A stretch of 24,000 nucleotides of DNA, taken from contig JAIYCG010000006.1 of NCBI GenBank assembly GCA_027488115.1, forward strand, positions 41,194-65,193, in the 5' to 3' direction. The stretch is from Comamonadaceae bacterium. Its GTDB lineage: Bacteria; Pseudomonadota; Gammaproteobacteria; Burkholderiales; Burkholderiaceae_C. The position numbers were made by a program, and so were the translations under genes. The notes under the pieces were generated by a model. It ran no database searches and was not told where the DNA came from. It saw nothing but the letters and a program-made list of their open reading frames with translations. Position 1 is the first letter of the stretch, and the number at the start of each line of letters is the position of its first letter. Shown one piece after another: positions 1-24,000 of this stretch.

Positions 1-151
1 CCAATGCCCTGGCCATGAGATCAACGCCGTGACCTGCTTGAAAGGGCACAATGACACTGACTGCACGCGATGGATAAGACTCTTGCGATGCAGCACTGAA
101 GATAGACAAGCCTAAGCAAGCTGTTAAAAATGTGACCGACAGATTTAGCAT
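1..151 (-). CDS. Bug/TctC-family tripartite tricarboxylate transporter substrate-binding protein, N-terminal fragment (runs off the window)
   Basis: Not in the ORF track. The minus strand reads GGAGctttATG at 151, then MLNLSVTFLTACLGLSIFSAASQESYPSRAVSVIVPFQAGHGVDLMARAL. This gives a signal peptide followed by the YPxxxhxhIVPFxAG..D..AR motif seen in the other Bug paralogs here. Confidence 0.7.
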   Translation of the reverse strand, partial: MLNLSVTFLTACLGLSIFSAASQESYPSRAVSVIVPFQAGHGVDLMARAL

Positions 152-249
152 AAAGCTCCTAACATGCTTGGGTTTACCTTGATAACTGAGAGTTAAATTT
201 GAGTTCAAAATATAACATCAACCGATTTAAATCCTTGTAAAAACTTCAA

Positions 250-642
250 ATGATTGACCATCTTGACCACCTGGTTCTGACAACCGCTCACGAGACCGCT
301 TGCGTTGATTTCTACACCCGAATCATGGGTATGAGTTTGGAAAGCTTTGTAGGTGGTACGCCACCCGTTACTCGCAAAGCCTTTAAGTATGGCAATCAAA
401 AGATCAACTTGCATTTGAAGGGCAAAGAGTTTGAGCCCAAGGCACACTTGCCTGTGCCTGGCTCCTTAGACCTTTGCTTCATTGCCGCTGTACCGCTCGA
501 GCAAGTTATAGCCAAGTTAAACGCCGAGGCATGGCCCATCATTGAAGGCCCAGTCATGCGCACGGGCGCCACACAAAAAATCAGGTCGGTTTACTTGCGT
601 GACCCCGACCTGAATTTGATTGAAATTTCTGAACTGGCCTAA
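250..642 (+). CDS. VOC (glyoxalase/bleomycin-resistance/dioxygenase) family protein
   Basis: 130-aa ORF. The N-terminus MIDHLDHLVLTTAHETACVDFYTRIMGM and the C-terminus YLRDPDLNLIEI are typical of small VOC-fold proteins. It converges on the next gene with a 2-bp gap. Confidence 0.8.
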   Translation: MIDHLDHLVLTTAHETACVDFYTRIMGMSLESFVGGTPPVTRKAFKYGNQKINLHLKGKEFEPKAHLPVPGSLDLCFIAAVPLEQVIAKLNAEAWPIIEGPVMRTGATQKIRSVYLRDPDLNLIEISELA

Positions 643-644
643 GC

Positions 645-1619
645 TCAGTCAGCGTAGACGCCAGCCGATTTAATGACTGGGCCCCATTTGTTAATTTCAG
701 ACTGAAGCCAAGTACGCAGGCCTTCGGGTGTTTGCTTGGAATCAGGCACAATTTCTGCACCCAAGTCGGCCATGCGAGTGACAAAGGCAGGGTCTTTCAA
801 AGCGGTTCTAACGGCAGAACCAAACTTCTCAATGTTGGCGGCGGGTGTGCCTTTGGGCGCATAAATGCCGTGCCACACAATCACTTCAAAATCTTTCAGA
901 CCACCTTCGGTCAATGTGGGTGCATCTGGCAAAGCACGAATGCGTTGCTTGGTGGTCACGCCATACAAATTGACTGTGCCTGCCTTGATGTGCTGCGTCG
1001 TTTGTGTGGTTTGATCACACAAAATATCGACTTGACCTCCCAGTAAAGCATTCAGTGCGGGAGCTGTACCAGAGAAAGGCACGGTAGTCAGGTCAACGCC
1101 CATGGCCTGCTGAAACAACATGCCGCACAAATGCGAAACAGCGCCCAAGCCAGCATTGGCCAAGTTGATCTTTTTGGCATTGGCTTTCACGTAAGCGCTT
1201 AACTCTTGCATGTTCTTGGCAGGCAAGTCTTTTCGGCCAATGAGGGTCATGGGCACGTCCACCGCCTGGCTCACATATTCAAAGTCAGTCATAGGGTTGA
1301 AGGCCATTTTTCTATACAGCGCAGGGGCCGTAGACATGCCGTTGTGATGGATCAAGAACGTGTAGCCATCGGGTGCAGCTTTGGCCACATAGCCACCGGC
1401 CAATGTGCCGCCTGCGCCCACTTTGTTTTCAACCACCACGGTTTGTCCCAAAGTTTTACTCATGTTGGCAGCCAATGTGCGCGCCACAATGTCCGTCGGG
1501 CCGCCAGCGGCGAAGGGCACCACCAAGGTAATTGATTTGGAAGGGTAGCCTTGGGCTGTTGCGCCGAAAGGGAATGCCAAGATGGCAAGGCTGGCGAGAA
1601 GGGCGGAGGAGAATTTCAT
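645..1619 (-). CDS. Bug/TctC-family periplasmic substrate-binding protein
   Basis: The start is trimmed to the ATG at 1619 (MKFSSALLASLAILAFPFGATAQGYPSKSITLVVPFAAGGPTDIVAR). This leaves 324 aa, the usual Bug length, with a signal peptide. The 493-aa track ORF is an antisense N-terminal extension over the 1792 gene. Confidence 0.9.
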   Translation of the reverse strand: MKFSSALLASLAILAFPFGATAQGYPSKSITLVVPFAAGGPTDIVARTLAANMSKTLGQTVVVENKVGAGGTLAGGYVAKAAPDGYTFLIHHNGMSTAPALYRKMAFNPMTDFEYVSQAVDVPMTLIGRKDLPAKNMQELSAYVKANAKKINLANAGLGAVSHLCGMLFQQAMGVDLTTVPFSGTAPALNALLGGQVDILCDQTTQTTQHIKAGTVNLYGVTTKQRIRALPDAPTLTEGGLKDFEVIVWHGIYAPKGTPAANIEKFGSAVRTALKDPAFVTRMADLGAEIVPDSKQTPEGLRTWLQSEINKWGPVIKSAGVYAD

Positions 1620-1791
1620 TTTGTGGGCTTTCTTTTGGGCTAGAAATGTGCCAATCAATGATAGAGATTCACTTATGTCTGTGCAATGCAATAAATGACT
1701 GCCCAAACTGCGGTTTACCCTAGGTTGCCGAAAGATGATGTCGGGGCGTATATTGAAATCGTGACCTTCACATATCAACAAAGGAGATTTT

Positions 1792-3945
1792 ATGAATCGA
1801 AAGAATCGATGGATTAAGTTATCGATATGTTCGGCGTTTGCTGTCTCAGCCACTTTGATGCTAAGTGCATGTGGACCGGACCTTATCGCTGCGCCAGATG
1901 TGGAAATCCTGTCTTCTAAGCCGGAATTTGTTTCTGGGGGAGATGCTTTGGTAAGTGTGAAGGTTAAGAACTCAGGAGCGCAAGTTCGAGCAGCACTGAA
2001 CGGGACAGATGTCTCATCTGCATTTAAAAAAGTAAGTGATGATGTTTGGGTTGGCACAGTATCTGGCATGAAGGTTGGCGCAAATACACTTGTTGCTGAC
2101 TCAGGCGGAGCACCCTCAACTGTCAATTTAATTAACTTTCCAATTACGGGTCCTATTTTCTCAGGACCGCAGCAAAAACCTTTTGCATGTCAAACTGCAA
2201 CTTTCCGTATTTATCCAGGCGGCCCATTTTTGGGGGCTGAGAAAGATGCAAATTGCTCTGTCGACACTCGAGTTGATTATGTTTATCTGAACACTGCTAA
2301 ACCAGCAGCTTTTGTTGCTTTGGCCAATGTGAAAGATGTTCCTAAAGATGCAACTACTGTCACTGGCGCTGATGGCAAGTCTTCGCCATTCATCGTGCGC
2401 ATCGAAACAGGTACTGTCAACAGGTCAATTTACCAAACGGCAATGTTGCACAACCCGGCTTCATCCGATGCCCCAAATCCGTTCCTTGCATCTCCAATTT
2501 GGAATAAGAAACTAGTTTATACATTTGGCGGTGGTTGTACTGGTGGATGGTATCGACAAGGAAATACAACAGGTGGCGTTTTAGACGTGCCTATCTTGGC
2601 CTTAGGCTATGCCATGGCGTCATCTTCACTCAATGTCTTTGGTAATCAGTGCGGTGATTTGCTGGCCGCAGAGTCGATGGCCATGGTCAAAGAGCGGTTT
2701 ATTGAAGCTTACGGCAAGCCTAAATTCACGATTGGGTGGGGTTGCTCCGGTGGCTCTTATCAGCAACACCAAATTGCCGATAACTACCCTGGACTCTTAG
2801 ATGGCATTTTGCCAGGTTGCAGTTTTCCAGAAGTTGGATTTGCAACTGTAAATTCAATCACTGACATGCGTTTGTTGGGAAATTATTTCCAAAATACTGC
2901 ACCCGGCACAGTGAGCGATGAGAAGCAAAAAGCGGTAGCTGGAGCACTCCTTAAAGAAACGATTTACACAAGTACTGTTTACAGAGGTGCTTTGCGAATT
3001 GCCCCTGATGAGTTTTGCCCAGCAGAGTTGCCAGTCGCTCTTCGCTATAACGCTCAGACAAATCCAACCGGTGTGCGTTGCAGTGTATACGACCAAATTG
3101 TGAACGTTTTGGGCAAAGATCCTACAACTGGATTCCCGCGCAGGCCCCTGGACAATGTTGGCATTCAATATGGCCTAAGAGCATTGAATCGAGGTCAAAT
3201 TTCAGTGGATGAATTTTTAACGATCAATGAAAAAGTGGGTGGATATGATGTTGATGCTCGTTTTCAAGCAGCCAGAAACTCGGCTGACTTGATGGCAACC
3301 AAACAGGCTTATCAAACTGGTCGCCTGACAAGTGGCGGTGGTGGGCTTAAAGACATTCCAATCATTGACTACAGGGGCTACTCTGATGACAACCCTGTGG
3401 GCGATATTCACCAAAGATACCATTCCTTTTCGATGCGCGAGCGCTTAGCCAAAGCCAATGGCAGTGCTGCAAATCAAGTCATGGTTGTCGAAGACTTCAG
3501 ATTTGGCTATTACTCTAGCGCCAGCCCCTTGCTCATGAAATCATTGACTGATATGGACAAGTGGATTACCGCTATTCAGTCTGATACAGGGACCGGATCG
3601 GCATTTGAAAAAGTGGTTCGAAATAAACCCAGTTCTTTGGTAGAAGGCTGCAATACGCGTGATGCTCAACCAAGCTTCATTGCTGAAACTCAGCAAATGG
3701 AGTCTGGTAAGTGCGCTGCAATCTACCCAGTGCCTGGTGCGCCGAGGTATGAAGCAGGTGCCGCAATAGCTTCTGACATTGTCAAATGTACTTTGAAGCC
3801 TATTGCTACATCAGATTACAAGGCAACTTTCACTGCTGAGCAAAGTGCGAAGCTGAATAAAATTTTCCCAACAGGTGTTTGTAACTGGGCTGTCGCTGGC
3901 GTTGAACAGCAAGGCCTGCGAGGTACATGGCTATCGTTTAATTAA
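1792..3945 (+). CDS. Large putative lipoprotein, possibly a tannase/feruloyl-esterase-like alpha/beta hydrolase
   Basis: AAGGAG lies upstream of the ATG. The signal peptide ends in the lipobox-like LSAC. An internal GWGCSGGSYQQ resembles a GxSxG nucleophile elbow with the Cys-Ser pair of tannase-type esterases. The family assignment is from memory only. Confidence 0.7.
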   Translation: MNRKNRWIKLSICSAFAVSATLMLSACGPDLIAAPDVEILSSKPEFVSGGDALVSVKVKNSGAQVRAALNGTDVSSAFKKVSDDVWVGTVSGMKVGANTLVADSGGAPSTVNLINFPITGPIFSGPQQKPFACQTATFRIYPGGPFLGAEKDANCSVDTRVDYVYLNTAKPAAFVALANVKDVPKDATTVTGADGKSSPFIVRIETGTVNRSIYQTAMLHNPASSDAPNPFLASPIWNKKLVYTFGGGCTGGWYRQGNTTGGVLDVPILALGYAMASSSLNVFGNQCGDLLAAESMAMVKERFIEAYGKPKFTIGWGCSGGSYQQHQIADNYPGLLDGILPGCSFPEVGFATVNSITDMRLLGNYFQNTAPGTVSDEKQKAVAGALLKETIYTSTVYRGALRIAPDEFCPAELPVALRYNAQTNPTGVRCSVYDQIVNVLGKDPTTGFPRRPLDNVGIQYGLRALNRGQISVDEFLTINEKVGGYDVDARFQAARNSADLMATKQAYQTGRLTSGGGGLKDIPIIDYRGYSDDNPVGDIHQRYHSFSMRERLAKANGSAANQVMVVEDFRFGYYSSASPLLMKSLTDMDKWITAIQSDTGTGSAFEKVVRNKPSSLVEGCNTRDAQPSFIAETQQMESGKCAAIYPVPGAPRYEAGAAIASDIVKCTLKPIATSDYKATFTAEQSAKLNKIFPTGVCNWAVAGVEQQGLRGTWLSFN

Positions 3946-3962
3946 GAATATTTCTTAAATTC

Positions 3963-3996
3963 AGGGCCCTTGCATCATTGCAAGGGCTCTTTTTTT
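3963..3996 (+). terminator. Rho-independent terminator downstream of the lipoprotein gene
   Basis: GCCCTTGCA-tcat-TGCAAGGGC forms a perfect 9-bp stem, extendable to about 12 bp, and is followed by a run of 7 T (3990-3996). It lies between convergent genes. The T-tract is good only on the + strand. Confidence 0.7.
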
Positions 3997-4024
3997 GCAC
4001 ATGAATTCGAAGTCCTTGCAAACT

Positions 4025-6220
4025 TCAAAGCCGCATGTCAAGCGTGATGTTCAGTTGGGGCTTGGCATAGCGCTCGTTGCGGATGTAGTCGCCATTTGAA
4101 AGTAATGTTTGCGTGATGCCATTGGGCGGGCCAAATTGCTGCACGCCTGCGCTGGCTGCGGCCCTTATGGACATGGTGGGGCTCAGGGGCATCATGGCAA
4201 ACAAATCAATGCTTCGGGCGTTTGAGCGTTTCAACAATTGTTCAGCCGTTTGTTGCGTGTCATAGCCTGGCGTGATGCTCAGGTTGCCGCCCACACTGAG
4301 GGGCAATCCACTGATGCGTTGATCGAAGCCAAAATTGGCGGTCCAGGGTTGCTGGCCATCTAACCGGTTGTTTGGGCCAGGCAGCGCAGCAATGCTTGAG
4401 CGGTAAATGCTGAACGAGCTTCGAAGGTTCAGCGCTTTGGCGTTGCCTAATAACTGAGGCATGAGGTCTGATGCGCGGCCGCGCAATTCAAACTCAAGAC
4501 CACTGGTAACGGCATCGGAAAAGTTTTGGGGCTGAGTAATCCAACGCGGGGCAGTCGCCCAGCTTACATTGCGCAACTCAGTTAAGTTTCGAACCACATT
4601 GGTCAGGTTGCGGTGAAAAATGCCAATGCTGAACACACCATCATTGCTTAAATAATTTTCGTAGGCAATGTCGAGGCCCGTGGCCAGTTCGGGACTCAGT
4701 GCAGGATTGCCAATGCGATCTGGTGACAAATAGGTGTTGGTCAGGTTGGTGTTGGTGTAGGCGTTGTTCACTACGGGGCGCGCCAACAAGGCGTTCAAGC
4801 CTGGTGCTTTGTAGCTGCGTGTCAGGCTGGCACGCACCATGTCTCTGCTTTTGGGGTCGAACTTGTAAGTGAGGTGCGCAAGGGGTGACAGCACGCTGCT
4901 CACATTGGCAATAGGCAAGCTGGCATTGCTGCTTTCAGATGCAATGCGTTCGCTGCGCAGTCCCAAGTTGAGTTGCCATTGGGGAGAAATCTCCCACTCG
5001 TCTTGAATGTAGTAGGCCTGACGGTACATTTGAGCTTCAAAAGCCTGGCCCTCAAAGTTGGGCAGCAGGGCAAAGCCAGCGCCGTTGGTGGTGGTGCGTT
5101 TTTCTTGTCGGTCTCTTTGCTCCAGGTCCCAGCCTGCAGTGAAGGTGTGAGAAGAGCCAAGCAGTTGGCTGTATTTGCCAGCCTGCGTGACAGCGTCGTC
5201 TTGGTTCAGGCCTGCAGTTTGAAGTTGTGTTGCGCCTGATCGGATGTTTCGCAAATCAAATGCCGAGCGCGACTGTTGGAGGCCTAGTTTGATTTCAATG
5301 CGCTGGTCTTCGCTGAACCGGTTAATCCAAGTGAGGTTGGCACGGCGATTTTCCCAGTAGCCATTTTGAATGACATCGTCATCAAATACTGGGTTGCCCA
5401 GCACCGTGCGATTGGCGAATTCGGTACGGTAGTTCCAAAAGCCCTTTTGGAAAAAAGTGGCAAGTGAAATGGTTTGCTCGTCACTCACTTTGTAATTCAA
5501 TCGGGGCGCTAGGTTGTAGCCCCAACCCCAAGAGGTGTTGGTGCCCATTTGCTCAGACACAGCAGGCTTGCCATCGGTGCCTGCCATTTTTCGATCGATC
5601 AGGTTAGTAGATTGGCGGTTCCATTCGAACAAAGAAACAGGCAAGGAGAGGCTGAAAGGCCCTTGTGATTCATTGATCGAATAATTCACGTTGGCCAAGG
5701 GCCTGTCTTTGCCAGTGGCCAAGCCTAAGCGCAATGTGCTGAATGAACGGCGTGATGCTTCTTTCAAAATGACGTTGATGGAGCCCGCCACGGCTTGTGC
5801 ACTTTGTTCGGCAGTAGAGGCCTTGATGACTTCAATGCGCTCGATTTGCGAGGGGCTCAGTTGGTCTAAGTTAAAGCCCGGGGGCGCTGGGTCACCGTTG
5901 ATCAAAATTTGGGTATAGCCAGCGCCAAGTCCGCGCATGCGTGGGCCACCAGTGTCTACATTGACGCCTGGCAGGCGGCGCATGACATCGAGTGCATTGG
6001 TATCGCCATAGCGGTCTAGTTCTTCACGGCCATAGATTTGTTTTGCAAAACTGGCCGCACGTCGCAATTCAGTTGAGCCTTGTCTGGCCACAATTTCTAC
6101 GCGCTGAATAACGCTGGGTTGAGGACTCCCAGTGGGCTCAGTAGGGGTGCCGATAGCGGCATCTTGCGCAGAGACACCCAGCGGCGCTAAGATCACCAAA
6201 GTGATTGATCGTAAATTCAT
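4025..6220 (-). CDS. TonB-dependent outer-membrane receptor
   Basis: 731 aa with the signal peptide MNLRSITLVILAPLGVSAQ. A plug-domain-like segment is present (IYGREELDRYGDTNALDVMRRLPGVNV...GxxxxIxIxG). A long region with beta-barrel-like alternating patterns follows. Confidence 0.9.
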   Translation of the reverse strand: MNLRSITLVILAPLGVSAQDAAIGTPTEPTGSPQPSVIQRVEIVARQGSTELRRAASFAKQIYGREELDRYGDTNALDVMRRLPGVNVDTGGPRMRGLGAGYTQILINGDPAPPGFNLDQLSPSQIERIEVIKASTAEQSAQAVAGSINVILKEASRRSFSTLRLGLATGKDRPLANVNYSINESQGPFSLSLPVSLFEWNRQSTNLIDRKMAGTDGKPAVSEQMGTNTSWGWGYNLAPRLNYKVSDEQTISLATFFQKGFWNYRTEFANRTVLGNPVFDDDVIQNGYWENRRANLTWINRFSEDQRIEIKLGLQQSRSAFDLRNIRSGATQLQTAGLNQDDAVTQAGKYSQLLGSSHTFTAGWDLEQRDRQEKRTTTNGAGFALLPNFEGQAFEAQMYRQAYYIQDEWEISPQWQLNLGLRSERIASESSNASLPIANVSSVLSPLAHLTYKFDPKSRDMVRASLTRSYKAPGLNALLARPVVNNAYTNTNLTNTYLSPDRIGNPALSPELATGLDIAYENYLSNDGVFSIGIFHRNLTNVVRNLTELRNVSWATAPRWITQPQNFSDAVTSGLEFELRGRASDLMPQLLGNAKALNLRSSFSIYRSSIAALPGPNNRLDGQQPWTANFGFDQRISGLPLSVGGNLSITPGYDTQQTAEQLLKRSNARSIDLFAMMPLSPTMSIRAAASAGVQQFGPPNGITQTLLSNGDYIRNERYAKPQLNITLDMRL

Positions 6221-6248
6221 GCGGGCAAGTATAAATGGGGGTCAAATA

Positions 6249-6393
6249 ATTGGGGTCAGATCAACATTAATTTTGTCAATCAGAGTGGCTAAAGGCAAAG
6301 GGGGGCTTCCTCATACTGGAGTACCAGAAATCGTTCAGCCCCCCTTTGCCTTTAGCCACTCTGATTAGAAATTAATGTTGATCTGACCCCAAT
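6249..6393. mobile_element. 145-bp hairpin MITE, copy A (TA-flanked, IS630/mariner-like signature, non-autonomous)
   Basis: The 24-nt terminal inverted repeats are ATTGGGGTCAGATCAACATTAATT and AATTAATGTTGATCTGACCCCAAT. TA flanks both ends (6247-48 and 6394-95). A perfect 29-bp inner stem surrounds a 31-nt apical segment. The copy is near-identical to 11019-11163. Confidence 0.85.
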
Positions 6394-6767
6394 TAATTTT
6401 CGGCAACAGAGCCAATCACTGCAGAGCCTTGAGGCAATCCATCTGGGCCTCTGAGTATGGCCAAGTGGCCTTTCAATTTAATGGACGTGCCAGACTTGTG
6501 CATAAAGGGCAAAACACCATCCTTGCTAATGGCAAATTCTTTGACAACTCCCAGCGACTTTGAAAAGCAGTTGCTATGGGCTTGTTGCATCTTCACGGGG
6601 ATGACCATGTTGGCATGTTGGCCCATTGCCTCACTGGCTTCAAAGCCCAAAGCCAATTCGGCGGCTTTGTTCCATAAAGTAATGATGCCGTCGGTGTTTA
6701 CGGCGATCACAATATAAGACATATTTTCAATCAAGGATTGACTGGTTTGAGCGGTGGAGATGGTCAT
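6393..6767 (-). CDS. Stand-alone PAS domain protein with no output domain
   Basis: 124 aa. IVIAVNTDGIITLWNKAAELALGFEASEAMGQHANMVIP is a typical PAS S-box core. The stop codon TAA is formed at the MITE junction. Confidence 0.75.
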   Translation of the reverse strand: MTISTAQTSQSLIENMSYIVIAVNTDGIITLWNKAAELALGFEASEAMGQHANMVIPVKMQQAHSNCFSKSLGVVKEFAISKDGVLPFMHKSGTSIKLKGHLAILRGPDGLPQGSAVIGSVAEN

Positions 6768-6784
6768 AGATGTGATTTCGTGAA

Positions 6785-7162
6785 TTAAGCCAAGGCGTTG
6801 TCACCACTCATGTAAACATAAACTTCATGAAAGTAATTGCCTTGGAGCTTAAAAAAGTTGCAATTATTTTTGTAGATCGTAGGCGAGCCTATTTTTGAAT
6901 TTTGAACTTCAAACCTAGAGCTGATCATGTTTGGGGGAGATGGAAAATGATCAAAATTGGCATGCAAAATCGTATCGTATCTAGAAAACAAACGCTGAAA
7001 CATTTCTGAAATTTCGGTGTCACGGCCTTTGAAAGTGCTTTGATACGTTGCGATGGTGAATGTTGCGTCGGGTGTGAAAAACGAAAGGGTTGTTGACAAG
7101 TCTTTGTTGTCAACAGCAGCGAAATATTTTTCAACGAGTTGTTCTAGATGTGGGGAAGTCAT
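6785..7162 (-). CDS. NTF2-like / SnoaL-like small protein
   Basis: The start is trimmed to the ATG at 7162 (MTSPHLEQLVEKYFAAVDNKDLSTTLSFFTPDATF), a typical SnoaL/NTF2-fold N-terminus. This ATG overlaps the upstream thiolase stop as ATGA, which suggests translational coupling. Confidence 0.7.
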   Translation of the reverse strand: MTSPHLEQLVEKYFAAVDNKDLSTTLSFFTPDATFTIATYQSTFKGRDTEISEMFQRLFSRYDTILHANFDHFPSPPNMISSRFEVQNSKIGSPTIYKNNCNFFKLQGNYFHEVYVYMSGDNALA

Positions 7163-8415
7163 GTACGTCCTTCGTATATTGCGATGCCACACAAAAACTC
7201 TTCTAAGCCCACAATGCCGCCGCCGTTTTGCTGCATTCCAATGCGCGCATTCTTGACTTGTCGAGGGCCTGCTTCTCCCCGAAGTTGCGAAACAATTTCA
7301 CTGCACATCGACAAGCCTGTGGCACCAATTGGGTGGCCCTTAGACACAAGGCCACCAGATGCATTGATTGCAACTTTTCCATCCAGGTCACTTGCACCAG
7401 ATGCTGCAAAAGCACCACCTTGGCCAATTTCACAAAAGCGTAACATCTCGCTTTGATAAATCTCGCAAAAGGATGTGGCGTCATGAACCTCGGCCAAGTC
7501 GATGTCTTGCGGACCTAAACCCGCAGTGCGGTAGGCTTTGTCTGCGGCAGCTCGCGACAGACCCGGCTCGCTGTCTGCGCGGTACTTACCACCAGAAAAT
7601 GAAATAGCCCTGATGCGAATGGCGCGCTCGCGAACGCGAGCGGGCAATCCTTGCAGGTATCGTTCAGAACACAAAATAGCAGCAGCAGCGCCATCACCCA
7701 AAGGTGCGCACATTGAACGCGTCAGTGGGTCGGCCACCATGCGGTCATCTAGCACTTGTTGAACTGTCATTGGAAAACGATACTGAGCAAGCGGATTAAG
7801 CGATCCATTTGTATGACTTTTGGCGCAAGCTGCCGCTATTTGCTCACGTGTTGTGCCGTGAAGAGACATGTGCAACCTTGCCTGCATGGCGTAGGTATCC
7901 ATGGCAATGGAGCGATTGGGCTCTGGCGAAAACGGTTGCCCCAAACGTTCTCCCAAAGCCTTGTAGTGATCTAACCATTCGTGGGGATCCAATTGGTCGG
8001 CGCCTTTGCCAAATTCAGGCAGCATGCCTGCCGGGTTTTGAGGGTCAAAAAGTTTTTCAACTCCAACGGCCACGGTGATGTCTGCTTCGCCAGCTTGGAT
8101 TTCTCGATAAGCTCCAGCCAAAGCCAAGGTGCCTGTAGCGCATGCACCTTCAACGTTCATGACGGGCGCTCGATCTCTAAACAATCCTTCTCGCACCAAG
8201 GGAATGAAGCTCACGTTGCCTCGCACCATGGGCTGCCCCCAGTAGTGCATCACACAGTTGCCAAACCAGGCCGCTTCAATGGCCTGAGGATCTGCCAGTT
8301 GAGCATCTTGAACTGCACCAAGGTAGGCATCTCGCGTGAGTTCCTTGAAGCCCTTTTCTGGCCAGCGTTGAAATGGCGTGCAATGGGCACCTATAACGTA
8401 TACAGAATCAGGCAT
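7159..8415 (-). CDS. Thiolase-like protein (SCP-x / non-specific lipid-transfer-type acetyl-CoA acetyltransferase family)
   Basis: The start is trimmed to the ATG at 8415, with GGAG 7 nt upstream (MPDSVYVIGAHCTPF). An active-site-like VEGACATGTLAL and a C-terminal GHPIGATG motif are present. Confidence 0.85.
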   Translation of the reverse strand: MPDSVYVIGAHCTPFQRWPEKGFKELTRDAYLGAVQDAQLADPQAIEAAWFGNCVMHYWGQPMVRGNVSFIPLVREGLFRDRAPVMNVEGACATGTLALAGAYREIQAGEADITVAVGVEKLFDPQNPAGMLPEFGKGADQLDPHEWLDHYKALGERLGQPFSPEPNRSIAMDTYAMQARLHMSLHGTTREQIAAACAKSHTNGSLNPLAQYRFPMTVQQVLDDRMVADPLTRSMCAPLGDGAAAAILCSERYLQGLPARVRERAIRIRAISFSGGKYRADSEPGLSRAAADKAYRTAGLGPQDIDLAEVHDATSFCEIYQSEMLRFCEIGQGGAFAASGASDLDGKVAINASGGLVSKGHPIGATGLSMCSEIVSQLRGEAGPRQVKNARIGMQQNGGGIVGLEEFLCGIAIYEGRT

Positions 8416-8448
8416 CGTGTGGCTCCATTTGTAAATATTCAAACCCAA

Positions 8449-10005
8449 TTAGCCAACTTGCCGATCAGTCCCAATCCAGTAGGCTTGACGAACATCGCGT
8501 TTCAAAACTTTGCCATTTGAACTTCGCGGTAGTTGGTCTACGAAATCAACAGTTTTAGGTGCATGAACTGATCCAAGCGTGCTTCTAACAAGCGCAATCA
8601 GTTCCGCTTGATCTAAGAGACGTCCTGGCTTAAGTTGAACCACAGCCTTAACTGCCTCACCCCATTTGGAATCGGGCACGGCCACCACGGCGCAGTCTTC
8701 AACATCTGGGTGACCAGAGATCACTTGCTCAACCTCTGCACTGAAGACGTTGAATCCACCAGTGACGATCATGTCTTTTTTGCGATCAACAATATAGATG
8801 AACCCAGCATTGTCTTTGTAGCCAATGTCTCCCGTATGGTGCCAGCCGTGCTCTGATACTTCTGCGGTTGCAGCTGGGTTTTGAAAGTAGCCAGGGAAAA
8901 CAAGGTCACCTCTGACTACGATTTCTCCACGTTCGCCGTTAGGCAAAATGCGCCCATCGTCTGCCATGATCTCTGCACGCTGACCCAAAGTAGCACGACC
9001 ACAACTGGCCCAAAGGCCAGGCCAGTTTTCTGGTGGCGATGTCAGCAGATCTTGTGTTGATAAAAATGTAATGAACATGGGCGCTTCTGCTTGACCAAAT
9101 GATTGGCAAATGACGGGTCCAAATACCTCCATGGCTTCTTTCAATTTAGCAGGTGCAATGGGGGAGGCTGCGATGACCATGCACCGTAAGGATGAATAGT
9201 TGTACTCTCTAACTTTAGGATGTGCCAGCAGGTTGTAAACAACAGTAGGTGGCAAGTAGAGGTGGGTGATCTTGTGTTTCTCGATGGCTTGAAGAATAGA
9301 AGTTGCATCGGCCGAAGGCAAAATCACATTTTTAGTTGAATTTGCCATCATCATCAATGCCACCACACCAGCTGCATGCGTCATAGGCGCGGCAACAAGG
9401 TGCACAGTAGGCTCTGTTGAAGGCAAACAAGTCCAAAAGGCCTTGATTGACGATTCCCAAACCCTTTGAGTCCACATCGCTGCTTTAGAGAGTCCAGTTG
9501 TACCGCCAGTAGGGAATACGGTTTCAATGCGCTCTGGATCATCAAGTGGCTCAGGGCAGGGTAGGCCTGAACGGGTCATGAACTCTTGCAAATTTAACGC
9601 ATCAATATTGTCTGAATAATCATCAATGCAAACTGCATGATCCAATGTTGGTACCTCTTGCATCAGTTGGGCTGCTTGCTTGGCAAGAGAGGAGTGAAAG
9701 AAAAGCAGTTTGCATTCGGTGGTGCGCAGCAAGGCTGCGTTCACAGCCACTGCGTTTCGCATGTTGGTAGGAACCCATTGTGAGCCTGCGCGAAAAATTC
9801 CGATCATGACGCCAAATGCGACGGGGTCATTCGGACTGTAAACAGCTACGCTACGGCCACAACAGCCCGCCGAATACAAGCCAGAAGCAACACCTTCACT
9901 TAGCTCATTGACTTGGCGGTAGGTAAGGCCTCCATGTTCATCAATGAACGCAGGCACATCAGGGCCATGCTCCAAACCGCGTCTGAAAAAATCAATAATC
10001 CTCAT
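8449..10005 (-). CDS. AMP-dependent acyl-CoA synthetase/ligase (class I adenylate-forming enzyme)
   Basis: 518 aa. Motifs seen: TGGTTGLSKAA (the P-loop-like AMP-binding motif), GWHHTGDIGY, and IVDRKKDMIVTGGFNV with a terminal SSNGKVLKR. Confidence 0.9.
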   Translation of the reverse strand: MRIIDFFRRGLEHGPDVPAFIDEHGGLTYRQVNELSEGVASGLYSAGCCGRSVAVYSPNDPVAFGVMIGIFRAGSQWVPTNMRNAVAVNAALLRTTECKLLFFHSSLAKQAAQLMQEVPTLDHAVCIDDYSDNIDALNLQEFMTRSGLPCPEPLDDPERIETVFPTGGTTGLSKAAMWTQRVWESSIKAFWTCLPSTEPTVHLVAAPMTHAAGVVALMMMANSTKNVILPSADATSILQAIEKHKITHLYLPPTVVYNLLAHPKVREYNYSSLRCMVIAASPIAPAKLKEAMEVFGPVICQSFGQAEAPMFITFLSTQDLLTSPPENWPGLWASCGRATLGQRAEIMADDGRILPNGERGEIVVRGDLVFPGYFQNPAATAEVSEHGWHHTGDIGYKDNAGFIYIVDRKKDMIVTGGFNVFSAEVEQVISGHPDVEDCAVVAVPDSKWGEAVKAVVQLKPGRLLDQAELIALVRSTLGSVHAPKTVDFVDQLPRSSNGKVLKRDVRQAYWIGTDRQVG

Positions 10006-10008
10006 GGC

Positions 10009-10980
10009 TTATTCAGGTGTGACGCCAGCACTTTGAGCAACCTTTGCCCAATACGGAATTTCTTTCACAATGCGCGCTGCAAAGACATCGGTTGGCATGA
10101 GATCGGGCTCAACACCCAAGCCTTGCAGTCGCGTTTGAAACTCTGGCTTGCTGGCAATTTTGACCATAGAGGCATTTAGTCGCGCAACAATTGCGTCGGG
10201 CGTACCAGCACGAACTAAAGCACCGCTCCAAGATACCAATTCGTAGTTAGGCACGCCTGCCTCAGAGATTGTTGGAACATCCGGCATGCTTCGCGATCGA
10301 TTCAAACCTGAAACGCCTAATGCCTTCACCGACCCCGCCTTCACTTGTGACATGGCTGATGCAACTGCAACAAAGGTTGTGGAGACTTGACCGCCAATGA
10401 GGTCAGTCAATGCTTGAGCACCACTTTTGTAGGGGATGTGGGTGATGTCCGTTCCTGCCATGGCGTTAAACAATGCCGAACAAAGCTGCGTCGTACTGCC
10501 ACTGCCAGCTGAAGAGTAAGTTAGAACGCCTGGTTTGGCTTTGGCTTCGGCTATCAGTTCTTTGACATTGTTGATAGGTGAGTTTTTAGGTACCAGCAAA
10601 ACCAGCTGTGCATTGCTAATTTTTGTGACGGCTCTGAAATCCTTGTCTGCATCGTAGGGCAGTTTTTTGTACAGGCTGGTGTTGAGGTAATGTGCTGGTG
10701 ATGTGAAAAGAATGGTGTGACCATCAGCAGGCGCCTTAGCGACTGCGTCAGTGCCTACAACGCCTGAAGCCCCTAGTCGGTTATCGACTACCACAGCAAC
10801 ACCCAGATCCTCTGACATGCCATCTGCAATAGAGCGCGCAACGATATCAAGCGCAGTGCCAACGGCAAATGGAACAATTACCCTAATTGGCTTGCTAGGA
10901 AATGTCTGTGAATTGGCGGTTGATGCACCCAGGAACATTGAACTTATTGCGAGTGATGCAAGAAGGCTAGAAAATTTCAT
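10009..10980 (-). CDS. Bug/TctC-family periplasmic substrate-binding protein
   Basis: 323 aa with a signal peptide, followed by FPSKPIRVIVPFAVGTALDIVAR. Its stop lies 3 nt after the ligase start, so the two genes appear operonic. Confidence 0.9.
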   Translation of the reverse strand: MKFSSLLASLAISSMFLGASTANSQTFPSKPIRVIVPFAVGTALDIVARSIADGMSEDLGVAVVVDNRLGASGVVGTDAVAKAPADGHTILFTSPAHYLNTSLYKKLPYDADKDFRAVTKISNAQLVLLVPKNSPINNVKELIAEAKAKPGVLTYSSAGSGSTTQLCSALFNAMAGTDITHIPYKSGAQALTDLIGGQVSTTFVAVASAMSQVKAGSVKALGVSGLNRSRSMPDVPTISEAGVPNYELVSWSGALVRAGTPDAIVARLNASMVKIASKPEFQTRLQGLGVEPDLMPTDVFAARIVKEIPYWAKVAQSAGVTPE

Positions 10981-11018
10981 ATTTATTCCTTTGATTAGTG
11001 AACATTTGGTGGCAAATA

Positions 11019-11163
11019 ATTGGGGTCAGATCAACATTAATTTCCAATCAGAGTGGCTAAAGGCAAAGGGGGGCTTCCTCATACTGGAGTACCAGAAATC
11101 GTTCAGCCCCCCTTTGCCTTTAGCCACTCTGATTGACAAAATTAATGTTGATCTGACCCCAAT
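11019..11163. mobile_element. 145-bp hairpin MITE, copy B
   Basis: It has the same 24-nt TIRs, inner stem and apical segment as copy A. TA flanks sit at 11017-18 and 11164-65. The arms are in the opposite orientation to copy A. Confidence 0.85.
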
Positions 11164-11168
11164 TATTC

Positions 11169-11927
11169 TCAAGACCCAAAGTGCATGCCGCCATTGACGT
11201 GCATGACTTGGCCGGTAATGAACTTGCCTTCATCTGATGCCAAAAAGCCAACCATGGCTGCAATGTCGTGGGCTTCGCCTTTGTGGCCCAGCATGGTTTC
11301 CATGCCGTAGGGGTGGTGTGGAATGTTGCCTGTTTCGGGGGCTCTGACTGTGTCAATGGGGCCAGGCGCAATGCAGTTCACCGTAATTTGTTGCTCACCC
11401 AATTCAATGGCCAAAGAACGGGCTAAGCCAACCAAACCGGCCTTGGAAGCTACCACGTGTGCTCTGTGGCTAGAGCCCCTGAATGCTGAAACACCCGACA
11501 CATAAACCAAGCGACCCATCTTGGGTTTCATGTGCGGCACCACTGCTTTGCTGCAAAGAAAAGCAGCATCTAAATTGGTGCCCATCACCTCGCGCCATTC
11601 CTTCAAAGAAGTTTCTAAAAGAGAGTTGACTCTTCGTATACCGGCGCAGTGAACAAAAATATCAACGCCACCAAATTGCGCAACAGTTTGTTTGACCATT
11701 TCCGTCACATTGTCTTCATCGGCAATGTTGGCAGGAAAGTGAAAAGCTTTTCCATTCAACTCGGCAATCAGAGCAAGTGTTTTTTCTGAGTCAGCATCTT
11801 TTTGCCGACTGTTGATGCAAACGTTTGCACCCAGTTTGGCCAGATGAAGTGCTACACCTCTTCCAATGTTGCGAGTCCCGCCGGTAATTAATGCGGTTCT
11901 TCCGCTCAGTGGCAATGTGGCGTTCAT
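11169..11927 (-). CDS. SDR-family oxidoreductase (FabG-like)
   Basis: 252 aa. Contains TALITGGTRNIGRG (a TGxxxGxG-type Rossmann motif), the NxAG-like HCAGI, and a catalytic Ser...Lys region of SDR type (VASKAG where YxxxK is expected). Confidence 0.9.
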   Translation of the reverse strand: MNATLPLSGRTALITGGTRNIGRGVALHLAKLGANVCINSRQKDADSEKTLALIAELNGKAFHFPANIADEDNVTEMVKQTVAQFGGVDIFVHCAGIRRVNSLLETSLKEWREVMGTNLDAAFLCSKAVVPHMKPKMGRLVYVSGVSAFRGSSHRAHVVASKAGLVGLARSLAIELGEQQITVNCIAPGPIDTVRAPETGNIPHHPYGMETMLGHKGEAHDIAAMVGFLASDEGKFITGQVMHVNGGMHFGS

Positions 11928-11955
11928 GAGGGTCCTTGTAATCTAAGCTACGCCC

Positions 11956-13311
11956 TTAGGCGGGTTGTGCTGATTCAAACAGCTGATCCAAAGCATTTGC
12001 ATCTAAGTTTTCAAGATTCCAAAGCGCCGCCAACAATCGCTCAGCAGGGGCTGCGCCTATGACTGGCTCCAACAAATCTTTGGCTTTTTCGTGAATTTCA
12101 GACCTTGGCATAGGGTCGCCCCAAGTGCCGCGCACATGTTGCACATGCTTGTGCAAAGTTTGGTCATTGTGTGTTGTGATTTTCACAATGGCTTGTCTTC
12201 CGCCAGACTTCATCAGTGACTCGCTGGCTATCAATTGAATTTTGTTGCGAATGTCGCGCACTCTGGGATCGTCCATTCGGCTGTAGTCGTGCACTGAATC
12301 AAAAGTCAGTTTTCGATCAACCAGATAAAGCGCTACCAAGTGCTGTAAGCAAATATTGGGCATGTCGCGGTTGTCGACAATGAAGGCTTCATCAGATCTA
12401 ATTTCAACACTGATGGATTTAATTTGATCCATGGCAGGCAAAGTTGGCAGCAATGCTTGCACACAATCCAAGGGCGCCTGCGCTGGCGACCCAACACACC
12501 ATTTTTTAATGTTAGATCCCAAAATTTCGCGGCCTAAAACCAATGGCGGCTCCATGCTTCGTCCTTTTGCAGGTTGTGCACGTGCTTGAAACAAAGTGCG
12601 GGGTCCTTCTAAAGCTTCTTCAAGACCCGTCCATCCAGACTGCACCAACAAGGTAGAAGTAATGGCGTTCTTGGCGCCCATGGCGCCAAACACATAGGCC
12701 TTTTGGACATGGTCGTGCTCTGCCATCCAACATCCTAATCCTGAAGACTCGTGAGCAAGGTATGAAATGAGGCGGCGTACTTGTGCGCTGTCAAAATTGG
12801 CCAGCACACTGGCGCAAGCTCCCGAACCAAAGATGGCGCCCATGGCATGTGAAGAGGTTCCAGCGTTGTTCAAGGCCATGGCGCCAAGCGCTTCAGTGAG
12901 CCTTGGCCCAACGTCGTAGCCCGCGCAGACAGCACGGATGAAATCCATGCCGCCTTTCTTTTCTCTTTGCGCCATGGCCATGGCGGTTGGCACAATGCCG
13001 CAGCCTGGGTGGGTAATCGATGTCTCGTGTGAGTCGTCAGTTTCGTCAGCGTGGGCCAACATGGCGTTGAACATGGCAGCCCAGTAGGCCGGGTAGCGCT
13101 TGCTTTGTCCAAACACAGTGGCCTCGGGCGAGCCTTCAAAAGAGGGCAATGCTTTGAACGCTCTTTTGCCTACATCCAATGCCGTGCCAGAAATCATGGC
13201 CGCAATGGTGTCCACAATGTGGTGCTTGGCTTTTTCAATGGTCTTGTCGTCCAGTTGAACATGGCGGGCTTCATCTAAAAATGTGCAAAGATGGTTTGTA
13301 ATTTGAGTCAT
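11956..13311 (-). CDS. MmgE/PrpD-family protein (2-methylcitrate dehydratase-like)
   Basis: 451 aa. The N-terminus (FLDEARHVQLDDKTIEKAKHHIVDTIAAMISG) and the AHADETDDSH motif are typical of the MmgE/PrpD family. Confidence 0.9.
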   Translation of the reverse strand: MTQITNHLCTFLDEARHVQLDDKTIEKAKHHIVDTIAAMISGTALDVGKRAFKALPSFEGSPEATVFGQSKRYPAYWAAMFNAMLAHADETDDSHETSITHPGCGIVPTAMAMAQREKKGGMDFIRAVCAGYDVGPRLTEALGAMALNNAGTSSHAMGAIFGSGACASVLANFDSAQVRRLISYLAHESSGLGCWMAEHDHVQKAYVFGAMGAKNAITSTLLVQSGWTGLEEALEGPRTLFQARAQPAKGRSMEPPLVLGREILGSNIKKWCVGSPAQAPLDCVQALLPTLPAMDQIKSISVEIRSDEAFIVDNRDMPNICLQHLVALYLVDRKLTFDSVHDYSRMDDPRVRDIRNKIQLIASESLMKSGGRQAIVKITTHNDQTLHKHVQHVRGTWGDPMPRSEIHEKAKDLLEPVIGAAPAERLLAALWNLENLDANALDQLFESAQPA

Positions 13312-13346
13312 GATGGACGAATGAATAGAAAAAATCTAGGTTGAAC

Positions 13347-14372
13347 TTATTCAACTTTCAAGCCAGTGCTGCGCGTTAAAGCTTCCCATTGCTGACCATC
13401 TTTTTCAAAGAAAACTTTGAGTGCTTCAAGGTTCGGAAAAATTGAAGCGGTTGAACCATCCGAGTCAAGTCGTTTCTTGTACTCATCAGACACCAAAACT
13501 TTGTTCATTTCTGCATGAAGTTGCGCCAGCAATGCAGGCGGCGTATTGGCTGGTGCGTACAGTGCCACAAAGCCCACAATGTTGGGGTAGGTTGGCAATA
13601 CTTCGTTGACGCCTGGCACATCGGGTGTGACTTTATTGCGCACGTGGCCGGCCACTGCCAATGACTTTAAGCGGCCCTGCTTGACCAATGGCGTAGAGCT
13701 TTGCACCGACATGATGGCCATGTCGACTTGTTTGCTGGCAAGTGCAGCCAGCAAATCGGGCCCGCCCTTGTAAGCTACTGGCACGCCTTTGGTTTTGGCC
13801 GATTGCTCCATGGCTACGCCTAAGAAATGGCCTAAGCTGCCATTGCCGCCAAAGGCCCAAGAAAGTGTGTTGGGCGAGGTGCGCGCTGCAGCAAGGTATT
13901 CGGGCAAGGTGTTGTATTTGCTTTCTCCCGGCACAATGAAGGCGTAAGGGAATGTGCACAAGTAGGCCACCGGCACAAAATCTTTGTAGGCATCATAGCC
14001 AGAGTTGCGAACCATGACGGGGTTGGCATAGTGGTTCACGCTGGTGACCAAAAGCTGCAACTCTCCAGTGGCGCTGACAGGCGATTTTGCAACTTGAACC
14101 GCCGCAATGTTGCCGCCAGCACCTGGCTTGTTTTCAACAATGACTGCAGCACCGGCATTGCGGGTTAAGTTTTCGGCCACGGCTCGGGCCAAGCCATCAA
14201 CACCACCGCCAGGAGAAAAAGGAACAACCAAGCGGAATTTTTTATTGGCCAAGGGTTTGGCTTCTTGCGCGTTAGAAATTTGAGGCAAGCCTAAATTGAT
14301 CAGTCCGCACAATAGAGCCAAACTAAACGCTCTGCGCGGGGAGGCAACATATGATCGAAATACAAGTTTCAT
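13347..14372 (-). CDS. Bug/TctC-family periplasmic substrate-binding protein
   Basis: The start is trimmed to the ATG at 14372 (MKLVFRSYVASPRRAFSLALLCGLINLG...), followed by FRLVVPFSPGGGVDGLARAV. The choice of start among three in-frame Met codons is uncertain. Confidence 0.85.
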   Translation of the reverse strand: MKLVFRSYVASPRRAFSLALLCGLINLGLPQISNAQEAKPLANKKFRLVVPFSPGGGVDGLARAVAENLTRNAGAAVIVENKPGAGGNIAAVQVAKSPVSATGELQLLVTSVNHYANPVMVRNSGYDAYKDFVPVAYLCTFPYAFIVPGESKYNTLPEYLAAARTSPNTLSWAFGGNGSLGHFLGVAMEQSAKTKGVPVAYKGGPDLLAALASKQVDMAIMSVQSSTPLVKQGRLKSLAVAGHVRNKVTPDVPGVNEVLPTYPNIVGFVALYAPANTPPALLAQLHAEMNKVLVSDEYKKRLDSDGSTASIFPNLEALKVFFEKDGQQWEALTRSTGLKVE

Positions 14373-14494
14373 GGTGTCGTGATCCGAAATTGTTTGACCA
14401 AACTTCATATTACAGAGAAAGCCAATTTGCCTCATTAGGGTAAATCTGATGGCATGGGGTCAAGTGAATTTGGCTCACACCATGGAATCTTCAG

Positions 14495-14980
14495 TTACTG
14501 ATTTTGCGTCCTAAATTCCCAAGGCGGTATGGTATTTTTGTCTCTCCAGATGCCTATAACTTTTGAACGTGCCACAAGTTCAGCTTGGGCGTAGGTTTCT
14601 CGGTCTTCCTTGGGCTGTTCTGACTCATAGTGCTTGTAGTGCCATGCCATTCCCAGCTTGATTTGCTCCAGGCAAACGTCTGTGCCATTGAGCACCACTT
14701 TGCCAACGCTTCGGCCGTATTTGTCTTTTTTCTGAAACTCAACGATGACTTGTTTGCTCTGCACCAGTTGGCTTAAGGACTGTTTGGATCTTTGTCCAAA
14801 AGCCTGAGCCTTTTCAGGGGCGTCAATGCCTAGTAGGCGTATTTTGTGTTGGGTGTTGGTGGCGTCTAGAACTGTGATGGTGTCGCCGTCGGCGACGCCT
14901 ACCACTATGCCTTGAATTGTTCCAGCATACAGCTCGCAGCTGATGAAAAGCAGTGCTAAGAAACTATATTTTGAGAGCAA
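14495..14980 (-). CDS. Secreted thermonuclease (staphylococcal nuclease, SNase) family protein
   Basis: 161 aa. A hydrophobic N-terminus is followed by VADGDTITVLD...IRLLGIDAPE...FG...YGRSVG, the SNase OB-fold signature. The only available start is a TTG at 14980 with no clear SD. It overlaps the upstream gene end by 17 nt. Confidence 0.75.
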   Translation of the reverse strand: MLSKYSFLALLFISCELYAGTIQGIVVGVADGDTITVLDATNTQHKIRLLGIDAPEKAQAFGQRSKQSLSQLVQSKQVIVEFQKKDKYGRSVGKVVLNGTDVCLEQIKLGMAWHYKHYESEQPKEDRETYAQAELVARSKVIGIWRDKNTIPPWEFRTQNQ

Positions 14981-16964
14981 TGGTGTTACCGTCTGAGGTT
15001 GCTTGCATGACTGGGCCTGCCACTCTGCAGTCGCCTATTTTGTGTACCAAGATTCCTGCTGCTAAAAGCTTAGTTTCTAATTGACTGTTAGGCTGTCTTG
15101 GGCTCGACCAAGAAAAGAACACCGCATCCTCAATGAGGGATGGGCTACCACCAAAGACGCTGATGGAACCTATGCCAGCATCGTCACTGAAGGTGGGTGA
15201 AAACCACGGTTCACTCAAATACCTCACTTCGATGTTTTTCTCAAACAAGGTGCGCTGTATTTTCTGACGTGTGACCAATGGTGTTTCTTGAGCCACGCCA
15301 TCTCGGGGGGTGATCAAAAAAACTTTGCTGAATTTTTCTGCCAGTAAGAAAGCAGCTGCATAGGTGCCTTCGGTTTGGTCCATGTCAAAAAGTACAGCGC
15401 TTCCGGTCTGCATCGATTTGATGGCTTGAATGCTGATCAGCGAATGGCGGATGTCCGAGAACAAGCCTTCGCTCATGACTGTCTGAGGCAAACATCTAGG
15501 CACACTCATTTGCGCGCCCGTGGCCAAGATAATTTCATCAGGCTTGTGCGCAACAATCGACTCTAAAGTTGCCTCTGCGCCCAACTTAAACTGCACACCG
15601 GCTTGTTGGCAAGCATTGAATTGCCAATCGTAAATACTGCTAAGCGACTCGCTGTAGGGCAAACCCGCATGGCGTCTTGTGTTTCCACCTACTTCGTCAG
15701 ACTTGCCCATCACCACAACGCGATGCCCTCTGGAAGCTGCAATCCAAGCCGCTTCAAGTCCGGCGATGCCAGTGCCCACAATCACGATGGATTTATGCTT
15801 CAAGGCAACGGGTGGTTGCCATTCCAATTCATCGGGCTGCGCCACGCGCGGATTGTTGTCACAGGCAATTGGTTTTTGATGAACGATGGTGTTCCAGCAG
15901 TTGTTGGCCGCCACACAATAACGAATGTCGCGTGCTTTGCCACTGGCAGCTTTCATGGGCCATGCAGGATCTGTAATCAGCGCCCGCCCCAGTGCCACCA
16001 AATCGACCTGGCCACTGTTCACAAGTTGGTCAGCTTCAGAAGGATCCGTAATTCGTGCAACAGCCATCAGGGGCAGGTTGGGAACTGCAGCCCTGAGTCT
16101 TTCAAATATTGCCTTGTATGGAACTCTTGGATACTGATCATTGGGCATATGCGTTTCTAACGAAGGGCCATGCGATCCTTGGGTCGGGCACAAATAGTGA
16201 ATGTTGCCGACCTGCGCAAAGTGAGCCGCGATTCGACAAGATTCTTCAATGTCGATACCGCTTTTTACGCCATCGTTGCCAGGCAACTTCATGCCGATGA
16301 TGAACTGAGCGTTTGTGGCTGAGCGAATGGCATCCACCAACTCATCCAAGACACGAACTCGGTTGACCAGGTCGCCGCCATACAGGTCTTCTCTTAAGTT
16401 AGACCAAGGCGATAAAAATTGGTGCCATAAGTGGCCATGTCCGGCAGAAATTTCAATACCGCTGTAGCCGCATCTGAAAAGTCTGGCAGCAGCTTTTGCA
16501 AAAGATTCAATAACTTCTTCAATGCCAGAGGTGCTAAGTTCGCGTGGCATGGACCAACTTAAATCATCTGCCACGGGCGATGCACCAATGGCATCTGTTA
16601 GCCTGCCGCCCACGTGTCTGGCGCGGCCGGGGTCTTGAATTTGCGCAAGGATGCGGCAGTTGTGGACTTCAACGCTTTCAGCCAAGCGTGCCAAGCCAGA
16701 CAGCTCGCTGTCGTTCCAAGCACAAACGCGCGCAGAAGATTGATGTCGTGGCAAGGCACCTATGGGCTCAGTCACAACCATGGCCGCGCCACCCTTGGCG
16801 CGATTGGCATAGTAGTGAACCAGCTTGTCTGTGACGCGCCCTTTGTCGGCCAGCGCTGTCAAAATGGCAGCGTGCACAATTCGATTTTTCAGAGGCTTTC
16901 CAGCCAATTCAAAGCGATTGAATAAATCGGGGTAGGGTGAGGCGGTAGCCAAGACTTTGCGCAT
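14964..16964 (-). CDS. Two-domain NADH:flavin oxidoreductase (OYE-like TIM barrel plus FAD/NAD(P)-binding domain; 2,4-dienoyl-CoA reductase-like)
   Basis: 666 aa. The N-terminus FELAGKPLKNRIVHAAILT has the OYE pattern. The C-terminal half has the Rossmann motif IVIVGTGIAGLEAAWIAASRGHRVVVMGKSDEVGGN. Confidence 0.9.
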   Translation of the reverse strand: MRKVLATASPYPDLFNRFELAGKPLKNRIVHAAILTALADKGRVTDKLVHYYANRAKGGAAMVVTEPIGALPRHQSSARVCAWNDSELSGLARLAESVEVHNCRILAQIQDPGRARHVGGRLTDAIGASPVADDLSWSMPRELSTSGIEEVIESFAKAAARLFRCGYSGIEISAGHGHLWHQFLSPWSNLREDLYGGDLVNRVRVLDELVDAIRSATNAQFIIGMKLPGNDGVKSGIDIEESCRIAAHFAQVGNIHYLCPTQGSHGPSLETHMPNDQYPRVPYKAIFERLRAAVPNLPLMAVARITDPSEADQLVNSGQVDLVALGRALITDPAWPMKAASGKARDIRYCVAANNCWNTIVHQKPIACDNNPRVAQPDELEWQPPVALKHKSIVIVGTGIAGLEAAWIAASRGHRVVVMGKSDEVGGNTRRHAGLPYSESLSSIYDWQFNACQQAGVQFKLGAEATLESIVAHKPDEIILATGAQMSVPRCLPQTVMSEGLFSDIRHSLISIQAIKSMQTGSAVLFDMDQTEGTYAAAFLLAEKFSKVFLITPRDGVAQETPLVTRQKIQRTLFEKNIEVRYLSEPWFSPTFSDDAGIGSISVFGGSPSLIEDAVFFSWSSPRQPNSQLETKLLAAGILVHKIGDCRVAGPVMQATSDGNTIALKI

Positions 16965-17073
16965 AAGCTCAGTAGGTTAGCTCAAATGAAGATCGCATTC
17001 GCATAATATAAGGCTACTAGAAATCTAATGTGCAATGCTTGTACCAAATTCTGACTGATTGAGGACCTATTCA

Positions 17074-17865
17074 ATGTCGCTTGAATATTCGCCGAAGGGG
17101 CTGGTGGGTTTGTTGACCCCGCAAGCCAACACCACGGTAGAGGCGGAGTTTCAATTGTTATTGCCAGCGGGCATGGGCTTGGTCAATGGACGCTTGGTCA
17201 GTCATCAGCCCGAACTTGAAGACCGTCTGAAAGAATATTTTGCGAATCTAGACACCCACATTGCCCAGTTTGGTGATGCGCCTCTGGGGGTTATTGGGCT
17301 TGCGGTGACGGGTGCCTCTTATTTCATGGGATTGGACAAAGAGGCTGCGTTGCTGCAGCACTTGTCTTCAAGTCTTGGGTTTCCAGTCATGTCTGCTGGT
17401 TGGGCAGTGCGCCAGACTTTGAAAATTTTGAACGCTAAGCGCATTGCATTGGTATCGCCTTATCCGCATTCTTTGCTTTTACACAGCAAGGCTTATTGGA
17501 CATCCGATGGTTTTGATGTTTTGGAAGTGGCGCAAGTTGTGCAGCCAACAGCGGGTTCAAGCACGCATGTGTCTGGTCATCCCGTTTATTCGCTGGGCTC
17601 AGAGGATGTCATTCAATCTCTGCAGAAATTGAGTGCCACAGAAGCCGATGTTGTAGTGTTGCTGGGCACGGGTTTACCTACTTTGCGTTGCTTGTTGGCA
17701 GCGCCTCAAATACTTCGCAAGCCCGTTATTTCATGCAACTTGGCGCTTGCTTGGTGTTGCGCCAATGCTGTCCATCCTATGCCAGACGCTCAGCATTCAT
17801 TGCTCAGTTGGCTTGAAGGTATGTCATGGAAACAGCGCTATTTAGAGCGCTGTTCTGCAACTTAA
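17074..17865 (+). CDS. Asp/Glu/hydantoin racemase-superfamily protein (maleate isomerase / arylmalonate decarboxylase-like)
   Basis: The start is trimmed to the ATG at 17074, with GAGGA 8 nt upstream. GLLTPQANTTVEAEF and RIALVSPYP match the maleate-isomerase-like fold as I recall it. The catalytic Cys positions appear substituted (see findings). Confidence 0.7.
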   Translation: MSLEYSPKGLVGLLTPQANTTVEAEFQLLLPAGMGLVNGRLVSHQPELEDRLKEYFANLDTHIAQFGDAPLGVIGLAVTGASYFMGLDKEAALLQHLSSSLGFPVMSAGWAVRQTLKILNAKRIALVSPYPHSLLLHSKAYWTSDGFDVLEVAQVVQPTAGSSTHVSGHPVYSLGSEDVIQSLQKLSATEADVVVLLGTGLPTLRCLLAAPQILRKPVISCNLALAWCCANAVHPMPDAQHSLLSWLEGMSWKQRYLERCSAT

Positions 17866-17880
17866 GACAAGTCTCAAAGA

Positions 17881-18834
17881 TCAGTCTGCTTTAATTTTGG
17901 CGGTACTGATCACTTGCGCCCATTTCTTACGCTCACCCGCCAAGTAGTTTTTGAAGTCTTCCTTAGAACCGCCAACGGGCTCAACCCCAATGGTGGTCAT
18001 GCGTTCTTTGGTTTCAGGCGCATTCAAGGCTGCAGCAAAAGCAGCATGCAGTTTGTTCACCACTGCGGCAGGTGTACCTGCTGGCAGGAGTGCACCGTAC
18101 CATCCATTGCCATCCACATCTTGAATGCCAAATTCGCCAAGGCTTGGAATTTCTGGTGCCAACGAAGAACGCTTGGGAGACAAAACGGCAATAGGCTTGA
18201 GTTTGCCAGATCGAATCAATTCGTTTAAGCCGCCTAGGCCGTCAACGCCCAGTGGCACATGGCCTCCCAACAGATCTGCTTTTAAGGGGCCAGAGCCTTT
18301 GTAGGGAATGTGCGGCACATTGATGTTGGTGCGCTGAGCCAACAATTCCATGGCCAAGTGAGAGTTGGAGCCTGTACCCGCAGAACCAAATGACAAAGCG
18401 CCTGGGGCTGATTTAGCGCGGGCAATCATCTGCTCAAGCGTGGAGAAGGGCGTACCCGGTGCTGCGACCAAATAATTGCCGTAGCGCACCAAATGAATAA
18501 GCGGAATGAAATCCTCGAAGCGCCATCCCAGCTTGTCAAACAGAGCTTCACTGGTGGTGAAATTGGGCGCAGTGACCAAGATGGTGTAGCCGTCGGCGGG
18601 TGCTTTGGCGACAAATTCGGTGCCGATGTTGGCCGACGCGCCGGCTTTGTTTTCAACAATCACTTGCTGTCCAAATGCATTGGAGATGTGAGCCGCCATC
18701 AGCCGCGCCACAGTGTCTGTGCCGCCACCAGGGCTGTATGGCACAACAATTCGAATGGGTTTGATGGGAAAGTCCTGAGCCTGAGCACTGAGGCCTAAGA
18801 ACACTGACACAAGCAGGGTAAAAATAATCTTCAT
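17881..18834 (-). CDS. Bug/TctC-family periplasmic substrate-binding protein
   Basis: 317 aa with a signal peptide, followed by FPIKPIRIVVPYSPGGGTDTVARLMA. Confidence 0.9.
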   Translation of the reverse strand: MKIIFTLLVSVFLGLSAQAQDFPIKPIRIVVPYSPGGGTDTVARLMAAHISNAFGQQVIVENKAGASANIGTEFVAKAPADGYTILVTAPNFTTSEALFDKLGWRFEDFIPLIHLVRYGNYLVAAPGTPFSTLEQMIARAKSAPGALSFGSAGTGSNSHLAMELLAQRTNINVPHIPYKGSGPLKADLLGGHVPLGVDGLGGLNELIRSGKLKPIAVLSPKRSSLAPEIPSLGEFGIQDVDGNGWYGALLPAGTPAAVVNKLHAAFAAALNAPETKERMTTIGVEPVGGSKEDFKNYLAGERKKWAQVISTAKIKAD

Positions 18835-18927
18835 GTTGCTACTTCCGAAGTAATGCTGTCGAAAAATTCCATGATAGCCAAAAAGAACTTGTTGAGAATT
18901 AGGGTTTCAGTTGGGACATTTACATTA

Positions 18928-19320
18928 ATTGGGGTCAGATCACAATTGTTTTGGCAGCTTGGCAGCCAATTTGACCGGCATATTGAGTTCAATGCCCAGT
19001 GCATGGGCGAGTGCGTTAGCGCCGCTGACAACGCCGTTTTCATAGCCATCCTCGGCATCGCCAATTTTGGCTGACATGTGTGAGTAGCAAGCGCAAGGTA
19101 TGGTCTGAGCCTGCAACATTTTCAAAGCGACTTTGCCTGCGTCGTCCTTACCGCCACCTGCATCGTTAAAGAAAACGCAACTTGGTTTTTGGCTGAGCGC
19201 GATGACAAATTCAGCAGCAGATCGACCGCCATGTGAGCCCGATACGACGACGGCATTGGCCTGTGCATCGCTGATGTGTGCGATCGAGTCTAGTAAAAAC
19301 AATTGTGATATGACCCCAAT
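18928..19320. mobile_element. 393-bp TA-flanked, inverted-repeat-bounded cassette (mobile-insertion-cassette-like), a variant of the MITE family
   Basis: 25-nt inverted repeats ATTGGGGTCAGATCACAATTGTTTT (18928-18952) and its complement (19296-19320) differ at 1 position. TA flanks sit at 18926-27 and 19321-22. The outer 15 nt are identical to the 145-bp MITE termini. The interior is occupied by one ORF. Confidence 0.6.
18940..19302 (-). CDS. Hypothetical 120-aa protein encoded inside the inverted-repeat cassette
   Basis: The ORF has host-like codon usage and a non-repetitive, globular-looking sequence (VVVSGSHGGRSAAEF...FFNDAGGGKDDAGK...IGDAEDGYENGVVSGAN). The only start is a TTG inside the right repeat, and the TGA stop lies inside the left repeat. 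I could not assign a family. Confidence 0.6.
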   Translation of the reverse strand: MFLLDSIAHISDAQANAVVVSGSHGGRSAAEFVIALSQKPSCVFFNDAGGGKDDAGKVALKMLQAQTIPCACYSHMSAKIGDAEDGYENGVVSGANALAHALGIELNMPVKLAAKLPKQL

Positions 19321-19357
19321 TAAATCTACACTTATGCATCAAATACGGAGCGCTGAA

Positions 19358-20161
19358 ATGACCCCTGAGACATTGCTGCATCACCTTGATCACGGCACGC
19401 TTTGGCCGGCAGCTGAGCTCGCAAGTATGCCTGAAGAAGTTGCGAGTGCCTACCAAACAGCCCTGAAAGTTCGAACACTGAGACAGGCAAGAGGCGAAGT
19501 ACCCAAGGGCTTCAAGATTGGTTTTACCAATCGCAGCATTTGGGAGCGCTATCAAGTTTTCGAGCCCATTTGGGGAACGGTATGGAACACGACGCTTAGT
19601 TTTGCCAACGAAGCAAGTGAATGTCATGTCGATATCTCTAATGTGTGCCAACCTCGGTTGGAGCCTGAATTGGTTTTTGGCATGCGTTGTACGCCGCCTG
19701 CCAACTTAACGCTACAAAGCCTGTATGAGTCTATTGATTGGATGGCCAGTGGATTTGAGGTGGTTCAGTCGCATGCAGACAACTGGAAATTCAAAGTGGC
19801 CGATACAGTGACTGACAGTGGCTTGCACGCCAAATTGGTGGTGGGTCAGCAAGTGAAGTTGTCGGACGTTGCCCAAAATGGCAATGAATTGCATACTTTG
19901 TTGTCGGGTATGTCCCTCGAACTTTTGCAAGCAGGTAAAAGTATAGAGAAGGGCGCTGCATCCAATGTTCTAGACAGCCCGCTAATGGCTTTGCATCACT
20001 TTTTGACAGCCCTCAGAAACTGCCCTGGTGCCCCCGATGTTCAAGCCGGCGATGTCATCACCACAGGCACTTGGACTGACGCGTGGCCCTTGGTAAAAGG
20101 CCAGCATTGGGAAAGCCGTTACGACCTACCCCTAACCGGACTCAAGCTGCAAGTCATTTAA
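19358..20161 (+). CDS. 2-keto-4-pentenoate hydratase-like protein (MhpD/HpcG-type, fumarylacetoacetate hydrolase superfamily)
   Basis: The start is trimmed to the ATG at 19358, with GGAG 7 nt upstream. The track start at 19133 is antisense to the 120-aa ORF. Supporting motifs are VRTLRQARGEVPKGFKIGFTN and GDVITTGTWT. The TAA stop is formed at the solo-TIR junction. Confidence 0.8.
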   Translation: MTPETLLHHLDHGTLWPAAELASMPEEVASAYQTALKVRTLRQARGEVPKGFKIGFTNRSIWERYQVFEPIWGTVWNTTLSFANEASECHVDISNVCQPRLEPELVFGMRCTPPANLTLQSLYESIDWMASGFEVVQSHADNWKFKVADTVTDSGLHAKLVVGQQVKLSDVAQNGNELHTLLSGMSLELLQAGKSIEKGAASNVLDSPLMALHHFLTALRNCPGAPDVQAGDVITTGTWTDAWPLVKGQHWESRYDLPLTGLKLQVI

Positions 20162-20184
20162 TTGGGGTCAGATCAACATTAATT
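20161..20184 (+). repeat. Solo MITE terminus (left-type TIR) preceded by TA
   Basis: ATTGGGGTCAGATCAACATTAATT is identical to the TIR of copies A and B, and TA lies at 20159-60. It fills exactly the gap between the convergent hydratase and hicB genes: the hydratase stop overlaps its first base and the hicB stop overlaps its last. Confidence 0.8.
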
Positions 20185-20579
20185 TACTCAACAGTTAAAG
20201 CCAGATGCGCAATGAGACCAGACCTGGTTTCGCCATATTTTTTGGCTTTTGAATCCAAGCGCGCCAATACCCTTTTGGGCAGGGTAATGTTAACTCGCTC
20301 TACTTCGTCAGACATCAATGCCGGATCGACCTCGACCATTGCCCAGATCCAGCCTTTGAACTCTTTGTGCTTTTGCAGGTGAGAAATAGGGCTTGGTTTG
20401 GGGATAACTTGATCCATGTCCAAAGCGGTTTCAATCCACAACTCGATGGCCTCTTTGGTGTTTTCGATGGCTTCGTCAATGCCTTGATCTGAAGCGGAAA
20501 AGCAACCAGGCAGGTCAGGCACGACAACGCCCCAAGTTTGAGTTGCGGTTGCAGGCTCTATGGCAATTGGGAATTTCAT
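20184..20579 (-). CDS. hicB: HicB antitoxin (HicB N-terminal fold plus C-terminal ribbon-helix-helix)
   Basis: 131 aa. MKFPIAIEPATATQTWGVVVPDLPGCFSASDQGIDEAIENTKEAIELW is a canonical HicB N-domain. The C-terminal VNITLPKRVLARLDSKAKKYGETRSGLIAHLAL is RHH/CopG-like. It lies 3 nt downstream of hicA. Confidence 0.9.
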   Translation of the reverse strand: MKFPIAIEPATATQTWGVVVPDLPGCFSASDQGIDEAIENTKEAIELWIETALDMDQVIPKPSPISHLQKHKEFKGWIWAMVEVDPALMSDEVERVNITLPKRVLARLDSKAKKYGETRSGLIAHLALTVE

Positions 20580-20582
20580 AAT

Positions 20583-20771
20583 TTACTGATCCTTTAATCC
20601 AGACTGCTTTAGCAGTTTAGCCAGCAATCCGGTACCTAAATCTTTGCTGCTAAGAGGAACACTGATGTGACCTGCGCGAAGCGGATGTACATAAACATGG
20701 TGTGATCCTTTGATGCCGCGCAGTTGCCAGCCATTGCGCAATAACAGTGCGATGAACTCTTTGCTTTTCAT
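20583..20771 (-). CDS. hicA: HicA mRNA-interferase toxin
   Basis: 62 aa. MKSKEFIALLLRNGWQLRGIKGSHHVYVHP...ISVPLSSKDLGTGLLAKLLKQSGL matches the HicA/YcfA pattern, including the catalytic GSHH. Confidence 0.9.
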   Translation of the reverse strand: MKSKEFIALLLRNGWQLRGIKGSHHVYVHPLRAGHISVPLSSKDLGTGLLAKLLKQSGLKDQ

Positions 20772-20780
20772 TCAAGCAAG

Positions 20781-20797
20781 ATACACACTATACACAC
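20781..20797 (-). promoter_or_regulatory. Possible hicAB promoter/operator: tandem 8-mers overlapping a -10-like box
   Basis: The minus strand reads GTGTGTAT-A-GTGTGTAT 9 nt upstream of the hicA ATG, with TATAGT (20787-20792) as a -10 candidate. The -35 is poor (cTTGTa at 17 nt). This is motif inspection only. Confidence 0.2.
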
Positions 20798-20827
20798 AAA
20801 CGACAATGTACAAGTGCTTGCAGAATA

Positions 20828-20972
20828 ATTGAGGTCAGATCAACATTAATTTCCAATCAAAGGGGAGAAAGCCTAAGGGGGGCTTCCTCATACTGGCGTA
20901 CCAGAAATCGTTCAGCCCCCCTTAGGCTTTCTCCCCTTTGATTGACCAAATTAATGTTGATCTGACCCCAAT
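20828..20972. mobile_element. 145-bp hairpin MITE, copy C (divergent inner stem)
   Basis: It has the same architecture and TA flanks (20826-27 and 20973-74). The left TIR has one G>A change (20832). The apical segment has one A>C change (20897). The inner 29-bp stem differs from A and B at six positions per arm, all compensated. Confidence 0.85.
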
Positions 20973-22192
20973 TATTTAGGTCTGTCCTTCTCGGGATATT
21001 GGTCAAAAACTGCACCCTGTTCAAACAGTGCTTGAATTTCTTCGGTTGAATAACCCAACTCAACAAGTACCTGCTTGGAGTGCTGACCAAGCCAAGGCGC
21101 GGGCATTCGAATGGTACTCAGTGCACCGCTAGATTTAATGGGCAAGCCTATGGTTTTCATGGGGCCAATGATGGGGTGGTCTATGTCGTGAACCATTTTT
21201 CGCGCATGAATGTGCGGGTCGTTCATGATTTGCTCATAGCCAAAAACAGGGCCACCTGGAATGCCTGCCGCATCCATTTTGCCAACCCAATGTGCAGTTG
21301 ACTCTTGCATCAAAATGGCCTCAATGTCTCGTTCTAATGCATCCGCATTTTTAACGCGCAAAGCTTGCGTGATGTAGAGAGGATTAGACGGCCAATCGGG
21401 CTTCTCAACCACTTTTTCGCAAAACACCAGCCATAGTTTTTGAGACCCTGCGCCCACAGTGACATAACCATCTGCACTTCGATAAGCCTGGTAGGGCGCC
21501 GCGCGGCGGTGCCTTGTGCCCGTAGACGTGGGTATTTCACCCGATCCAAAAAACGCGCCAAACTCCCAAGCTGTCCAGGCAAGGCCGGCTTCTAACAAAG
21601 AGGTTTCAAGGTACTGACCTGTGCCAAAACGTAATTTACCAATCAAGGCCCCCAAAATACCAGAAAGTGCCGTCACGCCACTTGCAATGTCGTTCATGGC
21701 AATGCCCACTTTGACAGGGCGTCCACCGGGTTCACCAGTCATCAGCATGATGCCCGACATGCCTTGCGCAATGATGTCAAAGCCGCCCTTTTTGCCATAA
21801 GGCCCCGTCTGACCAAAGCCAGACAAAGAAGCATAAATGACGCTTGGGTTGACAGCCTTAACTGTCTCGTATCCCAAGCCCATGCGCTTCACAACGCCCG
21901 GCCGAAAGTTCTCCAAGATAATGTCTGCTTTAGAAGCCAAGTCCAAGGCGATCTTCAAACCTCCAGGGTCTTTTAAATTGAGCGCAACACTTTGTTTGTT
22001 CCGGTTCAGCACCGCAAAGCAATAAGACTCGCCATTCACCTGAGGCTCAAAACTTCTAGAAGAATCGCCCTTGTTGGCGTTTTCAATTTTGATCACCTCT
22101 GCACCCATGTCACCCAAGACCATGCTGCAGTAAGGCCCCGCCAGCACGTTGGTTAAATCAAGAACACGAATGCCAGACAAGGGGAGGGTCAT
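20972..22192 (-). CDS. Family III CoA-transferase (CaiB/BaiF/formyl-CoA transferase-like)
   Basis: 406 aa. LSGIRVLDLTNVLAGPYCSMVLGDMGAEVIKIE is the canonical family III N-terminus. The TAA stop is formed at the MITE C junction. Confidence 0.9.
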   Translation of the reverse strand: MTLPLSGIRVLDLTNVLAGPYCSMVLGDMGAEVIKIENANKGDSSRSFEPQVNGESYCFAVLNRNKQSVALNLKDPGGLKIALDLASKADIILENFRPGVVKRMGLGYETVKAVNPSVIYASLSGFGQTGPYGKKGGFDIIAQGMSGIMLMTGEPGGRPVKVGIAMNDIASGVTALSGILGALIGKLRFGTGQYLETSLLEAGLAWTAWEFGAFFGSGEIPTSTGTRHRRAAPYQAYRSADGYVTVGAGSQKLWLVFCEKVVEKPDWPSNPLYITQALRVKNADALERDIEAILMQESTAHWVGKMDAAGIPGGPVFGYEQIMNDPHIHARKMVHDIDHPIIGPMKTIGLPIKSSGALSTIRMPAPWLGQHSKQVLVELGYSTEEIQALFEQGAVFDQYPEKDRPK

Positions 22193-22200
22193 GTGTCTGC

Positions 22201-22989
22201 CTATTTGCCTTTAAAAACAGGCTTGCGTTTTGCCATGAAGGCGGTTCTGCCTTCCTTAAAGTCTTCGCTGTTGAAGCACGCGGCCACCACCTTCTCGCAC
22301 AAATCCATATTGCGCTTGGCCTCGTCTTTGACAATCTCGCCCACCAGGGTTTTGATGGAAGCAACAGTCATCGGTGCATTTGAAGCAATCGTTTCTGCAT
22401 ATTGCTGCACATATTGTTCTAGTGCATCAGCCGCAACCATGCGATTGATCAGCCCCATGCTCATGGCTTCTGAAGCAGAAAACTGTCTGGCTGTGAAAAA
22501 TATTTCTTGCGCAAATGAAGGCCCCACCACATCGACCAACTTGCGCACACCCTCATACTCATACCCCAAACCCAACCTGGCTGCGGGCACAGCAAACTTT
22601 GAATTGTCACTGGCAATGCGAATGTCGCAATTCAAAGCCACGCCTACGCCACCGCCGATGCAATAGCCTTGAATCATGGCAATGGTGGGCTTGTTGATAT
22701 TTTTAAGCGCCTGCATGCCCTTGGCAGAGACCGCGTTGTAATGCGTCTCGGCTTCAGCAGAGTTGCGTTGATTTTCAAATTCAGAAATATCGGCGCCCGA
22801 TACAAAGGCCTTGCCCCCAGCACCTTGAACCACGACAACACGAATGTCTGGGTCTGTTGTAAATTCGTGTGCAATGTAGGCCAAGCCTTCCCACATCTCA
22901 AGCGATACCGCGTTGTGCCGCGCAGGGTTGTTAAACGTGAGCCACCCAATGTGCTTGTCTTTTCGAGCAAGCATTTTCTCTGTTGTCAT
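22201..22989 (-). CDS. Enoyl-CoA hydratase/isomerase (crotonase) family protein
   Basis: The start is trimmed to the ATG at 22989 (MTTEKMLARKDKHIGWLTFNNPARHNAVS). VVVQGAGGKAFVSGADISEF and QGYCIGGGVGVALNCDIRIA are crotonase oxyanion-hole motifs. Confidence 0.9.
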   Translation of the reverse strand: MTTEKMLARKDKHIGWLTFNNPARHNAVSLEMWEGLAYIAHEFTTDPDIRVVVVQGAGGKAFVSGADISEFENQRNSAEAETHYNAVSAKGMQALKNINKPTIAMIQGYCIGGGVGVALNCDIRIASDNSKFAVPAARLGLGYEYEGVRKLVDVVGPSFAQEIFFTARQFSASEAMSMGLINRMVAADALEQYVQQYAETIASNAPMTVASIKTLVGEIVKDEAKRNMDLCEKVVAACFNSEDFKEGRTAFMAKRKPVFKGK

Positions 22990-23002
22990 ACGGCTATTAC
23001 AT

Positions 23003-23773
23003 TTAACCGACAGTGCCAGCATCAGCCATCAGGCAACTGCCAGTGATGAATGAAGCCTCAGACGACGCTAACCAAAGTATGGGGTATGCAATTTCGGCAG
23101 GGTCGGCCCAGCGTTTGAGCAAATTTTGCTCATAGCGTTGGTGGTCAATTTCAATGCCAGATTTTCTGGCCTCTGCAGCACGCTTGATGTGAAAGGGTGT
23201 GAGAGTGGCGCCAGGGCAAATTGCATTCACACGAACTTGGTGCTGCGCTTCCTCATAGGCCAAGGTTTTGGTCAATGAAACAATGCCCGCCTTGGTCACA
23301 TCGTATTGCCCCATGCCCACCCTAGGGTGAACAGCATGCGTTGAAGACACATTCACAATGTTGCCCGTTGAACTTTGGCGCAAAAGAGGCAATGCCTCTC
23401 TGGCCATGTACACATAACTGAGCAAATTCACAGCAATGATTTGATTCCAAACTTCAGCCGTTGAGTCTGCCAGTGGCTCATAAGAGCGCATGCCAGCGTT
23501 GTTCACCAAGATGTCTAGTTGGCCCCAATGTGAAAAAACACGAGAAACAACTTCTGCAGCTGAAGCTTCAATGGCAAGATTGACAGGGATGCAAATGACC
23601 TCAGCACCAGGAATGGCATCTTGAACAGATTTGGAAACTGCATCCAAAGGTGAATCGGGCAAGTCGACCAGTGCCACCTTGGCGCCATGTTCGCAAAAAA
23701 GTTTGGCAGTGGCCGCGCCTATTCCGCCTGCCCCCCCCGTCACAATGGCTACTTTGTTGGCAAGTCTTTTCAT
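23003..23773 (-). CDS. SDR-family oxidoreductase
   Basis: 256 aa. Contains VAIVTGGAGGIGAA (the TGxxxGxG motif), NNAG and YDVTKAG (YxxxK). Confidence 0.9.
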   Translation of the reverse strand: MKRLANKVAIVTGGAGGIGAATAKLFCEHGAKVALVDLPDSPLDAVSKSVQDAIPGAEVICIPVNLAIEASAAEVVSRVFSHWGQLDILVNNAGMRSYEPLADSTAEVWNQIIAVNLLSYVYMAREALPLLRQSSTGNIVNVSSTHAVHPRVGMGQYDVTKAGIVSLTKTLAYEEAQHQVRVNAICPGATLTPFHIKRAAEARKSGIEIDHQRYEQNLLKRWADPAEIAYPILWLASSEASFITGSCLMADAGTVG

Positions 23774-23785
23774 ACGCTGGGCTGC

Positions 23786-24000
23786 CTATCCTAAGGTGCT
23801 GATTTCTTGATGCTCAACGAAATCTGGGTTTTTACAAATTCTCAAAATTGCAACGACGCTGTAAACGCTCATTAACAAAGCAGTGGAGGGTATGGCGACA
23901 TACCAGTAAATTTTGTTGACCTGAAGATAAGGCGTGGTTTCGCCAGAATTAAGACCAAAATCTGCGCCGTAATACACCAAGATCAAAAGCAAAAAAAGCA
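23786..24000 (-). CDS. Membrane protein C-terminal fragment, probably a TRAP transporter small permease (DctQ-like); the ORF stays open to the window edge
   Basis: Hydrophobic helices plus ...PYLQVNKIYWYVAIPSTALLMSVYSVVAIL resemble the DctQ C-terminal pattern. There is no in-frame stop between 23992 and 24000, so the true start lies outside the window. Confidence 0.45.
   Translation of the reverse strand, partial: LFLLLILVYYGADFGLNSGETTPYLQVNKIYWYVAIPSTALLMSVYSVVAILRICKNPDFVEHQEISTLG

Follow-up and report, generated by a model that had tools for sequence, protein, structure and literature searches.

REPIN-like hairpin repeats in Limnohabitans and their probable partner, a single-copy Y1 transposase gene

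The 24,000-nucleotide stretch of DNA analysed here (the window) comes from contig C27 of a Limnohabitans genome, G000 (2.95 Mb in 49 contigs, 51% G+C, 96% complete). It contains three 145-bp elements with inverted termini, located exactly where an earlier note, made from the sequence alone, had placed them, as well as single copies of the element end (heads). The features are listed under the names suggested by the interpretation developed below.

6249-6393, no strand: putative REPIN copy 1, an inverted doublet of a 25-nt REP, followed inward by an asymmetric bulge, a perfect inner stem and the apical loop
11019-11163, no strand: putative REPIN copy 2, between a TctC-family gene and an SDR gene
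18928-18952, plus strand: variant REP, left head, with the same 15-nt terminus and then a different 3' half
19296-19320, minus strand: variant REP, right head, inverted, with one mismatch
20161-20185, plus strand: solo REP head, with a first A that is also the last base of the TAA stop of ORF 19133-20161 upstream
20828-20972, no strand: putative REPIN copy 3, with a different, fully compensated inner-stem sequence
6393-6395, 20159-20161 and 20972-20974: TAA stops formed by the TA flank and the first A of a head; the same arrangement occurs elsewhere in G000 at C10:22650, C10:24417 and C34:25218

All three 145-bp copies are intergenic, lie between co-directional genes and have TA on both sides. 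Copy 1 has a TonB-receptor gene on one side and a PAS-domain gene on the other, each encoded on the minus strand. Copy 2 matches the reverse complement of copy 1 in all but one base and the 29-nt apical segment, which is inverted. The last base of copy 3 together with its flanking TA forms the TAA stop of a CoA-transferase gene (20972-22192, minus strand). Copy 3 and the solo head at 20161 bracket a hicA/hicB toxin-antitoxin pair (62 and 131 aa, minus strand), identified by the Pfam models HicA_toxin and HicB_lk_antitox. The neighbouring CoA-transferase gene is present in just 13 of 60 other sampled genomes, so the interval 20161-20972 looks like accessory DNA. The two variant heads face inward around a 120-aa ORF, forming a 393-bp unit (18928-19320); the reading frame opens inside one of the heads, and its product has no Pfam or NCBIfam match.

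The termini of the window copies are inverted repeats of 24-25 nt, with one mismatch in the left terminus of copy 3, and the 15-nt terminus occurs 9 times in the 24-kb window against 0.07 expected from shuffled sequence. Folded as DNA, copy 1 reaches -68.4 kcal/mol (z = -17.7), with an outer stem, an asymmetric internal loop, a perfect inner stem of ~30 bp and an apical segment of ~29-31 nt that contains a 4-bp mini-hairpin. The architecture that the earlier note ascribed to every copy is thus seen in the fold of copy 1, and it recurs in all full copies of the genome.

A scan of G000 gave 72 sites that differ from the 15-nt terminus at no more than 2 positions, and most are true REP heads. We count about 19 full elements (doublets of 142-148 bp) and roughly 65 heads. 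Solo heads are numerous, forms of only 45 or 80 bp also occur, and one pair is nested. Every full copy runs from a conserved 25-nt outer arm through a small asymmetric bulge into an inner stem, copy-specific in sequence yet perfectly self-complementary, and ends in a conserved apical segment that includes the 4-bp mini-hairpin. The REP consensus is a 25-nt sequence, which together with the flanking TA reads TAATTGGGGTCAGATCAACATTAATT; heads start (T/C)A-ATTGGGGTCAGATC. The GTAG- and CGTC-tagged REP superfamilies (PMC3733652) bear these tetranucleotides at an end of their palindrome, and neither tag is present at the heads of the window copies or of the REPs at the RAYT locus described below. 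Rfam returned no family at gathering thresholds, the only sub-threshold matches being microRNA precursors, which are generic long hairpins. The termini had no match in viral contigs or plasmids, leaving a phage or plasmid origin unsupported. Our literature search found no publication describing the family and none joining Limnohabitans and REPIN, in line with the earlier view of it as a possibly undescribed family of short, non-autonomous palindromic elements.

Several arrangements of these repeats stand apart from the typical doublet. At L118 (G047:C87), L094 and G000:C36:14488-14631, a REPIN or an 81-bp form lies exactly central in another element; the nested element replaces the apical segment or inner hairpin of its host and carries its own 5-6-nt inverted flank. 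In G000:C10 (20975, 22650 and 24417) and G007:C32 (781-8231), solo REP heads in the same orientation each lie directly 3' of a gene, 0.6-2 kb apart; the genes of the C10 run are ordinary chromosomal ones (EamA transporter, SOUL-like protein, amidohydrolase, membrane protein). Exact copies of the Limnohabitans REP also occur on metagenome-assembled contigs labelled Cryomorphaceae, Singulisphaera, Algoriphagus and Planctomycetaceae (L002, L007, L032, L043, L063, L080), which are most likely mis-binned Limnohabitans contigs.

G000 encodes a single Y1_Tnp gene (C34:25265-25966, 233 aa), located on a contig other than that of the window, and the earlier statement that the window holds no transposase was confirmed. 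The protein matches Pfam PF01797 (Y1_Tnp) with 44.9 bits (cut-off 23) and NCBIfam REP_Tyr_transpos (NF047646) with 74.8 bits (E = 6e-21), just under the curated cut-off of 80. Its best match among solved structures is 4ER8, E. coli TnpA-REP; the relation is remote (E = 0.007), and the alignment spans the HxH stretch and the Y-x-x-x-NPV stretch. Proteins 87% identical to it carry the NCBI name 'REP-associated tyrosine transposase', and we refer to the gene as the RAYT. The RAYT is bracketed in inverted orientation by the 25-nt element terminus, with one head upstream (C34:25219, plus strand) and two downstream (26026 and 26074, minus strand). Inverted REP bracketing was found at all readable loci of genomes whose RAYT is at least 86% identical (loci L136-L164). 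A unit whose termini lie ~854 bp apart and which encodes a 230-233-aa protein recurs in L024, L026, L057 and L110, and the Y1 transposase is the only gene found between such termini. Most of the 56 other genomes with a RAYT match have a single one. The upstream neighbour of the gene is the same within the clade and its downstream flank is conserved across the genus; the latter points to vertical inheritance at a fixed locus.

The distribution of the repeats was compared across 60 other Limnohabitans genomes, counting as repeat-rich those in which a query that included copy 1 had 12 or more matches. Fifteen were repeat-rich, and 14 of these encode a RAYT at least 86% identical to that of G000; the exception, G003, is 81% complete, and no RAYT was found in it. 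Nearly all remaining genomes have one RAYT of about 60% identity (70% in G051). The ~60%-identical RAYTs are flanked by a related REP that has the first 16-17 bases in common and a different 3' half, and a REP type near-identical to the variant at 18928 in the window flanks the RAYT of G051. REP sequence type thus tracks RAYT lineage. Outside the repeat-rich clade, the shared head occurs in 1-20 copies in five genomes, four with a ~60% RAYT plus G051. The sister-clade REP folds on itself (10-bp stem, 5-nt loop, -6.9 kcal/mol), while the 25-mer of the repeat-rich clade (clade A) has no self-fold (0 kcal/mol). Clade A has therefore lost the palindrome, and pairing there comes from the partner REP.

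Pairing within the elements was assessed in an alignment of 56 elements, all oriented by the apical segment. In the consensus structure of 58 pairs, 28 have changed on both sides; 98.5% of paired cells are complementary, compared with 87.7% in shuffles, and 308 cells are compensated, compared with 64. Sliding the partner arm as a control lowered pairing to 28-51%. The outer helix is almost invariant and nearly all variation falls in the inner helix. A mini-hairpin pair that reads CG in 42 elements and GC in 14 is intact in all of them. Hardly any of the hundreds of changed pairs shows a single-sided G-T state, which fits DNA-level pairing and arm-to-arm copying better than selection on RNA. 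Correction of quasipalindromes by template switching is an established process that would yield exactly such a Watson-Crick-only pattern, and we infer that it may be what keeps the arms paired.

The apical segment also changes its orientation relative to the rest of the element. Viewed from the apical segment, the bulge has its longer side 5' in 40 elements and 3' in 34. Two C25 copies have an inner stem in common and opposite tips, and apical orientation differs between species at single orthologous sites. These flips at orthologous sites, together with the C25 pair and copy 2 of the window, indicate inversion in place and not a by-product of insertion orientation.

The tip is not confined to these elements. 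Its 25-nt motif also caps seven G000 hairpins without REP arms and recurs in 49 of the 61 Limnohabitans genomes, also where the REPINs have not expanded. Outside REPINs, tips usually occur as convergent pairs ~125-290 bp apart, mostly ~126-136 bp, on stems unrelated in sequence. A role of the tip as a cross-phylum core was considered and rejected: in a phylum-wide sample it was found in 3 of 401 genomes, all within the family. As a separate observation, the genus contains 'double-hairpin' units, in which two convergent hairpins about 126-136 bp apart, with unrelated, covarying stems, each carry the 25-nt motif of the REPIN apex at the tip. A genome has 1-6 of these units, which are spread over the whole genus and extend to one neighbouring genus:

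G000:C47:6780-7060 and 10390-10660 (the same as L179:2780-3060 and 6390-6660): double-hairpin units; others lie in L185-L194

Since the tip is found at other hairpins throughout the genus, it was probably captured between two REPs in clade A. Judged from sequence comparison, the 145-bp element is probably a REP doublet that captured a hairpin module with a 25-31-nt tip. A further-reaching, joint proposal, namely that the captured tip is a recognition site for the RAYT or a host protein and that the paired arms and flips come from dedicated DNA-level hairpin copying and not from ordinary selection, is tentative and in our estimate rather unlikely.

Mapping the flanks of 129 elements from other genomes to G000 gave about 30 elements of other species with both flanks placed, and nearly all of these sites are filled in G000 too. 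Unusual site-specific inner stems are common to the orthologues. Arm identity between orthologous elements is 61-100%, similar to that of the flanks, and the termini are 92-100% identical; some orthologous sites have interiors of different kinds, the forms there measuring 44, 52, 81, 88 or 145 bp. The elements thus appear to be old residents, their ends conserved and their interiors freely evolving and sometimes replaced. Two candidate unfilled sites had diverged, unalignable spacers, and the other-species comparison gave no clean empty site and no insertion or excision event; movement was not observed. A search of the 60 genomes for orthologous neighbourhoods of copies 1 and 3 showed adjoining genes that were not syntenic or not conserved. 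Contigs of near-identical strains from four metagenome runs, compared over 20 kb, end inside the repeats, so that neither presence nor absence alleles are readable in them.

Published REPINs are inverted REP doublets with a hairpin-forming spacer, in which compensatory changes are common, and they accompany single-copy, vertically inherited RAYTs (PMC3116915, PMC5581495). Because bracketing of the RAYT, co-distribution and vertical inheritance are the defining traits of these systems, we assign the Limnohabitans repeats to the same class: they are, with a probability of about 0.85, REPINs of a REPIN-RAYT system of a type already known, and the single-copy Y1/HUH RAYT is their partner. Weighing against the assignment are the NCBIfam score just short of its threshold, a clade-A 25-mer that forms no fold by itself where a classical REP is a short imperfect palindrome, the missing GTAG or CGTC tag, the modest number of copies and the failure to see any insertion or excision.

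The earlier note had read the repeats as MITEs of IS630/Tc1-mariner derivation, mobilised in trans by a DDE transposase that duplicates a TA target. Long terminal inverted repeats and AT-rich flanks agree with such an origin, and TA stands on both sides in 90 of 117 non-redundant elements from G000 and about 30 other genomes, all three window copies among them. TA flanks on each copy thus hold for the window and not for the family, since in 21 of the 117 elements the left flank is CA and the right flank TG. Target duplication gives direct repeats, so a non-palindromic variant would read CA...CA, a combination found in none of the 117. As the variants are CA...TG and never CA...CA, the flanking dinucleotide is part of the inverted repeat and no target duplication is present; inverted symmetry runs a median of 5 nt past the element ends set in the earlier note, and the self-folding REP of the sister clade has this TA paired within its stem. 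Neither DDE_3 (PF13358) nor HTH_Tnp_IS630 (PF01710), the domains of IS630-type transposases, was detected in the 96%-complete genome, and in place of the full-length, DDE-encoding insertion sequence expected to share the termini, the sole gene that they bracket is the single-copy Y1 transposase. With the termini also absent from viral contigs and plasmids, a mariner-type MITE was rejected on the inverted CA/TG flanks, the lack of a DDE domain and the Y1 gene between the termini, and we regard it as highly improbable. What stands of the proposed mobilisation in trans is the likely involvement of an enzyme encoded elsewhere, the RAYT bracketed by the termini, and not the IS630/Tc1-mariner mechanism; the repeat turned out to be of the REP/BIME type, an identity that the earlier note had itself named as incompatible with its reading.

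The hairpins could instead be mainly functional for the host and selected by it, as RNA terminators, RNase barriers or protein-binding structures, or as protein-binding or cruciform sites in DNA, with the RAYT link incidental or secondary. The co-directional genes around all three window copies suit this proposal, as does the position of TAA heads, 11 of 51 of which abut the stop of an ORF of at least 80 codons, compared with 8% of random TAA triplets. Persistence at orthologous sites across species, genus-wide conservation of the apical 25-mer even outside REPINs and the mini-hairpin pair that covaries unbroken (42 CG, 14 GC) point the same way. However, the loop occurs in both orientations relative to the flanking genes and the bulge (34 versus 40), contrary to what a strand-specific RNA signal would lead one to expect, G-U pairs are so scarce that DNA-level pairing fits better than selection on RNA, and no Rfam family scores above threshold. 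Published REPs have both roles, so that host function is compatible with a REPIN identity; as the main explanation we consider it quite unlikely. A derivation from attC-like sites of an integron-type cassette system, with hicAB or the 120-aa ORF as cassettes, is exceedingly improbable. The conserved structure on stems of variable sequence, the asymmetric unpaired bases, the two small gene units of the window bracketed by REP heads and the same-orientation heads after successive genes in G000:C10 and G007:C32 recall such sites, but the termini of the three window copies, compared by eye, do not fit attC core sites, most copies lie between ordinary large chromosomal genes and are not arrayed, and the associated enzyme is a Y1 HUH transposase and not an IntI-type tyrosine recombinase.

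The REPIN-RAYT reading suggests the following mechanism. Inverted doublets of the 25-nt REP would fold into a long hairpin in single-stranded DNA. The RAYT, related to IS200 and to E. coli TnpA-REP and bracketed by the same REP heads, would be the partner; by analogy with TnpA-REP and the IS200/IS605 enzymes, it may bind the folded single strand and cut it at the REP heads, and this cutting could lead to the spread or maintenance of the doublets. On this reading the inverted repeat takes in the flanking TA (or CA) plus some three more A/T-rich bases, and no target duplication is made. The interior would be a hairpin module in its own right, variable in its stem and conserved in its 29-31-nt tip, and both arm complementarity and tip flips most likely result from template switching within the element or arm-to-arm conversion at the DNA level.

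No new kind of system is revealed by these repeats. They do provide the abundant freshwater genus Limnohabitans with a defined REPIN-RAYT system that has a clear partner gene. With a sister clade that keeps the ancestral self-folding REP in few copies and dozens of orthologous sites that can be compared across species, the genus offers a natural series for studying the expansion of a REP family, the perfect pairing of drifting hairpin arms and tip inversion. For annotation, the repeats caution against automatically taking palindromic TA at hairpin-repeat ends for a mariner-type duplication. REPINs also explain contig breaks and likely mis-binned contigs among freshwater metagenome-assembled genomes.

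The closest known counterparts are the REPIN-RAYT systems of Pseudomonas fluorescens SBW25 and other bacteria (Bertels and Rainey 2011, PMC3116915; Bertels et al. 2017, PMC5581495). Common to both are inverted doublets around a long-hairpin spacer, compensatory changes, extragenic location, long persistence at fixed sites and a Y1 transposase, single-copy and vertically inherited, that the same sequence brackets, with REP sequence and RAYT lineage changing together. The unusual details of the Limnohabitans system are a REP without a palindrome of its own, a captured hairpin module and in-place inversion of the tip. In contrast to SBW25-type systems, a clade-A REP is no longer palindromic by itself and can pair only with the second REP of the doublet; the spacer forms a module of its own, with a tip that the whole genus conserves outside REPINs and that flips relative to the rest of the element; and copies number in the tens, not hundreds.

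E. coli REP/BIME elements and TnpA-REP (RayT/YafM; 4ER8; PMC3479197) resemble the Limnohabitans system in the HUH/Y1 family of the enzyme, in the flanking of its gene by REPs and in the small stem-loop formed by the sister-clade REP. The sequence relation to TnpA-REP is only remote (E = 0.007), however, the GTAG tag is absent, the Limnohabitans RAYT has 233 aa with a C-terminal extension where TnpA-REP has 165 aa, and the repeat unit is a 145-bp composite hairpin in contrast to the 35-40-nt E. coli REP. TA-duplicating MITEs, among them Neisseria Correia elements and IS630-derived MITEs, share the length of ~100-150 bp, the ~25-nt terminal inverted repeats, TA at either end in most copies, the intergenic location and the lack of coding capacity; they differ in that the Limnohabitans TA is not a duplication (CA/TG being inverted), that no DDE partner was found in the genome and that the bracketed gene is a Y1 transposase. 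PATEs, the palindrome-associated, non-autonomous derivatives of IS200/IS605, are likewise hairpin-ended, are expected to produce no target duplication and depend on a Y1 HUH enzyme acting on single-stranded DNA. The two ends of IS200/IS605 elements differ from each other, whereas those of the Limnohabitans repeats are identical inverted copies, and the autonomous IS200/IS605 partners are multi-copy, whereas the Limnohabitans enzyme is encoded by a single-copy gene whose downstream flank is conserved throughout the genus.

Follow-up and report, generated by a model that had tools for sequence, protein, structure and literature searches.

An old, inherited small gene with MITE-family termini at both ends: a probable fossil cassette in Limnohabitans genomes

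Mobile insertion cassettes (MICs), such as MIC231 of Bacillus cereus, the qnrD/qnrS2 mic elements and the Tn3-type MICs of Xanthomonas, are recognised by their mobility, namely by target duplications, insertion at several sites and the existence of a cognate IS. They consist of IS/MITE-type inverted repeats around one or more passenger genes and encode no transposase (PMC3913671, PMC5444012, PMC4337579). Palindromic miniature elements can also become part of host coding sequence and are then inherited with the gene (reviewed in PMC10969869). In Correia elements the ends can give rise to promoters, and the hairpins, once transcribed, are substrates of RNase III (PMC2649163). RAYT genes are short, single-copy and vertically inherited, and are flanked by inverted copies of the dispersed palindromic repeat that is most abundant in the genome (PMC3337134, PMC3116915). 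Here we describe a 393-bp unit, located in the window (the whole 24,000-nt stretch of DNA analysed), that resembles each of these systems in part.

Layout of the cassette and the repeat family of its ends

A repeat search of the window returned an inverted repeat of 28 nt with one mismatch (96% complementary), whose arms, TTAATTGGGGTCAGATCACAATTGTTTT at 18925-18952 and AAAACAATTGTGATATGACCCCAATTAA at 19296-19323, are separated by 343 nt. A preliminary description had given the arms as 25 nt, also with one mismatch; they proved slightly longer, because the TA on both sides of the unit is part of a palindromic TTAA. The mismatch is a T at 19310 in the 5' arm, where the canonical terminus has G. 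A 120-aa ORF on the minus strand (18940-19302) fills the whole interior between the arms and ends inside them, as had been proposed for the 343-bp interior. Its TTG start (19302-19300) lies in the right, gene-proximal arm (the 5' terminus, 19296..19323, minus strand), and its last codons, K-Q-L, and the TGA stop (18942-18940) lie in the left, gene-distal arm (the 3' terminus, 18925..18952, minus strand). A GGGG run 11 nt upstream of the TTG is a possible ribosome-binding site. Removing the unit in silico leaves 128 bp of spacer (523 nt minus 395), the value calculated earlier. Although it carries inverted repeats, the 393-bp unit is not a MITE (short, non-coding and high-copy), because it is entirely coding and single copy.

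The 15-mer ATTGGGGTCAGATCA occurred nine times in the window with at most two mismatches, versus 0.07 occurrences expected by chance. These sites comprise the two focal arms, a solo terminus at 20161 and the six ends of three ~145-bp MITEs. Each MITE comprises 149 bp with its TA flanks: 6247..6395 (145-bp element 6249-6393, with the canonical AACATTAATTT inner terminus), 11017..11165 (element 11019-11163, same family) and 20826..20974 (element 20828-20972, upstream of hicA). The solo terminus (20159..20185, plus strand) bridges the convergent stop codons of the hydratase gene and hicB. Both parts of the earlier comparison were borne out: the outer 15 nt of the focal arms are those of the MITE ends, and the inner parts differ (CAATTGTTTT versus ACATTAATTT). 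Further inwards the free MITEs continue as ...AACATTAATTT and the focal arms as ...CACAATTGTTTT, both arms carrying this rarer inner sequence and not the dominant type of the genome. A metagenome scan also found the CACAATT inner type in free MITEs and solo termini, among them the exact 27-nt terminus of the window cassette; since the same terminus occurs away from the gene, the focal arms are genuine element ends and not gene-derived sequence.

This TA-flanked palindromic family saturates the intergenic DNA of Limnohabitans, with 10 termini in 6.4 kb of one locus (L171). Free elements fell into size classes of roughly 44-54, 72-81 and 145 bp, and the 145-bp MITEs are near-perfect hairpins in which differences between the arms are compensated. 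At one orthologous site, different genomes had an 81-bp element, a 44-bp element, a stub of 20 bp or the remnant of one half, always with the same outer junction, indicating that internal deletions shorten resident copies. Three neighbouring genes in the window have a TAA stop made up of the TA flank and the first A of a terminus; one of them is the hydratase gene (20159-20161, at the solo terminus). This fits insertion at TAA and explains why termini abut ORF ends. TA (within TAATT) was invariant at every family copy, and at two orthologous MITE positions there was no empty site, only remnants or unalignable flanks; a TA duplication at family copies is thus plausible but unproven.

Pairing of termini across about 1 Mb of related DNA yielded no terminus-bounded unit with a transposase, and the only other unit with cargo was an 885-bp perfect-repeat element enclosing a 212-aa ORF of unknown function (L155). 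No near-identical second copy of the 393-bp unit was present at a different site in the loci examined. The possibility, raised earlier, that the repeat pair is peculiar to this locus holds for the gene-containing pair, which occurs once per locus, and fails for the terminus itself, which is very common elsewhere. Rfam gave no family over the window, and a literature search on Limnohabitans MITEs found nothing relevant.

The 120-aa protein and its family

The small gene encodes a single-domain member of an uncharacterised alpha/beta family. At E <= 1e-3, 530 homologues were retrieved from a 90%-clustered database; the best 120 of these were 99-151 aa long, mostly 117-124 aa, and came from Limnohabitans and freshwater metagenomes. 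The 120-aa ORF is complete, because its close homologues are of equal length (117-124 aa) and are not longer at both ends; the hypothesis that it is a fragment was rejected. Pairwise dN/dS between related loci was 0.06-0.17 at dS 0.9-2. The gene is real, conserved and under purifying selection.

An exhaustive HMMER search returned 813 representatives. Most were proteins of ~275 aa that match the query twice, so that the domain usually comes as a tandem pair and the 120-aa protein represents its single-domain form. Fusions to CMD, methyltransferase or E1-dehydrogenase domains occur in some relatives. The conserved motifs are GSHGG, FFNDAGGGKD and CxCYSH, with GSHGG, FFNDAGGGK and C-x-C-Y-S-H among the invariant residues. 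Pfam, NCBIfam and PADLOC searches gave no family above threshold (the protein scored 14.1 bits for Pfam IMS, whose gathering cutoff is 23.2), and sequence and profile searches of the PDB found no relative. Two-domain relatives produced only local matches of 30-40 residues to Pfam DUF1805 and IMS. AlphaFold2 predicted a small beta-alpha-beta, Rossmann-like domain with moderate confidence (pLDDT 71). Foldseek returned nothing significant for this model against the PDB (E >= 0.1), its best match being a local 60-residue resemblance to the palm of a Y-family polymerase (E about 0.1). Profile searching and structure prediction therefore assigned the protein to no known family, and the searches did recover homologues without the repeats in distant relatives.

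No HUH/Y, DDE or other nuclease or recombinase signature was detected in the protein in the Pfam, NCBIfam, PADLOC and PDB searches, its sequence contains no H-hydrophobic-H motif, and it is slightly acidic (pI 6.0). The preliminary description had likewise seen no transposase in it. The family is widespread in bacteria and archaea that lack these repeats, often as two-domain proteins or in catabolic clusters, and the neighbours of distant homologues are metabolic (SDR, Ldh_2-type dehydrogenase, family III CoA-transferase, TctC, thioesterase and TetR). The only plasmid matches were hypothetical proteins of ~40-44% identity on haloarchaeal and alphaproteobacterial plasmids. Judged from these comparisons, the protein is not transposase-like and nothing points to a nucleic-acid enzyme; its function is probably metabolic or ligand-binding. 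This uncharacterised and widespread domain (GSHGG / NDAGGGKD / CxCYSH) may merit its own study.

Termini and neighbours across the Limnohabitans clade

The comparison covered about 40 Limnohabitans-clade loci; their sources were 80 genome loci, a metagenome DNA scan and several protein-anchored contigs. Nearly all had the 5' terminus at an identical offset, its end lying 3 nt ahead of the first codon, and this offset held down to 66% protein identity with saturated dS. Flanking DNA turned unrelated exactly at TTAATTGGGG. The ORF begins with TTG in members of the main subclade, with ATG in those of the L014-L020 clade and with GTG in L021, an interchange at one position that marks it as a genuine start codon; in the window the terminus itself supplies it, as the TTG of CAA-TTG. 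More distant homologues (<=67% identity) have no terminus and begin ~7 codons earlier (M-S-S-Q-P-P-S-I-T-L-L-D-S), indicating that the terminus replaced an ancestral N-terminus of about that length. Across the main subclade the 28-nt 5' terminus was 25-28/28 identical at synonymous sites near saturation (pS 0.5-0.7), and its non-coding 20 nt were 95% identical versus 81% for the adjacent spacer. Orthologous free MITE termini, unlike that of the gene, decay (L007 and L009, at the site of the neighbouring gene c4). Taken together, these alignments show an ancient fusion of the 5' repeat to the gene, common to the whole Limnohabitans clade.

Strain 103DPR2 has secondarily lost the outer 12 nt of the 5' terminus and gained an ATG. 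The idea, prompted by this strain, that the inner repeat is native coding sequence was rejected, as the N-terminus of more distant homologues is different and longer, and the same inner sequence is present in free MITEs. In L014-L019 the flanking terminus has drifted: the flank in L015 reads GGTCA, and the only free MITE seen there GATCA.

The 3' junction is variable. Four states were distinguished, whose terminus types match different free-MITE subfamilies: the window type, CACAATTGTTTTG, in which the ORF ends ...K-Q-L-TGA (the window, L004-6 and L087-90); CACAATTAATT (L010, L117, L184, L194, L021 and L181); the dominant free-MITE type, AACATTAATTT (L011, L191, L122 and L132); and no terminus, or remnants only. 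In the window lineage the 3' terminus supplies the stop codon (CAA-TTG-TGA), and 27 nt of it are identical in all Bug-linked relatives; this type was found only with the Bug block downstream. Several derived forms can be followed. In locus L007 a decayed old 3' terminus adjoins a complete 80-bp MITE, which was inserted at the TA bordering that terminus on the outside, and L011 differs from L007 by a deletion between two AAATT repeats that joins the ORF to the distal terminus of the MITE and creates the new tail K-L-M-L-I-stop. Similarly, L009 equals the window type minus 12 nt, and L013 equals L010 minus the outer 20 nt. Depending on the lineage, the 3' arm has disappeared, has eroded or has given way to termini from other MITE subfamilies.

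At the window-type junction, L014-L019 carry a decayed AAT CAA TTA TGA ACTTACC... (~52-65% match), which suggests that a two-armed CACAATTG-type cassette was ancestral. The order of events at the 3' end, one ancestral cassette with later decay or repeated independent acquisitions, is not proven. In the Bug-linked lineage the non-coding part of the 3' arm was 13-14/14 identical at a Bug gene dS of 0.4-1.1; the spacer beside it was also 82-86% identical, so that the excess of the arm is not significant. An initial reading of strong constraint on the 3' arm was withdrawn on comparison with this spacer.

In 16 clade loci an SNase-family gene lies 25-222 nt from the end of the small-gene match, and in L010 and L011 its ATG directly adjoins the 3' terminus. 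Its orthologue in the window (67-81% aa identity; 14495..14980, minus strand) is 3.9 kb further on. Interposed at the outer edge of the 3' terminus is a ~3.9-kb block (14964..18834) comprising a Bug/TctC gene (17881-18834, minus strand), an Amdase-like gene (17059-17865, plus strand) and an FMN/FAD oxidoreductase gene (14964-16964, minus strand; OYE in the short name of the block). This block is absent from the 16 loci with the adjacent SNase gene, and in the window the Bug-Amdase-OYE block is an interposed segment that breaks the usual adjacency of the small gene and SNase. On the other side lies a divergent hydratase gene (19358..20161, plus strand), one of several alternative upstream neighbours. 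It was found in the window, L004, L012 (Limnohabitans sp. Rim11) and L204; 12 loci have an unannotated 170-aa gene (c4) instead, and others a LON-substrate-domain gene (c9) or hicB. The earlier naming of the two neighbours as Bug and hydratase genes stood, the former belonging to the TctC/Bug family and the latter matching FAA_hydrolase weakly.

Upstream and downstream neighbour types occurred in all combinations. From the upstream flank through most of the gene, L089 and L007 shared 97-100% identity before diverging in its last ~40 nt, a breakpoint indicating that recombination within the unit or at its edges reshuffles the neighbours. The hicAB genes (20184-20771 in the window, bracketed by the solo terminus and the MITE at 20826..20974) lie near the small gene in many loci. 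These comparisons show one syntenic region (hicAB ... small gene ... SNase) with variable inserts, of which the small gene is a stable member, and independent exchange of neighbours on either side, the breakpoints falling either at the edge of a terminus or within the final ~40 nt of the gene. The preliminary description had taken the unit for an insertion into the Bug-hydratase spacer. The evidence does not support this: the unit predates its present neighbours, occurs in many flank combinations and had the Bug block interposed next to it. In Rim11 the same hydratase gene is adjacent, the SNase gene directly next and the 3' repeat absent, and 103DPR2 lacks both outer termini. A Bug-linked sublineage of the small gene does exist; Bug as a conserved partner across the family was rejected, since the TctC beside the 103DPR2 homologue is only ~30% identical (a paralogue). 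The deeper clades L014-L019 have unrelated surroundings, and past transposition of the cassette, instead of rearrangement, could account for this.

Origin of the arrangement and comparison with known systems

The arrangement is old and inherited; it is neither a fresh insertion nor a new kind of transposase. On balance we favour, with some reserve, an inherited chromosomal small gene both ends of which have been fused to inward-facing MITE-family termini, that is, a fossil and exapted MIC-like cassette. Each fusion would have begun with insertion of a MITE at TA or TAA beside the gene, and later deletions would have removed the near half of the MITE together with a few terminal codons, a course that can be traced from L007 to L011. 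The arrangement may instead go back to one founding event, in which the gene was captured inside a CACAATTG-type element. In either case the 5' terminus would now be retained as the translation-initiation region of the gene.

In the window lineage both arms would be transcribed, as the start and stop codons lie within them. The predicted RNA fold contains a ~27-bp stem between the 5' and 3' arms that closes around the whole ORF (z = -3.2 for the fold as a whole). After transcription of the 3' arm the start codon would be buried in such a stem, which could limit translation or, being of sufficient length, form an RNase III site by analogy with Correia elements. The 5' arm has changed independently three times (G to T, G to A and, at another site, G to A), each time with no compensating change in the 3' arm, which argues against strong selection on pairing; given also the many lineages without a 3' arm, pairing would be at most a lineage-specific modifier. 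A consensus scan found no promoter for the small gene in its window context, the only candidate being one for Bug, and no outward promoter at the cassette ends.

Three other explanations were weighed. Neutral coincidence, in which the gene lies between two unrelated MITE remnants whose repeats have no role and are not kept by selection, is unlikely. It would agree with a density of roughly one terminus per kilobase (L171 being the example given above), with hicAB being bracketed in the same manner, with a 3' terminus that is dispensable and was independently replaced or lost, and with 3' arm conservation not significantly above its spacer. It does not account for a 5' terminus that contains the start codon, keeps its offset through saturating divergence while free orthologous termini decay, and is more conserved than the adjacent spacer; moreover, both window arms carry the rarer CACAATTGTTTT inner sequence and not the dominant type. 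An active mobile insertion cassette, its passenger gene mobilised in trans by the transposase of the MITE family and inserted at TA between Bug and hydratase, appears distinctly improbable to us. The gene stays in one syntenic region across lineages with saturated dS, and it is present once per locus, with no near-identical copies at different sites. The many flank combinations, with homology stopping at terminus edges, could be read as its traces, but left and right flanks change independently and one breakpoint lies inside the gene, which fits recombination and not transposition. The intact 28-nt repeats with TA on both sides, and termini common to an abundant family that includes free copies with the same inner sequence, would suit such an element, as would the cargo-bearing perfect-repeat unit of L155 and the two diverged copies (L009 and L019) held by one MAG. 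However, about 1 Mb of related DNA yielded no transposase with such ends, there were no close plasmid matches, and the TA, invariant in every copy, is not demonstrably a duplication, no empty site having been found. The cassette could in principle still be moved by a putative transposase of the family; nothing indicates movement.

It is highly improbable that the 120-aa protein is a RAYT-like, vertically inherited trans-acting factor (of a non-HUH alpha/beta type) that propagates or controls the MITE family through its flanking termini. The architecture does mirror that of RAYT genes, short genes present once in the genome with its dispersed palindromic repeats on either side (PMC3337134); the terminus-flanked subfamily is confined to the MITE-bearing lineage, the compensated hairpins of the 145-bp MITEs would fit such a factor, and the protein has no known function. 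Its predicted small Rossmann-like alpha/beta fold, its acidity and its lack of HUH/Y, DDE or other nuclease or recombinase signatures speak against this role, as does a wider family that lives in bacteria and archaea without the repeats, often in metabolic fusions and catabolic clusters. In addition, the 3' repeat is dispensable, and the flanking terminus of L014-L019 has drifted to GGTCA while the free MITE keeps GATCA. Among the three options of the preliminary description, then, a resident gene flanked by two termini is the one upheld; formally, the layout is also that of a mobile cassette.

The fossil cassette favoured here would be a clean and datable case of miniature transposon ends absorbed as the start and stop signals of a host gene, with the terminus-derived start and stop kept for as long as the genus diversified. 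It would also mean that an element-like layout (inverted repeats, TA flanks and an ORF-filled interior) can be a fossil and not a mobile unit, and that MITE ends mark points of neighbour-gene swapping in streamlined freshwater genomes.

Like a MIC, the window unit combines inverted repeats of IS/MITE type with a passenger that is not a transposase. It differs in being single copy, syntenic and old, with no cognate transposase in ~1 Mb of related DNA; as for the marks of mobility (copies, sites and a cognate IS), the search of that DNA showed one copy per locus in a syntenic position. It differs also in that its repeats overlap the start and stop of the ORF, so that the passenger fills the element completely. 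The likeness to REPIN-RAYT systems lies in a single-copy, vertically inherited gene flanked by inverted repeat copies. Here, however, the protein has neither HUH/Y1 motifs nor the corresponding fold, and its wider family is metabolic and repeat-free. In the locus-sized samples compared, the flanking repeats agree with the free ones in the outer 15 nt and differ from the dominant free type in the inner part, and in the one checkable clade the flanking repeat apparently does not track the repeat type of the genome.

The repeat family itself resembles the Correia elements of Neisseria (~100-155 bp, ~26-nt inverted repeats, TA flanks, beside genes), its free members being 44-149 bp long and TA-flanked, with ~27-nt inverted repeats, positions beside genes and distinct size classes. 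This likeness is structural, and any promoter, IHF-binding or RNase III properties would be ascribed to the present family by analogy. To our knowledge Correia elements enclose no conserved protein gene, whereas the window unit does. The closest analogues appear to be in-frame MITE-ORF fusions such as the Rickettsia palindromic elements (RPEs) and intragenic ERIC/BOX sequences, in which an element has likewise been absorbed into coding sequence. RPEs add an internal peptide segment, whereas in the window the outermost codons at the N- and C-terminus have been replaced by two termini, which provide the start and stop signals, and the gene lies topologically inside the element.

The small gene, its start region and its relatives

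The small gene (18940-19302, minus strand) encodes a 120-aa protein and has its start and stop codons inside two inward-facing MITE termini; the TTG start lies in the 5' terminus (19296-19323). Contigs 99% identical to the window carried three alleles at the G of GATC in this terminus, the canonical G, T and A (window 19310; position 3991 of the related locus L004; L005 and L006). This G was an unusually variable site, and the rest of the terminus repeat was conserved. In six related loci (L089, L007, L087, L009, L008 and L013), a conserved block in the spacer between the 5' terminus and c4, an unannotated upstream gene of 170 aa, contained a perfect TTGACA and lay some 54-59 nt before the start of the small gene. 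This block is a candidate -35 element, which would put the start of transcription close to the edge of the terminus. In the window, where the small gene lies next to the hydratase gene, no such block was seen.

On the downstream side, the small gene and its usual neighbour, the SNase gene (14495-14980, minus strand), were separated by an inserted block of 3.9 kb (14964-18834). This block comprises genes for a Bug/TctC protein, an arylmalonate-decarboxylase-like protein and an FMN/FAD oxidoreductase, and the 3' end of the oxidoreductase gene shares 17 nt with the SNase gene, whose start is altered. The Bug/TctC block was conserved in relatives with small-protein identities as low as 78%.

The small gene was present twice in one genome bin (MAG SHXD01, Limnohabitans Baikal-deep-G100), as diverged copies (L009 and L019) with 79% and 68% identity to that of the window, respectively; the copies lay in different contexts, and each had its own form of the 5' terminus. 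The family of the protein is uncharacterised and has invariant Cys/His residues. The domain is usually found as a tandem pair in proteins of ~275 aa, often adjoining TctC genes (P0121-P0270; L031, L035, L038 and L041). It was occasionally fused to CMD, methyltransferase or E1 dehydrogenase domains, or to a C-terminal region that by eye looked chorismate-mutase-like.

Hairpins, size classes and insertion sites of the MITEs

Every 145-bp MITE in the window had an inner stem of 30-31 nt that was perfectly complementary. Comparison of 11045-11135 with 20854-20944, and also with 6278-6366, revealed about eight stem positions that differ between copies, and because all of these differences were compensated, the hairpin is indicated to be upheld by selection or by a copying mechanism. 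At one orthologous site, which lies upstream of the small gene at a distance of about 620-700 nt (L013, L008, L087, L007 and L009), the MITE was present in different loci as an 81-bp or 44-bp element, a half remnant or a stub of 20 bp (TTAATTGGGGCCCCCAATTAA), with the outer junction identical in every version; the size classes therefore come from resident copies losing internal sequence.

Three genes in the window adjoin MITE termini with their TAA stop codons: the hydratase gene (20159-20161), the CoA-transferase gene 20972-22192 (20972-20974) and the ORF 6393-6767 (6393-6395). Each of these codons is made up of the TA flank and, as its last base, the first A of the terminus, which suggests that TAA stops serve the family as insertion sites and are then regenerated. 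At several sites, a partial terminus of 12-14 nt (TAATTGGGGTCA plus 2 nt) directly preceded a complete one (window 6236-6250; L007 at ~7813; L013 at ~2527 and ~4939; and, in L015 and L017-L019, upstream of the small gene). This doubling looks like the outcome of repeated nested or abortive insertions, or of a preference for targets inside the terminus.

Other genes enclosed by termini

A second gene-inside-termini unit in the window (20159-20974, 816 bp) comprised a hicA/hicB toxin-antitoxin pair (20184-20771, minus strand). On one side of the pair lies a solo MITE terminus (20159-20185), and on the other a full 149-bp MITE (20826-20974), the outer end of which is inverted relative to the solo terminus. 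The hydratase gene and hicB are convergent, and the solo terminus exactly bridges their stop codons.

In the locus L155, an 885-bp unit (649-1539) enclosed a 212-aa ORF for which no family match was found; the inverted repeats of the unit were perfect over at least 31 nt and shared the core GGGGTCAGATCACAATT. This core also occurred with different outer flanks in metagenome contigs from soil and other sources (L109, L150, L096 and L124), and the core motif is therefore broader than the Limnohabitans MITE family.

What the first reader, a model, noticed from the sequence alone, without database searches (positions are those of the whole stretch)
20159..20974. hicAB toxin-antitoxin module bracketed by element termini (solo TIR plus full MITE)
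A solo left-type TIR (20161-20184, preceded by TA) lies at the end of hicB, overlapping its stop codon by one base. A full MITE (20828-20972) lies 56 bp upstream of hicA. The solo TIR and the far TIR of copy C form an inverted pair with TA on both outer sides. This defines an 812-bp unit that contains only hicB, hicA, their putative promoter and the nested MITE. The solo TIR also forms a direct repeat with the near TIR of copy C. Removing 20161-20974 in silico preserves a TAA stop for the CoA-transferase gene but extends the hydratase ORF by about 23 codons, so the ancestral state is ambiguous. This could be a TA module hitch-hiking as cargo of a TIR-bounded cassette, or a MITE copy disrupted by acquisition of hicAB.
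Basis: partly seen in the sequence, partly recalled or inferred. Interest (0 to 1): 0.6.

Follow-up and report, generated by a model that had tools for sequence, protein, structure and literature searches.

The report
hicAB module framed by REP/REPIN repeats
The "transposon ends" around this toxin-antitoxin gene pair are REP/REPIN hairpin repeats that go with a single-copy RAYT transposase-like gene of the freshwater genus Limnohabitans, and the gene pair has kept the same repeat frame in at least eight species while its neighbouring genes changed.

Summary
An exact 25-nt terminus lies at 20161-20185, against the hicB stop codon. A complete 145-bp palindromic element lies at 20828-20972, 56 bp upstream of hicA. 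hicA and hicB are intact.

The interpretation needs re-filing. These are not IS630-type, TA-duplicating MITE ends.
- The genome has one Y1/HUH transposase gene (a RAYT), flanked by the same 25-mer as inward-facing repeats.
- All 12 RAYT loci fetched from the genus carry the motif beside the gene, on both sides in ten.
- The inner half of the repeat co-varies with the RAYT clade. Genomes in the >=87%-identity RAYT clade hold 20-53 copies of this repeat type; all others hold none.
- No IS630-type (DDE_3) transposase was found.

So the "MITE" is a REPIN and the "solo TIR" a REP singlet.

The cassette idea is partly right. The unit REP-hicB-hicA-REPIN recurs in eight Limnohabitans species with at least five different neighbour combinations. 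Homology stops at the outer REP ends. Synteny breakpoints, an identity step (94% to 79-84%) and a chimeric REPIN all fall on these repeats. There is one copy per genome, and no empty site or circle was seen. I favour recombination at REPs in a REP-punctuated flexible region over active transposition.

Earlier notes of this scan report hicAB beside REP-type repeats in other genomes; I did not test those.

The parts
20161..20185 (+). Its outer end supplies the last base of the hydratase TAA stop. Its inner end overlaps the hicB stop codon.
   Evidence: Exact 25-mer. The same junction (...CATTAATTTACTCAAC) is present in G036, G058 and G082; G003 has a 45-bp REP doublet here.
20184..20579 (-). hicB antitoxin gene (131 aa; HicB-like domain plus C-terminal ribbon-helix-helix)
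   Evidence: PF15919 3e-48 and PF07878 2e-8. 83-91% aa identity in seven other Limnohabitans species.
20583..20771 (-). hicA toxin gene (62 aa; the GSHH motif is present)
   Evidence: PF07927 8e-17. It is the only HicA match in the genome.
20772..20827 (-). Conserved 56-bp spacer between the REPIN and hicA. It probably holds the hicAB promoter/operator (TTGTAC...TATAGT and a tandem GTGTGTAT repeat on the - strand); this is inferred only.
   Evidence: Alignable across all species that keep this side. The consensus scan found no promoter on the - strand.
20828..20972 (.). It consists of REP 20828-20852, stem 20854-20884, loop 20885-20913, stem 20914-20944 and REP 20948-20972. Its last base is part of the CoA-transferase stop codon.
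   Evidence: Folds as one hairpin, -63 kcal/mol, z = -17. A REP-derived element lies at the same position upstream of hicA in G036, G058, G082, G060 and G122 (full REPIN) and in LR37 (a REP pair about 20 bp apart).
19358..20161 (+). 2-oxopent-4-enoate-hydratase-like gene. The true start is probably MTPETLL at 19358. It lies between a variant REP and the REP singlet, both with their outer ends facing the gene.
   Evidence: Weak NCBIfam matches to dmpE and dmpH. The 267-aa orthologue in G122 starts MTPQTLL. It also lies next to hicB in G060, LR37 and G122, but there in the opposite orientation.
18928..19320 (.). Second REP-framed unit: variant REPs (ATTGGGGTCAGATCACAATTGTTTT type) at 18928-18952 (+) and 19296-19320 (-) around a conserved 120-aa ORF (18940-19302, -).
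   Evidence: ORF homologues of 77-85% identity lie next to a variant REP in G003 and G060, and a 77% homologue lies in G006.
20972..22192 (-). Family III CoA-transferase gene; the neighbour on the hicA side
   Evidence: PF02515 6e-123. 94% nt identity to G082, against 79-84% for hicAB.
6249..6393 (.). REPIN copy A
11019..11163 (.). REPIN copy B

Best explanation
The 25-nt termini are REP sequences and the 145-bp element is a REPIN (a REP doublet that folds into one long hairpin). Both belong to the single-copy RAYT (REP-associated tyrosine transposase) of one Limnohabitans clade.

hicAB is an intact type II toxin-antitoxin module. It has carried a REP at the hicB stop and a REPIN about 56 bp upstream of hicA since before at least eight species, and two hicAB allele groups, diverged.

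The module sits in a flexible region where most genes are separated by REPs, REP doublets or REPINs. Gene blocks there are gained, lost, inverted and exchanged with their breakpoints at these repeats.

Shown here:
- the identity of the repeats and their link to the RAYT gene;
- the conserved frame around hicAB;
- the different neighbours in different species;
- breakpoints that fall on REPs.

Inferred: the re-assortment is by recombination at the repeats (homologous recombination, or helped by hairpin or RAYT nicking), not by cut-and-paste transposition with TA duplication. The REPIN probably also acts as a hairpin barrier between the CoA-transferase transcript and the hicAB promoter. The addictive nature of the toxin-antitoxin pair may help the block persist.
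For: RAYT link:
- One Y1_Tnp gene in the genome. NCBIfam REP_Tyr_transpos scores 74.8 bits against a cut-off of 80.
- Its only PDB match is E. coli TnpA-REP (4ER8), with the HUH motif aligned. I read the aligned SYIDLNP Tyr as the catalytic Tyr from my own residue count.
- The gene is flanked by inward-facing copies of the 25-mer. The same motif lies beside all 12 RAYT loci fetched from the genus; ten have it on both sides. The two exceptions are L045, which ends just after the gene, and L050, where only a looser match was found on one side.
- REP type co-varies with RAYT clade. There are 20-53 copies of the AACATTAATT type only in genomes whose RAYT is >=87% identical (plus G003, where no RAYT was found in an 81%-complete assembly). 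There are none in the other 23 genomes. The CCCAATTAA type is found in genomes with the ~60% clade.
- No DDE_3/IS630 transposase was found.

Conserved frame and different contexts:
- Neighbours are CoA-transferase|hydratase (G000), CoA-transferase|second hicB-like gene (G082), 182-aa ORF (hydrolase-like by eye, not family-searched)|279-aa ORF (G036, G058), 105-aa ORF|hydratase in the other orientation (G060, LR37) and TctC-like|hydratase (G122).

Breakpoints on repeats:
- G036 vs G058: 5 of the 8 ends of the three collinear blocks that lie inside the compared loci fall within 11 nt of a REP.
- G000 vs G082: identity steps from 94-95% (SDR, enoyl-CoA hydratase and CoA-transferase genes) to 88% (REPIN) to 79-84% (hicAB).
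- G082 hicAB is closer to G036/G058 (90-91%). By eye, the two arms of the G082 REPIN are not complementary.

REPs cluster in toxin-antitoxin-rich islands.
Against: - The REP singlet of this clade does not fold on its own (0 kcal/mol), so it is not a textbook palindromic REP. Only the doublet and the sister-clade REP are hairpins.
- The NCBIfam RAYT score is just under its cut-off.
- Recombination at repeats and transposition of a repeat-bounded unit predict the same boundaries, so the sequence data do not separate them.
- Several of the genomes are MAGs (G082: 84% complete, 4% contamination), so some mosaicism could be a binning artefact.
- No clean empty site was found.
Confidence: 0.66

Rival explanations
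1. The unit is a non-autonomous, RAYT-mobilised cargo element: a REPtron in which hicAB takes the place of the RAYT gene. RAYT, acting in trans on the inward-facing REPs at 20161 and 20972, would excise and reinsert the 812-bp single strand, as IS200/IS605 transposases do with their hairpin ends.
For: - The geometry is the same as at the RAYT gene itself: inward-facing REPs about 0.8 kb apart.
- The unit has identical boundaries in at least three unrelated contexts.
- A second inward-facing REP pair frames the 120-aa ORF.
- Earlier notes of this scan report hicAB next to REP-type repeats in unrelated phyla (not tested here).
Against: - There is one copy per genome.
- RAYT genes with the same frame are themselves single-copy and described as immobile (PMC5581495).
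- The frame is not constant. On the hicB side it is a singlet, a doublet, a variant REP 30 nt further out, or absent.
- Every neighbouring gene block is also REP-bounded and rearranged, which points to a regional process rather than to one element.
- No joint with adequate support was seen in the contigs of four metagenomes (weak evidence, because the contigs break at the repeats).
Confidence: 0.17
2. There is no unit at all. hicAB is an old resident gene pair, and REP/REPINs have landed independently on either side because they prefer AT-rich gene ends. The framing would be a coincidence of high local repeat density.
For: - 19 of 64 REP outer ends in the genome abut the end of a long open frame.
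- REPs are dense in this contig (12 core matches).
- G122 lacks the hicB-side REP.
Against: - The REPIN sits at the same nucleotide position upstream of hicA in both hicAB allele groups, which differ by 22-25% in nt sequence.
- The REP/hicB-stop junction is identical in four species.
- The neighbours beyond the repeats differ while the inside is conserved. Independent landings do not explain this.
Confidence: 0.1
3. One reading: an IS630/mariner-type MITE family with TA target duplication. hicAB would be cargo between a solo TIR and a MITE, mobilised by a DDE transposase.
For: TA lies at both outer sides here and at most copies: 48 of 64 ends are preceded by TA. The repeats are terminal and inverted.
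Against: - No DDE_3 transposase in the genome.
- The only gene bounded by these repeats is a Y1 transposase.
- 10 of 64 ends have CA, in inverted rather than direct symmetry.
- The TTAA is part of the hairpin stem in the sister repeat type.
Confidence: 0.03

Closest known systems
REP/REPIN-RAYT systems (Nunvar 2010; Bertels & Rainey 2011, PMC3116915; Bertels et al. 2017, PMC5581495; E. coli TnpA-REP 'REPtron', PDB 4ER8)
   Same: - A single-copy Y1/HUH transposase-like gene framed by inverted REPs.
- Tens of extragenic copies, mostly as doublets that form a hairpin.
- The repeat type tracks the RAYT lineage within a genus.
- Copies persist at orthologous sites across species.
   Different: - The doublet is long (143-148 bp). 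It has a roughly 22-nt stem segment that differs between copies yet is perfectly complementary within each copy, and an apical loop found in both orientations.
- The 25-nt REP of this clade is not itself a stable palindrome.
- Here REPs frame whole genes, including a toxin-antitoxin pair, that re-assort between species.
pdif modules of Acinetobacter plasmids and integron gene cassettes (including toxin-antitoxin cassettes of Vibrio superintegrons). This comparison rests on my own knowledge and was not tested here.
   Same: Small gene units, often toxin-antitoxin pairs, are delimited by short repeated sites and found in different contexts. The repeats punctuate a variable array.
   Different: - Those use tyrosine recombinases (XerC/D, IntI) at defined crossover sites.
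- Here the only candidate enzyme is a Y1 HUH protein, no site-specific event is shown, and the arrays are not next to an integrase.
Mobile insertion cassettes and MITE-framed cargo (MICs)
   Same: Inverted element ends frame a passenger gene that has no transposase.
   Different: MIC ends belong to DDE insertion sequences and make target duplications. Neither was found here.
HicAB type II toxin-antitoxin systems
   Same: The toxin gene comes first, separated from the antitoxin gene by 3 nt. HicA is 62 aa with GSHH. HicB has a C-terminal RHH domain.
   Different: Nothing unusual in the proteins. Homologues of 71-74% identity in Polynucleobacter and others have no such repeats nearby.

Membership tests
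REP/REPIN-RAYT system | A RAYT gene: a Y1 (HUH) transposase-like protein with the HUH motif and the catalytic Tyr | tested here: met
   PF01797 1.5e-11. NF047646 scores 74.8 bits, just under its cut-off of 80. The only PDB hit is TnpA-REP 4ER8, with HFH aligned to HMH and SYIDLNP aligned to DYIYINP; the catalytic role of that Tyr is my own reading of the numbering.
REP/REPIN-RAYT system | RAYT present as a single copy | tested here: met
   One Y1_Tnp match in the 2.95-Mb assembly. One match in most congeners.
REP/REPIN-RAYT system | RAYT gene flanked by the repeat in inverted orientation | tested here: met
   L001 1220-1244 (+) and 2051-2075 (-). The motif lies beside all 12 RAYT loci fetched from the genus, on both sides in ten.
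REP/REPIN-RAYT system | The repeat is abundant, and its type co-occurs with the RAYT lineage | tested here: met
   53 copies in G000 and 20-48 in the seven other genomes of the >=87% RAYT clade. None in 23 other genomes, where another inner half is found.
REP/REPIN-RAYT system | A single REP is a short imperfect palindrome | tested here: not met
   The singlet folds at 0 kcal/mol and the RAYT-flanking copy at -2.5 (z = -0.6). The sister-clade REP folds at -8.7 (z = -3.6).
REP/REPIN-RAYT system | REP doublets form a hairpin (REPIN) | tested here: met
   The 149-nt stretch 20826-20974 (the 145-bp element plus both flanking TAs) folds at -63 kcal/mol, z = -17. 19 copies of 142-148 bp were aligned.
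REP/REPIN-RAYT system | RAYT binds, nicks and disperses the repeats | not testable with these tools
   Needs biochemistry or genetics.
IS630/Tc1-mariner-type MITE | TA target-site duplication | tested here: not met
   10 of 64 ends have CA. Flanks are inverted, not direct. TTAA is part of the stem in the sister REP.
IS630/Tc1-mariner-type MITE | A parent DDE transposase with the same ends | tested here: not met
   No PF13358 match in the genome. Only this one DDE family was searched.
HicAB type II toxin-antitoxin | Adjacent HicA-domain and HicB-domain genes, both intact | tested here: met
   Both reading frames are open in six species.
HicAB type II toxin-antitoxin | Toxicity of HicA and neutralisation by HicB | not testable with these tools
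   Needs expression assays.
Mobile gene cassette (any kind) | The same unit with the same boundaries in different genomic contexts | tested here: met
   At least five neighbour combinations in eight species. Homology ends at the outer REP ends.
Mobile gene cassette (any kind) | Evidence of movement: several copies, an empty site, circles or junction reads | tested here: not met
   One copy per genome. Depth equals that of the flanks. All joints in the metagenome contigs have short sides inside repeats. No empty site was found.

The most novel reading that the evidence does not exclude
REP sequences and their RAYT may act as a gene-shuffling system. Genes framed by inward-facing REPs (hicAB, the 120-aa ORF, and others in these islands) would be cargo-carrying relatives of the REPtron, excised or exchanged through RAYT-made nicks at the hairpins. 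That would be functionally an integron-like cassette system built on a Y1 HUH enzyme. It could also explain why this scan keeps meeting hicAB next to REP-type repeats in unrelated phyla.
Probability: 0.15. Interest if true: 0.8.

Novelty: new variant of a known kind. Interest (0 to 1): 0.42.

Why it matters
What RAYTs and REPINs do for their hosts is still an open question (PMC5581495). This case comes from an abundant freshwater genus. Here REPs delimit whole gene blocks, including an addiction module, and synteny breaks, an identity step and a chimeric REPIN all fall on the repeats. That makes one concrete role testable: REPs as the seams along which flexible genomic islands are cut and re-joined.

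There is also a practical point. It corrects the filing of this repeat family in the scan's own notes on this genome, from IS630-type MITE to REPIN/RAYT.

Tried and rejected
- **Clean empty site.** I looked for one at the CoA-transferase/hydratase junction. The CoA-transferase orthologues in G010, G013 and G007 have other neighbours and no repeat. The hydratase orthologues lie elsewhere. No comparable empty site exists in the genomes searched.
- **Excision or deletion variants in public runs.** The stretch is present at 99-100% identity in several freshwater metagenomes. Only assembler contigs are kept, and they break at every REP. All joints have sides under 33 nt inside repeats, so they are uninformative.
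- **G082 as a close relative.** It is 94-95% identical only over the block of three genes ending with the CoA-transferase, and 77-79% elsewhere. The comparison therefore shows a recombination boundary, not an ancestral state.
- **Simple REP-to-REP inversion of the hydratase gene** (G000 vs G060/LR37). The inner halves of the flanking REPs do not match what one inversion would leave, so I make no claim.
- **Consensus promoter scan.** It found nothing on the hicAB strand.
- **Toxin-antitoxin/REP proximity in G000.** By my own tally, 4 of about 10 modules lie within 150 bp of a REP. Three of the four are in one island, so I offer no statistic.
Full report
**1. Observation**

The sequence is as described.
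- The 25-mer ATTGGGGTCAGATCAACATTAATTT lies at 20161-20185 (+), right after TA.
- A 145-bp element at 20828-20972 carries the same 25-mer at both ends in inverted orientation (one mismatch on the left).
- There are seven matches in the window against none expected.
- Between the two lie hicB (20184-20579, -) and hicA (20583-20771, -). Both have strong Pfam matches and are separated by 3 nt.
- Three stop codons overlap repeat ends: those of the hydratase, hicB and the CoA-transferase.
- Removing 20161-20974 keeps the CoA-transferase stop and lengthens the hydratase frame by 20 codons.

**2. What the repeats are**

The genome is 2.95 Mb in 49 contigs with 51% G+C. Record titles place the genus as Limnohabitans.

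It holds 19 copies of 142-148 bp. My tally of the list adds about 14 single termini and a few 45-80-bp doublets.

The key locus is on another contig, C34. The pair of termini at 25219 (+) and 26074 (-) frames a 233-aa ORF.
- The ORF is a Y1 transposase: PF01797 at 1.5e-11, and NCBIfam 'REP-associated tyrosine transposase' at 74.8 bits against a cut-off of 80.
- Its only match among solved structures is E. coli TnpA-REP (4ER8). The HUH motif aligns, and by my own residue count so does the catalytic Tyr.
- It is the only Y1 gene in the genome.
- No IS630-type DDE_3 gene was found.

The pattern holds across the genus.
- 16 of 18 congeners searched have an orthologue.
- All 12 RAYT loci fetched carry the motif beside the gene. 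Ten have it on both sides. L045 ends just after the gene, and L050 gave only a looser match on one side.
- The outer half of the repeat (AATTGGGGTCAGATC) is shared by the whole genus. The inner half differs with the RAYT clade.
- Genomes whose RAYT is >=87% identical to ours hold 20-53 copies of the AACATTAATT type. G003 also does; no RAYT was found in that 81%-complete assembly.
- The 11 other congeners and all 12 genomes outside the genus hold none.
- Genomes with the ~60% RAYT clade hold 2-10 copies of a CCCAATTAA type.

Single copy, framing by the repeat, abundance and co-variation are the defining traits of REP/REPIN-RAYT systems (PMC5581495; PMC3116915). The '145-bp MITE' is therefore a REPIN and the 'solo TIR' a REP singlet.

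One textbook feature is not met.
- The 25-nt REP of this clade does not fold alone (0 kcal/mol).
- The sister-clade REP is a clean 12-bp-stem hairpin (-8.7 kcal/mol, z = -3.6).
- The doublet folds at -63 kcal/mol, z = -17.

TA is not a target duplication.
- Flanks of full copies are mirror images of each other (AAAYA|...|TRTTT).
- Four full copies and 10 of 64 ends have CA instead of TA.
- In the sister type the TTAA pairs within the stem.

**3. The hicAB unit in other species**

A DNA search of 127 genomes of the genus found the module in 10, counting G000. The protein scan added one more MAG, called LR37 here.

| Genome | hicB side | hicA side | Note |
|---|---|---|---|
| G000, G036 (Limnohabitans sp. 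Rim11), G058 | REP singlet joined to the hicB stop in the same way | full REPIN | |
| G082 | same junction, outer half of the REP degenerate | full REPIN, arms not complementary by eye | |
| G003 | 45-bp REP doublet | contig ends inside hicB | G000 equals this minus exactly one 21-nt arm |
| G060, LR37 | variant REP about 30 nt further out | full REPIN (G060); REP pair about 20 bp apart (LR37) | |
| G122 | no REP | full REPIN | hicA deleted |

In every genome that keeps the hicA side, a REP-derived element lies at the same position upstream of hicA, after a conserved roughly 56-bp spacer. This holds in both hicAB allele groups, which differ by 22-25% at the nucleotide level. The linkage is therefore old.

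The genes beyond the repeats differ:
- CoA-transferase | hydratase (G000);
- CoA-transferase | a second hicB-like gene (G082);
- a 182-aa ORF (hydrolase-like by eye, not family-searched) | a 279-aa ORF (G036, G058);
- a 105-aa ORF | the hydratase in the other orientation (G060, LR37);
- a TctC-like gene | hydratase (G122).

G003 shows only the hicB side, where a 169-aa ORF follows.

Homology ends within 3-4 nt of the outer REP ends. hicB homologues of 71-74% identity in Polynucleobacter, Achromobacter and others have no such repeats within 4 kb.

**4. The region as a whole**

The neighbours themselves are REP-bounded blocks that recur in shuffled order between species. They include the 279/287-aa ORF, the 209-aa ORF, the 169-aa ORF, the hydratase and the 120-aa ORF.
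- Between G036 and G058 there are three collinear blocks. Five of their eight ends that lie inside the compared loci fall within 11 nt of a REP. The differences between blocks are whole REP-bounded genes.
- Between G000 and G082, identity is 94-95% over the SDR, enoyl-CoA hydratase and CoA-transferase genes. It is 88% in the REPIN and 79-84% in hicA and hicB.
- G082's hicAB is closer to that of G036/G058 (90-91%). Elsewhere G082 is only 77-79% identical to G000.
- By eye, the two arms of the G082 REPIN are not complementary; each resembles the stem of a different species' copy.

Together these place an exchange boundary inside the REPIN.

REPs also cluster in another island (C36, 3-15 kb) with brnTA, vapBC and hepT/mnt modules.

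**5. Mechanism**

Two processes would give units that end at REPs:
- recombination between repeat copies, whether homologous, or promoted by hairpins or RAYT nicks;
- RAYT-driven movement of a REP-framed single strand, by analogy with IS200/IS605.

I favour recombination (about 0.66) over a cargo element (about 0.17), for four reasons.
- The whole region, not just hicAB, is cut at REPs.
- The frame around hicAB varies in form: singlet, doublet, variant or none.
- There is one copy per genome.
- RAYT genes with the same frame are regarded as immobile.

Contigs of four freshwater metagenomes that hold this strain show the 706-bp hicAB piece at the same depth as its flanks. No well-supported joint was seen, but the contigs break at each repeat, so this is weak evidence.

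Two steps are inference only:
- the REPIN acting as a barrier between the CoA-transferase transcript and a hicAB promoter in the conserved spacer;
- the toxin-antitoxin pair helping the block persist.

**6. Comparison and novelty**

The repeat family is a new member of the REPIN/RAYT kind. It has some unusual traits: its length, hypervariable but self-complementary stems, a flip-flop loop, and a singlet that is not palindromic.

A toxin-antitoxin module that keeps a REP/REPIN frame through several genomic contexts is, as far as I could find, not described. I rate it a new variant of a known kind, of moderate interest.

Earlier notes of this scan filed the family as IS630-type MITEs; my evidence contradicts that. 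Other notes describe hicAB next to REP-type repeats in unrelated genomes. I did not test those.

Noticed in passing
window 20854-20884 / 20914-20944; G036 L033 8538-8680; G058 L034 2023-2163; G082 L035 7471-7610: The roughly 22-nt inner stem of the REPIN differs strongly between copies but is perfectly self-complementary within each copy. At the orthologous site upstream of hicA, G036 and G058 have quite different stems although their hicAB genes are 94-98% identical. G082 has two arms that do not match. This suggests whole-arm replacement or hairpin-templated correction rather than slow compensatory change.
   Followed up: partly
window 6249-6393, 11019-11163, 20828-20972 and 16 other copies in G000: The 29-nt apical loop occurs in both orientations relative to the asymmetric arms (CCAATCA side vs GGTCAATCA side). 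A few copies have the same arm type on both sides.
   Followed up: partly
G000 genome-wide (64 REP outer ends): 19 of 64 REP outer ends abut the end of an open frame of at least 100 codons. In 10 of these the TAA stop is the TA plus the first A of the REP. In these ten the stop codon overlaps the REP's first base.
   Followed up: partly
G000:C34:25219-26074 (L001 1220-2075): The RAYT locus has an extra degenerate REP copy (ATTGGGGACAGATCAAATTTGAG) between the gene and the right-hand REP. This copy is conserved at six of the seven loci of the >=87% RAYT clade, G000 included; the seventh (L045) ends just after the gene.
   Followed up: no
window 20972-23773 vs G082 L035 4669-7467: A block of three genes (SDR, enoyl-CoA hydratase, CoA-transferase) is 94-95% identical between G000 and G082. 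Other compared loci of the two genomes are only 77-79% identical. This is either recent exchange of the block, with one edge at the REPIN, or a MAG binning artefact.
   Followed up: partly
window 18940-19302 (-): The 120-aa ORF of unknown function has no Pfam or NCBIfam match. It is conserved at 77-85% in G003, G006 and G060. Its TTG start lies inside a variant REP. In G003 and G006 it lies close to a hicB gene.
   Followed up: partly
G122 L037 2608-3256; G006 L018 5101-5403: The module has decayed in some lineages. G122 has lost hicA but keeps hicB and the promoter spacer. G006 has a 100-aa hicB without the RHH tail; no hicA was seen beside it.
   Followed up: no
G000:C36:3276-6021 (L002): A REP-rich island holds brnT/brnA, an HTH_37 gene, vapB/vapC and hepT/mnt back to back. 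A REPIN lies at one end, and a truncated REPIN lies between vapC and hepT.
   Followed up: partly
G000:C36:8704-8748; G003 L017 1404-1452, 2121-2167, 5404-5446: Minimal REP doublets of 45-50 bp (two REPs back to back, without stem and loop) coexist with the 145-bp form. One search also shows many REP pairs about 54 bp apart in G001. The two forms may interconvert at the same site.
   Followed up: no

Follow-up and report, generated by a model that had tools for sequence, protein, structure and literature searches.

The inverted repeats analysed here belong to REPIN-type elements that carry inside them a hairpin of a separate family, and across both the element and the hairpin only the pairing of the stem appears to matter. 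In the reading that we prefer and that is best supported by the sequences, to which we give a probability of about 0.6, the hairpin would act as a strand-specific single-stranded form, probably of DNA, whose pairing is kept by selection and whose matched changes arise through arm-templated copying. The initial annotation of the window (the whole stretch of 24 kb that was analysed) had noticed six fully compensated base-pair changes in one of three related copies, and had suggested either selection on a hairpin or the copying of one arm from the other. Both suggestions gained support, selection from a strand-specific tolerance of wobble pairs, and copying from loop flips, mirrored indels, transversions and deletions through the centre.

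Anatomy of the elements and the changes in copy C

The window holds three doublet copies (A, B and C) and one solo REP. The REP cores of A, B and C form inverted pairs, 117 nt apart. The features on which the analysis bears are the following.

6244-6398, no strand: copy A, with stem and loop as in B and the loop flipped relative to the asymmetric spacers (L-F-S)
11014-11168, no strand: copy B (S-F-L)
20156-20185, plus strand: solo REP, ATTTAATT followed by GGGGTCAGATCAACATTAATTT, directly 3' of the stop codon of a 342-aa gene
20184-20579, minus strand: hicB (Pfam HicB_lk_antitox, 3e-48)
20583-20771, minus strand: hicA (Pfam HicA_toxin, 8e-17)
20823-20977, no strand: copy C, whole element, made of an outer 8 nt, REP, spacer, hairpin, spacer, REP' and an outer 8 nt
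20831-20852, plus strand: left REP core of copy C, GAGGTCAGATCAACATTAATTT, with one uncompensated change at 20832
20854-20883, plus strand: 5' arm of the inner stem of copy C, variable, 30 nt including C20854
20884-20914, plus strand: loop of copy C, conserved, 31 nt, TTCCTCATACTGGCGTACCAGAAATCGTTCA, which we call loop F on the plus strand
20915-20944, plus strand: 3' arm of the inner stem of copy C, exact complement of 20854-20883
20948-20969, minus strand: right REP core of copy C, inverted

The arrangement of copy C is S-F-L: its left spacer is short, its right spacer is long, and loop F lies on the plus strand. A covarying mini-hairpin, CTGG-CGTA-CCAG, lies within its loop at 20893-20904. 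The whole element is predicted to fold into one hairpin on either strand, with energies of -63 and -66 kcal/mol as DNA and z-scores of -17 and -18.

The left arm of copy C at 20855-20883 (AATCAAAGGGGAGAAAGCCTAAGGGGGGC) finds its exact reverse complement at 20915-20943. Copies A and B share another arm, AATCAGAGTGGCTAAAGGCAAAGGGGGGC, which is perfectly paired in both (6278-6306 with 6338-6366 in A, 11046-11074 with 11106-11134 in B). Comparison of these arms bears out that copy C differs at exactly six positions, 20860, 20863, 20866, 20867, 20872 and 20874, and that all six differences are compensated at the mirror positions 20938, 20935, 20932, 20931, 20926 and 20924. One of the six is a transition and five are transversions. 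The uncompensated changes, announced as one in the terminal repeat and one in the apical segment, could be located at 20832, where the left REP reads GAGG for GGGG, and at 20897, where the apical segment has C for A. The inner stem was described as perfectly paired over 29 bp; the pairing is indeed perfect, but C20854 pairs with G20944 and the stem therefore counts 30 bp.

Across loci the elements lie between ORFs, mostly a few bases past a stop codon and often between convergent genes. In the window, each of the three copies and the solo REP has the stop codon of an adjacent gene within its outer 8 nt or abutting them (6393-6395, 11169-11171, 20159-20161 and 20972-20974). The solo REP, hicB, hicA and copy C (20156-20977) together form a REP-bounded toxin-antitoxin unit with 802 bp between REP cores. 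Likewise, a MazE/AbrB and PIN pair lies between inverted REPs in locus L085 (1049-2013), and the same pair is present in L043. Such cassettes of toxin and antitoxin genes may be carried along, or trapped, by pairs of REPs.

Identity of the repeats and covariation of the stems

The 22-mer that forms the left REP of copy C also brackets RAYT genes in related genomes. At three loci (L033, L037 and L076), units of 844-845 bp with inverted REPs at their ends encode a protein of 230-232 aa, which scores 81.2 bits against the NCBIfam equivalog REP_Tyr_transpos (REP-associated tyrosine transposase; cut-off 80) and matches Pfam Y1_Tnp at 1.7e-11. Its close homologues are named "REP-associated tyrosine transposase" by NCBI, the matches listed in the protein search being at least 89% identical, and the nearest solved structure is that of E. 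coli TnpA-REP (PDB 4ER8). All RAYT homologues in the collected loci (7/7) adjoin a REP. The three units have both flanks in common and thus occupy the same chromosomal site. The 24-kb window has no RAYT gene inside it, and the association comes from related genomes. Because the same terminal repeat brackets the RAYT gene there, copies A, B and C are, on sequence grounds, REPIN-type REP doublets presumably served by RAYT, and the repeat called TIR in the initial annotation is a REP. RAYTs are Y1/HUH transposases of the IS200/IS605 type, enzymes whose substrate is folded single-stranded DNA.

The element is not a MITE of the kind with terminal inverted repeats and target-site duplications, and in this respect the annotation has to be revised towards a REP doublet tied to RAYT. 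No direct target-site duplication was found at the flanks; outside GGGG, the 7-10 nt on one side are inverted-complementary to those on the other, and they covary. The long units with these ends contain RAYT, toxin-antitoxin pairs or ordinary genes, and a DDE transposase in no case. For a single 30-nt REP unit the predicted folding energy is 0 kcal/mol, a value that shuffled sequences reach as well; the unit thus lacks the palindrome of a classical REP.

Several side observations concern the sites of these elements. Most public contigs encoding this RAYT are only about 1 kb long (proteins P0001-P0120), the assemblies breaking at the flanking repeats, and several repeat-bearing loci are binned as Flavobacteriales, Singulisphaera, Algoriphagus or Bacillota, probably by mis-binning. 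A partial REP start (GGGGTCA) and 7 nt precede many copies, for instance at 6237-6243 of the window and in the flanks of L009, L021, L059 and L060. Nesting within or among other palindromic REP elements is seen at L046 7229-7424, L063 3314-3514, L112 161-357, L080 and L094. One chromosomal site is occupied in seven genomes (L005, L009, L018, L066, L070, L101 and L108); the elements there have four or more different stems and face either way relative to the flanks. It seems that elements insert into each other and that a chromosomal site can be used more than once.

An exact scan for the REP core, with one genome per species, gave at least 113 loci, nearly all from Limnohabitans and other freshwater Comamonadaceae; a scan of viral contigs for the REP gave no match. 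The spacing between inverted REP cores falls into classes of about 34, 71, 135 and 844 bp, and among the loci listed about 60 copies from related genomes are of the 135-bp type, which is the one seen in the window. Hardly any variation is seen among them in the terminal repeat and in the 31-nt apical segment, and the inner stem differs in almost every copy. Diversity amounts to 0.018 in the loop and about 0.02 in the REP core, as against 0.376 in the stem core. Doublets of about 71 bp (L015 564-634, L053 2979-3048, L077 7720-7790 and about 25 others) represent a second kind of REP doublet, with a different and asymmetric interior that contains a semi-conserved GCATAG and a small variable hairpin.

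We analyzed the covariation in an alignment of 54 family members from Limnohabitans and other Comamonadaceae genomes. Stems are perfect in 29 of the 54 copies and have 1-3 mismatches in the others, and RNAalifold predicts one long hairpin from the alignment. Paired cells make up 96-97.1% of the observed alignment against 85.4% in shuffles, and fall to 29-51% when partners are slid by 1-3 columns. Both sides have changed in 37 of 64 pairs, including 27 of the 30 inner-stem pairs (22.1 of 64 in shuffles), and the covariation score is 0.300 against 0.084 in shuffles; none of 500 shuffles attains the observed values. Even within the conserved loop, one pair of the mini-hairpin switches between CG (38 copies) and GC (14 copies).

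With this larger set of copies, the covariation check that had been suggested could be run, and it found few uncompensated changes and support that 0/500 shuffles match. It had also been asked whether the stem variants form discrete subfamilies or a continuum. Pairwise stem distances are unimodal with a peak at 6-8 of 30, all intermediates are found and nearly each copy has its own stem; the variants thus form a continuum, and the C-type stem is not simply a second ancient subfamily. The six pairs of copy C are the distance separating two lineages of a diverse population, and not six events within this copy. The core of the initial proposal, that it is pairing and not sequence that is maintained in a hairpin, is strongly supported across the 54 copies.

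In one element (L109 1625-1762) the arms derive from two distinct stem lineages, with 14 of 29 positions left without a partner, and each spacer is a long one. This element looks like a recombinant of two copies; it shares its chromosomal site with a third stem type in L058.

A profile search also recovered the 31-nt apical segment without any nearby REP, closed by perfect stems of unrelated sequence. When metagenomes were scanned with the loop core, 117 of 150 occurrences had no REPs and stood on unrelated stems, so that the REP-less state is the commoner one. These metagenome hairpins have stems of between 10 and 28 bp, in numerous sequence subfamilies; the window's CAATCA-type stem represents the subfamily embedded in REPs. 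On these comparisons, the interior of the element belongs to a hairpin family of its own and of wider occurrence, in which a conserved loop of 28-31 nt is closed by a stem of 10-30 bp; of this stem the pairing is kept, and not the sequence. The REP-less hairpins often occur as inverted doublets, and all adjacent pairs (12/12) share the same relative orientation. In the commonest doublet a GCTGGG-type hairpin is followed by a conserved spacer of about 45 nt (TGCGAACAGnAGTGTTGGT...) and by a GTTGAG-type hairpin.

Examples of such REP-less doublets are L116 898-1103, L155 6979-7184, L191 239-444, L134 2642-2846 and L126 3112-3316. At L015, L016 and L233, REP elements lie inside loop-hairpin doublets or replace part of them, and L015 also contains, at 740-860, a tandem repeat of about 48 nt that takes in the end of one hairpin arm (CCTCTCAAGCCTCTGTCCGAAGAGAAGTGCCCCC...).

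The hairpin family seems not to have been described before, as it is absent from Rfam and from the searchable literature. Searches of Rfam with the window, the element and the hairpin doublet gave no match at the gathering score and, at permissive thresholds, only generic miRNA-precursor hairpins far below cut-off; the loop sequence retrieved only irrelevant matches from the searchable literature. No RAYT or other protein was found beside the REP-less hairpins, a relaxed tblastn search for a second RAYT included. Among the collected loci, a search for empty sites of these hairpins gave none and turned up one orthologous pair in which both sites are occupied. Inspection of the sequence also led us to reject Tn3-family ends, dif/Xer sites and attC cores, as well as a small ORF that would begin at the ATG of the loop.

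The folded strand and the origin of the matched changes

The mismatches that remain in the stems were counted with each copy oriented by its loop, an A·C on the loop-F strand being a G·T (G·U) on the complement. On the loop-F strand, the REP-embedded copies display 24 A·C-type against 4 G·T-type mismatches, and the REP-less metagenome hairpins 55 against 4. In the latter, the counts become 43 against 4 when shared events are collapsed (p = 3e-9) and 23 against 2 with one vote per stem cluster (p = 2e-5). This asymmetry follows the loop and not the spacer bulge. The wobble-tolerant strand is the complement of loop F, on which the loop reads CTGAACGATTTCTGGTAC... An asymmetry confined to one strand therefore calls for a strand-specific single-stranded form in which wobble pairs are tolerated and other mismatches are not. 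Judging from this pattern, one specific strand is the folded form.

The other question is how both arms come to change together. A minimum spanning tree of the stems contains 92 compensated against 19 one-arm changes; the former comprise 43 transitions and 49 transversions, the latter 18 transitions and 1 transversion (Fisher p = 8e-5). The orientation of the loop relative to the asymmetric 1x3 bulge of the spacers is balanced (23:22), and a loop flip separates copies with identical or near-identical stems, including A and B of the window. The asymmetric bulge is kept in 45 of 55 copies, and symmetrised variants (S-S and L-L) are also present. Short derivatives, in which the REP cores lie 33-35, 78 or 86 bp apart, are palindromic across the centre without a mismatch, as found at L023 1787-1819, L010 1772-1805, L024 4061-4138 and L036 3565-3650; such short palindromic size classes are expected from a symmetric loss of the hairpin tip. 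In a published study, replication template switching can repair several stem mismatches at once, make perfect stems and invert loops (PMC8794818). Matched changes and flips most likely reflect arm copying, which would fit them better than independent second-site mutations do. Template switching alone, on the other hand, does not predict the strand-specific wobble and does not explain the conserved loop.

Between the orthologous hairpins of L015 and L016, the stems show mirrored substitutions as well as three indels that are mirrored too; 1 of the 31 loop positions differs, and the non-coding DNA beside the hairpins is, by eye, about one third diverged. Similarity between REP-embedded copies at orthologous sites does not exceed that of random pairs, and the stems at such sites are often unrelated. 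Because of these unrelated stems and of the re-use of sites marked by partial REPs, replacement by a new copy is possible for most pairs, and for the same reasons in-place arm copying rests mainly on the one orthologous pair. A profile search for decayed relics found almost no full-length ones in about 900 kb.

A tolerance of G·U is a classic signature of RNA, and the hairpin could thus be a functional RNA (a 3'-UTR stabiliser, a terminator, a processing site or a small RNA) in which compensatory changes pass through G·U intermediates. The one-strand pattern of G·U versus A·C is indeed the textbook mark of a transcribed structured RNA; the elements lie directly past stop codons, and a covarying mini-hairpin sits inside the loop. 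We nevertheless regard this explanation as unlikely. The wobble-tolerant strand is not biased towards the mRNA sense in any of three data sets (26 vs 32, 23 vs 25, and 9 vs 11 for singletons), although the underlying gene calls are crude long-ORF calls that make this a weak test; on these crude calls, the reading as a read-through RNA finds no support. The flanks have no conserved stretch able to hold a promoter, no U-tract is found 3' of the stem, the matches in Rfam do not rise above generic hairpin noise, and half of the compensated changes are transversions, for which there is no wobble route. The folded form is more likely single-stranded DNA than RNA, an assumption that we base on the association with RAYT and on the established preference of Y1/HUH transposases for DNA that is single-stranded and folded. 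A comparison of loop orientation with the local GC skew, as a sign of replication-strand bias, gave weak and non-significant trends (33:22 and 44:33).

One would also wonder if selection on the fold is needed at all. A purely mechanical homogenisation, by template switching or gene conversion between the arms of a long palindrome, would account for the loop flips (23:22), the symmetrised spacers, the perfect deletion derivatives through the centre, the mirrored indels and a share of transversions close to the raw mutation spectrum, and the process itself is documented (PMC8794818). However, it leaves unexplained the residual G·T pairs on one loop-defined strand (43:4), the diversity of about 2% in loop and REP versus 38% in the stem core, and the persistence of the 1x3 bulge in 45/55 copies; we consider it quite unlikely as the whole explanation. 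A classical MITE, in which the C-type and A/B-type stems would descend from two ancient master copies mobilised by a DDE transposase and pairing would no longer be maintained, is highly improbable. The elements do resemble MITEs by their terminal inverted repeats and by being small, multicopy and intergenic. On the other hand, nearly each copy has its own stem with unimodal distances and every intermediate, the flanks are inverted-complementary rather than directly duplicated, and the sole transposase bracketed by the repeats is RAYT; the flanks, the covariation and the stem distances together refute a scheme of two subfamilies.

Our preferred reading combines selection on one folded strand with arm-templated copying. 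The element would act as a folded single strand, the one whose loop reads CTGAACGATTTCTGGTACNCCAGTATGAGGAAG; this strand would most probably be single-stranded DNA, exposed at replication or during mobilisation and probably handled by a Y1/HUH enzyme. Stems that are unpaired on the folded strand would not be propagated, and only G·T wobbles would be tolerated. The matched changes would most likely be produced in one step, by an intramolecular template switch at the palindrome that copies one arm from the other, and the same event could invert the loop. A more far-reaching hypothesis, which we put forward only tentatively and hold to be rather doubtful, is that the hairpin is an undescribed strand-specific single-stranded DNA element of freshwater Burkholderiales, whose 31-nt loop would be read by an HUH-type or other ssDNA-binding enzyme and whose stem would be rebuilt from one arm at each copying. 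It would thus be a self-templating replicator that rides in REP doublets as well.

Comparison with known systems

REPINs have been argued to be long-lived, vertically inherited replicators within bacterial genomes, and how they keep their hairpins intact is a mechanistic question that the present family addresses. Its 30-bp stem is hypervariable, its conserved loop identifies the strand and its bulge the orientation, which makes it an uncommonly clean system for separating selection on a folded strand from arm-templated copying. The data also draw attention to a hairpin family that is widespread among abundant freshwater bacteria. That stem changes are compensated in a REPIN hairpin is an already published observation (2011, PMC3116915); what appear to be new are the independent family of conserved-loop hairpins, the strand-specific wobble signature and the flip-flop of the loop.

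Other hairpin-forming elements provide only partial parallels. The Correia elements of Neisseria, ERIC and YPAL are small intergenic repeats with inverted ends that can form long hairpins. Unlike the present elements, they show target-site duplications and a link to DDE-type transposition, and we know of no hairpin MITE among them described with hypervariable paired stems around a conserved loop. In the attC sites of integrons it is the structure and not the sequence that is conserved; they fold as single-stranded DNA, and extra unpaired bases select the active strand. An analogy can be drawn with the 1x3 bulge and the strand-specific pairing of our elements. However, there is here no integrase and no cassette array, the apical loop is the conserved part, and by inspection the R''/R' core consensus of attC is unmatched.

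Quasi-palindromes are reportedly subject to template-switch mutation, a model attributed to Ripley. The present elements show the perfect stems, mirrored insertions and inversion of the loop that are predicted by this process (Mönttinen & Löytynoja 2022, PMC8794818), and compensations of several bases that, as predicted, may have arisen in one step. Template switching is, unlike the present elements, a general mutational process and not an element family.

Y1/HUH enzymes recognise folded hairpins on one DNA strand, which fits a strand-specific constraint on pairing that is unlinked to transcription. A Y1/HUH transposase, homologous by sequence, is shared with the REP/BIME and TnpA-REP system of E. 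coli (PDB 4ER8) and with IS200/IS605 elements such as IS608. The E. coli REP has a conserved stem and a required 5' GTAG, whereas in the present elements conservation lies in the loop, and the stem is free to vary. The comparison with IS200/IS605 is one of sequence homology.

The closest parallel is that with REPINs and RAYTs. In the REPINs of Pseudomonas fluorescens SBW25, compensatory changes are common in the spacers (Bertels & Rainey 2011, PMC3116915). The present elements share with this system the conserved inverted REPs, a less conserved spacer, the long hairpin with its compensatory changes, the extragenic and multicopy distribution, and the presence of the same REP at the flanks of a RAYT gene (PMC3116915). 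They differ from it in that the single REP has no palindrome of its own, that REP pairs also bound toxin-antitoxin genes, and above all in the conserved 31-nt apical module, which occurs without REPs too and in two loop orientations.
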